A stretch of 64,000 nucleotides of DNA from contig CAXXVS010000003.1 of the NCBI GenBank assembly GCA_963674755.2, positions 1,600,001 to 1,664,000 of the forward strand. Reading direction: 5' to 3'. This stretch comes from Desulfobacterales bacterium. GTDB taxonomy: Bacteria; Desulfobacterota; Desulfobacteria; Desulfobacterales; UBA5852. Positions within the stretch are counted from its first letter, which is position 1. Every line of letters begins with the position of its first letter. Below the pieces are notes generated by a model. It saw only the letters and a program-made list of their open reading frames with translations, did no database searches and was not told the origin of the DNA. Made by a program: the position numbers and the translations under genes. This document shows, in pieces, positions 1 to 64,000 of this stretch.

Positions 1-2
1 TG

Positions 3-395
3 ATCCGCAAGGTGGCGCCGGTGAGTGCGCTGGTGGGCCTTACCGTGGAAACCCTGCTGCTGTCCGTGCCGGCCACCGTTTACCTGGTCTACCTCGATCA
101 CACCGGACAGGGCGCCTTTTGGCATGCCGGGACCGCCATCACGCTGCTGCTCATGGGGACGGCTCTGGTAACCGGCTTGCCCCTGCTGCTTTTCACCATG
201 GGGACCAAGCTGCTGCGCCTGTCCACGGTGGGTTTCCTGCAATACCTCAGCCCCAGCTGCAGCTTCCTTCTGGCGGTGTTTGTCTACCGCGAACCCCTTA
301 TACCGGCCCAGTTGTTCACCTTCGGCTTGATCTGGACAGCGTTGGCGATTTATTCCTACGATTCGGCCGTGGCCCGCAAGACAGCGCAGATTTGA
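3..395 (+). CDS. rarD: RarD/EamA-family membrane transporter, 5'-truncated by window edge
   Basis: Frame is open from base 3 (IRKVAPV...). Shows RarD C-terminal motifs GLTVETLLL, TGLPLLLF, LSTVGFLQYLSPS, FGLIWTALAIYS. Confidence 0.85.
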   Translation: MRKVAPVSALVGLTVETLLLSVPATVYLVYLDHTGQGAFWHAGTAITLLLMGTALVTGLPLLLFTMGTKLLRLSTVGFLQYLSPSCSFLLAVFVYREPLIPAQLFTFGLIWTALAIYSYDSAVARKTAQI

Positions 396-429
396 CCGCC
401 GATTTACACTGCTGGCCGCCGATGCTAAG

Positions 430-684
430 CGCTGTTTGCTATTTTTCCCCATCCCCCACAGGAAGGCCACCACCGACAGGATCATCAACAGGATGCCGAA
501 AGGGGGACTCTTGTCAGCGATGTGCAGGTTCACGCCCGAGACGAGAAGTCCCACGGTCAGCACCATCCAGGCAAAGCGTTTGAGTGAACACCCCGTCCCA
601 CCAGATGGTCTGACCGAGCACACCGGCGGCAAACGCAATGATGCGCCGGTAGCGCACGGTAAAGGTGGGACCGCCCTTGGGCAT
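430..684 (-). pseudogene. Possible internally deleted AarF/UbiB (ABC1) kinase-family remnant
   Basis: ATG at 684 gives MPKGGPTFTVRYRRIIAFAAGVLGQTIWWDGVF. A different frame then gives a two-TM stretch SLKRFAWMVLTVGLLVSGVNLHIADKSPPFGILLMILSVVAFLWGMGK. From memory these resemble the N- and C-termini of AarF/UbiB proteins; there is no kinase core. Confidence 0.35.
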
Positions 685-972
685 CGCGTATGGTCCTGTG
701 TTGGAAACTCACGGCGCGGGGTGCGGCCACCCGCTTGAAAGCACTTTTGCGGCAGTGGCAGGGGGTGCCGAGCGTGGAACGGTGGATCCGTGGAGGTACT
801 TGTCGCGTCACGGGCCCGAACGTCGGAGGGGCGCCGGTTTGTCCAAGCGGCGCCTTGTCGGGGAATCCGAGCGCATGTTGTTACTACTGCAAACGGGCCG
901 GCGGCGTCAACGGCCGGATGGCCGGAACAAAAGTGCGCGGGAAGTCAAAAAGGCCGGCCGGAATCCGCTTTT

Positions 973-1572
973 TCAGGTCCGACCGTAAGGGTTTTGACCC
1001 TGGCAACCGCGGCACAGATCGCCGTGCGCTACGGGGTAGGCCTCGCCGCAGCGGGGGCAGGTCGCGATCGGGCCTTTGCTGCGACGGGCGCGAAGGGCGG
1101 GGAGAATTTCCACCGGGGCCAGGGAAAGACAATCCGCTCCGGCCTGGCGGATATTTTCCAGGAGGGCGTCGAAATCCTGGTCGGCTTTGGATCGGCGTTT
1201 GTAGAACCAGCGGTAGAGGTGCGGCCAGGCGGCCAGCTTGGCCGGGTCGAGAAAAACCCGGTGGCCCCGGCCGTTGGATTTGTCATAGAGGGTCAGGGCA
1301 AATTTTTCCAGATCCACGATCCTGAGCCAATGGTTGCCCACGGTGCAGGGGGTGAGCATCTGTACGGCATCGGGCAGACAGCTGGCGGTCTCGCAAAGGG
1401 CGTCGTACAGGATGTTTTCCGGCAGATGCCGGCGGGCGAGGTCGACCATTTTCAGACCGATCACCAGGCCCGGGGCGACGTGGCCGTGAAACGTCCGGAT
1501 GCGCTCCAGCGCCTCAGGGAAGGTGTAGGTGCGGGACCGATGGTCGCGGCACCAAATACCATCCTCTTTCAC
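973..1572 (-). CDS. FmdE-family protein (formylmethanofuran dehydrogenase subunit E-like) with C-terminal zinc finger
   Basis: FHGHVAPGLVIG, CETASCLPDAVQMLTPCTVGN and C-terminal CPRCGE...CRGCQG. Overlaps the upstream gene by 4 bp (ATGA-type coupling). Confidence 0.85.
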   Translation of the reverse strand: MKEDGIWCRDHRSRTYTFPEALERIRTFHGHVAPGLVIGLKMVDLARRHLPENILYDALCETASCLPDAVQMLTPCTVGNHWLRIVDLEKFALTLYDKSNGRGHRVFLDPAKLAAWPHLYRWFYKRRSKADQDFDALLENIRQAGADCLSLAPVEILPALRARRSKGPIATCPRCGEAYPVAHGDLCRGCQGQNPYGRT

Positions 1573-1967
1573 TTTACAGGGATCCTGATTTCATTGCCCC
1601 CAGCACTTACCGGGAAAACCTCCAAAGGTTTTCGTGCGGCCCCGCCCACCGGTTCACCGGCATAGGTAAAGGTCGATTTGCTGACACTGCAGCATTCGAT
1701 GCGGTCGTTTCCGGCCAGGGGGTCCATGCGCCGTCCCATATGGGTGCAGCGGTTGCCAAAGGCATGGTAGGCGCCGTCCCCGCCATGCACCACCAGGACG
1801 CGCTTGGGCAAGCCCTTGCCTTCCAGGCGGACGGCGCCGCCGGGCCGGGCGAGTTCCGGCGCCCGATCCAATTGCAGCCGGATGGTCCGGTCGGCATACG
1901 CCCAGCAGGCGTTGTCCGCCGGCAGGGGTGTTTCACAGATGCCGAGCAGGCGTTTCAGGAATTTCAT
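1569..1967 (-). CDS. Rieske-like [2Fe-2S] domain protein (atypical second motif)
   Basis: AFGNRCTHMG first motif; second motif reads IECCSVSKSTF; GEPVGGAARKPLEVFPV tail; GAGG RBS. Confidence 0.75.
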   Translation of the reverse strand: MKFLKRLLGICETPLPADNACWAYADRTIRLQLDRAPELARPGGAVRLEGKGLPKRVLVVHGGDGAYHAFGNRCTHMGRRMDPLAGNDRIECCSVSKSTFTYAGEPVGGAARKPLEVFPVSAGGNEIRIPVK

Positions 1968-2033
1968 GCCACCCTCCTCAAATGAGCGTGTTTTCAGGAT
2001 GTCTGCCCTGGCCGCGGTCCCGTGCCGAAGTCT

Positions 2034-4274
2034 TCAAGCCGCTTCCACCCGGCAGGGCACATAGCGGTGCAGGGGCGTTCCCAGGGGGTCCCGGTGGGTG
2101 TTCATGGTCAGACGGTTGACGTTGAAGCCGAAAACCTTGCCGTCGTAGATCAGGCCGAAGCCGTGGGGGATGAGCACCATGCCCCGGCGCACCTGGACGG
2201 AGACCTGCAATTCACCCGTTTCGCTGCCGGCCGCGGTGGTTACCCGGACGGTTTGACCATCCTGCAGCTCTAAAGCTTCGGCATCCTCCGGACTCAGGGC
2301 CACGGTGCAGGCCCGCTTGCCGCGGTTCCATTCCGGGTCGCGCATCAGGGTGTTGGCATTGGTGTCCATGTGGCGTCCGGCATTGAGCACGAGGGGAAAG
2401 TCTTGCGGCAGGGCGAGATCTGCGGCTTCGCGGGCCGGATCGAGGGCGTAGGCCTGGTCGGAGAGCTCGGGAATAAAAAGCTCGATTTTGCCGCTGGGCG
2501 TGGGGAGGTGGGCCAGATTGGCTTCCGGATCCGCCTGGCCGACCCAGAGGCCCTGGGGCGTGTCCACGATGGCCTGGAAGATGCGGTCCCCCTGGTCCAG
2601 GCCCGGCTCGAAGCCGGCCCGGGCCGCGTTTCGGCGAAAAGGTTCGGGGGCGGTCATCAGCATGCCCCACAAGGCGGCCAGGCTGGCGCTGCCCCATTCC
2701 CGGCCCAGGGTGCGGGCCAAGACGAAAGGCATGGTCTTCAGGGCCCGGGGCTCGGCGGCGGCCCACTCCATCAGCCGGGCGCCGAAGGTCAGCCGGTCAC
2801 CCCGGGCGGCCTGGTGCAGGGCTTCCGGGATCTCGGGCACCAGCCCCAGCTTGTCGGCGATCAGGGTGAAGATCTGGGCGGCTTCCAGACACTGTCCCGG
2901 TGGGTCCACGAGGGGGGGCCGCATCTGGAAGTAAACTTCCGGAAACGTCCAGGGAAAGAAGGTGCCGTCCCAGGATTCGTAGTAGGAGCGGCAGGGCAGG
3001 ACGTAATGGGCCCGGCGGGCGGTTTCGCTCATGACCATTTCGTTGACCACCAGGAGATCCAAGCGGTCGAAAGCTTCCTCGTAGGCCGTGGTGTCGGCAT
3101 AGGCCCGCAGAGGGTTGCAGGCGCTGACATAGACCGCGCGCAGGCGTTCGGGATGGTCGCTCAGGATTTCCTCGGGCATGGCGTTGGGCGGAAAGGACCC
3201 GGCGGCCACGGCCGGCAGGTGGGTGGTCATGGTGCGCCAGTTGCGGGGGTTGCGCTCGTCGGCATGAAAGCCCATGGGCATGACCATGCCCGGAATGACA
3301 TTGCCGCCCCGCCGGCCGAAGATGCCGCAGACCGCCCCCAGGATGTGCAACAGGTAGGAGTTGAGGGTGCTGTGGCGTCCCATGTAGAGGCCCAGGTCCG
3401 GGTGCACGCACCAGCGGCGGGTGGCCATCTGCCGGCAGAGATCGCGCACCGGTGCCTCCTCGAGTTCGCAGACCGCCAGGGCGGCCGATACGTCCACGTC
3501 TTCGAACCAGGGGCGCACGGTTTCCCAGCCGTCCACGTGCTGGCGGAGATAGGCGCGGTCCTCCCGGCCTTCGGCCACGATGATGGCGATCATGGCTTTC
3601 ATCAGCAGGGCGTCCGTGCCGGGCCGCAACGCGAGGTGGATATCGGCGATGGCGGCGGTTTCGCTGCGGCGCGGGTCGACGGACACCAGGAGCCGCTGGG
3701 GATCCTTGCTGAAAGCGGTCAGGACCTTGCGGGCCCGGGGCATCTGGTGGCTTTGCATGCCGTTCCAGCCCCAGGCCACGAGCATGTCGGCGGCCTGCTC
3801 GTCCGGGATGGCGATATTGTACTGCCGGCCGAAAACGCGGCCCGTCACCCACCAGTGGCCGCTGAATTCCTGGCCGGCGGAGGAGTAATAATACTGGGAG
3901 CCCAGACCCCGTAGCAGGCCCAGGCCGAAGGCCGCTTCGAAATGGCCGCCCTGGGCGCTGCCCCCCATGTAGGCCAGGCAGTGGGGTCCGTGGCGGTCCG
4001 TGAGTTCCCGCAGCCTATCGGCAATCTCCTGGATGGCCTGGGCCCAGGGAATGGCGACGAAGTCGTCCCCCTCCCGTTTCAGGGGCGTGGTCAGCCGGTC
4101 CCTGGCGTATTGATGGTAGAGGACGTTGAGCCCCTTGCGGCAGACATAGCCCCTGCTACGTGGATTGTCCTTGTCCGGGCGCACCTGCACCATGCGGCCG
4201 TTTGCCACCCGGATTTCGAGGCCGCAATTCTGGGCGCAGAGAACGCATCCGGTTTTATGCCATGTGGTGCTCAT
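2034..4274 (-). CDS. Molybdopterin (bis-MGD)-dependent oxidoreductase, catalytic subunit
   Basis: N-terminal CVLCAQNCG...C [4Fe-4S] motif, RLTTPLKR, VDPRRSETA, RPGTDA, C-terminal molybdopterin dinucleotide-binding domain. No Tat signal. Confidence 0.9.
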   Translation of the reverse strand: MSTTWHKTGCVLCAQNCGLEIRVANGRMVQVRPDKDNPRSRGYVCRKGLNVLYHQYARDRLTTPLKREGDDFVAIPWAQAIQEIADRLRELTDRHGPHCLAYMGGSAQGGHFEAAFGLGLLRGLGSQYYYSSAGQEFSGHWWVTGRVFGRQYNIAIPDEQAADMLVAWGWNGMQSHQMPRARKVLTAFSKDPQRLLVSVDPRRSETAAIADIHLALRPGTDALLMKAMIAIIVAEGREDRAYLRQHVDGWETVRPWFEDVDVSAALAVCELEEAPVRDLCRQMATRRWCVHPDLGLYMGRHSTLNSYLLHILGAVCGIFGRRGGNVIPGMVMPMGFHADERNPRNWRTMTTHLPAVAAGSFPPNAMPEEILSDHPERLRAVYVSACNPLRAYADTTAYEEAFDRLDLLVVNEMVMSETARRAHYVLPCRSYYESWDGTFFPWTFPEVYFQMRPPLVDPPGQCLEAAQIFTLIADKLGLVPEIPEALHQAARGDRLTFGARLMEWAAAEPRALKTMPFVLARTLGREWGSASLAALWGMLMTAPEPFRRNAARAGFEPGLDQGDRIFQAIVDTPQGLWVGQADPEANLAHLPTPSGKIELFIPELSDQAYALDPAREAADLALPQDFPLVLNAGRHMDTNANTLMRDPEWNRGKRACTVALSPEDAEALELQDGQTVRVTTAAGSETGELQVSVQVRRGMVLIPHGFGLIYDGKVFGFNVNRLTMNTHRDPLGTPLHRYVPCRVEAA

Positions 4275-4334
4275 CGGCTCTCTCCATTGTGCTACGATGT
4301 CTCGTTGGGAAGTGATTCGGTCTCGTCTGGGTTT

Positions 4335-5393
4335 CTATATGAGACCGCGCTCCTTGGCCATGTTCAGGTAGGTTTCAAAGACGTTGGCCGGCGGGACGTA
4401 TTGTTCTTCCTTGCCCTTCTGGCGCATGACCATGGCTTCTTCGGGGCAGGCGCCCACGCACAGACCGCACCCGATGCAGCGTTCCCTGTCGACATGCGCC
4501 ACGTCATCCACGGCGATGGCGTCCATCTGGCAGCGCTCCACGCAAGCCTCGCAGGCGATGCAGTTTTCCGCGACCACTTCGGCATAGTAGTTGGTATGGA
4601 CGACTTTGGCCGGGCTGTCCAGGGTTTTCAGGTTCTTCAGCACCTGGCAGCAGCAGCCGCAGCACATGCAGATGTTGGTGGGCTTTTGGGCATTGCCGGG
4701 CTGGAGCACAAGACCGGCTTCCATGCCGGTCTGTAAAATCTCCAGGGCTTCCTCCGGGGAGACGGCCCGGCCCAGACCGTTTTCTTCATAGTAGTAGGCG
4801 CCGCTGCCGAAGGACAGGCAGACTTCCATGGGCTTACCGCAGCCCTTGCCCACCATGTCATGCTCCCGGCGGCAGATGCAGGGGGAAACCACGATCTTGG
4901 ACTGGCGCCGGATGATGTCTTCGGCCGCCTCGTAGGGCATGGTGCGGATCTCGGCCGACACGCTCTGGGACACCGGCACTACCCGTAGCTGCTTGGTTTC
5001 CTGCTGCATCCAGTTGTTTTTCATCAGGGTGGGCAGATATTCGTTCACATCCCGGATCAGCTCTTCGTCCAAGTCGTTGAGGTGGTATTCCCAGATGCCG
5101 ATCACGAACTGGGCCGCCATGTAGTGATGCTGACCGCCCTTGCTGGAGCGGTAGATCAGCCCCTTGCGGGACATGTCTTCCAGTTGCGGGGCCAGGAGAT
5201 CCGGTTCGCGGCCCAGGCGCTCCGCAATGGCGGCGGCCGGTTCGGGCATCATGGTGAGGCCCAGGGTGACGGCCGCTTCGTCTGCGGTGAAAAGGCGTTT
5301 CAGAATGCGCAGTTCCACGCCGGATTCCGTGGCCGGGAATCCGGCCGGCAGACGATCCAGGTGCCGGGCCAGTTGCTGGTAGACTTCGCTCAT
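4335..5393 (-). CDS. Multi-[4Fe-4S] binding protein (N-terminal HTH-like region, C-terminal 2x[4Fe-4S] ferredoxin)
   Basis: Start MSEVYQQLA after AAGGAG RBS; CICR, ICMCCGCCC, CIACEACVERC, CIGCGLCVGACP. Confidence 0.85.
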   Translation of the reverse strand: MSEVYQQLARHLDRLPAGFPATESGVELRILKRLFTADEAAVTLGLTMMPEPAAAIAERLGREPDLLAPQLEDMSRKGLIYRSSKGGQHHYMAAQFVIGIWEYHLNDLDEELIRDVNEYLPTLMKNNWMQQETKQLRVVPVSQSVSAEIRTMPYEAAEDIIRRQSKIVVSPCICRREHDMVGKGCGKPMEVCLSFGSGAYYYEENGLGRAVSPEEALEILQTGMEAGLVLQPGNAQKPTNICMCCGCCCQVLKNLKTLDSPAKVVHTNYYAEVVAENCIACEACVERCQMDAIAVDDVAHVDRERCIGCGLCVGACPEEAMVMRQKGKEEQYVPPANVFETYLNMAKERGLI

Positions 5394-5423
5394 GGTGAAC
5401 TCCTTGGTTGGTGGTGGGGCGCC

Positions 5424-5614
5424 GTGCCCATCCATAAATGGCATTTTTCGGCCCCTGGCGGCGTTCTCGCCTCCTGTCGGTCCTCGGCGTAGCCGGGCTA
5501 CGCCTGTGGGCATCCTCCGATGAAGAATCCATCAGATGGGAAGTCCCGCTCGGCGGGACGCCCGTCGGCTGCGGCCTTACCAAGAACCAAAATCTACCAT
5601 TTATGGATGGGTAC
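5424..5614. mobile_element. MITE-like non-autonomous element / structured intergenic repeat (about 190 bp)
   Basis: Terminal inverted repeats GTGCCCATCCATAAATGG (5424-5441) and CCATTTATGGATGGGTAC (5597-5614), 17/18 match. Internal hairpins GGCGTAGCC-G-GGCTACGCC (5486-5504) and GTCCCGC-TCG-GCGGGAC (5543-5559). Confidence 0.6.
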
Positions 5615-5632
5615 TATTTAAATGTTGCGGCC

Positions 5633-5697
5633 ATTCTATCCTTTGTGGTTTGTTAGGGGAAGTGGCATAAATGACAAAATAGATGCGAAATATGCCA
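5633..5697 (-). promoter_or_regulatory. Putative AraC/GlxA-activated promoter of the oxidoreductase operon
   Basis: Minus-strand -10 TAGAAT (5633-5638). Two similar boxes, TGGCATAAATGACA (5663-5676) and TGCGAAATATGCCA (5684-5697), 21 bp apart, the spacing typical of AraC-family sites. Confidence 0.5.
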
Positions 5698-5736
5698 TCC
5701 CCGGCGGCGCGTCAACCTGATCTGCGGGAGGGATTC

Positions 5737-6723
5737 GTGACCCATATCACCTGTCTGGTGTTGGAGGACTGCCTGTTTTCAGCAACCGCGGGCCTGATGG
5801 ATGCCTTCAGCATCGCCAACCTGTGGCAGGCGTCCTTAGACGAGGAAAACCCGACGCCGCTTTTTGAAAGCGAAATCGTGAGCGTGGATGGAGGGCCGGT
5901 GACGGCCCGGGGCGGAATCCGGCTGCAGCCCCAGCGCTCCATGGCGGCGGTGGACCACACCGATGTCATCCTGGTGCCCCCGCTGCTGCCCAACGTCGGT
6001 CCCGCGCCGCCCGGTATCGAGGACGTGCTGGACTGGCTGACCGATCACTACCGGCGGCAAACCCTGATCGGGGCGTTGTGCACGGGCACGTTTATTCTCG
6101 CGGAAACCGGACTGCTGGACGGCCGCCAGGCCACCACCAACTGGCAGTACGCCCGGATGTTCCGTCGGCGTTTCCCCCGGGTGCGCCTGCAACCCGACAA
6201 GGTCATGACCGAGGACCGCGGTTTGATCTGCTCCGGGGCGGCGACCTCCTTTTTTCAGCTGGCCCTCCATCTGATCGATACCTTTGGCTCCGAAGATCTG
6301 GCCCGCATCTGCGCCAGGGTCCTGCTGGTGGATCCCAACCGGGAGAGCCAGGCCCCTTATGCGGTATTGGATTTTCCCCGGGACCATGGCGATACCGAGG
6401 TGCTCAAGGCGCAACGGGTGATGGAGCAGCGCTTTGCCAAACCCCTGGCCATCGATGCCGTCGCGCGGGAGGTGGGCATCAGCCCGCGCCATTTCAAACG
6501 GCGCTTCAAACAGGTGGTCGGGGAAACCCCGCTGGGGTATCTGCAGCGGGTGCGCATCGAAGCGGCCAAGCACAAGCTGGAGCGCTCGCGCGCACCGGTC
6601 AGTGAAATCACCTGGCAGATCGGCTATGCCGACACCAGCTCCTTCTGCCGGCTGTTTAAGAAGACCACCGGTCTTAGCCCGCGGGATTACCGCGAACGAT
6701 TCCGGCGGCAAGGGATACATTGA
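5737..6723 (+). CDS. GlxA/FtrA-family transcriptional regulator (DJ-1/PfpI + AraC HTH)
   Basis: GTG start after GGGAGG; ALCTGTFILAETGLLDGRQATT; AraC HTH ISPRHFKRRFK...IGYADTSSFCRLFKKTTGLSPRDYR. Confidence 0.9.
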   Translation: MTHITCLVLEDCLFSATAGLMDAFSIANLWQASLDEENPTPLFESEIVSVDGGPVTARGGIRLQPQRSMAAVDHTDVILVPPLLPNVGPAPPGIEDVLDWLTDHYRRQTLIGALCTGTFILAETGLLDGRQATTNWQYARMFRRRFPRVRLQPDKVMTEDRGLICSGAATSFFQLALHLIDTFGSEDLARICARVLLVDPNRESQAPYAVLDFPRDHGDTEVLKAQRVMEQRFAKPLAIDAVAREVGISPRHFKRRFKQVVGETPLGYLQRVRIEAAKHKLERSRAPVSEITWQIGYADTSSFCRLFKKTTGLSPRDYRERFRRQGIH

Positions 6724-6844
6724 GAGGAAAAAGACGCCCGAAATTTAAAGCGTCCGTTCAAAAAGCGTTTGACAGCTTTTCGCTTATAGGGCACCTACTT
6801 TCCTGATAAAGCGATTCGGTAATCGAGGACGGAGGGGGACCAGG

Positions 6845-7270
6845 ATGGGGCAGGCGGAGCTGGAAAAAATCAAGACCATGGTGGGGGACTACCGCCGGTT
6901 CAAATTGAAGTTCATCCAGTTCAGCAAACACTGCCAGGAACTGGTGCGGGAAAACAATCTGCCCGAAATTACGGTGGGCGAGATCCGGGGCAATGCCGCC
7001 ACCTGGGTGGTCATGGATCGATCCGTCCTGGTCCGCTTCGGGCTGGTGCATGCATCGGACCGCACCTTCCGGGGGCGCATCGATTTCGACCTGCCGCCGG
7101 GACTGAACGACAATCGCCCCCAAACGGTTTTTACTCTCTATTTCGACCGCAAGGGCAATATGCTGGAGAGCACCTCGGATGCCTTCAGCAATCGCCGGAT
7201 CATTGACGAACACGACGTGCCTTTCCTTTTGGACCGCTTTCTGCACAAATTTCTGCAGCACCTGATCTGA
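6845..7270 (+). CDS. Hypothetical protein (141 aa)
   Basis: GGAGGGG RBS, GC3-rich codons, fills the intergenic gap; no recognised motif. Confidence 0.7.
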   Translation: MGQAELEKIKTMVGDYRRFKLKFIQFSKHCQELVRENNLPEITVGEIRGNAATWVVMDRSVLVRFGLVHASDRTFRGRIDFDLPPGLNDNRPQTVFTLYFDRKGNMLESTSDAFSNRRIIDEHDVPFLLDRFLHKFLQHLI

Positions 7271-7830
7271 AGCGCGGCTCGCCGGAAGGTTGGCAGGCTG
7301 CTCCCTTGCACTCCGGTTGGCAAGGCTTATTATAGGCGTGCAGGTCAAGTCATCGCCGGCCGGCGATCGATGCGATCCGGAAAGGTTTTGACTTCACCCT
7401 CCAGGATTGCTAATCATTCGTTATCGCAATCTTTGGATGGCCATCCTGTAGAGTCGCACACCCGCATCAAGATCGTTTTGCTCACACGCTTTACACCATA
7501 TCCGCGCGATTGCCGAATCGGGGTGCGGGGATAGCGGATATCCGTTTGGCGCTGCCTTGACAGAGGCGGGAAGCATTGCGACGACCCTTCTGATTTGCCT
7601 GATATGTGTATCCTGGACAAACCCGTCGGAGCCGGTATGCGGCGGAGCATCACCCCCAATTGCGCCAGGGGCGAGCGCCGTGGTTAAAGCGGGATGCTTC
7701 CTGGAGCGAATACTTCTAACGTGGACCCATGACCGCCATGGACGGAAACGCTGCCCTGAACGGGGCGGGTGGCCGGGGTGGCATTTCAGGCGGTAACCCC
7801 AACATAATCCTGTTTGGTGAGGAGGATACG

Positions 7831-8412
7831 ATGAAAAGCTTGCGAACGACGTGTCTGCTGATAGCCCTGATCTTTTTTTTACCGCTGGCCGCGGACGCTC
7901 AGCAGGTTAAAGACTATTCCAGTACGATCAACAGTTTCAAATCATCCCCCCAGCTGCAATGGTTTTTTGATAATGCTTACGGCTATGCCGTTTTCCCGGT
8001 GGTGGGCAAGGCCGCGCTCATCGTTGGGGGGGGCTACGGGCAGGGGCAGGTCTACCGCCAAGGCCGGGTCACCGGAAGGACGGATCTGTTCCAGGCCTCC
8101 GTCGGCTTCCAGTGGGGGGGGCAGGCTTTCAGTGAGATCATTTTTTTCCGGGACAAGTGGGCCTACGACGCCTTCACGCGCGGTCAGTACGAATTCGATG
8201 CCAACGCTTCAGCCGTGGTGGTGACGGCCGGTGCCCAGGCCAAGGCCAGCAGCATGGGATCTTCGGCCAGTGCCTCGGCCGGCCCGCGCACCGGCGCGCA
8301 GTCACAGTCCTATTATGCTTCCAACGGCATGGCGCCGTTCGTCTACACCAAGGGCGGGCTGATGGCGGAACTGGCCATCGGCGGGCAGAAATTCACTTTC
8401 TCCCCGCTGTAG
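7831..8412 (+). CDS. Secreted Ysc84/SYLF lipid-binding domain protein
   Basis: GAGGAGG RBS, signal peptide MKSLRTTCLLIALIFFLPLAADA; AYGYAVFPVVGKAALIVGGGYGQG, ASVGFQWGGQ, KGGLMAELAIGGQKFTF. Confidence 0.85.
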   Translation: MKSLRTTCLLIALIFFLPLAADAQQVKDYSSTINSFKSSPQLQWFFDNAYGYAVFPVVGKAALIVGGGYGQGQVYRQGRVTGRTDLFQASVGFQWGGQAFSEIIFFRDKWAYDAFTRGQYEFDANASAVVVTAGAQAKASSMGSSASASAGPRTGAQSQSYYASNGMAPFVYTKGGLMAELAIGGQKFTFSPL

Positions 8413-8431
8413 GACACAGCCGCTGTTCGCA

Positions 8432-8484
8432 TGCGGGCCGTACACCCGCTGCCCCCCCCCCCGTTGGCGGGGGTGCGGCCCGCA
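8432..8484. terminator. GC-rich hairpin downstream of the SYLF gene (possible terminator, no U-tract)
   Basis: TGCGGGCCGTACACCCGC / GCGGGGGTGCGGCCCGCA arms around a poly-C loop. Confidence 0.35.
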
Positions 8485-8722
8485 GCTGATGAAAAGGGCA
8501 ATGACGGCCGTCAGGCTGCCCTTCTCGGGCCTCTCCCCCCCTTCCTATCGGTCGGCAAAGCATTCCCCCTTCTCGTATAAAAAGGGCCGACCCCAAGCAG
8601 ACGCTGATCCGGCTTGGCCGAAGCCGGTGGCATCCCTCTTTGATTGATTCGCCGCAAATCCGGTTTATGTTGGTCAATACCATCCTGCGATCCGGAATCT
8701 GCCTTTTCAGAAAGGAGCCATC

Positions 8723-10402
8723 ATGGCCAAACCCATCAACCGCACCAGTAAACGAATCACCCAGCCCAAGTCCCAGGGGGCCTCCCAGGCCATGCTCTAC
8801 GCCGTGGGGCTCACCGAGAAAGACATGGCCAAGGCCCAGGTGGGCATCGCCAGCGTCTGGTACGAAGGCAACCCCTGCAACATGCACCTGGACCGGCTGG
8901 CGGCCGAGGTCAAAAAGGGGGTCGAGGCCGCCGGCTTGGTGGGCCTGCGCTTCAACACCATCGGGGTCAGCGACGGCATTTCCATGGGCACCGAGGGCAT
9001 GAGTTATTCCCTGCCCTCCCGGGACATCATCGCCGATTCCATCGAAACCGTCATGCGGGCCCAGTGGTATGACGCCAATATCGCCCTGCCGGGGTGCGAC
9101 AAAAACATGCCCGGCTGCCTGATCGCCATGGCCCGGGTCAACCGCCCGTCCCTCATGGTCTACGGCGGCACCATCCGGGCCGGGGAGCTGGACGGCCTCA
9201 AACTGGATATCGTATCGGCCTTCCAGAGCTACGGCGAGTACCTCGCAGGCACCATCGACGAAAACCGACGGCAGGCCATCGTCCGCAAGAGCTGCCCCGG
9301 GGCCGGGGCCTGCGGGGGGATGTACACGGCCAACACCATGGCCTCGGCCATCGAAGCCATGGGCATGGCCCTGCCCTACAGTGCCAGCCGGCCGGCCGAA
9401 TCCCTCCAAAAGCGGGAGGAGTGCCAGCGCGCCGGCGCGGCCATCCGACGGCTGCTGGAGGAAGACATCCGGCCGCGGGACATCATGACGCGCCGGGCGT
9501 TTGAAAACGCCCTGGTGGTCATTACGGTGCTGGGGGGATCCACCAACGCGGTGCTGCACCTGCTGGCCATGGCCCGGGCCGCGGATGTCTCCCTGACGCT
9601 TGGGGATTTCCAGGCGGTAAGCGACCGGGTTCCCCTGCTGGCGGATATGAAGCCCAGCGGATTCCATGTGCAGGAGGACCTTGACCGGGTGGGCGGTCTG
9701 CCGGCCCTGATGAAATATTTGCTGGCCGAAGGGCTGCTGGACGGCGACTGCATGACCGTGACCGGGGAGCGATTGGCGGAGAACCTGCGGGGGGTGCCGG
9801 ATCTGGCGGCGGGTCAAACCGTCATTCATGCGTTGGAAGATCCGGTCCATCCCCGGGGCCACATCCAGATTCTCAAAGGCAGTCTGGCCCCGGAGGGTGC
9901 CGTGGGGAAGATCACCGGCAAGGAGGGGACGTGCTTTTCCGGGCCGGCCCGGGTGTTCGATTCCGAAGAGGCCATGCTGGCCGCCCTGGAGGAGCAACGG
10001 ATTCAGGCCGGCGACGTGGTCGTCATCCGCTACGAAGGCCCCCAGGGGGGGCCGGGCATGCCGGAAATGCTGACGCCCACCTCCGCCATCATGGGGGCGG
10101 GGCTGGGGAAAAAGGTGGCCCTGCTGACGGACGGGCGTTTCTCAGGGGGCTCCCACGGTTTCATCGTGGGGCACATCACGCCCGAAGCCCAGGCGGGCGG
10201 CCCCGTCGCCCTGATCCGCGATGGGGATGCGATCACCATCGACGCGGCACACAATCGCATCGATGTGGAGGTAAGTGCCGCAGAGATGGCCGCGCGTCGT
10301 CGGGTCTGGTCGCCGCCGCCCTACAAGGCCGACCGGGGCATCCTCTACAAGTACATTAAAAGCGTGCGGCCGGCCTCGGAGGGCTGTGTGACCGACGCCT
10401 GA
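8723..10402 (+). CDS. ilvD: Dihydroxy-acid dehydratase
   Basis: [66 protein letters not shown]. Confidence 0.97.
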
Positions 10403-10408
10403 CAGGTT

Positions 10409-11059
10409 CTAAGCACCAGGGGACCCCATCAGCCCGTGCTCGTGCCGGGCCTCGAAGGCCGCGATGTCGTCCGCATAGGCCAGGGTCTGGGCGATGTCAT
10501 CCAACCCCTGCATCAATTTTTCCTTGATGCCCGCATCGATGTCGAACCGGAATACAGGCTGCTCAGGGGCGTTGAATGTGAGGGTCTGGCTTTCCAGATC
10601 GGCCGTGGCCGTCAGGCCCTCATGGCGTTCAACCAGCTGAAAAATGAGATCGACCTCGGGTTCGGACAGTTCGATCGTTAAAAGCCCGTTCTTGACCGCA
10701 TTCTGCCGAAAGATGTCGGCAAACGCCGGCAGCCGTTCGCCGTCCGTCGTCTTCCAGGGTGCCACGATCACGCGGTAGCCGTCCTGGGCCAGGGCCCAGA
10801 CGGCATGCTCCCGGCTGGAGCCGCAGCCGAAGTTGTTGCGCGTGACCAGGAGGGAGTGGTCTTTAAAGCGGGGGGCATTGAGCTCGAAGTCTTCATTCGG
10901 CGACCCGTCGGGCTTGTAGCGCCAATCGAAGAAGGCATTTGGCCCGTAGCCGGTGCGCTTGATGGATTTCAGGAACTGCTTGGGGATGATGGCGTCCGTA
11001 TCCACGTTGGCGCGGTTGAGCGTCGCCACGAGGCCGGTGTGACGGTCGAAAGGTGTCAT
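10409..11059 (-). CDS. leuD: 3-isopropylmalate dehydratase small subunit
   Basis: NVDTDAIIPKQFLK, NFGCGSSREHAVWAL, FADIFRQN, GLDDI. Confidence 0.97.
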   Translation of the reverse strand: MTPFDRHTGLVATLNRANVDTDAIIPKQFLKSIKRTGYGPNAFFDWRYKPDGSPNEDFELNAPRFKDHSLLVTRNNFGCGSSREHAVWALAQDGYRVIVAPWKTTDGERLPAFADIFRQNAVKNGLLTIELSEPEVDLIFQLVERHEGLTATADLESQTLTFNAPEQPVFRFDIDAGIKEKLMQGLDDIAQTLAYADDIAAFEARHEHGLMGSPGA

Positions 11060-11077
11060 GATGCGTGATCTCCCGTT

Positions 11078-12487
11078 CTATTGTGCAAGCCAGGACCGAA
11101 TGTCCACGAATTTGCCGGCCACCGCCGCGGCGGCCGCCATTTCGGGGCTGACCAGATGGGTGCGGCCGCCCTTGCCCTGGCGCCCCTCGAAGTTGCGGTT
11201 GGAGGTAGAGGCGCAGCGCTGCCGGGGGCGCAGCTGGTCCGGATTCATACCCAGGCACATGCTGCAGCCGGCATAGCGCCACTCGGCGCCGGCGGCTTTG
11301 AAAATGCGGTCCAGACCTTCGGCTTCGGCCTGCTCCCGCACAGCCTGGGAGCCCGGCACCACCAGCAGCTGCACGTGGGGTGCTTTCTGGCGTCCGTCGA
11401 GAATGGCCGCCGCCCGGCGCATATCCTCGATGCGGGCATTGGTGCAGCTGCCGATAAAGACCACGTCCACATCCACGTCCGTCATCCGGGTGCCCGGCGT
11501 CAATCCCATGTAAGTCAGCGCATTTTCAAGATCGGCGCGGTTGTAACGGCTGTCCGTATCCGGGCCGGGCACCGGCTGGTCGATGTCCATGACCATGCCG
11601 GGGTTCGTACCCCAGGTGATCTGGGGGGCGATGGCGCCGGCATCGATGGTCAGGGTGCGGTCGAACACGGCATCCGGGTCGCTGGGCAGCGTTTTCCAGA
11701 AAGCCATGGCGCGCTCCAAGGCCTCCCCCTGGGGGGCATAGGGGCGTTTCCCGCGGGCGATGTAATCGAAAGTGGTCTCGTCCGGTGCGATCATGCCGGC
11801 CCGGGCCCCGCCTTCGATACTCATGTTGCAGATCGTCATGCGGGCTTCCATGGACAGGGCGCGAATGGCCTCCCCCGCGTATTCCAGCACGTGGCCGGAC
11901 CCGCCGGCCGTGCCGATCCGGCCGATCAGGTGCAGCACCATGTCCTTGGAAAAAACATGGGGTTGCAGCCGGCCGGTAAACTCGACACGGTAGGTGCCCG
12001 GCTTTTTCTGGATCAGGGTCTGGGTAGCCAGCACATGTTCCACCTCCGAAGTGCCGATGCCGAAAGCCAGGGCGCCGAAGGCGCCGTGGGTGGAGGTGTG
12101 GGAATCGCCGCACACGATGGTCAGCCCCGGCAGGGTGATGCCCAATTCCGGCCCGATCATATGGACGATGCCCTGGTAGGGATGGCCCAGGTCGAACAGC
12201 GTGATATCGAAATCCCGGCAGTTGGTCCGCAGCGCCTCCACCTGGGCCCGGGAGACGGGATCTTCGATATTGAAACGGTCCGCGGTGGTGGGGACGTTGT
12301 GGTCCATGGTGGCGAAGGAGAGGTCCGGCCGGCGGACCCGGCGCCCGGCCAGGCGCATGCCCTCGAAAGCCTGGGGGCTGGTGACCTCGTGCACCAGATG
12401 ACGATCGATGTAGAGCAGCACCGATTCGTCGGGCAGCTTGCGAACCACATGGGCATCCCAGATTTTTTGGAAAAGCGTTTTCCCCAT
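11078..12487 (-). CDS. leuC: 3-isopropylmalate dehydratase large subunit
   Basis: [60 protein letters not shown]. Confidence 0.97.
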
Positions 12488-12706
12488 GGCAAAAGACCTT
12501 TCGTGTAGATATTTTTTTATTCAGGCAGGGCTTGCGGTAACGCCCGACCGATTAACATGGCAAGAAGAACACGGATCGTCAACTCCTGTTATCAGGGTCG
12601 CCAAATTCAGAAAAGGGATTATGGTAAGGATTCTACGTGTCGTGATGCACACGAAGTTTCGGGACATACGGTGGAAAAGCGCTAAACGCCAACGACAGGA
12701 GCAGGT

Positions 12707-14443
12707 ATGCAGGGCAAAGAACTCGTCCTCAAAGCGTTGAAGGACAGGGGCGTAAGATACATTTTCGGTTATACCGGCGGCGCCATCATGCCGGTTTTCG
12801 ACGAAATGGAAAAACAGAAGTGTTTCGATTTTATCATGTCCCGGCATGAGCAGGGGGCGGCCTTCATGGCCCAGGGCCTTTCCCGGGCCTCGGTCACGAC
12901 GGCGCGTCCCCGGATCGGGGTCTGCATGGCCACTTCGGGCCCCGGCGCCATGAATCTGGTGACGGGAATTGCGGATGCCGGTATGGATTCGGTGCCGCTC
13001 CTGGCCATCACCGGTCAGGTACCCTCCGGCGTGATCGCCACGGACGCCTTCCAGGAGAGCGATGTGGTGGGTGTCATGATGCCCATCAGCAAACAGACCT
13101 ATATGCCCCTGTCGGCCGACAGCATCGAGGAGACCATCCATGAAGCGCTCTATGTGGCCGGTACCGGCCGGGGCGGGCCGGTGGTGGTGGACATCCCCAA
13201 GGACGTTCAACTCCAGGCGTCTTCAGCGGGGTATCGGTTCGATCCCGAGGCCTACACCCCCGACCTGCCGGGGTTCCACTATTCCCCCCAGCCCGAACGG
13301 GAGCGGTTGCAGCAGGCCGTGAGAATGATCAACCGCTGTGAAAAGCCCGTCATCCTCTGCGGCCACGGCGTCATCACCGCCAAGGCCAGTGCCGCGCTAC
13401 GGCGTTTTGCCGAGCGGGCCAACATACCGGTGGCCTTTACCCTGCACGGCCTTTCGGCGCTTCCGGTAGACCATCCCCTGAGTCTCGGCATGGTCGGCAT
13501 GCACGGTACGGTGGAATCCAACCGGGCCCTGCTGAACGCCGACCTGATCCTGTCCTTCGGCATGCGCTTCGACGATCGGGTGACCGGCAATCTGGAGGCT
13601 TTCGGGGTGAACGCCCGGGTGATCCATGTGGAGATCGACCCGTCGGAAATCGACAAGAACGTTCCGACGGCGGTGGCCATCAATGCCGATGCCGGGGAAG
13701 TGCTCAAACGCCTGGGACAGGACCCCGAATTGACGTCCAAACCGCGGCGGCGCTGGTTCGATGAGATCGATGCCCACCGCCGGGAAATCGCCGGTCTTCT
13801 GCGCGCTGAGATCGAAGGCGGTGTCGGCCGCGAAGGGCAATTGCTGATGAAACGGATCGTGTGGGACCTCTCCCGCCTTACCAAGGGCAAGGACATCGTT
13901 GTGGCCGATGTGGGGCAGCACCAGATGATCGCGGCCCGCTTCTACAACTTCCAGACGGTCAACAGCTGGTTTACTTCCGGCGGGGCCGGCACCATGGGGT
14001 GTGCCCTGCCCATGGCCGTCGGCGTGAAGCTGGCCCGGCCGGAGGAGCAGGTCTGGGCGGTCATGGGCGATGGGGGTTTTCAGATGAACATCCAGGAGCT
14101 GGGCACCATCATGGAACACGATGTGGATATCAAGATCCTGCTGATGAACAACGGCTATCTGGGCATGGTGCGCCAGTGGCAAACCCTGTTTTATGACGGC
14201 CGCTATGCCGGTACTCCCATGAAAAATCCTGACTTCGGCGCCATCGCAGGCGCCTACGGCATTCCCTACCGGCAGGTGCAGACGGTGGAAGAGATCGTAC
14301 CGGCCCTCGAGGATGCGGCTTCCCGCAAGGGGGCCTATCTGGTGGAATTTCGCTGCGACCCCAGCGAGGTGGTGCTGCCCATGGTACCCGCGGGCGGCGG
14401 CATTGCCGACATGATCGTTGCTTTGGAGGAAAAAGCCCCATGA
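12707..14443 (+). CDS. ilvB: Acetolactate synthase large subunit
   Basis: RHEQGAAFMA, TSGPGAMN, DAFQE, DVGQHQM, ThDP motif GDGGFQMN...NNGYLGMVRQWQ. Confidence 0.95.
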   Translation: MQGKELVLKALKDRGVRYIFGYTGGAIMPVFDEMEKQKCFDFIMSRHEQGAAFMAQGLSRASVTTARPRIGVCMATSGPGAMNLVTGIADAGMDSVPLLAITGQVPSGVIATDAFQESDVVGVMMPISKQTYMPLSADSIEETIHEALYVAGTGRGGPVVVDIPKDVQLQASSAGYRFDPEAYTPDLPGFHYSPQPERERLQQAVRMINRCEKPVILCGHGVITAKASAALRRFAERANIPVAFTLHGLSALPVDHPLSLGMVGMHGTVESNRALLNADLILSFGMRFDDRVTGNLEAFGVNARVIHVEIDPSEIDKNVPTAVAINADAGEVLKRLGQDPELTSKPRRRWFDEIDAHRREIAGLLRAEIEGGVGREGQLLMKRIVWDLSRLTKGKDIVVADVGQHQMIAARFYNFQTVNSWFTSGGAGTMGCALPMAVGVKLARPEEQVWAVMGDGGFQMNIQELGTIMEHDVDIKILLMNNGYLGMVRQWQTLFYDGRYAGTPMKNPDFGAIAGAYGIPYRQVQTVEEIVPALEDAASRKGAYLVEFRCDPSEVVLPMVPAGGGIADMIVALEEKAP

Positions 14444-14928
14444 CGGCCCGAGCGGAAATGAAACGACGCGCCATGTTGATTTACACCCTTGACCGACCCG
14501 GCGTGCTGAACAAGATCTCCATGCTGATCCGGCGCAAGATGTACAACGTCGAGACCATCACGGCCTGCAAGACCCTGCGGCCCGGCATCAGCCGGATGAC
14601 CCTGACCCTGCGGGAGGACCGCGATGATAAGATGCGGCAGGTGATCCGCCAGGTGGAGAAGATGACCGAGGTGGTCGCAGCCCGGGAGCTCGATATCGAT
14701 CAGAGCTTCTGGCGGGAGGTGGCCATCGTCAAGTTCGAGGCCGAACCCGAACGCTTCGCCCGTCTCGAACAGGACTATGTCTTCGAAGTGATCGACCGCC
14801 AGAACCATGAATTGTTCATCGTTCAGATCGCGGGGACCTCCCAGCGAATCGATGATTTCCTGGAGGCCATCGGCAGCGATAAACTCGTGGAGGCCGCCCG
14901 GTCCGGATTTACGGCCCTGGAGCGTTAG
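14440..14928 (+). CDS. ilvN: Acetolactate synthase small (ACT) subunit
   Basis: DRPGVLNKISMLIRRKMYNVETI ACT domain; ATGA overlap with ilvB; EAARSG end. Confidence 0.9.
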   Translation: MTARAEMKRRAMLIYTLDRPGVLNKISMLIRRKMYNVETITACKTLRPGISRMTLTLREDRDDKMRQVIRQVEKMTEVVAARELDIDQSFWREVAIVKFEAEPERFARLEQDYVFEVIDRQNHELFIVQIAGTSQRIDDFLEAIGSDKLVEAARSGFTALER

Positions 14929-14959
14929 CCCCTCGGGCCGGGCGCTGGTAGGTGCGGGG

Positions 14960-15469
14960 TCAGGCGAGGACCCGGTGGACCAAATAGATCTCCCATGACA
15001 CCACGCCCAGGAAGGCCGCCAGAATGACATACAGCAACAGGTCGGCCTTCAACCACTGGGATGCGATGAAGCGATCGCGGAACACCACCAAAACGACCAG
15101 GCCGGCGCTGGTCAGGGCGTACTTGACCAACAGGAAGGGATAGGGGCCCAACCCGAGGTAAAACGCCATGACCGGATTGATCTCCATGGCCCCATGGTTG
15201 ATCAGCACGAGGGTCAGGATGGCGTCGATGACGCTCAAAAACAGGATAATGACGATGACGCCGAACAGGGATTGCTGATAGCGGTCGACATAGCTCCATT
15301 TCCGCCGGTCTTCCCGGCGCCGGATTTTTTCCCGCCGGCCGCCCCACAGCAGCGATCGAAAAGTGAGCCGGTGCGTGCCGCGCCGATCACCCCCCGACCT
15401 TCTTTCCGGCGGGGGGGTGCCCTGGGACCTCCCGGTCTTCGGATGTTTCATCATTTTTTTTCCATCCAT
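14960..15469 (-). CDS. DUF5658-like membrane protein with Arg-rich N-terminus
   Basis: LSVIDAILTLVLINHGAMEINPVM...LVKYALT motif; N-terminal ERRSGGDRR and RRREDRR. Confidence 0.75.
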   Translation of the reverse strand: MDGKKMMKHPKTGRSQGTPPPERRSGGDRRGTHRLTFRSLLWGGRREKIRRREDRRKWSYVDRYQQSLFGVIVIILFLSVIDAILTLVLINHGAMEINPVMAFYLGLGPYPFLLVKYALTSAGLVVLVVFRDRFIASQWLKADLLLYVILAAFLGVVSWEIYLVHRVLA

Positions 15470-15556
15470 GGTCTATGACGTCGGTCTTTGTGTTCGGGCG
15501 GCCCTTGCCTCCCGGTATGACCAGAAAGACGTGGCCGGGCATCAACGATCCTGTTT

Positions 15557-15583
15557 TTGTGTCTACTCTTGTGTCTACTCTTG
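15557..15583. repeat. 12-bp tandem direct repeat TTGTGTCTACTC x2 (+TTG)
   Basis: Exact duplication seen upstream of the DUF5658-like gene. Confidence 0.8.
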
Positions 15584-15805
15584 AACTTAATGCAAATATT
15601 ATACAATTGAAGTCCAGTGCGCCATATTTTTGATTCGTATATGGATTTCAACATGTTGCGCAAGATGAAAAAGGTTCGTGGAGGACAAGGGGTGGGAAAT
15701 GTTTTTCTTAAAACGGTGCAAAACAGGCCCACAGGACAGAAAGGGGATCCCGGCGCGTGTCCTCCGGGAAGACCATGCGGTCGCTGACGAGCAGGGCGTT
15801 TCCCC

Positions 15806-16945
15806 TCAAAGGGTCAGGAGGTTCTCTCCCGCTTTTTTCAAAGCGTTTTCCCCGGCAACTTTGGCCAGGATGCGGCCCGGACGGGCAAAGCGGTCCACGC
15901 TGCGGGCAAACAGCACGCCGTCGGTGGTGGCTCTGATCGGACAAACCCGTTTCTTGACGTCAGCCAGCGGATTGACGACCTCGGCCACCAGTTCGCCTGC
16001 AGCCACCATTTCGCCCGGTGCTTTATGAAAGACCACCACCCCCGGGCAGGGGGCTTTGAGGTGTTCCACGCCGCTTAGGGGGGTGGCGTGGCGGGGCAGA
16101 TTCGGCAGGGGCGGTCTATCGCCCTTGATAAGCCCCCGTCGAATGAGGAAGGCCATGATGTTGTCGGCGTCCTGTCCGGCGGTTTCATGGGAGAGATCGG
16201 CCAGACCCCGCAGCTCAACTGTTGCGGCCAGGCAGGCCGGTGGAATGGGATGGTCAGGGAAGCGGGCGGCCAGCCGGAACCAGATGCGGCTGCAGGCTTC
16301 GTCAAAGGGTGTCACCCCGGAGTCATCCGCCAGAAGGGTGGCCCGGGCTCCGAGCTGAGCCGGCAGATCCCGGCCCCGCGGCCAGAGGGACTGCCCCATG
16401 TAGACGTGCAGGACGGCCTGGTAGTCACAGTGCAGGTCCAGCACGATGTCGGCGTCATAGGCCAGGGACAGCAGCGTCAGCTTCAGATGGCCGGCTTCGT
16501 CCTCGGCGGTCAGGGTGCCCAAAACCCTGCCGGTGGCCTCCCGGATCAAACGGATATTGCCGTCCGATCCATCCCCGAGAGGGTCTTTGACAAGCTCGGC
16601 AACCTTGTCGGCCATATCGGGAAATCGGCGGTTGAAGTTGATACCGTTCCAGAAATCGAACCGCCCCTGGAGCCAGTCGTCCCGCCACTGGCTGATCCCG
16701 ATGGGGTTGGCCACCGGTACGAGAACGATTTCGCCGGCAATGGCTCCCCGGGCGTCAGCCCGGTCCAGGCGCTCCAAAAGATGGTGCATGACGAGGAACC
16801 CCGGGGCTTCGTCCGCATGCAGACCGGCCTGCAGATAGGCCTTGGCCGGATGGGAGCGGTCGCCATAGCGATGGACAGTCAGGGTGCGGGTGTTGCCCAT
16901 GCTGGCGCCGGGCAGCGTTAGCGATTCAACAGTGTGGCTGGACAT
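15806..16945 (-). CDS. Succinylglutamate desuccinylase/aspartoacylase (M14) family protein
   Basis: QAGLHADE, ANPIG, NFNRRFP, VLDLHCD, TVELRG, C-terminal barrel-sandwich region. Confidence 0.9.
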   Translation of the reverse strand: MSSHTVESLTLPGASMGNTRTLTVHRYGDRSHPAKAYLQAGLHADEAPGFLVMHHLLERLDRADARGAIAGEIVLVPVANPIGISQWRDDWLQGRFDFWNGINFNRRFPDMADKVAELVKDPLGDGSDGNIRLIREATGRVLGTLTAEDEAGHLKLTLLSLAYDADIVLDLHCDYQAVLHVYMGQSLWPRGRDLPAQLGARATLLADDSGVTPFDEACSRIWFRLAARFPDHPIPPACLAATVELRGLADLSHETAGQDADNIMAFLIRRGLIKGDRPPLPNLPRHATPLSGVEHLKAPCPGVVVFHKAPGEMVAAGELVAEVVNPLADVKKRVCPIRATTDGVLFARSVDRFARPGRILAKVAGENALKKAGENLLTL

Positions 16946-17205
16946 GGTCGGACCTTTTCTATGCTAAGCGGTATCGAGGGACACCCGGGGCCGCAGGTGG
17001 GCGAACCAGCGGGGCCCTATCTTTTCGAGCAGAAAGACCGGGACGATGGCCCGGGCGGCTATGGTGACCATCCGGCCGATAGAGGTCAGGGTGGGGCGGG
17101 TGGGCCAACGGCCCCCGGCGATGCGGACGGAGAAGAGGATTCGTGGCGGCCCGCCGACCGGCAGGTGCCGGCTTGCCTTGAAGGAAAAAATCGCAGTCCC
17201 CTGAC

Positions 17206-17254
17206 AAAAAAACAGGGCCGGCCGCATCCTGAGGGATCGGAGGCCCTGTTTTTT
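17206..17254 (-). terminator. Intrinsic (likely bidirectional) terminator after the cold-shock gene
   Basis: AAAAAAACAGGGCC ... GGCCCTGTTTTTT inverted repeat. Confidence 0.7.
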
Positions 17255-17268
17255 CCGTTTACGTGAAT

Positions 17269-17469
17269 TTATGCTACCGTGACGTTGGCCGCTGAAGGGC
17301 CTTTTTGCCCCTGCTCCACGTCGAAGGTCACGCGGTCGCCCTCTTTGAGCGAGCGAAAACCGGTCGCATTGATGGCTGAATGATGCACGAAGACATCCGG
17401 GCCGTCTTCCTGCTCGATGAAGCCATAGCCTTTCTGGTCATTAAACCATTTGACAACGCCATTTGCCAT
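17269..17469 (-). CDS. Cold-shock protein (CspA family)
   Basis: [34 protein letters not shown]. Confidence 0.97.
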
Positions 17470-17804
17470 GGTGACACCCCCTTTCTAAAGAATATTCATC
17501 GTTTTCTACTTCAGGCTGCCACTGGGCCAAATGGCGAAAAACGACCTAAAGGAATCGGCCCGACGTTTCCAGAATGTCTGGCGCGAGCCCTGATGATAGT
17601 GTCTATCTTTACTGATTTCCCAGTCGTTGTGCAAGTAGATTGTGGCCGTTGCAGCCCCTTGATCCGATGTCCGGGAAGCCATACTATGCATAAGTCGGCG
17701 GGTCGGTCGATGCGGAAGGCCGTTATCGCGTGCCTATCCGGGGGGCGTCGCTTTTGATCGGGGTTGACGCGTACAGGATGGCATGCAGGCAGTGGGGGTG
17801 TATA

Positions 17805-18350
17805 ATGAAGACCATGATGAGCGCGCCGGCCGCCAGCGGTGCTTGGGACACCACCCGTCGCAGCCTACCCTTCCCTCTCGTGTTGCTGGGTTGTGCGGTG
17901 CTTGCAGGATGCGCCGGTATGTTGCGCGGCTACGAGGGGACAGCGGCCCGTCCTGATAATCGGTTGCCGCTGGCGGCCATGTCGGACAAAGCGGCGCTGT
18001 GGCAGGGAAAAGATGTGACGATCCATTACAGCGCCGCAGTGAAGGCCGATGGACTGCAGATCAGCGGTTCGGTCGAGCGCCTGAACACCATCAAGCATTA
18101 TTCTGCGGTCCAATATTTTCGGATTTACATCCATTTTTTGACCGCCGACGGCATCATCCTATCCACCAAACGGCTGTGGTCGGCAGGGCCCGGTATCGAC
18201 AGCACGCTCATTCGTTGGACTTTCGACAGGCACTACCCGCTTCCCGCCGGAGCCGCGGCCATCGGTTTCAGTTACCGGGGAGCCTTTTCTGACGGGGGCG
18301 ACGACGGCTCCCCCGGTCAAACCGGCTGGGAAGTCTGGGAGCGACCCTGA
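17805..18350 (+). CDS. Hypothetical lipoprotein
   Basis: Hydrophobic stretch ending in lipobox LAGC. Start uncertain. Confidence 0.6.
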   Translation: MKTMMSAPAASGAWDTTRRSLPFPLVLLGCAVLAGCAGMLRGYEGTAARPDNRLPLAAMSDKAALWQGKDVTIHYSAAVKADGLQISGSVERLNTIKHYSAVQYFRIYIHFLTADGIILSTKRLWSAGPGIDSTLIRWTFDRHYPLPAGAAAIGFSYRGAFSDGGDDGSPGQTGWEVWERP

Positions 18351-18436
18351 ACGCTTCCTTGACCTGTATCAATGCGCTGCATACCCTCTTGCCGGTAAGG
18401 TTGAGGGAACATAACCGCCACGATCGAGATGGGCCC

Positions 18437-19663
18437 ATGTTGACGCAACTCTCCGATTTGAGAGAATCCAACGAATTTTTGAATCTGCTGCTGGATAATA
18501 TCAACTCCGCGGTGCTCATTGCGGACGAAAAGATGCAGATCCATCAATTCAACAAAAGTTTTCTCGATCTGTTCGACCGCACTACGGATCAACCGGTTGA
18601 GCGGTCTTTCGGGCAGATCGCCGGCTGCGTCAACGCTGTGGTTGAAAACCGATCCTGCGGGCACACCTCCCAGTGCCAATTTTGCAGTATCCGCCGCTCC
18701 CTGCTCCAAACGCTGCTCGACAAAGCCCCGGTGGACCGCCAACGCATGGAACGCCGCTTTTATATCAACGGCCGGCCCGTGACCAAATACCTGGAGTTCA
18801 GCGCCCGGCCCATCCGGTTTCAGGGCCGCCGCATGATCCTGGTGATCATTTACGATATTACCGACATCGAAACACAGAAACGGGAGCTCCAAGCCAAACA
18901 GGATCAGATCGAGCATGACCTCCAAGCGGCGGCTGGCATCCAGCAAAGCCTGCTGCCCCATCATGCGCCTAAAATTCCATCCATTCATACCGCCTGGCAG
19001 TTTGAGCCCTGCGACCGGGTAGGGGGCGACATTTTCCAGGTTCATCAGACGGGGGCGGGAACCATCAGTGCCTATGTGCTGGATGTTTGCGGCCATGGGG
19101 TGTCGGCCGCCCTCGTGGCGGTGACGGTGACCCAGTTTTTGCAGGGACTGCAGAATCGCATGCGGCTGACCGGCCGGTTGTTTACCCCCGCAGCGGTTTT
19201 GGAACGCCTCAACCAGGCCTTCCCCCTGGACCGCTTCGACAGCTATTTTACGATTGCCTACATCAGTTTGGACATTCGGACAGGCCTGTTGACTTACGGC
19301 AACGCCGGCCACGTGCCTCCGCTCCTGCTGCGCGCGGACGGCCTTGTTGAGACGCTGTCCCAGCACGGCACCGTGATCGGCACCGGTTTCCAAGAACCCT
19401 TCGGTCAGGCCAGCGTCAGACTATTCCCGGGCGATCGTTTGATTCTCTACACGGACGGCCTGACGGATAATTTCGGACCGGAGGGCGAGCGGGAGGGGAG
19501 GCACCGGTTCCTGACAGCGTTGCGGAAGTTTGCCGATCGCCCGTTGGACGATCTGGTGGCGGCCGTCCTGGAGCAATCCCGATCCATGCGTGGCGACGTC
19601 CCTCCCACGGACGATATCAGCCTGCTGGCCCTCGACTATACAGGATCGTCCGAGCCGTCCTGA
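18437..19663 (+). CDS. PAS-domain SpoIIE/RsbU-type PP2C protein phosphatase
   Basis: AAAGIQQSLLP, VGGDIF, DVCGHGVSAAL, NAGHVPPLL, YTDGLTD, DDISLL; Cys-rich PAS domain. Confidence 0.9.
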   Translation: MLTQLSDLRESNEFLNLLLDNINSAVLIADEKMQIHQFNKSFLDLFDRTTDQPVERSFGQIAGCVNAVVENRSCGHTSQCQFCSIRRSLLQTLLDKAPVDRQRMERRFYINGRPVTKYLEFSARPIRFQGRRMILVIIYDITDIETQKRELQAKQDQIEHDLQAAAGIQQSLLPHHAPKIPSIHTAWQFEPCDRVGGDIFQVHQTGAGTISAYVLDVCGHGVSAALVAVTVTQFLQGLQNRMRLTGRLFTPAAVLERLNQAFPLDRFDSYFTIAYISLDIRTGLLTYGNAGHVPPLLLRADGLVETLSQHGTVIGTGFQEPFGQASVRLFPGDRLILYTDGLTDNFGPEGEREGRHRFLTALRKFADRPLDDLVAAVLEQSRSMRGDVPPTDDISLLALDYTGSSEPS

Positions 19664-19673
19664 ACGGCTCGCG

Positions 19674-19904
19674 ATGAACGACCCGAGACTCGTGGAGAAA
19701 CTGGCGACAAAAGGGATCAAGAAATACATCGCCTACGAAGTGCCGGAGGACAAGGTCAAGGCGACATGCGGAAAGCACTACCAGGTGGTCATGGGCGATC
19801 TCAAGCCGTCCGACGACCTGCGGGTCCTGGACTATGACGGTCACCACGTGTTCTACAACTTTTCCATTAACGAACTCGGGGAACCGATTCGCCATGAAGC
19901 GTGA
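19674..19904 (+). CDS. Conserved small hypothetical protein, possibly 5'-truncated
   Basis: Protein-like sequence DPRLVEKLATKGIKKYIAYEV...DDLRVLDYDGHHVFYNFS with strong coding-type codon usage. No RBS; starts 10 bp after the phosphatase stop. Confidence 0.55.
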   Translation: MNDPRLVEKLATKGIKKYIAYEVPEDKVKATCGKHYQVVMGDLKPSDDLRVLDYDGHHVFYNFSINELGEPIRHEA

Positions 19905-20006
19905 TCCGAACGTTTGATCCGTCCGGCTCGCGGATAATCAGGCTGGGCAGGTGGAAAGCCGTCAAGGAAATCTGTTCGTGACAGAGCCCCTTTCTTGGCG
20001 GTCCGG

Positions 20007-20035
20007 TTGACAAATCCCCGTGAATCCACTTTAAT
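20007..20035 (+). promoter_or_regulatory. Sigma70-type promoter
   Basis: TTGACA-17 bp-TTTAAT. Confidence 0.6.
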
Positions 20036-20223
20036 CGGCCGGCACACGGCATGATACCCAACCACCGGGTCAACAAGCTTCAGACCTTAAGTGACGTACT
20101 CTTCACCAGACGTGCGTCACTGTCCGATACCAGCAGCGTGCGCCATATTCCGCAACAGCGCGACAGGCGGCTATCCCTGCAACCGGCCCGCCGCACTGGG
20201 AACCATTCGCAAAGCCGTTTACA

Positions 20224-20253
20224 GGACGGCAGCATGATGCGTTGCCGTCTTTT
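20224..20253 (+). terminator. Intrinsic terminator-like hairpin in the leader of the acyl-CoA synthetase gene
   Basis: GGACGGCAGC-ATGATGC-GTTGCCGTCT followed by TTT (arms share a base at the stem top). Confidence 0.5.
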
Positions 20254-20376
20254 CCCATTCGATCGAACCGTCTTGACCCAATAGATTTCTTCGGCCCTTC
20301 ATGCGATGGCGACGAAGCCGACCCCAAATGAGGCCGGGGAATTGAATCCATAGCACGCCACCAGCCGGGAGGGATT

Positions 20377-22152
20377 ATGACCAAGACCACGATCATGGAC
20401 GTCATGGGCGAAACGGTTGCCAAGCACGGTCCCAATATCGCGCTCAAAGTGAAGCGCAACGGCGCGTGGGAGTCAACGACCTGGCGGGAGTACTACCATC
20501 AGGTGAAAACCACCGCCCGGGCCTTCATGGCGCTCGGCCTTGAATCCGGCAAGGCCGTCAATATTCTGGGCAACAATTGCCCCCAGTGGTTCATCAGCAA
20601 CCTGGCGGCCATTTTTGCCGGCGCCGTACCGGGCGGGATCTATACCACCAGCAGCCCCGAGCAGTGCCGGTTCATTGCCGGCCACAGTGAAGCCAATATC
20701 GTGGTGGTGGAAGATGCCGGCCAGCTGGCCAAATTCAAGTCCATCTGGCATGACTTGCCCCAGCTGAAAGCCGTTGTCCTGATGACGGGCACCGATGACG
20801 ACGAGCGGGTCTATGCCTGGGAGGACCTTCCCCCCCTGGCCGGCAAAGTTCCCGAAACCGATCTGGATGACCGTATGGAAGGCCAGGCGCCGGACGATTG
20901 CTGCACGCTGATCTATACGTCGGGGACCACGGGCGACCCCAAGGGAGTCATGATCACCCATGACAATGTCACCTGGACGGCCCGCCAGGCGGTCGCCGTG
21001 ACCGGGGCGCGGCCCAACGACGAGATCATCAGCTACCTTCCTTTAAGCCACATCGCCGAGCAGGTGGTCAGCCTGTTGGTGCCGCTGAGTGTCGGCAGCA
21101 CGACCTGGTTTGCCGAAAGCATGGACAAGCTGGGCGACAATCTGCGGGAAGTGCGTCCCACCCTGTTCGTGGGCGTTCCCCGGGTGTGGGAGAAAATCCA
21201 GGCCAAGATGGTGGAGGCCGGCGCCCGGAATTCAGGATTGAAAAAGAAGATTGCCGCCTGGGCCCGGGCCAAGGGCCTGGCCAACGGATATGCCCGCCAG
21301 GAGGGGAAGCCCGCACCGGCCTTATTCGGCCTGGCCCATACGCTGGTGTTCGCCAAGGTGCGCGAGCGGCTGGGATTCGATCGCTGCCGTTTGTTCATCT
21401 CCACGGCGGCCCCCATTTCCTTGGATACCCTGGAGTTTTTCATGAGCCTGGACATCCCGGTGACCGAGGTCTACGGCATGAGTGAGTGTACGGGGCCGGC
21501 CACCGTGTCCCTGCCTGAGCCCCACCAATACCGTACCGGATGGGCGGGCCCCCCCTTGCCAGGGACGGAAATCGCAGTGAGCGCGTCCGGCGGAGTGCTC
21601 ATGCGCGGCCGTCACGTGTTCAAGGGGTATTTCAAGAATGAGGCGGCCACCCGCGAAACCCTCGATGCCGAAGGCTGGCTGCATTCCGGGGACGTGGGCA
21701 CAATCGACGACAAGGGGTTTTTAAAGATCACCGACCGCATGAAGGAGTTGATCGTCACGGCGGGGGGTGAGAACGTGCCCCCCCAGGTTCTGGAGGGCAA
21801 GTACAAGAGCATCCCGGTCCTCAACCAGGTGGTGGTGATCGGCGACCGGCGCAAACACATGGCGGCGCTCTTCACCCTGGATCCCGTCAAGGTCGAGGCC
21901 GTCGCCGCCGCAGCCGGCAGCACGGCTGTCACAACCGCCGAAGCCGCCGCCTGCCCGCACTTCCAGGCCTATCTCCAGGGGGAAGTGGAGCGCATCAACG
22001 CCACCCTGCCGCGCGCCTGGGGCGTCAAAAAATTTGTGGTCCTGCCGGAGGAATTGTCCATTGAAGGCGGCGAACTGACCCCCACCATGAAGCTCAAGCG
22101 GCGCGTGGTCTACCGCAAGTATGCCCAAGAGATTGAACGCCTGTACGCTTAA
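20377..22152 (+). CDS. Long-chain fatty-acid--CoA ligase (ACSBG/FadD15-like AMP-binding enzyme)
   Basis: LIYTSGTTGDPKGVM, SYLPLSHIAEQ, VYGMSEC, GWLHSGDVG, ELTPTMKLKR; GGGAGG RBS. Confidence 0.93.
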   Translation: MTKTTIMDVMGETVAKHGPNIALKVKRNGAWESTTWREYYHQVKTTARAFMALGLESGKAVNILGNNCPQWFISNLAAIFAGAVPGGIYTTSSPEQCRFIAGHSEANIVVVEDAGQLAKFKSIWHDLPQLKAVVLMTGTDDDERVYAWEDLPPLAGKVPETDLDDRMEGQAPDDCCTLIYTSGTTGDPKGVMITHDNVTWTARQAVAVTGARPNDEIISYLPLSHIAEQVVSLLVPLSVGSTTWFAESMDKLGDNLREVRPTLFVGVPRVWEKIQAKMVEAGARNSGLKKKIAAWARAKGLANGYARQEGKPAPALFGLAHTLVFAKVRERLGFDRCRLFISTAAPISLDTLEFFMSLDIPVTEVYGMSECTGPATVSLPEPHQYRTGWAGPPLPGTEIAVSASGGVLMRGRHVFKGYFKNEAATRETLDAEGWLHSGDVGTIDDKGFLKITDRMKELIVTAGGENVPPQVLEGKYKSIPVLNQVVVIGDRRKHMAALFTLDPVKVEAVAAAAGSTAVTTAEAAACPHFQAYLQGEVERINATLPRAWGVKKFVVLPEELSIEGGELTPTMKLKRRVVYRKYAQEIERLYA

Positions 22153-22375
22153 ACCAATCTTGTTGCCTCTCCGGTGTAAGGGGCGAGGGCTGCTCACGTG
22201 CGGGATCGAAGAGCGGTCCTGATGGCGGTCGTCTGTTTTATGGCTGTCAATGAAATGGGGGCTTCCGGAGAGCGGGCCCGCGCTCACATCACCGTTTAGG
22301 GGATAAGCCGGCAGGTGAGATCCGCCGGCAAGGCCATGAGATCATGGTCGTGCCGGCGGTTTCAGGCTGGAGGGC

Positions 22376-22744
22376 CTAACGGGAGCCGCTGATACCGAAG
22401 GAAAAGGAAAAAAAGGGATCCGATACGGAACCGGCCGCCTGATACTGGTCGCCGCGGTCGTCATACGCATCGCTGTCGTAATGGTGGTAGACATGTTGTT
22501 CGACCATTCGATGCGTCGGCCGGGGGCAGTCGCTACGATGCCACGGACCGCGATGCCATCGATCCCCTCGGTGCCTCGGTCCATGGCGCCAAACCGGGGC
22601 TTTTCGGAAATCACGGCCATGGTGCATGTGTCGCTGGTCGACATAGTGACCGGGACGATGATCGCGGCTGGCCCAGGCACTTCCTGAGAAGACGAGTACA
22701 AATCCGATCAGCGCCAGACTGATGAATGCCATTTTTTGTTTCAT
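22376..22744 (-). CDS. Small secreted His/Arg-rich hypothetical protein
   Basis: AAGGAGG RBS; signal peptide MKQKMAFISLALIGFVLVFSGSAWA; C-terminal FSFSFGISG strand. Confidence 0.7.
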   Translation of the reverse strand: MKQKMAFISLALIGFVLVFSGSAWASRDHRPGHYVDQRHMHHGRDFRKAPVWRHGPRHRGDRWHRGPWHRSDCPRPTHRMVEQHVYHHYDSDAYDDRGDQYQAAGSVSDPFFSFSFGISGSR

Positions 22745-22897
22745 GACGTCCTCCTTGAAATTGTCGTCGGTGATCCTGTGGCCCGTGTTTGCATCCTATG
22801 ACGACCGGGATCAGGAAAAAGTTGACATGGTCGGTAATCCTGCGCCGAACTTGTCTAATGCCTAAGATTATCAAGGAGTTTTACGGATATGCGGGCC

Positions 22898-25546
22898 TTA
22901 ATGGCCTTTTATCAAGGCTTTGAACCCTTCGGTGGGCCTTATGTTTTCCAGGTCCGGGTCGTTTTTGATGGCGCTCCAGTTGTCGTAGCCGTTTTGAATG
23001 GCGCGCTGGAGCCATTCCAGGGCCGCGGCCGGGTCGCCCATTTTGGCATACATGCAGGCGATATTGTAGCAGGTCCCGGGTTCGGACGGCATCATGGCCA
23101 GGATTTCCTTGAAGCGCTCTATGGCGGCCTGGTAGTCCCCCTTGCGGGCATGGGCAAGGGCCTGTTGATGCAAATCGCTGGGGGAAACAGGTCCGGGTGC
23201 TTGTCCGGCCGACTGAAGAATTTCCATCCCCTGGAGGGCGCCCGGATGGGCCGGGTTGAGTCGAAGGGCCTGCTCGAATTGCTGGCGGGCGTCTTCGGCA
23301 TCGCCCATCCGCAGAAGGGCGATGCCCAGATTGACGTGCGCGTCTTCAAACTTCGGATCCAACCGGATCGCCTCCTGATAATTGGCGATGGCGGATTCAA
23401 ATTGTTTCTGCTCGGTAAGAATATTCCCGATGTTGTTATACGCACTGGCATAGGTCGGGTCCAGGGCGAGGGCTTCCCGGTTTTGGGCAAGGGCTTCAGC
23501 CGTATCCCCCCGTGCGGCGAGAAGGAGCCCCAGATTGGTATGGGCCTCGATCAGACCGGGATCCAGGCGGAGCGCCTCACGATAATGCCGTTCGGCCTTG
23601 TCCTTGTCATCGAGGGTCATATACACGTTGGCCATGTTGAAGTGGGCCGCGGCCGTGTCCGGATCGGCGGCGATTGCCCGCCGGTAGTACTCCAGCGCTT
23701 GATGGGGATGGCCCTGATCCTGCAGGAGCTTGCCGATATCCACTAAAAGTTCGGCATTGGCCGGATCCTGCGCCAGGGCCTGCTCGAAATACATGCGGGC
23801 CTGGTCGAATTCTTTCTTGTCCGCATAAATTTTGCCGATGCTGCTGAGGACCAGGGGCTGCTCCGGCGATAGATCGAGCGCTTGGCGGTAGGCTTCCAGG
23901 GCCTGATCGGTTTTCCCTTGGGCGACGTCGATATCGCCGATGCGGGCGTAGACGTCGGCAAAATTGGGATCCAGGTGGCGCGCCTGCTCAAGATAGGCGC
24001 GCGCTTCGTCGTATTTTTCCTGAGCCAGGAGGACGACGGCAAGATTATAGTATGCCTTGACGTAGGCGGGCTGCAGCGCAATCGCCTTGCGGTAGGGTGC
24101 CTCCGCTTCCGCATAGTCCCCCCGGCGTGCATCGATATTGCCGATGTTGTTATATACTTCTCCATATTCAGGGTCTATCTCAAGGGCCATGCGATATTGC
24201 GCCATGGCCTTTTCGTACGCCCCGCTTGCCGCGAAGGCCGCTCCCAGACTGAATCGGGGGCGTGCTTTGTGGGGCGACTTGTCGACGCAATCCTGCCAGA
24301 AGGTGATCCCGTCCTGCCAGACCTTGTTGCGCTGGTAGGTCCAGAAAGAGAACAAAAGGGCCGGCAAGAGAAGTACACCAACGGCGAGTTTCTTTTGCCG
24401 GATATGGGTAAAGGTCCACACCACCGGCATGAGGGGAACGAGCATGGTCGGGAGGTAGGTCCGGTGTTCGAAGATGATGTCCAGGGGGATGACCGACGAT
24501 TCGATGAGGAGGTTTCCCAAATACCAGAAAATCGAAAAGGACAACAGACGGTGTTTGCGGGCGCCCCAGCAGGCGATGACGAGGGCTGTGCCGATCAGTA
24601 TCAAGGCGATCAACGTGGTCGGCGGGCTAACCAACGAGGTTGAAAGCGGATAGTCGTAATCGATATTGAGCCGGTCAGGCCTGGGGAACAGGAACAGGCT
24701 CAGGTAATAAACGATCACCCTGGGCTGGGTCAGGATTCGCTGTCCATAGGTGAAGCGATCCCTGCTGAAGGCATACAAGTTGGTGAGTCTGTCCAGCGGA
24801 TTTTGGCCGAGCAACAAGAGGGCGACCGCCAGCAGGATGGCAAAGACGCCGGCGATGATCCATAGCCGCCGGCGTAACCATTGCGGGTCCGAGGCCTGGA
24901 AGAAATACCACTCATAAAGCAGAATAAAAAGGGGCAGGATGGCGGCATTTTGTTTGCAGCCGAGCGACAGGATCCAGGCCAGAAGAGCGCCGAGGTGCCA
25001 CGGCCAGCTTTGGCGCAAGCGGCCCCCCGAGCGCCGGCCTTGAATGTAGAGGCAGAAGGCCAGCAGGTAGAAAAAAGCCGCCATGCTGTTGGCCCGCTGG
25101 ACGATATAGGTCACGGATTGCGTGTGAAGCGGGTTGGTAAACCAGAGCATGGCGGTTAAAAATGCAATGGCGGCGCGTTGGGTGGAATCGCCTTTCAGGC
25201 CGGACAATTGGAGCGTCCAAAGCAGAAAAACAAACAACAGGATGCCGTTGGCAATGTGAATGGCGATGTTGACGACATGATAGCCGGTGGTATCGTCGCC
25301 ATCGAACAGGTAATTTATCGCGAAGGTGATGTTCGCCAGCGGCCGGCTCTTCGATCCCGGGGGCCGGAACGCGGCGTTTCGGAGGCCATCGAGTGACAGA
25401 TGATCGAGACGGAGTTGAGGGTTTTCAAGGATTCGGGGCCTGCTGTCAAACAGAAACGGCGACTCAAGGGTGTTGGAATAGAGGATGGCGCCGGCGGCCG
25501 AAAAGGCCAAGGCGGCCAAGATGGTGATGATGAGCACACGCTTCAT
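22898..25546 (-). CDS. TMTC-like GT-C membrane glycosyltransferase with long C-terminal TPR array
   Basis: Multi-TM N-half with YSNTLESPFLFDS..I.EN, SRPL, GYHVVNIAIH, PLHTQSVTYIVQR, KQNA, FEHRTYLP, RNKVWQD; followed by many TPR repeats. Start taken at MKRVLII. Confidence 0.8.
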   Translation of the reverse strand: MKRVLIITILAALAFSAAGAILYSNTLESPFLFDSRPRILENPQLRLDHLSLDGLRNAAFRPPGSKSRPLANITFAINYLFDGDDTTGYHVVNIAIHIANGILLFVFLLWTLQLSGLKGDSTQRAAIAFLTAMLWFTNPLHTQSVTYIVQRANSMAAFFYLLAFCLYIQGRRSGGRLRQSWPWHLGALLAWILSLGCKQNAAILPLFILLYEWYFFQASDPQWLRRRLWIIAGVFAILLAVALLLLGQNPLDRLTNLYAFSRDRFTYGQRILTQPRVIVYYLSLFLFPRPDRLNIDYDYPLSTSLVSPPTTLIALILIGTALVIACWGARKHRLLSFSIFWYLGNLLIESSVIPLDIIFEHRTYLPTMLVPLMPVVWTFTHIRQKKLAVGVLLLPALLFSFWTYQRNKVWQDGITFWQDCVDKSPHKARPRFSLGAAFAASGAYEKAMAQYRMALEIDPEYGEVYNNIGNIDARRGDYAEAEAPYRKAIALQPAYVKAYYNLAVVLLAQEKYDEARAYLEQARHLDPNFADVYARIGDIDVAQGKTDQALEAYRQALDLSPEQPLVLSSIGKIYADKKEFDQARMYFEQALAQDPANAELLVDIGKLLQDQGHPHQALEYYRRAIAADPDTAAAHFNMANVYMTLDDKDKAERHYREALRLDPGLIEAHTNLGLLLAARGDTAEALAQNREALALDPTYASAYNNIGNILTEQKQFESAIANYQEAIRLDPKFEDAHVNLGIALLRMGDAEDARQQFEQALRLNPAHPGALQGMEILQSAGQAPGPVSPSDLHQQALAHARKGDYQAAIERFKEILAMMPSEPGTCYNIACMYAKMGDPAAALEWLQRAIQNGYDNWSAIKNDPDLENIRPTEGFKALIKGH

Positions 25547-25592
25547 AAACGTTCGATTCCTCTTCACAGGCGTCCCGACGGTGGGGTCCCCC

Positions 25593-26543
25593 TCAGCCGC
25601 GGTCCAAAAAGGCGACGATACCGCCGATCGCCGCGACAATGAGCATCTGGGTGAGAAACAAGAGGCCTAACAGCACCCCCTTTTCAGCCGGCAGTGCAGC
25701 CAGGCTGAAGAGAAACGCGTAGGCCGACTCCCGCAGCCCGATGCCGTTCAATGTAACCGGTATCATCTGAAGGAGCAAAACGATCGACGCCATCCAGCCG
25801 AGTTGCAGAAAACCGAGCGGGGTGCCGATGGCCGTGGCGAGCAGATAGACCCGCAAGAGATAGACAAAATGCCAGAGCAGGGCGATCGCCAGACACGCTC
25901 CCAAAACCGATAGGCGGTTGAGATAGAAGTCAACAAAGTGGTCCGGCCGGGCAATCCGTCCCGCAAAGGGCAAGGCGTCCAATTTGGGGATGCGGCCGAT
26001 CAGCGCGTTGAAGGCCGTGTTTACCAGCGGCGCAAAGAGATAGATCAGGATCACGCCCGTGGCGGCCAGGCCGCCAAGGGCAAGCGGCATCATCAGGGGG
26101 CGGAGGCGCTCCGTCCCGGGCGAGGCGAGTGTCAGTTGGAGCAGCAAAACGACGAGGCAAAGAACGAAAAGGAAGCTGGCCCGTTCCAGAACCATAACGG
26201 TGATGAATCGGCCGCGGTCGTTTTGGGCTTTGGTTGTCGCCACCCAGCGCACAAGCCCCTGCCCGACGGCGGGGGTCAAGAAAAACGCATAGAACCGGCA
26301 GAGCAGATTGATGCGGAACAAGGCCGCCAGGCTCCGCTGGATTCCGGAAGGCACCAACAGCAGCCGGAACTTGCCGGCCAGCACAAGACTGTTGAGTAAA
26401 AGTAAAATGAAGGACGCCCCGTAATAGTATATATTGGTTGCGGCCAGCACCGACAGCATGGCCCGCAGGTCCACCTTGTGAAGGACCGCGGCGATAAAAA
26501 CGGCCGATATGGCAACTTTAATAATCGTTTTGTAGCGCGCCAA
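25593..26543 (-). CDS. Lysylphosphatidylglycerol-synthase-TM / UPF0104 flippase-like membrane protein
   Basis: Highly hydrophobic; FLTPAVGQGLVR, VMVLER, IPVTLNGIGLRE motifs. Confidence 0.8.
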   Translation of the reverse strand: MARYKTIIKVAISAVFIAAVLHKVDLRAMLSVLAATNIYYYGASFILLLLNSLVLAGKFRLLLVPSGIQRSLAALFRINLLCRFYAFFLTPAVGQGLVRWVATTKAQNDRGRFITVMVLERASFLFVLCLVVLLLQLTLASPGTERLRPLMMPLALGGLAATGVILIYLFAPLVNTAFNALIGRIPKLDALPFAGRIARPDHFVDFYLNRLSVLGACLAIALLWHFVYLLRVYLLATAIGTPLGFLQLGWMASIVLLLQMIPVTLNGIGLRESAYAFLFSLAALPAEKGVLLGLLFLTQMLIVAAIGGIVAFLDRG

Positions 26544-26576
26544 GATTCCGTCACCTAGTACGTTATCATGTTGCGG

Positions 26577-27542
26577 TCACCCAGGGTAGGCAATGTCGTA
26601 GCCCAATCGCCCCAGCATCGGGTCCAACACGCTTCGTACCATATTAAGTTGATCGGGGGTGAATTCCCGCTGCCACTTGTTGAAATTGTTCTTGTTCATT
26701 TCAGGGAGGCCATCAAGAAACGAACCGGAGGCGTCAAGCCCTGTGAAGGCAATGATCTCGGAAACAATGCGGCGCCCGTCACGGAGCATGTCTTCGTAGC
26801 GAACGTCTAACCGTCGGGAGGGGGGAATACTGTCCCAGGCATCGCGGACCGCTTCAACGCATTTCAGCCACTGGAGCGCATTGAAGCGCAGCAGGCGGTT
26901 GTCGTCATACTGCCTCTCCCAGCCCCGGAAACGCGGCCCCCAGCCTACCGCGCCCTGCCAGCGCTTGCGGTTGAGATGTTTTCTCTTGTCGACGAGATGG
27001 CCGTGGGTCTCGAACCACAGGGATCTGAGCCGATCCTGCCATAGCGGTTGACGTCCCAGCCAGTCTTGTAAGACACCGAAGGCCCGGCCATAATTGAAGC
27101 GGCGATGGCGTGCCGGGTCGTTTACGATTTGCCGCCGTCGCTGCCATTCCCTATGGATGGAAAGGGTCGCATCGCGCCCATCCCGGATGAGATGGATAAA
27201 CCGTGCGTGTGGGAAAATGGCCTTTATGAAGGGGATCTTCAGGCTGTTGCGGGGTGATTTGTCAACGATCAGGGACGCACCGGAGCGGTCGCGGTAGCGC
27301 CTAAAGTCCCGGCGGATCTGGGCGACGACCGCCGGTCGGGCATCTTCTGCGGAGCGCTCGTCGTGCGGCCAATGCCTGAAATGGTGGTCCCAAATAAAGT
27401 ACGGTTCGTACCACTGGCAAATGCATTGGTGGCGGCCCAGCATTTCGCCCAGAATTGTCGTACCGGAGCGCGGCGAGCCGACGATGAAGACGACGGCCTT
27501 GTCAATCGGGGGGGGGCAGGCTTTGGTCATTACGGTGTTCAT
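26577..27542 (-). CDS. Sulfotransferase (PAPS-dependent)
   Basis: FIVGSPRSGTT (5'-PSB), DKSPRN, FIHLIRDGRDATLS (3'-PB), VRYEDM. Confidence 0.9.
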   Translation of the reverse strand: MNTVMTKACPPPIDKAVVFIVGSPRSGTTILGEMLGRHQCICQWYEPYFIWDHHFRHWPHDERSAEDARPAVVAQIRRDFRRYRDRSGASLIVDKSPRNSLKIPFIKAIFPHARFIHLIRDGRDATLSIHREWQRRRQIVNDPARHRRFNYGRAFGVLQDWLGRQPLWQDRLRSLWFETHGHLVDKRKHLNRKRWQGAVGWGPRFRGWERQYDDNRLLRFNALQWLKCVEAVRDAWDSIPPSRRLDVRYEDMLRDGRRIVSEIIAFTGLDASGSFLDGLPEMNKNNFNKWQREFTPDQLNMVRSVLDPMLGRLGYDIAYPG

Positions 27543-27558
27543 AACGGAGATTGGTATG

Positions 27559-28602
27559 TTATCGCCACCAGGCCTTCATGATGGCCCGGGTGAAATTGAG
27601 CGCGTATTTGAGATCCCGGCCCTTTTTACTTTTGCCGTACTTGCGGCGCATAATGGTAACGGGCTTTTCTCCGATCCGTATGCCGGTCCTTACCGCTTCA
27701 ATGATCAGTTCGCTGGTATGGTACTGGTCCTCGTGCAGATCGATGGATGGCATGATGCGCAGGTCGAAGGCCCGGTAGCCGCTCGAAGGATCCGTAATCT
27801 TTTTTCCCAGCAGCAGGCTGATGAGCCCGCCGAAGAGATAGACGCCCGTGATGCGGAGCAGGCTGTCCCTTTCCCGTTGCCCCAACACCCTCGATCCGAT
27901 GACAAACTCATAGTCCCCTGCCAGGATCGGGCGAACCAGAGCGGCCATATCCTCCGGCCGATGCTGGCAGTCCGCATCCATGGTGACGCATATGCGGGCG
28001 TTCGAATTTTTGAGGATGTCGTAGCCGAGGCGCAGGGAGGCCCCGCCGCCGCGGTTGATGGGATTGGAGACGGCCAGGCAGCCGTGTTCTTCCGCCACGC
28101 TACGGGTGGCGTCTTCGCTGCCGTCGTCCACCACCAGAATCCCGACGTCCATATCGTCAATGGCAGCCGGCATGGAGGCCAGCAAGTGCGTCAGGTTGTC
28201 GGCTTCATTATAGGCCGGGATAACGACCATGATCGGCTTGATGCGATCGCCGAGCTGGGCGGCCTTTTCGAGGGCGACCACCCCCATGCTGCGGACCAGG
28301 CGATCGAACTGGATCCGCAGGTTTTCAATGCGTGATTTGGAATAGAAGGTGAAAAACAGCAGGAAGATGTTGGATAGAATGAGCAGGGCCAGAAGCCGGC
28401 CGCGCTGCTGATCTTCGAGGGCCAGCATGTCCCGCAGAAAATTGATCGAGGCCGGATTGATGGTGATCGTGATGAGGAACAGGTTGAAAAGCGAGAAGAA
28501 AAGAAAATTGGCCCGCTTCCAGCGGGCGCCCCGGTAGACGAGGAAGGTGGTGATCAGGCCGACGATTCCCACGAGCAATCCGATGAGACGCAAGTTCGAC
28601 AT
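27559..28602 (-). CDS. DUF2304-like membrane domain fused to GT2 (DPM1-like polyprenyl-phosphate glycosyltransferase)
   Basis: Three N-terminal TM helices, then VVIPAYNE, VVDDGSEDAT, NRGGGASL, TMDADCQH, VIGSR, TDPSSGYRA. Confidence 0.85.
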   Translation of the reverse strand: MSNLRLIGLLVGIVGLITTFLVYRGARWKRANFLFFSLFNLFLITITINPASINFLRDMLALEDQQRGRLLALLILSNIFLLFFTFYSKSRIENLRIQFDRLVRSMGVVALEKAAQLGDRIKPIMVVIPAYNEADNLTHLLASMPAAIDDMDVGILVVDDGSEDATRSVAEEHGCLAVSNPINRGGGASLRLGYDILKNSNARICVTMDADCQHRPEDMAALVRPILAGDYEFVIGSRVLGQRERDSLLRITGVYLFGGLISLLLGKKITDPSSGYRAFDLRIMPSIDLHEDQYHTSELIIEAVRTGIRIGEKPVTIMRRKYGKSKKGRDLKYALNFTRAIMKAWWR

Positions 28603-28603
28603 G

Positions 28604-29752
28604 CTAGGCCCACTGTACCTTTCTGAAAATTTGCTCCCGGTTGATCTGGTCCCTGTGGGCCAGGGCAAATTCGATCATCGCGGCAAGCACCTCGTCGGTG
28701 AGATAGCTGGGTTCCAGGCCGAGGTCCAAAAGTCCGGTGTGGCGCGGGTTGTAGTAGTGCGCTTCAGCCTCTTTGCGGGGATTGTCCCGCTGTTCCACCT
28801 GGACCTGGAGGTCCATCCGGTTGCCGACTTTTTGCACCCGGGATGCCAGCTCGTTGACGCTGAAGGTTTCGGTGAACTGGTTCAGGATGCGCAGCTCGCC
28901 CCTGGCGGCCGGTGTTTCGATCGCCAGGCGAATGCAGTTCAGGGTGTCCTGGATGTTCAAATACCCCCGGGTCTGGCCGCCCTGGCCATAGACGGTCAGG
29001 GGGTAGCCGATGGCGGCCTGGACCACGAACCGGTTGAGCACGGTTCCGAAAATCTCGTCATAGTTGAAGAAGGGCAGCAGGCGCCTGTCCGGCCCCGTTT
29101 CCTCGGTGAAGATGCCGTAGACCGGCCCCTGCATGAGATCCGTGACCCGCATATCCCACATCCGTACGTAAAACCAGAGCAGGTCCGTGTCCATGATTTT
29201 GGTGGTGTGATAAAGGCTGCCGGCCTGGCGCGGGAAGAGGAATGTGTGGTCGCGGCCCTTGTGATGGACGTCGATCCAGCCTTCCTCGATGTCGATATTC
29301 GGCGTCCCGTATTCGCCCATCGTGCCGAGTTTCACAATGTGGGCTTCCGGACAGAATTCCCGCACCGCGAAGATCAGGTTGGCCGTGACGTTGAGATTGT
29401 TGTTGAGGGTCAGCATGGCGGCCGGGCGATCGAGCATGGAATAGGGGGCCGCCGGCTGCTCGGCATAATGCACCACGGCATCGGGTGTGAACGCGGTAAA
29501 CAGCGTTTCAACGAACGACCAATCGGTCAGGTCGCCGATAAACGGCCGGATCGTATGCCCTGAACACTGTTTCCAGAGCGCGACGCGTTCGTCGAGGTCG
29601 GGCACGGCATAGAGCGGCACGACATTTTGCTCCCGGCAGAGGGACCGGCGCAGGTAGTTGTCGGCCACCGCTATCGCATGGCCGCGTGCGGAGAGGTGCA
29701 TGGCCGTGGGCCATCCCAGATAGCCGTCGCCGCCCAATATCAAGACCCGCAT
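28604..29752 (-). CDS. sqdB: UDP-sulfoquinovose synthase (SqdB/Agl3/SQD1 family)
   Basis: GGDGYLGWPTAMHLS, HYAEQPAAPYSM, KLGTMGEYGTPNIDIEEG, GSLYHTTK, TDLMQGPVYG, YDEIFGTVLNRF, QTRGYL, NQFTE, NPRKEAEAHYY. Confidence 0.9.
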   Translation of the reverse strand: MRVLILGGDGYLGWPTAMHLSARGHAIAVADNYLRRSLCREQNVVPLYAVPDLDERVALWKQCSGHTIRPFIGDLTDWSFVETLFTAFTPDAVVHYAEQPAAPYSMLDRPAAMLTLNNNLNVTANLIFAVREFCPEAHIVKLGTMGEYGTPNIDIEEGWIDVHHKGRDHTFLFPRQAGSLYHTTKIMDTDLLWFYVRMWDMRVTDLMQGPVYGIFTEETGPDRRLLPFFNYDEIFGTVLNRFVVQAAIGYPLTVYGQGGQTRGYLNIQDTLNCIRLAIETPAARGELRILNQFTETFSVNELASRVQKVGNRMDLQVQVEQRDNPRKEAEAHYYNPRHTGLLDLGLEPSYLTDEVLAAMIEFALAHRDQINREQIFRKVQWA

Positions 29753-30807
29753 CTGGCATCTCCCGGTGTGTTCAGCCCACAGGCCATCAATCCGGCCTGC
29801 TTTAAAAATCTTGCCAGCTCCGCCTCCGACATCAGGGGCTGGCTTTCGGACTGGTACGGTTGCAAGACCGCCTCCGAAACGACATCCGGATAAGTGTAGC
29901 TGATGTTGCGGTAGAGGTTCTTAAAGGCGGGCAAGACCACGAAATAGTCGGCCAGTTCGAGGGTGCGTCGGGTTTCTTCCCGGTTCAGGAGCTCCTCATA
30001 CATTTTTTCACCGGGCTTGGCACCGATCACTTGCACCTCGATCTGTTCGGGGCGCCGCCCGAATTGCGGTGCCAGTTCCCTTATCATGACCCGCGCCAGG
30101 GTTTCGATTTTGACGGCCCTCATTTTGGTAATGAACACTTCGCCCCCGCAGGCGTATCCGGCGGAATCCACCACCAACCGCACGGCGTCACCGATGCTCA
30201 TGATGAAGCGGGTCATGGCCGGGTCGGTCAGCGTCAGCGGTCCGCCCTGCCTGATTTGTTCACGGAAGATGGTGACGACGGATCCGCGGGACCCCAGAAC
30301 GTTACCGAAACGGGTGGAGGAGAAAATGGGGCCGTCCCCCCGCAGATTGCTGTTGGCCGCCGTCATGAGACGCTCGCCCATAAGTTTGGAGGTCCCCATG
30401 ACATTGGTGGGATTGACGGCCTTGTCGGAGCTGGTGAAGATGACCCGCGTCACCTTCTGGTCGATGGCCGCGGCGATGACGTTCTGGACGCCCATGATGT
30501 TAGTCTGTACCGCTTCGAACGGGGAGCGCTCGCAAAGGGTGACATGTTTGAAGGCCGCCGTATGAAAAACGACATCGATGCCCTTCATTTTGCTGATAAG
30601 TTTGCGGCGGTCACGCACATCGGCCAGGAAAAAAGACGCCTCGGAGCGGTCGTTGAAACACTGCTCGAGGGCGAAGAGTTCGCTTTCATTGTTGTCCAAG
30701 GCCACGAGTTCCGCGACGCGGCCGCCGGCCAACAGCTGATGGACCAGCTCCCGGCCGATGGTACCGCAGGCACCGGTGACCAGCACGCGCTTATGGGTTA
30801 AAGGCAA
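29740..30807 (-). CDS. Polysaccharide biosynthesis protein, UDP-sugar 4,6-dehydratase (CapD/PseB-like SDR)
   Basis: TTG start after GGGAGG; TGACGTIG, HTAAFKHV, SSDKAVNPTNVMGTSK, RFGNVLGSRGSV, MTRF, KPGEKMYEEL. Confidence 0.9.
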   Translation of the reverse strand: MPLTHKRVLVTGACGTIGRELVHQLLAGGRVAELVALDNNESELFALEQCFNDRSEASFFLADVRDRRKLISKMKGIDVVFHTAAFKHVTLCERSPFEAVQTNIMGVQNVIAAAIDQKVTRVIFTSSDKAVNPTNVMGTSKLMGERLMTAANSNLRGDGPIFSSTRFGNVLGSRGSVVTIFREQIRQGGPLTLTDPAMTRFIMSIGDAVRLVVDSAGYACGGEVFITKMRAVKIETLARVMIRELAPQFGRRPEQIEVQVIGAKPGEKMYEELLNREETRRTLELADYFVVLPAFKNLYRNISYTYPDVVSEAVLQPYQSESQPLMSEAELARFLKQAGLMACGLNTPGDARCGS

Positions 30808-30915
30808 GGGTGCCTCCCTTCGATGATAGCCGAAATGCCGACATAGTCCTCCCCTGACGAGGGATCCCATCTGCCAGCCAACGTCCTGTGGCTGGTCACG
30901 GACCGGTACCCCACG

Positions 30916-30943
30916 GTGTCAACTGCCGGCCGGCAGTTGACAC
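30916..30943. repeat. Perfect 28-bp palindrome
   Basis: GTGTCAACTGCCGG|CCGGCAGTTGACAC with no spacer. Confidence 0.85.
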
Positions 30944-31153
30944 GGTTTTATAGCATCGAACGCCGGTTGAAGCATAGGGGTGCGTTTTGCGGGCCAGAAT
31001 GGAGGATATTCAGGGGGCTGTCAAGAATAGGCGTCTCGTTCATGGGTTGGGGGGCGCTAGCGACACAAGAATGGCATCTGCGGCCAGAAACGCGCCGCGA
31101 TGCCATGAAAGGTGTTGAACACCCCAAGGGCTCCTATTAAGCGTGGAGGCACT

Positions 31154-31990
31154 TCAAAAACGGTAGGTCCCGCCGGCTTCCCCGCGCACAAATTTGTCCC
31201 CCAGGGTCGTACCCAAGGCCTCAAAGGCGGCCTCACCGGTACAGTGGCAGGCAATCACCTTATCGATCGGAAACGCGGCCAAGGCGTCCACTGTTTTCGT
31301 TAGTCGCTGGGGGCCGGCATTGACCAGATGCAGGCCGCCGATGAGGGCCCGGATGCGGGCCATGCCGCTCACGCGGCGGATGTGGTCGATGGTGTTGATG
31401 ATGCCGGCGTGGCAGCAGCCCACGCAGATAACGAGGCCGTCTTCGGTCGCAATCCACAGGGCCATATCATCTTCGATGGGATCAGGGTGCCGGACGCCCG
31501 GGTCCAGGAAAAAGGGGCCGCCGCTATCCTCATAGGGGGTCTGGCGGGGGATGGGACCGGTCAGCCCCATGGCCTTCGTGATAAAGGTAGCTTCCGAAGC
31601 CCAATGCAGTTGTTTTTCGGGCACGCGGTCGAGGGCGCTCCGGGCTTGGCCGGGCATGTGGATCCCCTTGGGGCCTTCCTTGCGTTTACTGTAGCGGGGT
31701 TGCACCACCGCGGGATGGCAATACACATGGACGTTGGGGGCTTCCTGGAGCACGTGGGCCAGCCCGCCGGTGTGGTCGTAGTGCCCATGGCTTAACACCA
31801 ATTGGGAGATGGTGCGCAAATCCACGCCCAGGGCGCCGGCGTTGGCGGGCAGGGCCGGCCCCTGGCCGGTGTCGAACAGTGTATGCCGGCCTTCGGCTAC
31901 GATCCAGAGGGCCAGCCCGTGTTCGGCGGTGAGCCCCGGGGCGGCCTGGTTGTCGACCAGGATGGTGATGTCGATAGGGGGTGATGTCAT
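31154..31990 (-). CDS. MBL-fold metallo-hydrolase (MJ0301/TM1679-like)
   Basis: AEHGLALWI, LFDTGQ, LSHGHYDHTGG, GCCHAGI, GGLHL, CHCTG. Confidence 0.9.
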   Translation of the reverse strand: MTSPPIDITILVDNQAAPGLTAEHGLALWIVAEGRHTLFDTGQGPALPANAGALGVDLRTISQLVLSHGHYDHTGGLAHVLQEAPNVHVYCHPAVVQPRYSKRKEGPKGIHMPGQARSALDRVPEKQLHWASEATFITKAMGLTGPIPRQTPYEDSGGPFFLDPGVRHPDPIEDDMALWIATEDGLVICVGCCHAGIINTIDHIRRVSGMARIRALIGGLHLVNAGPQRLTKTVDALAAFPIDKVIACHCTGEAAFEALGTTLGDKFVRGEAGGTYRF

Positions 31991-32002
31991 CGGCCTGCTT
32001 CT

Positions 32003-32944
32003 TCAGGGAAGGACATAAAAAGTCCGCTCGTCTTTGGCAACCCGCTCCAAACGGTGGGACGCGGCCAGGGTTTCGAGGTGCTTGAGGGCTTCGTTGATAT
32101 GCATGCCCAGGCCATCGGCCACATCACCGGCGGTGCAGGGACGGCGGCCGAGCATGGCGATGATGTCGTCTTCGTGGACGGTGTTGCCAGGCGCGATCGA
32201 TGGCGCGTGTGAGACGGGCCGGGCGATGATATCCACCGGACACTGAAACAGGGACGCCAGCGCGTGGAGTCGATGGACCGGGACGGCCGCTGCGACGGAT
32301 TCCGCCGGGGGGCGGCAGACCGTGTTCAACTGCACCCGGGCGGGCTGGATCTGGTTGACCCAGGCGGCAATTTGTTCGACTTCGGCCTCCGTGTCGCTCA
32401 GCCCGGCCAGCAGCAGGACTTCCAGCCAGACCTCCCCGCTGAAGCGATGGGTGAACTCGGCCAAGCCTGTGACCATCCGCTCGAAGGACAGGTCCGGGTG
32501 AGGCCGATTGACCTTTTGGAACAGCCGCTCATGGCCGGCGTCCAGGGACGGCAGAACGCGGTCGGCCGTCATGAGGGCCTCCTGGACCTCCTGTTGCCAC
32601 AGCAGGGCGCCGTTGGTCAGCACGGCCACCGGGATTGCGGTGCCGGCTTTTATGCCGCGGAGCACTTCGCCGATGGCGCTGTTCAGAGTCGGCTCCCCCG
32701 ATCCCGCCAGGCTGATCATATCGGGGGGGTGTTTAGTTTGCAGGGCCTGGCGGCATTCGGCCACCAGAGATGCGGCCGGTACATAAGGCCTTCTTTCAAG
32801 CGTCAGATTCGTGGTGCGCCCCAGCTGGCAGTAAATGCAATCGTAGGGGCAGGTTTTAAAGGGTACCAGATCGATTCCCAGGGAGCGTCCCAGCCGCCGG
32901 GAAGGCACCGGGCCGTAAACATGTTTGGGAGCATGGGCGGTCAT
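32003..32944 (-). CDS. Radical SAM protein with C-terminal HTH-like region
   Basis: YGPVPSRRLGRSLGIDL, CPYDCIYC (CxxxCxxC), GSGEPTL, VLTNG. Confidence 0.9.
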   Translation of the reverse strand: MTAHAPKHVYGPVPSRRLGRSLGIDLVPFKTCPYDCIYCQLGRTTNLTLERRPYVPAASLVAECRQALQTKHPPDMISLAGSGEPTLNSAIGEVLRGIKAGTAIPVAVLTNGALLWQQEVQEALMTADRVLPSLDAGHERLFQKVNRPHPDLSFERMVTGLAEFTHRFSGEVWLEVLLLAGLSDTEAEVEQIAAWVNQIQPARVQLNTVCRPPAESVAAAVPVHRLHALASLFQCPVDIIARPVSHAPSIAPGNTVHEDDIIAMLGRRPCTAGDVADGLGMHINEALKHLETLAASHRLERVAKDERTFYVLP

Positions 32945-33840
32945 AATGCGCTATCTTCTCCTGGTGTTGCGGATGCGCGTTCCCCGAGGGAGAGGGGGCG
33001 CATCAGGATATGGGTGCCTTCGGGCTGGCCGACATGATCGGCAATCACCGCGCATTTGATCTTGAACAGAAAAAAGACGCGCTGATCCGTGTCGTTCAAT
33101 GATTCGAGATTGCCCTGACCCTTGGCAATGACGAGGTCGGCCCGGCGATACTGTGCCCGAAAGGCCGGGCTGCAATCATCCAACAGGGTTCCGGGGGCAT
33201 CCGACCCGTTGTCGATCAGCGCGGCCATTTCATCCAGTCGGGCCGCCCGCGCATCTTCCAGGGTGGCGTCGTTGAGAACGGGTGCCCCGCGAACGGCGAC
33301 CGTTAGGCGGTGGCCGGCCAGCTGCACGAGGAGCAGGCGGTCAAAGACGATTTCACCGGCATTGTCCGCCAGGTACAGGATGGAGCGGGCTTCGTCCAGG
33401 GCCTGCCGGAAGTCGTCGATATCGCCGCTGAAGGGTTCGGCGAGGACATTTCGAAGGGCTTCCCGCACTTCATCCCCGGTGATATCGGCCCGGGCCCCCA
33501 GGTCGATCACATTGCCGGCAATGGCCAGGCGGGTGGCCATGGCCAATGGGTCCCTGGCCTCGCTCACGGCCGCTTCCAGTTGCGGCAGCAGGCGCCAGGC
33601 CAGTTGGTTGTGAAAAGTCTTCAGCGGGCCATAGGGGTCGGCGGCGGCGGTGGCTTCCCGCAAGCGGCGATGAATCTGTTGGGCCAGGGCCGGCGGGGAG
33701 TCCTGCAAATTGATGACGCTGGCCCATTGCAGGATCTCACGGGTGACTCTGAGATGAAAGTCGGGCTCCGGGGACGATCGCCGGGCGGCATCGATGGCCT
33801 GACGGATGAGGCAGGGAATGCAGTCCAGCGCAGTTTTCAT
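32941..33840 (-). CDS. DUF89/ARMT1-like metal-dependent phosphatase
   Basis: DCIPC, AIAGNVID, LADNAGEIVFD, PVLNDAT, AKGQGNLESL, KIKC. Confidence 0.9.
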   Translation of the reverse strand: MKTALDCIPCLIRQAIDAARRSSPEPDFHLRVTREILQWASVINLQDSPPALAQQIHRRLREATAAADPYGPLKTFHNQLAWRLLPQLEAAVSEARDPLAMATRLAIAGNVIDLGARADITGDEVREALRNVLAEPFSGDIDDFRQALDEARSILYLADNAGEIVFDRLLLVQLAGHRLTVAVRGAPVLNDATLEDARAARLDEMAALIDNGSDAPGTLLDDCSPAFRAQYRRADLVIAKGQGNLESLNDTDQRVFFLFKIKCAVIADHVGQPEGTHILMRPLSLGERASATPGEDSAL

Positions 33841-33975
33841 GAAGTCTTCCGCCTTTGCTTTTGGTTGGGCAGCGCATGAACCGGTTTGGGCGCGGCCCCG
33901 GACGGCGTCCTGGAATCCAATGGCATCGGGGCCGTTTCGCAGAGGAAGCGGCCCCGATCGTCTACTCGGCTGCTA

Positions 33976-34350
33976 TCATTGATCCGGTGATGAGGGGGTT
34001 TCAATATCTTCAAGGCGTTTTTGGATCCAATCCAGCTCCGCTTGAAGGGTTTTAGCCTGGGTGGCCAGGGCTTGCTTTTCGATTTCAGGATTCGGAGGCG
34101 TATACGCTTCAGGATAACCATACGGCACCTGGTATTCGCCCAAGCGCATTCCTCCCCCGCGTCTGAATGAACGCCCCTGGCGCCCGCCGCCCGCACCAAA
34201 GCCGCGTCCCCCGCCATAGCCCATGCCGCATCCCCATCCGGTGCGCGGATAGGCTTGCCCCCGGCGGGTAGATCCGCCGGCGCAGAATCCGGCCCCGCGG
34301 CCGGTCATGGGGCCCATTCCCATCGGTCCGGTACCATTTCTTCCTGGCAT
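33976..34350 (-). CDS. DUF5320-family Gly-rich small protein
   Basis: MPGRNGTGPMGMGPMTGRGAGFC signature; C-terminal coiled coil; AGGAGG RBS. Confidence 0.85.
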   Translation of the reverse strand: MPGRNGTGPMGMGPMTGRGAGFCAGGSTRRGQAYPRTGWGCGMGYGGGRGFGAGGGRQGRSFRRGGGMRLGEYQVPYGYPEAYTPPNPEIEKQALATQAKTLQAELDWIQKRLEDIETPSSPDQ

Positions 34351-34382
34351 TGTGATATCCTCCTGATGTGCGTTGTTTATGT

Positions 34383-34997
34383 TTATTCTCTTGTCATCGG
34401 GCCCCCGCATTGGGGGCATTTCTGCGTGGTGCAGGGCACGCCCCGTTCATGGGGTTGGCGCTGCCCACACTGGGAGCAGATGCAGAATTCGGCCTGCTGT
34501 GCGCCGGGCGTGCCGCCGACCGGCTGGGAACGTCGACCGCCCCCCTGGCCGCGGCCACCCCGTCCGCGTCCGCCACCGGCCCCGCGGCCCTGATTGGTTC
34601 CATTCATGAGATCATCCTCCTTGTGTACGATATTGTTGCCATGAAACGGACGGCCGCCTCTACGGCGGCATCCGGGCATCCTAAAGGTCTCGCGCTCCAG
34701 CCCGCCCCGGCACCAGGCCTGGATCACCGCAGCCGCCGGGCCGACCACATAGGGAACGACCTGGATGCCATAGCCGGCCACCATGGCCAGCACCGGCCGT
34801 GATATGGCCCCGCAGATCAGGGTGTCGGCCTCCAATTCCACCAACCGCAGGACCTTTTGAATCGGGAGTTCACCTGGCAGAACTTCCATTTTTTCGTCGA
34901 TCCATTGTCCCGCGACCTCGTCCACCAGGAGAATCTCCCGGGCAACATCGAAAACCGGTGCAATACGCTGATTCCATATGCTGACGGCGATTTTCAT
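34383..34997 (-). CDS. NifB/NifX (Orp-like) domain protein fused in frame to a Gly-rich linker and zinc-ribbon
   Basis: MKIAVSIWNQRIAPVFD, LICGAIS, MPGC; C-terminal CICSQCG...HERGVPC...CPQCG. Confidence 0.85.
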   Translation of the reverse strand: MKIAVSIWNQRIAPVFDVAREILLVDEVAGQWIDEKMEVLPGELPIQKVLRLVELEADTLICGAISRPVLAMVAGYGIQVVPYVVGPAAAVIQAWCRGGLERETFRMPGCRRRGGRPFHGNNIVHKEDDLMNGTNQGRGAGGGRGRGGRGQGGGRRSQPVGGTPGAQQAEFCICSQCGQRQPHERGVPCTTQKCPQCGGPMTRE

Positions 34998-35033
34998 CAC
35001 AAATCTTTCCCTGTGGTGTTCGCCATAAAGTAC

Positions 35034-35049
35034 AGCATAACATGTGCCA
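35034..35049 (-). promoter_or_regulatory. Sigma54 (-24/-12) promoter
   Basis: Minus strand TGGCACATGTTATGCT = GG-N10-GC, about 35 bp upstream of the NifX-like start and adjacent to a sigma54 activator gene. Confidence 0.85.
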
Positions 35050-35137
35050 GGAATTTCACCGGATTATTAAATGATATAACCTACTGTTATAATATTTAAA
35101 TTTATGGATTAAACCGGGGGGTGTGGCGGGAACTATA

Positions 35138-35186
35138 GATGCAGATATGCAACTGTTATGTCCAAATATAGTTGCAATAATGCTAC
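35138..35186. promoter_or_regulatory. Paired palindromic enhancer (UAS) sites for the sigma54 activator
   Basis: GATGCAGATATGCAAC (35138-35153) and GTTGCAATAATGCTAC (35171-35186), consensus GTTGCA-N4-TGCAAC, 33 bp apart. An AT-rich IHF-like spacer lies between them and the promoter. Confidence 0.6.
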
Positions 35187-36568
35187 TCTTTATCGGGGCG
35201 TGAACGGCCGTCTTGTTCTGGCAGCGCTATCCCCAGTTTTTTTATCCGACGGAAGAGGGTGGTTTTATGGATCCCCAGGGCACGTGCGGCGGCTGTGCGA
35301 TTATTGTGGTGCTCGGCCAGCGCGTTACGGATGGTTTGGGCATCGAGCATCGCGTGGGCTTCCTTGACGGTGGATCCGACCGCTTTTTGAAAGGGCGCAC
35401 CGGTGCGCAGCTCCTCGGGGAGGTGGGCCACGTCGATGCGGTCATCGGGGCACATGATAAAGGCCCGTTCGATGGCGTTTTCGAGCTCCCGTACGTTCCC
35501 GGGCCAGCGCTGCGCCATCAGCAGCGAGAGCGCTTCGGCAGTGATGCCCTGCATGGATTTGTCTTGCAGGCGGTTGAGCCTGTCGACGAACTGGTCCACC
35601 AGCAGGGCGATATCTTCCAGGCGCCGGCGCAGGGGCGGCAGTTCGATGCGCACCACATTGATGCGGTAGTAGAGGTCTTCTCGGAAAGCGCCCTTGCGCA
35701 TTTGTTGGGCCAGGTCCCTGTGGGTGGCCACGATGATGCGGGCCGGGGTGGTTTCGGGACGGGTGCTGCCCAGGGGCTCGTAGACCCGTTCCTGGAGAAC
35801 GCGCAGCAGGCGGACTTGCAGAGCCGGGCTGATTTCGCCGATTTCGTCCAGAAAAAGGGTGCCGCGCCCGGCCAGGGCAAATCGTCCGGGTTTGTCTTTG
35901 ACCGCTCCGGTAAAGGCCCCGGCCTTGTAGCCGAAAAGCTCCGATTCCAGGAGGGTTTCGGGCAGGGCCCCGCAGTTGACGGCCACAAAGGGTGCTTCAC
36001 GCCGGGGGCTGAGATCGTGGATGGTGCGGGCCACGAGATCCTTGCCCGTGCCGGTCTCGCCCAGGATCAAGACCGTGCTGGGGCTGGCCGCGATGGCGGG
36101 CAGGGCTTCGAAGACCCGTTGCATCAGGGGGCTGCGGCTGACCAGGTCGCCGACCCGGCTGCGCCCTTCCAGTTCCCGGCGCAGGGCTTCGATTTCGCTC
36201 AGATCGCGGAAGGTTTCGGCCCCCCCGATCACGCGGTCGTCGGCATCCCGCAAGACCGCCGTGGAAATGCTGACCGGGATGCGCCGCCCCTCGGCATCGA
36301 TGATGTAGCCTGTGCGGCCGATGACGGGTTTGCCGGTCGCCAGGGTCTGTCGCAGGGCGCAGTCGGGCCCGCACATGCTGGAGCGGAAGACCTCCGAGCA
36401 GAGACGTCCGATGGCTTCGGCCCGCGCGACACCGGTGATGGTTTCAGCCGCCCGGTTGAAGGAAGAAATGCGCCAGTCAGGGTCGACGGTAAACACCCCG
36501 TCCGAAATGCTTTCCAGAATGGCGTCGGTGGGCGTCGGAGCACGCTTGTCTTTGTTTGGGTCGCTCAT
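35183..36568 (-). CDS. PAS-domain sigma54-dependent activator (OrpR-like)
   Basis: PAS with CSEVFRSSMCGPDC (Cx8Cx3C); GETGTGKD, ESELFG, GAFTGA, LFLDEIGE, WPGNVRELEN; Fis HTH. Confidence 0.92.
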   Translation of the reverse strand: MSDPNKDKRAPTPTDAILESISDGVFTVDPDWRISSFNRAAETITGVARAEAIGRLCSEVFRSSMCGPDCALRQTLATGKPVIGRTGYIIDAEGRRIPVSISTAVLRDADDRVIGGAETFRDLSEIEALRRELEGRSRVGDLVSRSPLMQRVFEALPAIAASPSTVLILGETGTGKDLVARTIHDLSPRREAPFVAVNCGALPETLLESELFGYKAGAFTGAVKDKPGRFALAGRGTLFLDEIGEISPALQVRLLRVLQERVYEPLGSTRPETTPARIIVATHRDLAQQMRKGAFREDLYYRINVVRIELPPLRRRLEDIALLVDQFVDRLNRLQDKSMQGITAEALSLLMAQRWPGNVRELENAIERAFIMCPDDRIDVAHLPEELRTGAPFQKAVGSTVKEAHAMLDAQTIRNALAEHHNNRTAAARALGIHKTTLFRRIKKLGIALPEQDGRSRPDKE

Positions 36569-36758
36569 GGTCCAATGTCATCGCGGAAAACGCTGGATGC
36601 CGCTTACAGTGTGTGGATAAACGGCGCCTCAGGCCGGAATGCGTTGCTGCCGCCCGCATGCGCGCGGCCGAAGATGCCTCAATAAAGATCGTAGCGGCTA
36701 TTGATCCATTTTTCAAAACCTTTTGCCGCCGGCCGCGGTTTGGGATAAGGATCAGACC

Positions 36759-37955
36759 GTGTCAGCCGCCCCCGCCCATAGGGATTCCCATCCCCAATCG
36801 GCCAGGATTCTTTTCTGGCTGTCCACCTCGGTGGGGGTTACCATGGTGGGCATGGGTATCATCTGGCCCATCATGCCCGTTTATGCCGTTCAGTTGGGGG
36901 CGGGGGGCATCGAGCTGGGCTTCATCATTGCCGCCTTCAACCTGTCCCGCAGCATTTTCAACCCGGTGATCGGGCGGCTCTCCGATCGCCTGGGGCGCAA
37001 ACCCTTCATGCTGGCAGGGCTTTTGGTCTACGCGCTGCTCTCCCTGGCCTATATCCACGCTGCCAGCGTGGCCGGTCTGATCGCGGTCCGCTTCGTTCAC
37101 GGGCTGGCCGCTGTCTGTGTGGCCCCCGTGGCCATGGCGGTGGTGGCGGAGATCGCCCCGGCGCATCGTCTGGGGCGCTACCTTGGCACCCTCAGCATGG
37201 CCCTTATGCTGGGGGTGGGGGCCGGCCCCATGCTGGGAGGCCTTATAAAAGACTGGCTGGGCCTGGATGCGGCCTTCATCTCCATGGGCGGACTGGCCCT
37301 CGTGACCGCCTTCGGCATCATGGTCTTCGTGCCCCCCCTGGCGCGATCGCCGATCGAACGCCGTGTGTCGCTGCGCCTGGGCTTCAGGGCGCTTGGCCAA
37401 CGTCCCCTGCTGTTGACGGTGTTGGTGATTCGCTTTTTTTCGGCCGCCGGTCAGGGGGCGGTCTACACCTTTCTTCCCCTATACGGGACATCCATCGGAA
37501 TTTCCAGCGCCCAGGTGGGCGTTCTGCTGGGGGTCAACATACTGTTGATCGCCCTGCTGCAGCGTCCGGGAGGGAATCTGGCGGACCGTACGCGCCCGGT
37601 TCTCCTGATGGTGGGCGGCATTGCCCTGGCCGGGCTGGCCGTGGCCGGCATTCCGCTGGTGCCCAATTTCAGAGGTGCCCTTGTGATGAACGTCGTGATG
37701 GGGGTGGCCAACGGCGTGGCCGTCCCCGCCGCCCTGGTCCTGGCCGGAAGGGAAGGGCGTGAATTCGGCATGGGGTCGGTCATGGCCCTTTTCGATGCCG
37801 CCCTGAGCCTGGGGTTTATCGTATCCCCCATTCTCCTGGGGCTGGTGTACGACACCCTTGGCATCCAAGCTATTTTTTATGTCGGAGGGGCGATCATTTC
37901 CGGCGGCACGCTGTTGGTCGTGCTCGGATTGTTCATTTTTCGCACGCCTAAATGA
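36759..37955 (+). CDS. MFS transporter (DHA1/TetA-like)
   Basis: About 12 hydrophobic segments; motif A GRLSDRLGRK; GPMLGG. Start uncertain (GTG 36759). Confidence 0.9.
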   Translation: MSAAPAHRDSHPQSARILFWLSTSVGVTMVGMGIIWPIMPVYAVQLGAGGIELGFIIAAFNLSRSIFNPVIGRLSDRLGRKPFMLAGLLVYALLSLAYIHAASVAGLIAVRFVHGLAAVCVAPVAMAVVAEIAPAHRLGRYLGTLSMALMLGVGAGPMLGGLIKDWLGLDAAFISMGGLALVTAFGIMVFVPPLARSPIERRVSLRLGFRALGQRPLLLTVLVIRFFSAAGQGAVYTFLPLYGTSIGISSAQVGVLLGVNILLIALLQRPGGNLADRTRPVLLMVGGIALAGLAVAGIPLVPNFRGALVMNVVMGVANGVAVPAALVLAGREGREFGMGSVMALFDAALSLGFIVSPILLGLVYDTLGIQAIFYVGGAIISGGTLLVVLGLFIFRTPK

Positions 37956-38307
37956 CTTCTTTCTCCCAAGGGAAAAGAATAAACGCCCGGTCGCTTCCTA
38001 TATATAGAGAATCTATTTCCTATTTTTAAAATTTAGTGACGGCCTTAAATGATATAATCATCTGTTATAATAATAAAAATATGTGGTAATGAGCATTTGG
38101 AATAAAACTTGCTTTGACTGATGCCGTATAGTAAAAGAAGCAATTCCTTCCAGACCTGCAGAGAGTTGCGGCCCGGCACCATTAATTGGGCCAGAACCTA
38201 TATAGCCGTTTCCGTCGACTTGGATTCTCCTGAGTTCAGCATTCATCGCTAGCGCTTGTTCGTTTTCGAGGTTTTTATGATACGGACCGTTGCTCTCACA
38301 CCTGCCT

Positions 38308-38346
38308 AAGCCCCCTCATGTGCGTCATATGCCCGTGAGGGGGCTT
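38308..38346 (+). other. 11-bp perfect hairpin immediately 5' of the riboswitch
   Basis: AAGCCCCCTCA (38308-38318) / TGAGGGGGCTT (38336-38346), followed by TCATTTT. Confidence 0.6.
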
Positions 38347-38462
38347 TCATTTTAAGGCCAAACCCTTTGTGAAAGGGGGGCGGAAAGCCGCGGATCTTTT
38401 ATCCTCCGGGTCGCGTCCACGACCTGCCGATCATCCCAAAAGACAGCCGGGCTGCCGAGCGT
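38345..38462 (+). ncRNA. c-di-GMP-I (GEMM) riboswitch aptamer
   Basis: GGCCAAACC-cttt-GTGA-aagg-GGGGCGGAAAGCC..GGATCT...AGACAGCCGGGCTGCCGA matches the GEMM-I consensus (GNRA-capped P2, AAAG junction, P3 receptor, GCCGA end). Confidence 0.88.
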
Positions 38463-38506
38463 GACATCGTCAAGGTCACCCCGATGGCAGACCGGTTGTT
38501 TTGTTT
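38445..38506 (+). terminator. Riboswitch expression-platform terminator
   Basis: AGCCGGGCTGCC (38445-38456, aptamer 3' strand) pairs with GGCAGACCGGTT (38486-38497); followed by GTTTTGTTT. Confidence 0.65.
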
Positions 38507-38556
38507 CAGGCTGATTTCATCACACACGTATCCACCCACCAACACTTGGGGGAATC

Positions 38557-41500
38557 ATGTTGAATCGGGTATTCACCGCATCGTCGCGCTGGTTGCCGGT
38601 ATGTTTAAGGAGAGATTTCCGGAGGCAGGCCTCTTCCGTCGCTCTTATCGGCATCTTGTCGGGTATCGGGTTCATGGCAGGCGGTCTGTTGCCAGTGCCC
38701 TTGGTGCGGGCCGATGATGAGATTTCCGTTACCGTTGTCACGGGAACCGCTGCCGGAGACGCGATGACAATTGCCGATCCGATTGACGCCCAGGCGGGTC
38801 TCCTGACGGATGAAAGCGAAAAGATTGCGGCTTCGGCCACCGCCCTCGACGCCCAGGCGGGCAACGATACGGTTTTCAGTGGATCCGCCGTAGCGGCGCA
38901 TTCAGATGCAACCGCATTGCTCCTGCAGATCCTGGATGCCAAAACCCAGGCCTTGGCCAAGAGCTTAGGGCTTGTAGCAGGGGATGGCGACGATATGGTC
39001 ACCAACAGTGGATCGGTGACCGTTGACGCGGTGTCGGACGGGGCCTATGCTGGTGGACTTCTGTTCGATATCGGTGACCGCGATGATGAGGACCGCAAGA
39101 TCGATATCTCCTTGAGCACCGAGGCCGGATCGACGGCCATCGATACCGGCGACGGTGATGACACGGTCGATAATGAGGCTATCCTGGACGCCGATGCCGT
39201 AGCGATCAGCGGCGGAACGGCGGATCAACTGACGGCCGAGCTCGAAGATTCACTGTCACTGACCGCGCAATCTTCGGCCAAGGCCGAAACCACCGGCATT
39301 TCCTCCGGCGACGGTGATGACAACATCAACAATTCATCCACGATCTCTACCGTGGCCACGGCCACTAGCGGCGCATTGGGTTTGGATCTTTCGGCGGGGG
39401 AAAATGCCGAGGGTGACAAGGCCAAACTAGAACTGGAGGTCTCGGCGAAGGCCGAGGCGATGGCGATCGGCATTCAATCCGATGGGGACGATCCTGCCGA
39501 GGAAGATAAAGATGCCTCCCCCTTTGGGCTGGACGGACTGCGCGTCACGTATACCAAAGAAACAACAGCCGAGAGTGGTTCGGACGACATTGTCAATCGT
39601 GCGGATATAGAATCCGTGGCCACGGCCACCAGCGGTGCCGGAGCGGCATCCATTGATATCGGTATAGACGGCGCGGTCCAGATCAAAGCCAACGCCGAAG
39701 CCAAGGCGGAGAGCATCGGCATCGCGGCCGGCGCGGCCGGGGATTCCATTTTCAACCATGGTCATTTGAGCGCCACCGCAACGGCCACGGTGGGCGCCTT
39801 GAGTGCGTCTTTTCAAGTCGGTGAGGCCTCCACGGACGGAGACACCTCATCGGAAAACAATACCAGCAGTCAAAGTGATGCCAAGGCCACGGCCCGCGCG
39901 GTCGGAATAGCGTCCGACGGCGAAGGCCAGTTCAAATCGGTATCGGCCTCGGCGGAGATCAGCGATACGGCTCTGGTGAGCCATTATGCGCAGACGGAAG
40001 GCACCCTGAGCGCGGCCGATCAGCTCACCAACGAGGGTGCTATCACGACCGTGGCGACGGCGACTTCGGGCAGCGCGGGGGCCGCCATCGACATCATGGC
40101 GGGCGGATCGATGGCATCCCAAGCCAATGCCGAAGCCACATCCGAGGCGGTGGCGATTTTTACCGGGGGCGGAGACGACACGGTCAGCAATACGGGTGCC
40201 CTGGATGCGGTGGCCACATCCACGGCCGACGCCATCAGTGTCGGACTTGCGGCGGCGGAATCCCAGGACGACGATAGCGGCGATGATGCAGATGAGAGCG
40301 GCAGCGTAAAAAGCGAAAGTGGATCCAAAGCCACGGCAACGGCCAAGGGTATCGACACCGAAGGGGAGGCCCAGTCGAAAAGCCTGGAAGTGGACCTGGC
40401 CATCAGCCGATCGGGGATTACAGCCGGGTTTGAATACCGCCGGGAAGCGGCTTCCGGCAGCGACACGGTGGACAATCAGGGAACGATTTCGGCCGTATCG
40501 ACGGCCACCTCGGGCAGCGGGAGTGCCGCCATCGACATCATGGCCGGTGGATCGGTGGAATCCAAAGCCAACGCCGAAGCCAACGCCGAATCGGTGGCTA
40601 TTTTTACCGGGGGCGGGGACGACACCGTCACCAATACTGAAACAGGCGAGCTGGATGCGGTGGCCACCGCATCCGCCGGGGCGGTGGGCGTCACTGTGGG
40701 CGTCTCCGATTCTTCCGACCAGGATGATGATGGGGGAATTATAAACAACCTGCGGGAGCGCTTCTGGCCGACCGTCCACAGCGAGGCGAATGCGACCGCC
40801 ACGGCTACGGCTACGGGCATCGATGCGGAAGGCACGGCCGAGGATACATCCTTCGCTGTCGATGGTTCCCTCGATCGGCAGGGCCTGGCCCTGAATTTGG
40901 CTTACGGGGAAAGCCAGGCCAGCGGCAATGACCGGGTTGAAAACGATGGCGCCATCACGGCCGTTGCCACCGCCACCAGCGGAGCCGGCAGTGTAGATGT
41001 CCAGGTGAATTCCGACGGCACGGCCGCGGCGGAGGCCAATTCAACGGCCACGGCCCGGGCGGATGCCATCCGGACCGGCAGCGGCGATGACCGGGTGGAC
41101 AACGAAGGTGCCCTATCGGCCGTGGCGACCGCCACCGCGGGCGCCCTGAGCGTCGGTGTCGCCCATGCGGAGGGCGACGACACCAAAGCCCGGGTGGAAG
41201 CCAAAGCCACCAGTACGGCCAAGGCCAACGGTATCGATACCGAGGGGGACAGCGATTCCCGCGCAGTGGTGTTCGACCTGGGCCTCTCCCGGGAGGGCCT
41301 GCACGTCCATTACAATGACACCCGAACAGCGGCCAGCGGCAACGACGTCGTGGTAAACCAGGCCGGGGTGACAGCTGTTGCCACGGCCAGCAGCGGTGCG
41401 GCAGCCGTTCCCGTGAGCATCGACGGGTCCGCGGCGGCGGACGTCACCTCCAAGGCCACTTCCGGCGCCGCAGCCATCTCCACCGGCGGCGGCCGGGACG

Positions 41501-44500
41501 TTATCGACAACAACGGCGACCTCGCGGCGACTTCCACGGCCACTTCCGCCGCCTTGGCGGTAGCCTTCGGTCAGCAAACCCAATCCACCGGCAAAACCAA
41601 GGCGAGCGTCAAGGCCGGGGCAACGGCTACGGCCGACGCCGTGGGGATTGCGGCCGATGGCGACAGTGGCGATCAAAGCACGGACTTTGCCTTGGATCTG
41701 ACCGAAGCGGGATTGGGGAGCCGTTTCGCCAAAACCCGGACGGCCGTCGACGGTGACGATACCCTCACCAATACCGGCGATGTCACGACAACGGCCACGG
41801 CCTCGAGCGGAGCGGCCGGGGTCGCCGTCGCCATCGACGGAGCGGCGGCGGTGGATATTACGTCCACCACCAAAGCCCACGCCACCGGCATCGATACCGG
41901 CGGCGGCGACGATACCATCGACAATCAGGGCGCAATCACGTCGACAGCCACCGCCACCTCCCTGGCCCTTGGCGTGGGGGTCGGCGCGAAAAGCGGTTCC
42001 AGCGGCAAGGCCAGCTCCAAGGTCGAGGCCACGGCCAAATCGGAAGCCCGGGCCATCGGCATTACCACCGACGGCGACCAGCAGGACACCGCGCTCGCAA
42101 TCGGCCTCGCCATAACCGAAAACGGGCTGGGTGCGCGCTATTACCAGTCCAAGACGCCGGTGTCGGGCGATGACCACCTGACCAATACCGAGGCGGTGAC
42201 GGCCGTGGCGACCGCCACCAGCGGCGCGGGGGCCGTCGGCGTGACCACCGAAGGCTCCGCCAAGAGTGATGCCGGCGCCGAGGCCAAGGCTGACGCACGG
42301 GCCCTGGACCTTGGCGGCGGCAGCGATACGGTCGACAACAGCGGGGCCCTGTCGGCGGTCGCCACCGCCACGGCGGCGGCCGTCGAGGTCTCGGTTTCCG
42401 GAAAGGGAACCACCATCGCCAACAACGGGATCTTCAGCGCCGGCACGAAGGCGGACGCCCGGTCCGTGGGTATCGCCGGGACGGGGGCGGAAAACGCCGA
42501 AACGCTGGATGTCACCCTGGGGGTCGATTTCAATGCGGTGAGCGCCGAATTCGGTTTCGAAAAGATCGCCGACGGCATCGGGGCCGACGGCGACGATACG
42601 GTCATCAACAATGCCGCCATCACCGCCGTGGCCACGGCCACGGCGCCGGAGGTCAGTGTGGCCGTGACCAGCGAAGGCATCGCCGCATCCCTGACCAGCA
42701 CCGAGGCCAAAGCGGACGCCGCCGCCATCCGCACCGGCCACGGCGATGATGTCATCATGACCGACGGCAGCCTGAGCGCGGTCGCCACGGCGACGGCTGC
42801 GGCCGCCAATGTCGCCGTCACCGGCAAGGGTCTGGCCGTGGCCGGCAACGCGGTCTGGGACGGCGGGATCAAGGCCGATGCCAAGGCGGCCGGCATCCAT
42901 TCCGAAGGCGGGGATAAGGATAGTTTGACCGTCGATGTCGGGGCATCGCTGCAAGGCGTCGCCGTCGTTTATGGCAAGACCAAGGAATTGGCCAGCGGGG
43001 AAGACACCGTGACCAATGACGGCGATATCACCGCCACGGCGGTGGCCGCCGCTCCCGAAGTGTCCGTCGCCGTAGCATCCCAGGGCATGGCCGCTTCCAT
43101 CTCTACATCCACCGCTAATTCGGAGGCTTTCGGGATTCGCACCGGCGATGCGGATGATACCATCACCAACCGGGGTTCCATTACCGCGACGGCCAACGCC
43201 GATGCGGTGGCCGTCAATGTCGCCGTGGCGCCCACCGGGGTCAGTGCCGCAGGCAACAACTTCTGGAGCGGAGGCAACAAGGCCCAGGCCAGCGCCTTCG
43301 GCATCGATGCCGACGGGGAGACGGCTTCGGAAACAAGGAGCTATTTCGGGGCCGACAACGACGGCGTGGCTTTCACTTACACGCAGGAGGAAAGTCTGGC
43401 CAACGGCGACGATGTCATCCGCAATGACGGGGACGTGGCCGTCACGGCCGTTGCGGCGGCGCCCACCGCGAGCGTGGCTGTCACAACGGAGGGGGTGGCG
43501 GCCGCCATGTCCACCGCCACGGCCAAGAGCGATGCCCGGGCCATCCGCGGCGGTGACGGGGATGACGACATCGAAAATGCAGGCGATCTGACCGTTTTCT
43601 CCAATGCCGATGCCGCCGCGGTCAATGTTTCCGTGGTCCCCACCGGAGGGGTGTCAGTGGCCGGCAACAATTTCTGGGATGGCGGCACCCAGGCCGAGGC
43701 CCTGGCCGTGGGCATCGACGGCGACGGCGAATCCTTGAGCACATCGTCCACCAACGTTAGCGTGGGCGGCAACGGGATTGGGATCGAATATACCAGCAGC
43801 CGTCAGATGGCCAGCGGCGACGACCGGATCGTCAATTCCGGGAACATGGATATTACCGCGGTGGCCGTGTCGCCTGCGGTTTCCGCGGCGGTGACGGCGG
43901 CCGGGGTGTCGGCCGCCATATCGACCGCCAAAGCGACCTCGGATGCCAGGGCCATTCGCGGGGGGGACGGGAGCGATACGATCGAGAATACGGGCGATCT
44001 GACCGTCGTTTCGAATGCCGATGCGGCGGCGGTCAATGTCTCGGTCAATGCCGAGGGCGGTGTGGCCCTTGCGGCGGATGCGATCTGGGACGGCGGCACC
44101 ACGGCCGAAGCCAGGGCGATGGGTATCGATGCCGAGGGGGAATCGTCAACCAGCAGCACCACGAAGATCGCCATCGGCGCTTCCGTGGATTACGACCGGG
44201 ATAAAACCGATGAGGAGGCCACGGGCGACGATATCGTCAACAACCAGGGGGCCATCAATGCCTGGGCCGTTGCGGTGGCGCCTTCCGTGGCGGTTTCGGT
44301 GGTGGGGACCGGCGGGGTGGCCGGCGCTATCTCAACGGCCACAGCCAAAGCAGACAGCACCGCCATCAGTACCGGGGGGGGAGACGATACCATCCGCAAC
44401 AGCGGGGCGCTGACATCCGAAACCGTCGCTAATGCCGATGCAGTCAGTGTGTCGGTGACCGGTGTGGGCGGGGTGAGTGTATCCGGCAACAATGTTTGGG

Positions 44501-47500
44501 ACGGCGGCACCAAGTCGGAGGCGACCACCCGGGGCGTCGACAGCGGGGATGGCGATGACGTCCTGGAGAATCACGGCGCTATTGCCGCCACGGCAACCTC
44601 GGTGACGGCCAACGGTTCCGTGTCGGTGACCGGTGTGGGCGGGGTGGCCGGGGCGATTTCAACCTCCACCGCCAAATCCGACAGCGCGGCGATTCTAACC
44701 GGAGAGGGCGCTGACACGATCAAAAATTTCAGGAACCTCAGCTCGGGAGCTTCATCCATCGCCGCTTCCGTCAATGTTTCCGTCACCGGCGTGGGCGGGG
44801 TGAGTGTGTCCGGCAACAACGCCTGGGACGGCGGTACCAGGGCCGAAGCCAAATCCCGGGGCGTCGACAGCGGCGACGGCGACGATACGCTGGAAAACAG
44901 CGGCGACATAGCGGCCTGGGCCACCACCGTAGCGGCCAGCGGTGCAGTCTCGGTGGTGGGCGTCGGCGGCGGGGCGGGAGCCCTTTCCACCGCCACGGCC
45001 AAAGCGGACAGTGCTGCCATCGACACCGGCAGCGGCGAAGATACCATCACGAATACCGGTATGCTTTCATCGGAAGCCTTTGCCACCGGTGATGCCGCCA
45101 ATGTGTCCGTGACGGGTGTGGGCGGGGTGAGCGTTTCCGGCAACGATGTCTGGGACGGGGGCACCCTTTCCGAAGCGCAATCCCGGGGACTGACCAGCGG
45201 TGACGGCGACGACCACGTCGACAACTACGGTGCCATTTCCGCGACGGCAACGACGGTGACGGGCACCGGCGCCGTAGCGGTGACGGGTGTGGGCGGCGTC
45301 TCGGGCGCCATTTCAACCGCCACGGCCAAATCGGACGGCACGGCCATCGACACCGGGGACGGGGACGATGAGGTTACCAACAGCGGCAACCTGACGGCTG
45401 AAAGCAGTGCCGTGGCGGCGGCCGTCAATGTGTCGGTGACGGGCGTGGGCGGCGTCAGTTTGGCCGGCAACAACGCCTGGGACGGCGGGACCCTGTCCGA
45501 GGCCCGATCCAGGGGTATCGACAGCGGGGACGGCGACGACATCCTGAACAACAGCGGCGATATCGTGGCTATAGCCACGACGGTGACGGCCACCGGCGCG
45601 GTGTCCGTAACGGGCGTCGGGGGGGTATCCGGAGCGGTTTCGACCTCCACGGCCAAGTCCGACGCCGTCGCCATGGCCATGGGGGCGGGGGAGGACGAGG
45701 TTGCCAACAGCGGTGTGCTCGCTGCCCGCGCCTTTGCCAACGCCGACGGCCTCAACGTGGCCGTGACCGGCGTTGGTGGTGTATCGGTGGCCGGCAACAA
45801 CGCCTGGGACGGCGGGACCCTGGCCGAGGCCCGGGCCGCCGGCATCGACGGCGGGGACGGCGAAGCCCGCATCAGCAACACCAACCGCATAACGGCCACC
45901 GCCGATGCGGTGAGCGTGGCGGCGTCATTGAGCTACGTCACCTTCGGCGTTCCCCTGGCCATATCGACCTCCACGGCCGATGCCGACGCGGCCGCCCTCC
46001 GCTCCGGCGACGAAGACGACGAGCTGGCCAACAGCGGCGATTTGACGGCCGCTGCCGATGCCACCGCGGTGAGTGTCAATGTGGCGGTCACGGGCGCCGG
46101 GGTGGCCGGCGCCGGAGACGCCGTCTGGGACGGGGGTACCAAGGCGACGGCGGTGTCGGTCGGGGTGGATGCCCAGGCCGGCCAAGACATGATCCACAAT
46201 AACGGCGCGATGGCGGTCGATGCCGATGCCGTGACCAGTTCCACCAGTGTCGCGTTCACCGTGGCAGGCGTTTCCGGGGCGATTTCGACGTCCACGGCCA
46301 CCGCCGATGCCCAGGCCATATCCGCCGGAGACGGCGACGATACCCTGGTCAATGAGGGGGCCCTGGACAGCACGGCCAATGCCACCGCCGTGAGCGTCAG
46401 TTTCGCGGCCAGCGCCGGCGGGGCCGCCATTGCGGCGGATGCCGCATGGGACGGCGGTACCAAGGCCAATGCCTCCTCGCAAGGCCTGGCGGGTGGCCTG
46501 GGGAACGATGAGATCCGGAACACGGCCGGCATCGACGCCACCGCCGATTCGACCGCCAGCTCGAACAGTGTCGCCATGACCGTGGCCGGCGTTTCCGGTG
46601 CGGTTTCCACTGCCACCTCGATCGCTGACGCTGCTGCCATCGACGCCGGTGAGGGCAATGACACCATCGTCAACAGTGGGGATTTGACCGGAACGGCCGA
46701 CGCGGGCGCTACCAGTGTGAGTGTTACGATAACTGGCATGGGGGCGGCGCTGGCGACGGACGCCTTCTGGGACGGCGGGACGCAGGCGGATGCAACCGCC
46801 CGCGGCATAGCCGGCGGTGCGGGTGAGGATGAGATTACCAATACGGCTAACATCACGGCCGAGGCCGGATCCCATACAACGTCGGCCGCGGTCTCGGTGG
46901 TGGGGGGCGGCCTGGCCGGCGCCATGGCGGCCTCGACCGCAAGCGCTGCGGCCACGGCCATCGATGCGGGTGCGGATGACGATCGGGTGTACAACGACGG
47001 CGAACTCACGGCAACGGCGGCCGCCGAAGCCAGCGGTGTGAGTGTTGCCGTTACCAGTGTCGGGGCCTCGCTGGCGGGCGCCCTGGACAGCGCCACGACC
47101 GGAAACGCCCGGGCGGTCGGCATGGCAGGCGGGGAAGGGGCGGATTTCCTCACGAGCAGTGAATTGTCCGCCATGACCATCGATGCCCGTGCCGTTACGA
47201 CGGATACCGCGGTTTCGGTAGCGGCGGAAGGCCTGGCTGGGGCCGTTGCCGATGCCCTTGCCGTTGCCGAGGGGATTGCCATCGACGGCGGCGCTGACAA
47301 CGACCAGATTGCAAATGCGGGCCTGATTGTGGAAACCGTGGCTGCGGAGGCCAATTCCCGGGCGGTCGCGTTTACCCTGACGGGCGTCGAAGTCGCCGAT
47401 GCGAATGCGGAAAGCCGCGCCACGGCGACAGGCTTGTCGGGTGGTGCGGGTGACGATGTGGTCCGCAATTTCGGTTCCATTGCCCTGGAAGCAAACGCCG

Positions 47501-50500
47501 ATGCTGAAGGGCTGGCCATCGCCGGCACGCTGGGCGGTGCTTCCGTGGCAGGCGCCAATGCCACGGCAGGCGTCGAGGCCATCGGGCTGGAGGGGGAGGG
47601 CGGCGAAGACACCCTCATCAACACGGGGCGGATAGCTGGCGATGTCAATGCCACGACCCATGCCCGGACGATCAATGCCGCTCTGGCCGGATATGCCCTC
47701 AGCGAAGCGAACGCCACCGCAACGGTGAGCGCCCTGGGGATATCGGGCGGGGAGAGCGATGATACCCTCATCAACACCGTATCGGGCGACATCGATCTTC
47801 TGGCCACTGCGGATGTCTACGCCAATCAGGTGACCATTGCGGTGGCGGGCGCGGCCGACGGCGAAGCCAATGCCACGCCGGAAATAGAGGTCACCGGCCT
47901 TGCGGGAGGCGCCGGTGACGACGCGATTCTCAACGAAGGGCGGCTGACGCTGCGGAGCCGGTCGAAAAGTGAAGCCACGGGATCCAGTTGGACAGTCGCC
48001 GGATCGGCCAGCAGTCGTTCCGGCAACCAGGTGACCACCACGGTTAAGGGCATCACCGGGGGATCGGGAAACGACGACATCGTCAATACCGGCACGATTC
48101 AGGTCGGCCCCGGAGAGGACGCCACCGGAGACGACTACTGGATGGCAAGCCTGATTACCGACAGCTATTCCCTGGGGTTTGCCGGGGCCACCAATGCGGA
48201 AACAACGGCCTATGCCCATACCCTTTCAACCGGCATTGAAGGCGAGACAGGCGACGATCGCATCCAAAATGATGGTGATATCCTCGTCATGGCGACCTCA
48301 AGGAGTGAATCCACCAGCGGCACCCTCAACCTTTTTGGTTCCGGTGCGGCCGATTCGGATGCCGGCGCCTTGACCGTTGCGACCGGAATTATGGGCGGTG
48401 AAGGCGATGACCGGATTGTAACCGGTGGTGCTTCGCCAGCTTTGATCAGGGTAATTGCCGATTCGAATCTGACCATGGATGGTTCCCGGTTTGCGATCGG
48501 CGGCGGCGGAGCCGCCGGAGGGAAGCTGGTGGCGGAAACGGTTGCCGCGGGGATTTCCGGCGGCGACGGCGAAGACCTCCTGATCAATGCCGGCGACGTC
48601 AGCGTAACGGCTGTCTCGACCCTGAACTCCCAAGCCGGGTCGGATACGATTTTCGGCACCAGCGGCACGGGCCTGACCTCCGGGGCGACCACCGACGCGG
48701 CCGGCATGACCGGCGGCGACGGCGACGACGCGATTGAGAACACGGGCCGGATCGAAGTGGCGGCCACTGCAACCCTGACCCAGGACGGGTCGAGCTACAC
48801 CTTCGGCGGCACCGGCGAAACCGGCGGCGCGCTGGTAGCGGCGACCCGCGTGGTCGGGATCGCTGGTGACCTTGGGGGGGACATCATTCGCAACGCGGGT
48901 GACATCATTGTTGCGGCGGATGCCGATCTCGAATCCCGCGGAGATTCGGAAACCACATTCGGCACCTCCGAGGGCGGGGTAACCGTTGGCGCGGATGTGG
49001 AAACGGCCGGAATCGACGGCGGCGATGGCGATGACGCGATTGAAACCACGGGCCGGGTCGAAGTGTCGGCCGCCGCGACCCTTAACCAGGCCGGATCGAG
49101 CTACACCTTCGGCGGCACGGGGGAAACCGGCGGGACCCTGGCGGCGACCACCCGCACCGTGGGCATTGTCGGGGACGGAGGTGCGGACCATATCCGCAAC
49201 ACCGGTGTCATCGACGTTCAGGCCGATGCTGCGCTGACCTCAAACGGGGCGTCGGAAGCCACCTTCGGCGGGTCGTCCGCGAGCGTGGTGTCTGGCGGCC
49301 AATCCTATGCCGCCGGCATCACGGGCGGCGAAGACGACGATGTCATCGAAAACAATGCCGATGGCCGGGTGGATGTCCGGTCGTCTGCTGAAGTGACAAC
49401 GGAATCCATTGCCTATACCTTCGGAGGCGGATCGGGCACCGAGGCCATATTGACCGGCGATGCGACCGCCGTTGGCCTGGACGGCGGATCGGGCAACGAC
49501 CGCCTGGCCAGTCACGGGGTGGTTGACGTGGAGGCCGTTTCGACGCTGCAATCAACCGGCGGGGCCAAAAATACCCTCAGCCTCACCAGTGATGTGGATT
49601 CCACCGGCCGCTCCGCCGCCGCAGCCCAGGCGCGTGGTCTGGACGCCGGCGACGGAGACGACATTATCGCCGCCTCCGGGCAAATCGATGTTCGCGCCGC
49701 AGCGACCACCGAAGTCCTCAATGAAGCCCGCAGCGGGGCTTCCATCACCAGCGACAACGAGGCCGGTGCGATTACCCGGGCCGATGCGGATGCGGCGGGA
49801 CTTGCGGCCGGCGACGGCGCCAATCGCATTCACAACCAGAGCGAGCTGACCGTGGCGGCCGCAAGCACGGCCTATGCCTTTGCCTATGCCAGCGGCGCCA
49901 GCGTTTCCTTTGACGGCGACGGCCTGACAAGGGCCGAGAGCCGGGCCAATGCCACCGCCGCCGGTATCCGCGCCGCCGACGGCGACAATGTGATTGCCAA
50001 TACGGGGCAGGTGACCGTGACGGCGGATGCGACAACGGCCAAAGAACTCGAAACATCGATTACCATTTACAGCATGGGGGACGATGCGGAACCCATCGAC
50101 CCGCCGCAGACCTATGGGGAAGAGGAACTGCCGGCCTTTGTCGATGGCGAGGGCGATCCGATCGATCAGAACCGGACGGGCTATCCGGAAGGGACCATCC
50201 TTTTCTGGACCCGGGCACCCCTGGATCAGCAGGATCCCAATGTGGCCGCCCAAGGGGCTTACTACGTCGTGGTCGTCAGCGAGATCGACTCCGACGGTCC
50301 GGATGGTGAAGAAGAACCTTACGAACTATGGCAGTGGGAGCTCACCCAGCAGGTTGTGGCGGAAACGATCACCATTGCCGAGGACAGCTTCCCGTCCTAT
50401 GCGGCGGCCAACGGCAATGGCCTGGATGGTGACGGCAACGCCCGGGCGACAGGGTCGACGGTGGCCGAAGCCCGCGGTGTTCAACTGGGCGACGGGGACA

Positions 50501-52986
50501 ATGTGGTCGACAATCGCGGCGATATCTTCGTGCAGGCCAGCGCCGAAACCCGCCTGCATGTTTCCTCCGACGGCGATGCCTTCGGTGATGCCATCGGCAC
50601 CAGCGAGGCCCAGGCCGTGGCCCGCGCCTATGGCCTCGATATGGGGAACGGCGACAACCGTGTCTACAACGCGGGCACCATCGACGTTGCGGCGAATCCG
50701 GTGGCGGAATCCCTGACGGATGTTTCCGGCGGCGACATCTGCATCTGGTTTTTCGGCTGGTGGTGCGGCGGCGGTGGTGACGGGATCGGCACTTCGAACG
50801 CTTCCGCCTGGGCCGAAGCCCTGGGCATCAATCTGGGGGATGGCGACAACATCGTGGTGAATGACGGCACCATCGTCGCCCGCGCCGCGCCTGAGATAAC
50901 GACTGCAGTCAACGCGGGTGCCGACACGGCAACGGTGATCGGCGCCGTTCAAGCGCATGCCGTGGGCATCCGCACCGGCGACGGCGACAACGTGATCGTC
51001 AACAACGGCATTATTGAGGCCCACGCGGTTTCGACATCGATCCCCTGCATCAACTGCCCCGACCCCGCCCCCGCTGAAGCGCCGATCCAGGCGGTCGGCA
51101 TCCAGACCGGGGCCGGTGACGACACCATCGTGAATAGCGGGCGTATTGCCACCGCGATAACCGTCGCCGGCCTATCCTCAGACGGCGTCGCCATCGCCAC
51201 CGGTGCCGGAAACGATCAGGTAGCCCTCCTGGCCGGTTCCGAAACCACCGGTCGGATCGAACTGGGGGAAGGTGATGACCGGCTCAACCTTGTAGGGCGT
51301 GCGCTGCTCGAAGGGGATGCTCTGGGCGGGGCCGGCCGGGACGACATCGTCTTTCATGGAGAGGGAAGATATGACGGCGCGATCGAAGGTTTTGAAGGCG
51401 CCGCCAAGCACGAGGCCGGCACTTACACCCTGAACAGTTTGCCGACCATGCAGACGCTTCAGATTTACGACGGGACCCTTCGGGTCGAAGACGACTACGT
51501 GTTCGACGAGACCGGGTCGGCCCTCATGCGGATTCATTTGAACGGCTTCGGGCAGCTGGCAGTGGACGGCACGGCCGATCTCGGCGGCGACCTCGCGGTG
51601 CTGGCCGAGCAGCGCATGTTTCACAACGGGCAGATCTTCCCGATCATTCAATCTCAGAGCCTGGCGGATACGTTTCAGGATGTCGATCTACCCGAAGCAC
51701 GGCAGCTGCTGCGCTTCGAATTGAACTACAACAACGAAGACGAGCAGGTGGAAGTGGTGGCGCGCACCCGATCCTTCCGAACGGTGGCCCGCAACGCCAA
51801 CGAGCGGGCTATTGCCGATTACCTGGACCGGATCGGGACTTACGCCAGCGGGGAGCTGTCCCGTGTGCTGGGCGAGTTCCAGACGCTCCAGGGCCGCCAG
51901 TTCGGCGAAGCCTTTGCCGGCATGAGCCCCGCCAGCTATGGCGCCTCTACCGGTGCGGCGCTGAATACCTCCCGATTGTATTCCCAGGTTATCGGCAACC
52001 GGATGCAGTCGCTTGGGGCAGGGCCCTCCGGTTCTTCTCCCCGGAAGGCCGATGCATCCGAAGACGGTCTGGCCGGCACCCTGCTGGCCTACACCGGCCC
52101 GAACGCCTCCCTGGGCGATCTGACCAGCCGCCGGGCCCAGACAGACGCCCGGCGGCGCTGGGGCGCCTGGGCCAATGTCTACGGCCAATGGGCGAGCCAG
52201 GATGGCGACGACGGTTTCGTGGGCTACGACAGCGACACCTACGGCGTCGTTTTCGGAATGGACTACGCCCCTTCGGAAAACTGGTTGGCCGGTCTCAGTT
52301 TCGGCTATTCCAACAACGACGTGACGTTCGATGCCAATGCCGGCGACGGTACGATCGACAGCTATTTCGGGTCCCTTTACACAGGCTGGTATACCGATGG
52401 CCTCTACCTGGAGTCCATTCTCACATACGGCCGCCAGGCGTTCGACAACAAACGCAACATAGTGGTGGGCGCCACGCGATACACGGCCCGCAGCGACCAC
52501 GATGGAAGTCTTTTTAGTGGTTACCTGGAAACAGGGTACACGTTTGGCGATGCCAAATGGCAGATCGACCCTTTTGTCTCCTTGGAATACCTCTATCTGG
52601 ATGAAGACGGTTTCGAGGAAGAGGGAGCCGGTGTTTTGAATCTGATGGTGGACGACCGCCAGACCGATACCCTGCTGTCCTATTTAGGCGTGCGTACACA
52701 GGGCGTTATCGACACCTGTGTGGGGGCCCTGATCCCCGAGTTGAGCGTGGCCTGGTTGCACGACTTCGATATCGACGACCGCGTCGTCACCTCATCCTTT
52801 GCCGGGGCGCCGGGGGATGCCTTTTCCATCACCGGTCAGGAGGTGGCGCAGAACGGGCTGGTTGTCGGTGCATCGCTCACGCTGATGCAGGCCGGCGGTG
52901 TCCAGTCGTCCATCGCCTATAGCGGGGAATTTCGCGACGGGTATGATGCGCATGCCCTGATCGGTCAGATTCGGTTTGCGTTCTGA
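38557..52986 (+). CDS. Giant repetitive autotransporter (type Va) adhesin-like protein, 4809 aa
   Basis: Uninterrupted 14.4-kb ORF; extended signal peptide (...LLPVPLVRA-DD); Ala/Gly/Ser/Thr/Asp-rich passenger with many G(D/G)GDDxIxNxG repeats; C-terminal autotransporter barrel (WGAWANVYGQW...GQIRFAF, terminal Phe). Confidence 0.92.
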   Translation: MLNRVFTASSRWLPVCLRRDFRRQASSVALIGILSGIGFMAGGLLPVPLVRADDEISVTVVTGTAAGDAMTIADPIDAQAGLLTDESEKIAASATALDAQAGNDTVFSGSAVAAHSDATALLLQILDAKTQALAKSLGLVAGDGDDMVTNSGSVTVDAVSDGAYAGGLLFDIGDRDDEDRKIDISLSTEAGSTAIDTGDGDDTVDNEAILDADAVAISGGTADQLTAELEDSLSLTAQSSAKAETTGISSGDGDDNINNSSTISTVATATSGALGLDLSAGENAEGDKAKLELEVSAKAEAMAIGIQSDGDDPAEEDKDASPFGLDGLRVTYTKETTAESGSDDIVNRADIESVATATSGAGAASIDIGIDGAVQIKANAEAKAESIGIAAGAAGDSIFNHGHLSATATATVGALSASFQVGEASTDGDTSSENNTSSQSDAKATARAVGIASDGEGQFKSVSASAEISDTALVSHYAQTEGTLSAADQLTNEGAITTVATATSGSAGAAIDIMAGGSMASQANAEATSEAVAIFTGGGDDTVSNTGALDAVATSTADAISVGLAAAESQDDDSGDDADESGSVKSESGSKATATAKGIDTEGEAQSKSLEVDLAISRSGITAGFEYRREAASGSDTVDNQGTISAVSTATSGSGSAAIDIMAGGSVESKANAEANAESVAIFTGGGDDTVTNTETGELDAVATASAGAVGVTVGVSDSSDQDDDGGIINNLRERFWPTVHSEANATATATATGIDAEGTAEDTSFAVDGSLDRQGLALNLAYGESQASGNDRVENDGAITAVATATSGAGSVDVQVNSDGTAAAEANSTATARADAIRTGSGDDRVDNEGALSAVATATAGALSVGVAHAEGDDTKARVEAKATSTAKANGIDTEGDSDSRAVVFDLGLSREGLHVHYNDTRTAASGNDVVVNQAGVTAVATASSGAAAVPVSIDGSAAADVTSKATSGAAAISTGGGRDVIDNNGDLAATSTATSAALAVAFGQQTQSTGKTKASVKAGATATADAVGIAADGDSGDQSTDFALDLTEAGLGSRFAKTRTAVDGDDTLTNTGDVTTTATASSGAAGVAVAIDGAAAVDITSTTKAHATGIDTGGGDDTIDNQGAITSTATATSLALGVGVGAKSGSSGKASSKVEATAKSEARAIGITTDGDQQDTALAIGLAITENGLGARYYQSKTPVSGDDHLTNTEAVTAVATATSGAGAVGVTTEGSAKSDAGAEAKADARALDLGGGSDTVDNSGALSAVATATAAAVEVSVSGKGTTIANNGIFSAGTKADARSVGIAGTGAENAETLDVTLGVDFNAVSAEFGFEKIADGIGADGDDTVINNAAITAVATATAPEVSVAVTSEGIAASLTSTEAKADAAAIRTGHGDDVIMTDGSLSAVATATAAAANVAVTGKGLAVAGNAVWDGGIKADAKAAGIHSEGGDKDSLTVDVGASLQGVAVVYGKTKELASGEDTVTNDGDITATAVAAAPEVSVAVASQGMAASISTSTANSEAFGIRTGDADDTITNRGSITATANADAVAVNVAVAPTGVSAAGNNFWSGGNKAQASAFGIDADGETASETRSYFGADNDGVAFTYTQEESLANGDDVIRNDGDVAVTAVAAAPTASVAVTTEGVAAAMSTATAKSDARAIRGGDGDDDIENAGDLTVFSNADAAAVNVSVVPTGGVSVAGNNFWDGGTQAEALAVGIDGDGESLSTSSTNVSVGGNGIGIEYTSSRQMASGDDRIVNSGNMDITAVAVSPAVSAAVTAAGVSAAISTAKATSDARAIRGGDGSDTIENTGDLTVVSNADAAAVNVSVNAEGGVALAADAIWDGGTTAEARAMGIDAEGESSTSSTTKIAIGASVDYDRDKTDEEATGDDIVNNQGAINAWAVAVAPSVAVSVVGTGGVAGAISTATAKADSTAISTGGGDDTIRNSGALTSETVANADAVSVSVTGVGGVSVSGNNVWDGGTKSEATTRGVDSGDGDDVLENHGAIAATATSVTANGSVSVTGVGGVAGAISTSTAKSDSAAILTGEGADTIKNFRNLSSGASSIAASVNVSVTGVGGVSVSGNNAWDGGTRAEAKSRGVDSGDGDDTLENSGDIAAWATTVAASGAVSVVGVGGGAGALSTATAKADSAAIDTGSGEDTITNTGMLSSEAFATGDAANVSVTGVGGVSVSGNDVWDGGTLSEAQSRGLTSGDGDDHVDNYGAISATATTVTGTGAVAVTGVGGVSGAISTATAKSDGTAIDTGDGDDEVTNSGNLTAESSAVAAAVNVSVTGVGGVSLAGNNAWDGGTLSEARSRGIDSGDGDDILNNSGDIVAIATTVTATGAVSVTGVGGVSGAVSTSTAKSDAVAMAMGAGEDEVANSGVLAARAFANADGLNVAVTGVGGVSVAGNNAWDGGTLAEARAAGIDGGDGEARISNTNRITATADAVSVAASLSYVTFGVPLAISTSTADADAAALRSGDEDDELANSGDLTAAADATAVSVNVAVTGAGVAGAGDAVWDGGTKATAVSVGVDAQAGQDMIHNNGAMAVDADAVTSSTSVAFTVAGVSGAISTSTATADAQAISAGDGDDTLVNEGALDSTANATAVSVSFAASAGGAAIAADAAWDGGTKANASSQGLAGGLGNDEIRNTAGIDATADSTASSNSVAMTVAGVSGAVSTATSIADAAAIDAGEGNDTIVNSGDLTGTADAGATSVSVTITGMGAALATDAFWDGGTQADATARGIAGGAGEDEITNTANITAEAGSHTTSAAVSVVGGGLAGAMAASTASAAATAIDAGADDDRVYNDGELTATAAAEASGVSVAVTSVGASLAGALDSATTGNARAVGMAGGEGADFLTSSELSAMTIDARAVTTDTAVSVAAEGLAGAVADALAVAEGIAIDGGADNDQIANAGLIVETVAAEANSRAVAFTLTGVEVADANAESRATATGLSGGAGDDVVRNFGSIALEANADAEGLAIAGTLGGASVAGANATAGVEAIGLEGEGGEDTLINTGRIAGDVNATTHARTINAALAGYALSEANATATVSALGISGGESDDTLINTVSGDIDLLATADVYANQVTIAVAGAADGEANATPEIEVTGLAGGAGDDAILNEGRLTLRSRSKSEATGSSWTVAGSASSRSGNQVTTTVKGITGGSGNDDIVNTGTIQVGPGEDATGDDYWMASLITDSYSLGFAGATNAETTAYAHTLSTGIEGETGDDRIQNDGDILVMATSRSESTSGTLNLFGSGAADSDAGALTVATGIMGGEGDDRIVTGGASPALIRVIADSNLTMDGSRFAIGGGGAAGGKLVAETVAAGISGGDGEDLLINAGDVSVTAVSTLNSQAGSDTIFGTSGTGLTSGATTDAAGMTGGDGDDAIENTGRIEVAATATLTQDGSSYTFGGTGETGGALVAATRVVGIAGDLGGDIIRNAGDIIVAADADLESRGDSETTFGTSEGGVTVGADVETAGIDGGDGDDAIETTGRVEVSAAATLNQAGSSYTFGGTGETGGTLAATTRTVGIVGDGGADHIRNTGVIDVQADAALTSNGASEATFGGSSASVVSGGQSYAAGITGGEDDDVIENNADGRVDVRSSAEVTTESIAYTFGGGSGTEAILTGDATAVGLDGGSGNDRLASHGVVDVEAVSTLQSTGGAKNTLSLTSDVDSTGRSAAAAQARGLDAGDGDDIIAASGQIDVRAAATTEVLNEARSGASITSDNEAGAITRADADAAGLAAGDGANRIHNQSELTVAAASTAYAFAYASGASVSFDGDGLTRAESRANATAAGIRAADGDNVIANTGQVTVTADATTAKELETSITIYSMGDDAEPIDPPQTYGEEELPAFVDGEGDPIDQNRTGYPEGTILFWTRAPLDQQDPNVAAQGAYYVVVVSEIDSDGPDGEEEPYELWQWELTQQVVAETITIAEDSFPSYAAANGNGLDGDGNARATGSTVAEARGVQLGDGDNVVDNRGDIFVQASAETRLHVSSDGDAFGDAIGTSEAQAVARAYGLDMGNGDNRVYNAGTIDVAANPVAESLTDVSGGDICIWFFGWWCGGGGDGIGTSNASAWAEALGINLGDGDNIVVNDGTIVARAAPEITTAVNAGADTATVIGAVQAHAVGIRTGDGDNVIVNNGIIEAHAVSTSIPCINCPDPAPAEAPIQAVGIQTGAGDDTIVNSGRIATAITVAGLSSDGVAIATGAGNDQVALLAGSETTGRIELGEGDDRLNLVGRALLEGDALGGAGRDDIVFHGEGRYDGAIEGFEGAAKHEAGTYTLNSLPTMQTLQIYDGTLRVEDDYVFDETGSALMRIHLNGFGQLAVDGTADLGGDLAVLAEQRMFHNGQIFPIIQSQSLADTFQDVDLPEARQLLRFELNYNNEDEQVEVVARTRSFRTVARNANERAIADYLDRIGTYASGELSRVLGEFQTLQGRQFGEAFAGMSPASYGASTGAALNTSRLYSQVIGNRMQSLGAGPSGSSPRKADASEDGLAGTLLAYTGPNASLGDLTSRRAQTDARRRWGAWANVYGQWASQDGDDGFVGYDSDTYGVVFGMDYAPSENWLAGLSFGYSNNDVTFDANAGDGTIDSYFGSLYTGWYTDGLYLESILTYGRQAFDNKRNIVVGATRYTARSDHDGSLFSGYLETGYTFGDAKWQIDPFVSLEYLYLDEDGFEEEGAGVLNLMVDDRQTDTLLSYLGVRTQGVIDTCVGALIPELSVAWLHDFDIDDRVVTSSFAGAPGDAFSITGQEVAQNGLVVGASLTLMQAGGVQSSIAYSGEFRDGYDAHALIGQIRFAF
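42856..46780 (+). repeat. Tandem coding repeat array marked by W(D/S)GG motif, 12 copies
   Basis: TGG codons at 42856, 43264, 43675, 44086, 44497, 44824, 45151, 45478, 45805, 46126, 46447, 46768. Confidence 0.9.
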
Positions 52987-53099
52987 TCGCGGCCAACGGC
53001 GTCTCTCCCTTGAACAACAAATGGAACTGGCATATGGATGAATGATGGTGTCTGTCTATATCGTCCAATACGACGCCAATATTGAAAGGGGGGGAGAAG

Positions 53100-54143
53100 A
53101 TGACTGATACCAAGCGGGTCATGAGTGAAAAGCCCTTGAACGCTGAAACGCCGCCCGAGCGCCTGCGCTCCTGGATCACGGCCAACGACGTCTTTTTCGA
53201 TCGCAATCAGGGGCAGATTCCCCAGGAAAAGATCCCTTTGGATCAGTGGTCCCTGACCATCGACGGGGAAGTCAAAAAGCCCTTGGCGTTGTCTTTCGAA
53301 CAGATCGGCGCGCTTCCCAAAGCGATTGTCGCCAACACCCTCGAATGTTCGGGCAACAGCCGGTCGCTGCTCACCAAGAAGGCTTCGGGCAATCCCTGGA
53401 CCATCGGCGGGGTGGGCAATGCCGTCTGGGGCGGGGTGGGGCTTGCGGTGCTGTTGCAGGAAGCCGGTCTCACGGCCCGGGCCGCCCATGTGGCTTTCGA
53501 AGGCTTGGATACGCCCCTGGGCAAGGCCCAAATATCCTTCGTGCGCAGCATCCCCGTCGAGAAGGCCATGGCGTCCACCCTGCTGGCCTATGAAATGAAC
53601 GGGGAGCCGCTGCCCCTGAAGCACGGCTACCCTTTGCGGGCCCTCGCCCTGGGGTGGACCGGCGCCAATTGCGTGAAGTGGCTGAACCGCATCACGGTGC
53701 TGGACAAGCCTTACGAGGGCTTCTTCATGGATAAGGTCTACCGGGTATTCCAACCCGGCCAGAGCCCGACCAGCGGCGAGGTCGTCACCGGCATCAAGCT
53801 CAAGTCCATCGTTACCCAGCCCCTGCCCGGCGAGCAGCGGCCGGCCGGAAGGATCGTCGTTCTCGGGGCGGCCTACGCCGGGGAAGAGCGGGTGGCGAAA
53901 GTGGAGGTGTCCACCGACAGCGGGGGCACCTGGCAGCCGGCGGAATTCATCGGCCCGGATGCGCCCTATGCCTGGCGGCAATGGCAGTTCGAATATCAGA
54001 CGGATCAGGCCGGTGAGCATACGCTTCTCTGCCGGGCCACGGACCGGAACGGACGGCAGCAACCCGATACGGCCGAATGGAACCACCTCGGCTACGGCAA
54101 CAACGGCATCCGGGAACATGGGGTCACCTTCGAGGTGATTTAG
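53100..54143 (+). CDS. Sulfite oxidase-family molybdopterin enzyme (SorA/SoxC-like, no export signal)
   Basis: PLNAETP, FFDRNQG, LECSGN, FVRSIP, MNGEPLPLKHGYPLR, VKWL, C-terminal dimerisation domain WNHLGYGNN. Confidence 0.88.
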   Translation: MTDTKRVMSEKPLNAETPPERLRSWITANDVFFDRNQGQIPQEKIPLDQWSLTIDGEVKKPLALSFEQIGALPKAIVANTLECSGNSRSLLTKKASGNPWTIGGVGNAVWGGVGLAVLLQEAGLTARAAHVAFEGLDTPLGKAQISFVRSIPVEKAMASTLLAYEMNGEPLPLKHGYPLRALALGWTGANCVKWLNRITVLDKPYEGFFMDKVYRVFQPGQSPTSGEVVTGIKLKSIVTQPLPGEQRPAGRIVVLGAAYAGEERVAKVEVSTDSGGTWQPAEFIGPDAPYAWRQWQFEYQTDQAGEHTLLCRATDRNGRQQPDTAEWNHLGYGNNGIREHGVTFEVI

Positions 54144-54234
54144 GGCCCCACATGGTTTCTTGTCTGTCCTCCGGCATCTGCGGTACCGGCTATAGCAGGA
54201 CCGACCTATCGGAACGATCCGAGGGGAGTGTTGG

Positions 54235-54732
54235 TTGAAAACGGAAGACTTTGTTCAGAAGCGCGTCGCACGCTACTACTGGCGGGATGACATCAACTGC
54301 GCCACGACCACGCTCAAAATTCTATCCGAGCATTTTGATTTTGCGCTGTCGGAACAAGTTATCGACGGGGCCGTCGGGATGCACGGGGCCGGAGAATACG
54401 GCGCCCAATGCGGTCTGGTGGAGGGCGCCCTGATGTTTCTGGGGATCATGGGGCGTTCGCGGGCCATCCCGGACGATGCTATCATATCCACGTGCCGGGC
54501 CTTTGCCGCGCGTTTTGAAAAGCGTTTTAAAAGCTTGTCGTGCGCCATTCTGCGCCCCGCCGGATTCGATCCCCGGAATCCGCCCCATCTTTGCGAAGAC
54601 TTTACCTGCCGCGCCGTTGGCTTCTCGATCGATTTCATTCAGGAATTTTTGGATGCCGGCGGAACGCCCCCGGCATCGAAAGAAGCCCCGACGGCTGCCG
54701 CAAGCGATGCGCTTCATCATTACGCCACTTGA
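54235..54732 (+). CDS. C-GCAxxG-C-C family (putative redox-active) protein
   Basis: INCATT, GMHGAGEYGAQCGLVEGA, SLSCAIL, HLCE. Confidence 0.8.
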   Translation: MKTEDFVQKRVARYYWRDDINCATTTLKILSEHFDFALSEQVIDGAVGMHGAGEYGAQCGLVEGALMFLGIMGRSRAIPDDAIISTCRAFAARFEKRFKSLSCAILRPAGFDPRNPPHLCEDFTCRAVGFSIDFIQEFLDAGGTPPASKEAPTAAASDALHHYAT

Positions 54733-54741
54733 GCGGCGTCC

Positions 54742-56898
54742 CTACTTGTCCTGCGGCGCCTTTTCTTCCTTTAGCAGGATGCGCACATCCACCACTTGCA
54801 AGCCTTTTTCATAGGCAATGACCGGATTCAGGTCCATTTCCCGGATGTCCGGGTAGGCCTCCATCACTTCCGAGCAGGTCACCAGCAGGTGTTTGATGGC
54901 CCGTTTGTCGCAGGGCGGGGTGTTGCGGGTACCGGTCAGCATGGGGTAGGCTTTGATCTCCTCGATCATGCGGCCGGCCGAAAGCAGGGATATGGGCAGC
55001 ACCCGGAAGGAGACATCCTTGAGCACCTCCACCAGGATGCCCCCCAGCCCGAACATGATGATGGGGCCGAACTGGTCGTCGTACTTGGTGCCGATGATGA
55101 GTTCGGTACCCGGAGCAGCCATGGGGGATACCAGGATCCCGTGAATGTCGGCCTGGGGCGCATAGGCCCGGGCGTTTTGCATGATTTCGGCATAGGCGGC
55201 CCGGATGGCCGCGGCATCCCTGAGACCGATTTTTACGCCGCCGGCATCGGTCTTGTGGAGAATATCCGGTGAGACGATTTTAAGCGCCACGGGCTGGTCC
55301 ACCAACGCCGCGGCGGCCACGGCCTCGTCGGCCGTACGGGCCAGGATGTCCCGGGAGACATTGGCCCCATGCAGTTGAAAGAGTTTTTTGCCCTCGTTTT
55401 CCAGCAGAGCGGTACGCCCTTCGGCGCGGGCGTTAGCGATGACAGCCTGGCCGTCTTCACGGGCCTTGCGGCCCCAGTCCATGAGGAAATCGAACTTGGG
55501 CCGGTAGGATTTGACGGTTTTCCCATAGCGGGCCAGCACGCTTACGCATTTGCAGGCGATCTCCAGGGAGTCGTAGACCGTGATGCCGTAATAGCGCAGG
55601 AGATCCAGGGCGTGCGGTTTCTCCGAGCTGTATAGGCTGTGGACCACGATGGGTTTGCGGCGCTTCTTGACCAGCTTGCCCATCTGATGGGCGGCGTCCT
55701 CTTCCTTGAGGGCCAGCTCTTCGGCAAACCGGATGCCATATCCGCCGAAAAGGCCTACCAGAAGCAGGCCGCCCACCTGGGGATCGTTCAGGATAAGGCG
55801 GGCGCAGTCGGCAAACAGGGAAGGATCCGCATCTGTTCCACCGGCCACGTCCACGGGGTTTGGTACCGAGGCGGCTCTGGGCAGCAGATTGCGCAGGGCT
55901 TCCTGGGTTTTGGGACTGAGCAGGGGCAGTTCGAGGCCCAGGTCGGTCAACAGGTCGGCGGCGATGGTGGCGTGGCCGCCCCCGTCGGCCAGGATGGCCA
56001 CCTTGTTGTTGCGGATGGGGGGCAGGCTGGCCAGGGTCTCGGCGGCCGGGAAGAGTTCGTCGGAGTTTTCGATCACCACGATGCCGGCCCGCCCGAAGGC
56101 GCCCAGGGCCACTTCCGACATGCCGGCCAGGGCCCCGGTATGGGAGCCGGCCGAGCGTTTGCCCGTGGCGGAGCGGCCGCTTTTGAGCAGGATAACCGGT
56201 TTTTTGGTGGTGGCGTGGTAGGCGGTCTGCAGAAAGCGGCGTCCCTCCCGCAGACCCTCGACATACATCAGGACGGCCCGGGTGGCGGGGTCTGCGATGA
56301 AATAGGAGAGGTATTCGTCAAAGCGGATATCGGCCTCGTTGCCCACGCCGACATAGCAGGAAAAGCCCTTGCGGCTTTTGAGGCGGGCCTCGGTGATCAG
56401 CGTCAGGGCCATGTTGCCGCTCTGGGAGAGCAGGGCGATGTCGCCCGGGGGCATGTCTTTGAGTCCCACCAGATTCAGATGGCGATGGGGGTTGATCATG
56501 CCGGAAGTGTTGGGGCCGATCAGGCGGATCCCGTGGCGCCGGGCCGTGGCCGTGATGCCTTCTTCCAGGCGGCGGCCTTCCTGGCCCAGTTCGCCGAATC
56601 CGCCGGCGATGATCACGGCGCCGGCCACGCCTTTGCGGCCGCAATCCTCCAGAATGGCGTCGATGGTGACGGCCGGGGTCGTGATCAGGGCCAGATCCAC
56701 CGGACCGGGAATGGCGGCGACCGAAGGGTAGCAGGGGAGCCCGAGGATATTGTGTTCCTTGGGGTTAACCGGATAGATGGTGCCGGCGAAGTGTTCCTCT
56801 TGCAAGGTCCGGATCGCCTGGTAGCCGCGTTTGGTGGGCTGGCGGGAGGCCCCTACGATGGCTACGGATTCGGCATTGAACAGGCGGTCGAGTGACAT
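54742..56898 (-). CDS. ADP-forming acyl(acetate)-CoA synthetase, fused alpha/beta (CoA-binding + ATP-grasp)
   Basis: SVAIVGAS, IYPVNP, RLIGPN, SQSG, SHTGALAG, NPVD, KIVSPDILHKTDAGGV, FGPIIMFGLGG, DLNPV. Confidence 0.92.
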   Translation of the reverse strand: MSLDRLFNAESVAIVGASRQPTKRGYQAIRTLQEEHFAGTIYPVNPKEHNILGLPCYPSVAAIPGPVDLALITTPAVTIDAILEDCGRKGVAGAVIIAGGFGELGQEGRRLEEGITATARRHGIRLIGPNTSGMINPHRHLNLVGLKDMPPGDIALLSQSGNMALTLITEARLKSRKGFSCYVGVGNEADIRFDEYLSYFIADPATRAVLMYVEGLREGRRFLQTAYHATTKKPVILLKSGRSATGKRSAGSHTGALAGMSEVALGAFGRAGIVVIENSDELFPAAETLASLPPIRNNKVAILADGGGHATIAADLLTDLGLELPLLSPKTQEALRNLLPRAASVPNPVDVAGGTDADPSLFADCARLILNDPQVGGLLLVGLFGGYGIRFAEELALKEEDAAHQMGKLVKKRRKPIVVHSLYSSEKPHALDLLRYYGITVYDSLEIACKCVSVLARYGKTVKSYRPKFDFLMDWGRKAREDGQAVIANARAEGRTALLENEGKKLFQLHGANVSRDILARTADEAVAAAALVDQPVALKIVSPDILHKTDAGGVKIGLRDAAAIRAAYAEIMQNARAYAPQADIHGILVSPMAAPGTELIIGTKYDDQFGPIIMFGLGGILVEVLKDVSFRVLPISLLSAGRMIEEIKAYPMLTGTRNTPPCDKRAIKHLLVTCSEVMEAYPDIREMDLNPVIAYEKGLQVVDVRILLKEEKAPQDK

Positions 56899-56954
56899 AG
56901 CATCCTCCGGGGAATTGTTATGCTCTGGCACGCATGGGGTTTTGAAAATGAAGG

Positions 56955-57743
56955 TCAATGCTGGTCCGATTTGTCTGAAGACCCCTTGCGATCGGCAAAG
57001 TTCGCCAGGGCCTGCAGACGCTCCTGCGTGGCCACGCAGGCCAGACAGGCCTCGATTTCGAAGGCCATCAGGGCTTCCAGGCTGACGGGCTCGCGGGCCA
57101 TACGCAGTCCCTTTTTGATCATTTTCAGGGAAAAGGCGGCATTGGCGGCGATATCCCGGGCCATACGTTGGGCCGCGGGCAGGAGTTCTTCTGGAGGCAC
57201 GGCCTGGTTGACGAGACCGATGCGTTCGGCTTCGCGGCCGTCGATATTGCGGGCCGTGAATAGCAGTTCGCTGGCCTTGCCGGGCCCCACCAGATCCTGG
57301 AGCAATCGCAAGGCGCCCCCGGTGACCGACGAGCTGACCCGGGCTTCAGGGGAGCCGATGAGGGCATCTTCGGCCGCAATCCGGATGTCGCAGGCCAGGG
57401 CCAACTCATAGCCGGATCCCAGGGCATACCCGTTGATGGCGGCGATGGTGGGTTTTTCGAACCCGATGACTTGCCGGGAGACGGCCTGCAGGCCCTCCAG
57501 ATAGTCCCGGTAGGCTTCCAGGGTGCGGGTTTTGGATTCCTTGAGATCGGCCCCTGAGGAGAAGGCCCGCCCCTCGCCGGTGATGATGAGCACCTTGACC
57601 GTCGGATCCTGGCGAACGGCTTCGAGGGCCTCCTCGAATTCGATCCACAGCCGGCGGTTCATGGCATTGAGGACCTTCGGCCGGTTGAGGGTGATCAGGG
57701 CCACCCCGTCCCGGGCTTCACAGCGGATGCATTCATAGGGCAT
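56955..57743 (-). CDS. Enoyl-CoA hydratase/isomerase family protein
   Basis: ITLNRPKVLNAM, FSSGADLKE, KPTIAAINGYALGSGYELALACDIR. Confidence 0.92.
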   Translation of the reverse strand: MPYECIRCEARDGVALITLNRPKVLNAMNRRLWIEFEEALEAVRQDPTVKVLIITGEGRAFSSGADLKESKTRTLEAYRDYLEGLQAVSRQVIGFEKPTIAAINGYALGSGYELALACDIRIAAEDALIGSPEARVSSSVTGGALRLLQDLVGPGKASELLFTARNIDGREAERIGLVNQAVPPEELLPAAQRMARDIAANAAFSLKMIKKGLRMAREPVSLEALMAFEIEACLACVATQERLQALANFADRKGSSDKSDQH

Positions 57744-57778
57744 GGCGTGTTTCCTTGGTCCGAGGGGTTGGTGGGGCA

Positions 57779-58240
57779 TCAGCCGATTTCAGGCATCAGG
57801 GCCCAGGCGATGCTCCAGCCGGTGGTTTCGGGGTGCGGCTTCAGGCAGACGATCCCGCCGTTCTGGAATTGGAACACGGACGTTTCCGGGTCGCCGGTCA
57901 CCAGCCAGCTGCAAAGACGTGCCATAAAGGGCAGGTGGCCTACCAGCATGAGGTTTTCCTTGCTGTCGATCAGGCCGGCCAGGGCGGTCACATCGTCCAG
58001 GGGGTTGAGGCCGGATTTGGCGTGCAGGCCTTCGGCGGGGGTCAGGGCCTCCGCCAAAATCTCCGCAGTTTCCCGGGCCCGCTGCTTGCCGCTGTGCAGA
58101 ATGCATCCCACGGACACCTTGTAGCCCTTGGCCACGCCGGCGATGCGGGCGACGGTGGCGCGCCCCGCCTCGGTCAGTCCCTTGGCCGGATCGACGTCTT
58201 TAGGATGGCATTGTCCGTGTTGAACAAGATATAGCGCCAT
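57779..58240 (-). CDS. sixA: Phosphohistidine phosphatase SixA
   Basis: LYLVQHG, HSGKQRARETA, LMLVGHLP. Confidence 0.85.
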   Translation of the reverse strand: MALYLVQHGQCHPKDVDPAKGLTEAGRATVARIAGVAKGYKVSVGCILHSGKQRARETAEILAEALTPAEGLHAKSGLNPLDDVTALAGLIDSKENLMLVGHLPFMARLCSWLVTGDPETSVFQFQNGGIVCLKPHPETTGWSIAWALMPEIG

Positions 58241-58558
58241 GATGCGGATCCTCCTTGTGTTGGGATAAGGTTGGCGGTAATATACACGTTTTTATTGGGC
58301 GGTTCCGCAAAAAGCCCCCTATTGGCGTTGCACTTTACCGGGGTGTTTGCTGCAGCGTGCAGGTGTACGCCTTGCAAAACCCGGATTGCGCGCCTTGCTA
58401 TGGCCCTTTTTGCGAAACTTCGCAGTTTACGGTTGCGTAACATCGTTTGAATTTACGGCTAACACCAAAAATATAACGCTCTTTTTTCGGATGACCAGTA
58501 AAACACCTTTGGCGGGGGCGGCCGTTTCCCGCTATCCCGCTGGAGTTAGGAGTTCGCT

Positions 58559-59482
58559 ATGCGTATCGTGACCCGACCGGATTTCGACGGAGTGGTCTGC
58601 GCCGTTTTGCTGCGGGACGCTCTCAAGACGGAATTGCCGATCCTGTGGGTCGAGCCCGGCGACGTGCAGCAGGGCCGGGTGGACGTGCAGCCCGGGGATA
58701 TCGTGGCCAACCTGCCGTTCCATACCAATTGTGCCATGTGGTTCGACCATCATTTTTCCAATACCGCCGGGCGCCCCTTCAAGGGGCTTTTTGAAATGGC
58801 GCCTTCCGCGGCCGGGCTGGTGCAGCGCTATTTCGCCGACCGGCTGACGCGGGATTTCGATGAGTTGGTCCGGGAAACCGATAAAATCGATGCGGCCGCC
58901 CTGTCTGAAGACGAGGTCCAGTACCCGGAGAACTATCCCTATGTGCTGCTTTCCATGACCGTTTCGGGACGCCGCTCCGAAGACGAACCCTATTGGAATC
59001 GACTGGTGTCGTTCTTACATACCGGTACCATGGACGATGTGATGGCCGATCCTGAGGTTCGCCGCCGATGTGCGCAGGTGGTGAACGACAACCGGCGCTA
59101 TCGCGACTATCTGCGGCAATGCACCACGGTCAAGGGCGTGGTGGCGGTCACCGACTTCCGCCCTTTGAAGGAAACCCCCCAGGGCAACCGCTTCCTGGTG
59201 TATTCCATGTTTCCCGAAACGGTCGTGCAGATGAAGATCCGGCGGGCAGATCGTGATCCGGAACGAGTTATCGTCAGTGTGGGGCACAGCATTTTCAACC
59301 GCAATTGCAAGGTCAACGTGGGCGCCCTGCTGGCGCGCCACCGGGGCGGCGGACACCCCGGGGCCGGTTCCTGCTCGCTGCCGGCGCTGCACAGCGAGGC
59401 AGCCATCGCGGCCATCCTGGAGATTCTGATGCGCAACACCCCGCTTGAAGACGTGCCGCCCGGGGAATCCTCGGCCCCGTGA
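58559..59482 (+). CDS. DHH-family phosphoesterase (exopolyphosphatase-like/nanoRNase-like)
   Basis: RIVTRPDFDG, WFDHH, APSAA, GGGHPGAG. Confidence 0.85.
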   Translation: MRIVTRPDFDGVVCAVLLRDALKTELPILWVEPGDVQQGRVDVQPGDIVANLPFHTNCAMWFDHHFSNTAGRPFKGLFEMAPSAAGLVQRYFADRLTRDFDELVRETDKIDAAALSEDEVQYPENYPYVLLSMTVSGRRSEDEPYWNRLVSFLHTGTMDDVMADPEVRRRCAQVVNDNRRYRDYLRQCTTVKGVVAVTDFRPLKETPQGNRFLVYSMFPETVVQMKIRRADRDPERVIVSVGHSIFNRNCKVNVGALLARHRGGGHPGAGSCSLPALHSEAAIAAILEILMRNTPLEDVPPGESSAP

Positions 59483-60390
59483 CAACGATTCCGCAACGCA
59501 CCGGTACGCTGGTCTACGTAAAGCTGCTCCTGACGGCCATTTTCTGGGGGGGAACCTTTATTGCCGGGAAGGTGGTGGCCCAGCGGGTAGGACCCTATTC
59601 GGCCGCTTTTCTGCGGTTTACCATTGCGTCTGCATTCCTCTGCCTGACGGCCCTGAAGATGGAAGGACGCCTGCCGGTGCTCCGGCCGCGCCAGCTGCTG
59701 CCCGTCTTTCTGCTCGGTATGACGGGGGTTTTCGCCTACAATGTCTTTTTCTTCAAAGGGCTGAAACTGATCGAGGCCAGCCGGGCATCGATCATCATCG
59801 CCAACAACCCCATTTTTATCGCCCTGTTCTCGGCCTTGCTGTTCCGGGAGCGGTTGACATCTTTCCGCTTGGCCGGCATCCTGATTTCCATTGCCGGAGC
59901 GGTGGTGGTCATCACCCGGGGGGACTGGCACATGATCGGCAGCGGCGGCGTGGGCTGGGGGGAGGTGTTCATCCTGGGCTCCGTGGCCAGCTGGGTGACC
60001 TTTTCCCTGATCGGCAAAGTCTTGTTGGCCGAATTGTCACCCCTGGCTTCGATCCTGTACGCAGCCTTGAGCGGCACGCTTTGCCTGGCCGTGCCGGCCT
60101 GGCGGGAGGGGCTGTGGTCGGCCTGGCCCGGCTACACCGCGGCCGACTGGGTGTCCCTCGTCTATCTGGGCTTTTTCGGCACGGTGCTGGGCTTTGTCTG
60201 GTACTACCAGGGCATCCAACAGATCGGGGCCATGAAGGCGGGGGTCTTCATCAATTTTGTGCCCATCAGCGCTATCATTTTCAGTTTTCTTATCCTGCAC
60301 GAACCCGTGACGATCTCCCTGCTCTTCGGCACCGCCCTGGTGCTCACGGGGGTTTTTCTGACCAACCGGGAACCCCTGCCGCGCCGGTGA
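59479..60390 (+). CDS. DMT/EamA-family transporter
   Basis: FWGGTFIAGK, about 10 TM segments, two EamA repeats; GTGA overlap with the upstream gene. Confidence 0.9.
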   Translation: MTTIPQRTGTLVYVKLLLTAIFWGGTFIAGKVVAQRVGPYSAAFLRFTIASAFLCLTALKMEGRLPVLRPRQLLPVFLLGMTGVFAYNVFFFKGLKLIEASRASIIIANNPIFIALFSALLFRERLTSFRLAGILISIAGAVVVITRGDWHMIGSGGVGWGEVFILGSVASWVTFSLIGKVLLAELSPLASILYAALSGTLCLAVPAWREGLWSAWPGYTAADWVSLVYLGFFGTVLGFVWYYQGIQQIGAMKAGVFINFVPISAIIFSFLILHEPVTISLLFGTALVLTGVFLTNREPLPRR

Positions 60391-60662
60391 ACGTCGTTAA
60401 ATCGGTCCCGCATCGATGGGCGCCATCCTTGTGAATTACATTCGGGCGCATTGAGACGCGTCTCCAGATGCTCCCCTAGGGCGGTCATGCTCCCATTTCG
60501 CGCCGCCTCGCGTCTCTTGCATGATGCCTTCTCTTTTGAAATAGGTTCTCCTCAGGGTTGATGCCATAGAATGCGGTGTAACCGGGATAGGGTTGCCGAT
60601 CGTAGCGGGATTCGGTAATACAAAAACAAGCGCCCTGCGATGGGGGGCTGGGGCGGATCTTC

Positions 60663-61178
60663 ATGGAAGCTCACAAGGGGGCGCTCGTGGATGCAAAAGA
60701 AGCTGTTCGTAAGCAGATCGCCACGCTGTTGTTCGAGCAACGTCTGGCAACCCTCTCCACCAGCAGCGCCGCCGGACATCCCTATGCCAGCCTGATCGCT
60801 TTCGACGCCGACCCCGACTTGACCGGGGTGGTCTTCGCCACCTCCCGGACCACCCGCAAATTCGCCAATCTTACCGCCAATTCGCATGCCGCGCTGCTGA
60901 TCGAGAACAGCCGCAATCTCAAATCCGACATCTACGAGGCCATGGCCGTGACGGTTCTCGGCACGGTGACGGAGCTGAGCGGCACCGCGCTGACAGCAGC
61001 GCTCGGGCGTTACATCCAAAAGCATCCTCACCTGGCATCGTTTGTCCAGGCGCCATCGACGGCGGTCTTGCGGTTGACCGTGGATGTCTACTACCTTGTC
61101 AACCGCTTCCAGAAGGTGATGGAATATCATGTCGGGAGACAAGCTGATCCTGCCGTTAGCCGCGAACCGTCCGGATGA
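60663..61178 (+). CDS. Pyridoxamine 5'-phosphate oxidase-like FMN-binding protein
   Basis: LATLST...PYASLIAF, FATSRTTRKFANL. Start uncertain. Confidence 0.8.
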   Translation: MEAHKGALVDAKEAVRKQIATLLFEQRLATLSTSSAAGHPYASLIAFDADPDLTGVVFATSRTTRKFANLTANSHAALLIENSRNLKSDIYEAMAVTVLGTVTELSGTALTAALGRYIQKHPHLASFVQAPSTAVLRLTVDVYYLVNRFQKVMEYHVGRQADPAVSREPSG

Positions 61179-61235
61179 CACGACCCTGGCCCGTTTGGAC
61201 CGCGAGGGGATCACGATTCCTTATAGGAGGAATGC

Positions 61236-62186
61236 ATGGAAGAGAAGATTAAAGTGGGCATCAGTTCCTGCCTCTTGGGCAACAAAGTGCGCTGGAACGG
61301 GGGGCACAAACGGGATCGCTATCTGGTGGAAACCCTGGGGCAGTTCGTGGAGTGGGTGCCGGTCTGCCCGGAAGCAGAGACCGGTTTGGGCATTCCGCGG
61401 GAAACCCTGCGCCTGGTGGGCGACGCGGAACATCCCCGGCTGGTCACGACCAGGACCGGCATCGACCATACGGATGCCATGCAAGCCTGGGCCCGCCGCC
61501 GGCTTCAGGCACTGGAAAAGGAAAATCTCTGCGGGTATATCTTCAAATGCGATTCCCCCAGCAGCGGCATGGTGCGGGTCAAGGTTTACAACGACAAGGG
61601 CCAGCCCGAGAAGAAGGGGGTGGGCATTTTTGCCCGGGCCTTCATGGATCATTTCCCCCTCATCCCGGTGGAAGACGACGGCCGTCTGCACAACCCGGCC
61701 ATCCGGGAGAATTTCATCGAACAGGTCTTCACCCTCAAACGCTGGCGGGAAACCCGATCCCGCCGCTCCTGCGTGGGCAACGTGGTGGATTTCCACGCCC
61801 GCCACAAGCTGCTGCTCATGGCGCACAGCCCCAAGCACCTGAAAGCCATGGGGCCGCTGGTGGCCGCCGGCAAGGGCCAGGCCTGCGGAAGCCTCTATCA
61901 GGCCTATGAGACGCATCTCCTGGAGGCGTTGCGACTCAAGGCCACCGTAAGCAAGAACGTCAACGTCCTCCAACACATGCTGGGGTACTTCAAAACGGAT
62001 CTCACGGCCGATGAGAAACAGGAACTCCTCGATGTCATCGACCATTACCACCGGCAGCTGGTACCGCTGGTGGTGCCCCTGACCCTGTTTCGGCATTTCG
62101 TGCGCAAGTACGCCCAGCCCTATCTGCAGCAGCAGACCTATCTGAACCCGCACCCCCTGGAGCTCCAGCTGCACAATCACGTCTAG
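61236..62186 (+). CDS. DUF523 + DUF1722 protein (YbgA/2-thiouracil desulfurase-like)
   Basis: VGISSCLLGNKVRWNGGHK, VCPE..GLGIPRE, SPSSG, EDDGRL, FHARHKLLLMAHS, HMLGYFK, QTYLNPHP. Confidence 0.92.
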   Translation: MEEKIKVGISSCLLGNKVRWNGGHKRDRYLVETLGQFVEWVPVCPEAETGLGIPRETLRLVGDAEHPRLVTTRTGIDHTDAMQAWARRRLQALEKENLCGYIFKCDSPSSGMVRVKVYNDKGQPEKKGVGIFARAFMDHFPLIPVEDDGRLHNPAIRENFIEQVFTLKRWRETRSRRSCVGNVVDFHARHKLLLMAHSPKHLKAMGPLVAAGKGQACGSLYQAYETHLLEALRLKATVSKNVNVLQHMLGYFKTDLTADEKQELLDVIDHYHRQLVPLVVPLTLFRHFVRKYAQPYLQQQTYLNPHPLELQLHNHV

Positions 62187-62224
62187 CCGTTGGGTGGCGG
62201 TCGCACTTCGGGGGACAACGCTTT

Positions 62225-63748
62225 ATGGAAGACAAACCGATTCTGATGACCGGCGGCACCGGCTATGTGGGGGGACGTCTCATCCCGCGTCTGCTGGCGG
62301 CCGGGCATCGGGTGCGCGCCATGGCCCGGTCCCCCGAGCGGCTCTATTGCCGCCCCTGGGGACGCCATCCGGCCCTGGAAGTCGTGGGCGGGGACGCCCT
62401 GGACCGGGACGCTTTCCGGCGCGCGGCCGACGGCTGCGGCGTGGCCTATTATCTGATCCATTCCATGAATGCCCAGAAGGGGAAGTTCGCTTCGGCGGAC
62501 CGCACGGCGGCCGAAAACATGGTGGCGGCGGCCGAGGCCCACCGGCTGACGCGGATCATTTACCTGGGCGGTTTGGGGGAAAGGGACTACGAGGCCCTCA
62601 GCCGGCATCTCAAGTCGCGCCACGAGGTGGAGCAGATCCTGCAATCCGGGGCGGTGCCCGTCACCAACCTGCGGGCCGCCATGATCCTGGGTTCGGGCAG
62701 TGCCTCTTTCGAAATGCTGCGCTACCTGGTGGACCGCCTGCCCGTCATGGTAACCCCCCGCTGGGTGCAGACCCCCTGCCAGCCCATAGCGATCGGCAAC
62801 GTGCTGGACTATCTCCAGGGGTGCCTCGACACGCCGGCCACCATCGGCCAAACCCTCGACATCGGCGGGCCGGATGTGGTGACCTACCGCGACCTGATCC
62901 AGATCTACGCCCGGGAGGCCGGCCTGCGCCGACGGATTATTCTTCCGGTGCCGGTGTTGACCCCCTGGCTGAGCGCCAAATGGGTCCATCTGGTCACGCC
63001 GGTGCCGGCCTCCATCGCCCAGCCCCTGGCCGAGGGCTTGAGCATTCCGGTGGTCTGCGGCGAGAACCGCATCCGGGGGATGATCCCGGTGAACCTGGCG
63101 GACAGCCGCGCCACGATCCGCAAGGCCCTGGAGCACGTTCGCCAGGCCCAGGTGGACACCTGCTGGTTCGACGGCGGCGGCCGTCTGCCGCCCGAGTGGA
63201 CCACCTGCGGGGATGCGGCCTATGCCGGGGGCACGGTCCTGCGCGGGGGGCATCGCATCGTGCTGGCCGCTTCCCCGGAGGCGGTCTGGCAAACCGTCCG
63301 GCAGATCGGCGGCCGCAACGGCTGGTACTTCGCCGAGCCCCTGTGGCGGCTGCGGGGCATGCTGGACCGCGCGATGGGCGGGCCCGGCCTGCGCCGGGGG
63401 CGGCGCCATCCGACCGATCTGCGGGTGGGCGACGGCCTCGATTTCTGGCGGGTGGTGGCCCTGGAGCCGCCCCGGCGCCTGCTGTTGCTGGCGGAGATGA
63501 AAGCCCCCGGCGACGCCCTGCTGGAATTCCTGATCCGCTCCGAAGGTCCGCAGCGGGTGGCCGTGGATATGATCGCCCGTTTTCTGCCGCGCGGGTTGGC
63601 CGGTCTGGCATACTGGTACGCCTTGCTGCCGGCCCATCAGTGGCTCTTCGAGGGGATGCTGGGGGCGGTCGCCCGCCGTACGGGCCAGCGCGTGCTGGAA
63701 GGGCCTTACAAGATTGCGGTGGAGGATCCTGTCGCATGCCGACTCTGA
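62225..63748 (+). CDS. SDR NAD(P)-binding protein with DUF2867 domain (YbjT-like)
   Basis: TGGTGYVGGRL, YYLIHSM, HLKSRHEV, IGGRNGWY, LWRLRG..D..MGG.GLRRGRR, DFWRV, AEMKAPG, GLAYWY. Confidence 0.9.
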   Translation: MEDKPILMTGGTGYVGGRLIPRLLAAGHRVRAMARSPERLYCRPWGRHPALEVVGGDALDRDAFRRAADGCGVAYYLIHSMNAQKGKFASADRTAAENMVAAAEAHRLTRIIYLGGLGERDYEALSRHLKSRHEVEQILQSGAVPVTNLRAAMILGSGSASFEMLRYLVDRLPVMVTPRWVQTPCQPIAIGNVLDYLQGCLDTPATIGQTLDIGGPDVVTYRDLIQIYAREAGLRRRIILPVPVLTPWLSAKWVHLVTPVPASIAQPLAEGLSIPVVCGENRIRGMIPVNLADSRATIRKALEHVRQAQVDTCWFDGGGRLPPEWTTCGDAAYAGGTVLRGGHRIVLAASPEAVWQTVRQIGGRNGWYFAEPLWRLRGMLDRAMGGPGLRRGRRHPTDLRVGDGLDFWRVVALEPPRRLLLLAEMKAPGDALLEFLIRSEGPQRVAVDMIARFLPRGLAGLAYWYALLPAHQWLFEGMLGAVARRTGQRVLEGPYKIAVEDPVACRL

Positions 63749-63976
63749 CCGTGTGGGGCGGCCTCTGCAATCTATTGCTTCCCGGGTCCGCATGCGTTCG
63801 GGATTGCCCGCGGTGAACAGATACCGGCCGCGGAGACGGGCTATGTTCCTCTGCTTCCGGGAAACCCGGGCTGGACGAACCCGGTCGTTTTCGTTATCAT
63901 GCCTTGGATTGTGTTGCCGCATTTATAATGCCTTTGACCCCCCTTGCAATGATCCGACCGACAGGAGGCGGCCTTG

Positions 63977-64000
63977 ATGAAATCTTTGGTGGCGACAACC
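63977..64000 (+). CDS. Probable start of the next gene, truncated by window edge
   Basis: AGGAGG RBS followed by (TTG)ATGAAATCTTTGGTGGCG. Confidence 0.5.

Follow-up and report, generated by a model that had tools for sequence, protein, structure and literature searches.

The six-gene operon at positions 22898-30807 of the window, the 64,000-nucleotide stretch of DNA analysed here, may encode a lipid-linked pathway through which proteins outside the inner membrane receive a C-sulfonated amino sugar (probably 6-sulfo-N-acetylquinovosamine), a reading whose chances are put just short of even. The window covers positions 1,600,001-1,664,000 of the forward strand of contig CAXXVS010000003.1 (assembly GCA_963674755.2) from a Desulfobacterales bacterium with a 97% complete genome. 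Gene identities were assigned from Pfam and NCBIfam profile matches, PDB comparisons and, for the GT-C protein, a predicted fold. The six open reading frames were as follows.

29740..30807, minus strand: soluble SDR of the UDP-GlcNAc dehydratase family, 355 aa (Polysacc_synt_2, 7.5e-95)
28604..29752, minus strand: SqdB/SQD1-like SDR, 382 aa (SQD1, 445 bits; NF041015, 426 bits)
27559..28602, minus strand: DUF2304-GT2 fusion, 347 aa (DUF2304, 6.3e-08; Glycos_transf_2, 1.1e-22)
26577..27542, minus strand: sulfotransferase, 321 aa (Sulfotransfer_3, 2.2e-28)
25593..26543, minus strand: UPF0104/LPG_synthase_TM membrane protein, predicted flippase, 316 aa (PF03706, 6.2e-26)
22898..25546, minus strand: GT-C membrane domain (approximately residues 1-420) plus TPR, 882 aa (predicted fold, motifs, TPR_1)

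These genes fill the region with junctions of -13, 1, 16, 33 and 46 nt, and the likely starts include 30807 (TTG, with GGAGG upstream), 28602 and 25546. An earlier note on this DNA had described six tightly packed minus-strand genes of these families, which the ORF coordinates and profile matches confirmed; as it had also stated, sqdX, sqdC, sqdD, wzx and wzy were not among the six. The same gene order was found in genomes G414 and G527 (the latter with a split GT-C gene) and in metagenome L151, and five of the six genes were found in G006, where the contig breaks off in sqdB. Since the order recurs in other genomes, the operon is more than a chance arrangement, and the lack of co-occurrence in relatives that the note had named as counting against the pathway was not seen. 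The earlier interpretation is supported in part: the operon has genes for donor synthesis and lipid loading, a predicted flippase and a GT-C transferase, and relatives keep them together.

From gene identities, linkage, co-occurrence and the predicted fold, we infer the reactions, the sugar and the acceptor. The Pen-like dehydratase would dehydrate UDP-GlcNAc to a 5,6-ene, and the SqdB-like enzyme would then oxidise C4, add sulfite from sulfate respiration at C6 and reduce C4. The DUF2304-GT2 would load the sugar on undecaprenyl phosphate, the sulfotransferase might add an O-sulfate from PAPS, and the UPF0104 protein would flip the glycolipid. Finally, the GT-C enzyme would put the sugar on Ser/Thr of proteins gripped by its TPR arm.

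Lipid-linked transfer was judged very likely, with odds that partly depend on other parts of the model. The DUF2304-GT2 is predicted to make polyprenyl-phosphate sugars in the manner of GacI/GacJ and PpgS/Rv3632: like these it is a DPM-like GT2 with a DUF2304 partner, and its PDB relatives are Dol-P-Man synthase, ArnC and GtrB. The best NCBIfam match was PpgS at 99 bits, far under the cut-off of 370, so no ortholog was called. According to the available text of one study (bioRxiv 10.1101/180810), HexNAc-P-polyprenol is made by GacI and PpgS with the assistance of DUF2304 proteins, and DUF2304-GacI fusions occur in Geobacter and Desulfuromonas. PpgS/Rv3632 of Mycobacterium shares the DUF2304-aided GT2 with the operon, and the GacI/GacJ/GacK/GacL system of Streptococcus pyogenes shares a DUF2304-aided GT2, a flippase candidate and a GT-C in a single locus. 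The Gac system differs in having a cell-wall polysaccharide as acceptor and Wzx as flippase candidate, and the available descriptions report neither a TPR arm on its GT-C nor a sulfosugar. The flippase role of UPF0104/LPG_synthase_TM proteins is itself given as a prediction in the available parts of PMC5898192 and PMC12713373. The earlier note had included sulfation in the pathway, a reading weakened in that the sulfotransferase is accessory, with an ortholog in 11 of 301 genomes versus 22 of 301 for the GT2; its PDB matches were weak (best 1.1e-07).

The GT-C protein, the one copy found in the genome, was labelled TMTC-like on the basis of its predicted fold, its motifs and its Atlas features, which matched a PMT_2 cluster at 0.98 and a DUF1736 cluster at 0.92. 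The model of residues 1-433 contains 11 helices of at least 17 residues in the multi-helix membrane fold common to PMT, STT3 and ArnT, and 11 TPR_1 stretches follow from approximately residue 430. The membrane domain gave no Pfam match above cut-off, and DUF1736 (PF08409) matched neither the 29 members nor the GT-C gene in the genome search. Asp34, the catalytic Asp of the first outer loop, is invariant in the 29 aligned domains, and the available text of the TMTC paper (PMC7801869) places this first Asp in all such enzymes; the invariant Arg68-Pro69, Lys198 and Glu360-His-Arg-x-Tyr are also kept. When placed by eye against Table 4 of that paper, the motifs M1 DD, M3 RxD, M4 KE(T/Q)xxT and M5 DW read DS, RAN, KQN and DY, while M2 RP (SKSRP) and M7 E/R/Y (EHRTY) are present. 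The DD positions, called critical there, read DD in 109 of 120 homologs; the metal-binding E of M4 is Q, as in 97 of the 120, and the D of M3 is N.

Compared with the animal protein O-mannosyltransferases TMTC1-4, the protein shares the N-terminal GT-C and C-terminal TPR layout, the first M1 Asp, the M2 Arg-Pro, the M3 Arg, the M4 Lys and the M7 Glu/Arg/Tyr, but it differs at the second Asp, the M3 Asp, the M4 Glu and the DW motif. Judged by gene context, the donor is not mannose as it is for TMTC1-4. The DS reading is among the points that weaken the earlier interpretation. Full-length prokaryotic TMTC homologs have already been noted (PMC7801869).

In Pseudomonas aeruginosa group IV strains, TfpW, a protein with 11 predicted TM helices and TPR, glycosylates pilin, as described in the available text of bioRxiv 10.1101/2020.04.19.049825. 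In layout the GT-C protein is alike, with a domain of approximately 11 helices, a periplasmic C-terminal TPR and an acidic motif in the first loop. TfpW O-glycosylates protein from a lipid-phosphate monosaccharide donor, as is predicted here; it transfers D-arabinofuranose instead of the predicted sulfosugar, and at 646 aa versus 882 it has a shorter TPR arm, with DD in place of DS. TfpW is a characterised bacterial GT-C/TPR protein glycosyltransferase, which weakens the earlier interpretation; the note had known of no such pathway characterised in bacteria. The TfpW gene follows pilA, whereas the GT-C gene lies on a contig other than that of pilA (C2:1217288-1217653), which is followed by a VKOR-DsbA gene. 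A pilin gene was directly upstream on the same strand in 12 of 29 GT-C homolog loci, and homologs directly followed pilA in 7 of the 9 same-genus genomes with an identified pilA. None of the nine closest homolog loci had a pilin within 1.5 kb, and in a quick tree the protein fell in a clade separate from most pilA-linked copies; G006, G044 and G057 each have a copy in the operon as well as one linked to pilA.

The acceptor is rather likely to be a protein, a judgement also tied in part to the rest of the model. The lipid-linked sulfosugar could instead have a glycan or a lipid as acceptor (LPS, exopolysaccharide or lipid-linked oligosaccharide), as with GacL and ArnT, but this is unlikely: the long TPR arm fits the protein-modifying TMTC/TfpW layout, the pilA-following homologs are approximately 36% identical to the GT-C protein, and the lipid A-type transferases of the genome are separate ArnT-like genes.

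Turning to the sugar, a C-sulfonated donor is favoured, again partly dependent on the other odds of the model. The SqdB-like SDR, aligned to 1qrr, scored 445 bits against SQD1 and at most 44 bits against other SDRs. On NF041015 (UDP-sulfoquinovose synthase, cut-off 575) it scored 426 bits, and an Arg101-type control also fell below, at 457 bits. Residues H95, T144, M145, E147, Y148, Y181 and K185 and the YxxxK motif are kept, including the catalytic Thr/Tyr/Lys of SQD1/SqdB/Agl3. All Agl3-tested residues are retained other than Arg101, which is Pro100 here, and TDLNQG reads TDLMQG. Pro occupies this position in 91 of 97 ORFs examined, and also in SqdB branches without the dehydratase (12 loci). 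Arg101 is essential in Agl3, the R101A mutant being inactive (PMC4388408, available text); because it is replaced by Pro, sulfite addition is something that we only infer.

Unlike SQD1/SqdB/Agl3, the enzyme has a dedicated dehydratase partner. The closest solved relative of this partner was Pen (PDB 6bwc, 260 bits), followed by 4j2o (210), CapE (207) and 2gn4 (188). In the available text of PMC8987622, 6BWC is Pen of Bacillus thuringiensis, a UDP-GlcNAc 5,6-dehydratase, which releases UDP-GlcNAc-5,6-ene, and a 5,6-ene is an intermediate passed by the SQD1/Agl3 reactions. The dehydratase motifs SSDK and MGTSK keep the Asp-Lys acid/base pair of Pen, but the catalytic Tyr of Pen is Met. Pen has Yx3K and the 4,6-dehydratases PglF/WbpM have an Mx3K dyad (same source); Mx3K was present in 84 of 86 SqdB-paired dehydratases, with two unread. 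Pen, whose partner is Pal, serves pseudaminic acid synthesis; here the partner is the SqdB-like enzyme. The donor is probably an N-acetylated derivative and not the sulfoquinovose of the earlier note.

Were the SqdB-like enzyme to act without sulfite addition, it and the dehydratase would make a 6-deoxy-HexNAc, and the glycan sulfur would be O-sulfate from the sulfotransferase. The Pro, the TDLMQG reading, the 4,6-type dyad and Pal, which converts the 5,6-ene to a deoxy sugar (title of a reference in PMC8987622), all point this way. This outcome is nonetheless improbable given the other Agl3-tested residues and the SQD1 score, and PAPS reductase, which makes sulfite, was found in 11 of the 80 best SqdB loci; in L049 it is separated from SqdB by 49 nt, and in L190, L195 and L196 it lies directly downstream. 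The genome encodes aprA and an APS kinase.

Of the 80 best loci, 75 have the dehydratase next to SqdB, in 73 cases no more than 1 kb away, and a TMTC-like gene lies next to the pair in just one. The pair is a mobile cassette, which weakens the earlier interpretation. The operon could be a mosaic, with a cassette that serves mainly polysaccharide loci in other parts of the genome and a DS-type GT-C that works weakly, does not work or acts on another sugar. Consistent with this, GT2-sulfotransferase-flippase-GT-C occurs without adjacent SqdB in G057, G395 and G447, the GT-C genes of G527 and G557 are broken, and other glycan loci with sulfotransferases are present in the genome. However, several intact orthologs (P0002-P0004, G006, G395 and L151) also have DS, and the invariant residues are kept. 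SqdB was present in 18 of 22 GT2-positive versus 31 of 279 GT2-negative genomes (Fisher odds ratio 36; p 1e-12, inflated by the lack of independence among related genomes) and in 7 of 9 families with GT2. This co-occurrence, which also speaks for the preferred reading, holds at the genome level even where the two are unlinked, as in approximately half of the genomes carrying both, and makes a mosaic quite improbable. Among 21 other genomes, 13 have a TMTC-like gene at the GT2 locus; of the remaining eight loci, three end at a contig edge, and G392, a single contig, has dehydratase-SqdB-GT2-sulfotransferase-GT2 with no TMTC-like gene in 20 kb.

An SqdB that supplies UDP-sulfoquinovose to SQDG sulfolipid synthesis, with unrelated neighbours, is scarcely credible: despite the similarity to SQD1, this SqdB branch is tied to the dehydratase and glycan loci, and the genome search for sqdX/sqdD suggested earlier gave no match to GT8 (the SqdD type) in the genome, which is 97% complete. 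Its 23 GT4 genes, one of which scored 158 bits on a glycolipid synthase model with a cut-off of 480, do leave room for an SqdX-like enzyme, but their scans, compared without an SqdX reference, returned no sulfoquinovosyltransferase name.

The preferred reading, a C-sulfonated amino sugar placed on protein, has an archaeal counterpart. The sugar of Sulfolobus Agl3 gets to protein by way of an N-linked oligosaccharide (PMC4388408, available text); here STT3 (PF02516), the oligosaccharyltransferase family of archaeal/PglB N-glycosylation, gave no match in the 97% complete genome, a control matching in four archaea. In the literature search, C-sulfonated sugars on surface proteins were found described in archaea only, as sulfoquinovose in Sulfolobus and sulfofucose in Thermoplasma (PMC11407970, available text). 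If the reading is correct, such glycans would extend from archaea to bacteria, sulfate respiration would be tied to surface chemistry, and a bacterial TMTC-like enzyme would have a defined donor. More speculatively, and rather doubtfully, sulfate reducers may O-glycosylate envelope proteins with 6-sulfo-N-acetylquinovosamine by a split SqdB reaction (Pen-like 5,6-ene, then Arg101-less SqdB with respiratory sulfite), an undecaprenyl-P carrier and TMTC-like transfer, the active site having shed acidic residues for an anionic donor. With a single donor pathway, lipid loader and transferase, the compact operon offers an unusually clean test case. If the reading holds, four purified proteins would also suffice to test the product of the widespread SqdB-dehydratase cassette and the substrate of the large bacterial TMTC-like family, which had 1141 matches among 8000 scored candidates.

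The six genes listed in the earlier note were borne out by ORF calls and by Pfam and NCBIfam matches. They occupy 22898-30807 on the minus strand, with junctions of -13, 1, 16, 33 and 46 nt:

Gene 1, minus strand: Polysacc_synt_2 SDR (the dehydratase)
Gene 2, minus strand: SqdB-like SDR
Gene 3, minus strand: DUF2304-GT2 fusion
Gene 4, minus strand: Sulfotransfer_3 protein
Gene 5, minus strand: LPG_synthase_TM protein (the predicted flippase)
Gene 6, minus strand: 882-aa protein in which TPR repeats follow a membrane half (the TMTC-like GT-C)

The window's genome (97% complete) carried single copies of the SqdB-like and TMTC-like genes. The host is a sulfate reducer, with an aprA match above cut-off, and the naming of close homologs suggests Desulfobacterales. 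Downstream of the operon, a 122-aa ORF (22376-22744, minus strand) starts like a signal peptide and is rich in His and Arg in its middle; it had no match in Pfam or NCBIfam. The upstream cluster (31154-36568, minus strand) encodes a sigma-54-type regulator, a FeMo-cofactor-binding-like protein, DUF5320, and ARMT1-like phosphatase, radical SAM-HTH and metallo-beta-lactamase-fold proteins; no connection of this cluster to the operon was seen.

Co-occurrence of the genes in relatives, which had been named as a test, was found: the exact six-gene order recurred in G414, in G527 (with the GT-C in pieces) and at metagenome locus L151. In G006, five of the genes precede a contig end; at L149, inserted genes and a second flippase separate the first five from the GT-C. 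Across the 301 genomes surveyed in the order, orthologs of the DUF2304-GT2 were present in 22, SqdB in 49 and the sulfotransferase in 11. SqdB was present in 18 of the 22 GT2-positive genomes versus 31 of the 279 GT2-negative ones (odds ratio 36, with a p value inflated by kinship among the 301). The four GT2-positive genomes without SqdB were drafts (91-95% complete, 200-760 contigs), and in one of them sqdB is cut off by the end of a contig. In the 21 GT2-positive genomes other than the window's own, a TMTC-like gene was present at 13 GT2 loci (two broken), and dehydratase, SqdB, GT2 and GT-C were all together at six; no GT-C was seen at the other eight, three of which reach contig ends. The operon is real and conserved but patchy; through a lipid-phosphate carrier it links the sulfosugar cassette with a transferase of TfpW/TMTC-like type.

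The sulfotransferase is missing from some complete versions, such as that of G402. Many loci have extra genes (soluble GT2, methyltransferases, other sulfotransferases or a PMT_2 protein), and therefore the glycan varies; the window's version is the minimal one and suggests one sugar only. At L291:227-16554 and L294:11582-19899 (G478 and G375), four or five TMTC-like genes are arrayed in tandem around the DUF2304-GT2. The relatives' operon often adjoins argS, a SPOR-domain gene, gatA or mutL (L241, L242, L245, L285, L286, L287, L290); the differing context in the window suggests that the operon was relocated there.

The donor had been proposed to be a sulfoquinovose. An SqdB-like enzyme was upheld (445 bits to SQD1); however, the sugar is probably a different one, 6-sulfo-QuiNAc. 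All residues tested in Agl3 are kept except Arg101, which is Pro in the window; Agl3 is described as inactive on loss of Arg101 (PMC4388408). In the best 80 of at least 591 confirmed GTDB SqdB matches, drawn from many phyla, the dehydratase was present at 75 loci and within 1 kb of SqdB at 73; none of four Arg-type ORFs had it as a neighbour. At 29 further loci, it lay beside 10 Pro-type copies (58-64% identity) and was absent beside 12 Pro-type, three Arg-type and four unread copies. Because those 12 Pro-type copies lack it, the pairing marks a branch of SqdB, not the proline itself. Another Pro-type branch without a dehydratase neighbour was seen at L200-L208; L200 scored 562 bits on the UDP-sulfoquinovose synthase model NF041015, above an Arg-type control.

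The best solved relative of the dehydratase is 6BWC, which is Pen, described as releasing UDP-GlcNAc-5,6-ene (PMC8987622), and all identified close solved relatives of the dehydratase are UDP-GlcNAc enzymes. The dehydratase's own dyad, Mx3K, is nevertheless that of the 4,6-dehydratases PglF and WbpM. For SQD1 and Agl3, a 5,6-ene is described as formed before sulfite addition. GacI and PpgS, the two GT2s with a DUF2304 partner that have been characterised, both transfer HexNAc to polyprenyl phosphate (bioRxiv 10.1101/180810). A PAPS reductase gene was found at 11 of the 80 best loci. PAPS reductase produces sulfite; O-sulfation does not require the enzyme. Together, the SQD1 likeness, Pen kinship, UDP-GlcNAc relatives, HexNAc loading by GacI/PpgS and PAPS reductase neighbours point to UDP-6-sulfo-QuiNAc as the probable donor. 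Sulfoquinovosamine is reportedly part of a haloarchaeal N-glycan; a literature search for sulfoquinovosamine gave no match.

The cassette itself is not specific to this pathway, since a fused DUF2304-GT2 adjoined it at only 5 of the 80 best loci and a TMTC-like gene at one. Outside the order, L045 and L060 combine the cassette with a nearby DUF2304-GT2 (or its split counterpart), an LPG_synthase_TM gene and a gene for a large membrane protein (in L060 a weak PMT_2 match), possibly a parallel system.

Protein O-glycosylation with a C-sulfonated HexNAc is the favoured reading of the operon, with just under an even chance in our judgement. That UPF0104 proteins act as flippases is predicted in the sources (PMC12713373, PMC5898192). 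A literature search covering few subscription journals listed no paper on the operon or on a sulfonated bacterial protein glycan. An SqdX-like enzyme may exist among the genome's GT4 genes. In an 840-aa protein (G000:C3:1563556-1566099; L306:8581-11100), the GT4 domain at the C-terminus matched a glycolipid synthase model best, at 158 bits (cut-off 480).

For protein glycosylation, pilin was considered as acceptor. TfpW, a GT-C that combines 11 predicted helices with a TPR domain, O-glycosylates Pseudomonas pilin (bioRxiv 10.1101/2020.04.19.049825). A search of 61 genomes, among them the window's own, found TMTC-like homologs in 41. Within 1.5-kb flanks, 14 of 29 homolog loci had a pilin-type gene, directly upstream on the same strand in 12; none was found within 1.5 kb at the nine closest homolog loci. 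The homolog directly follows pilA, the gene layout of TfpW, in seven of nine same-genus genomes with a pilA match; in the other two, pilA is followed by a methyltransferase-GT2 and a distant homolog, or by a contig end. At same-genus pilA loci, pilA is separated from a VKOR-DsbA gene by one or two TMTC-like genes, and flippase, GT2 and PMT_2 genes follow the TMTC-like genes. In the window's genome (G000:C2:1217288-1217653; L182:12915-16613), the VKOR-DsbA gene comes immediately after pilR-pilA, so the window's GT-C could possibly act on pilin in trans. As a rule this is disfavoured, because G006, G044 and G057 have both operon and pilA-linked copies, and because a quick tree (50 domains, one long row, none removed) separated a clade of 15 rows, which includes the window's protein, from one of 21 rows that are mostly pilA-linked (SH-aLRT 99 each). 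By pattern, the window's genome also encodes at least nine PEP-CTERM-type proteins (including G000:C1:330002-333212 and C2:300536-303643), which are candidate glycoprotein acceptors.
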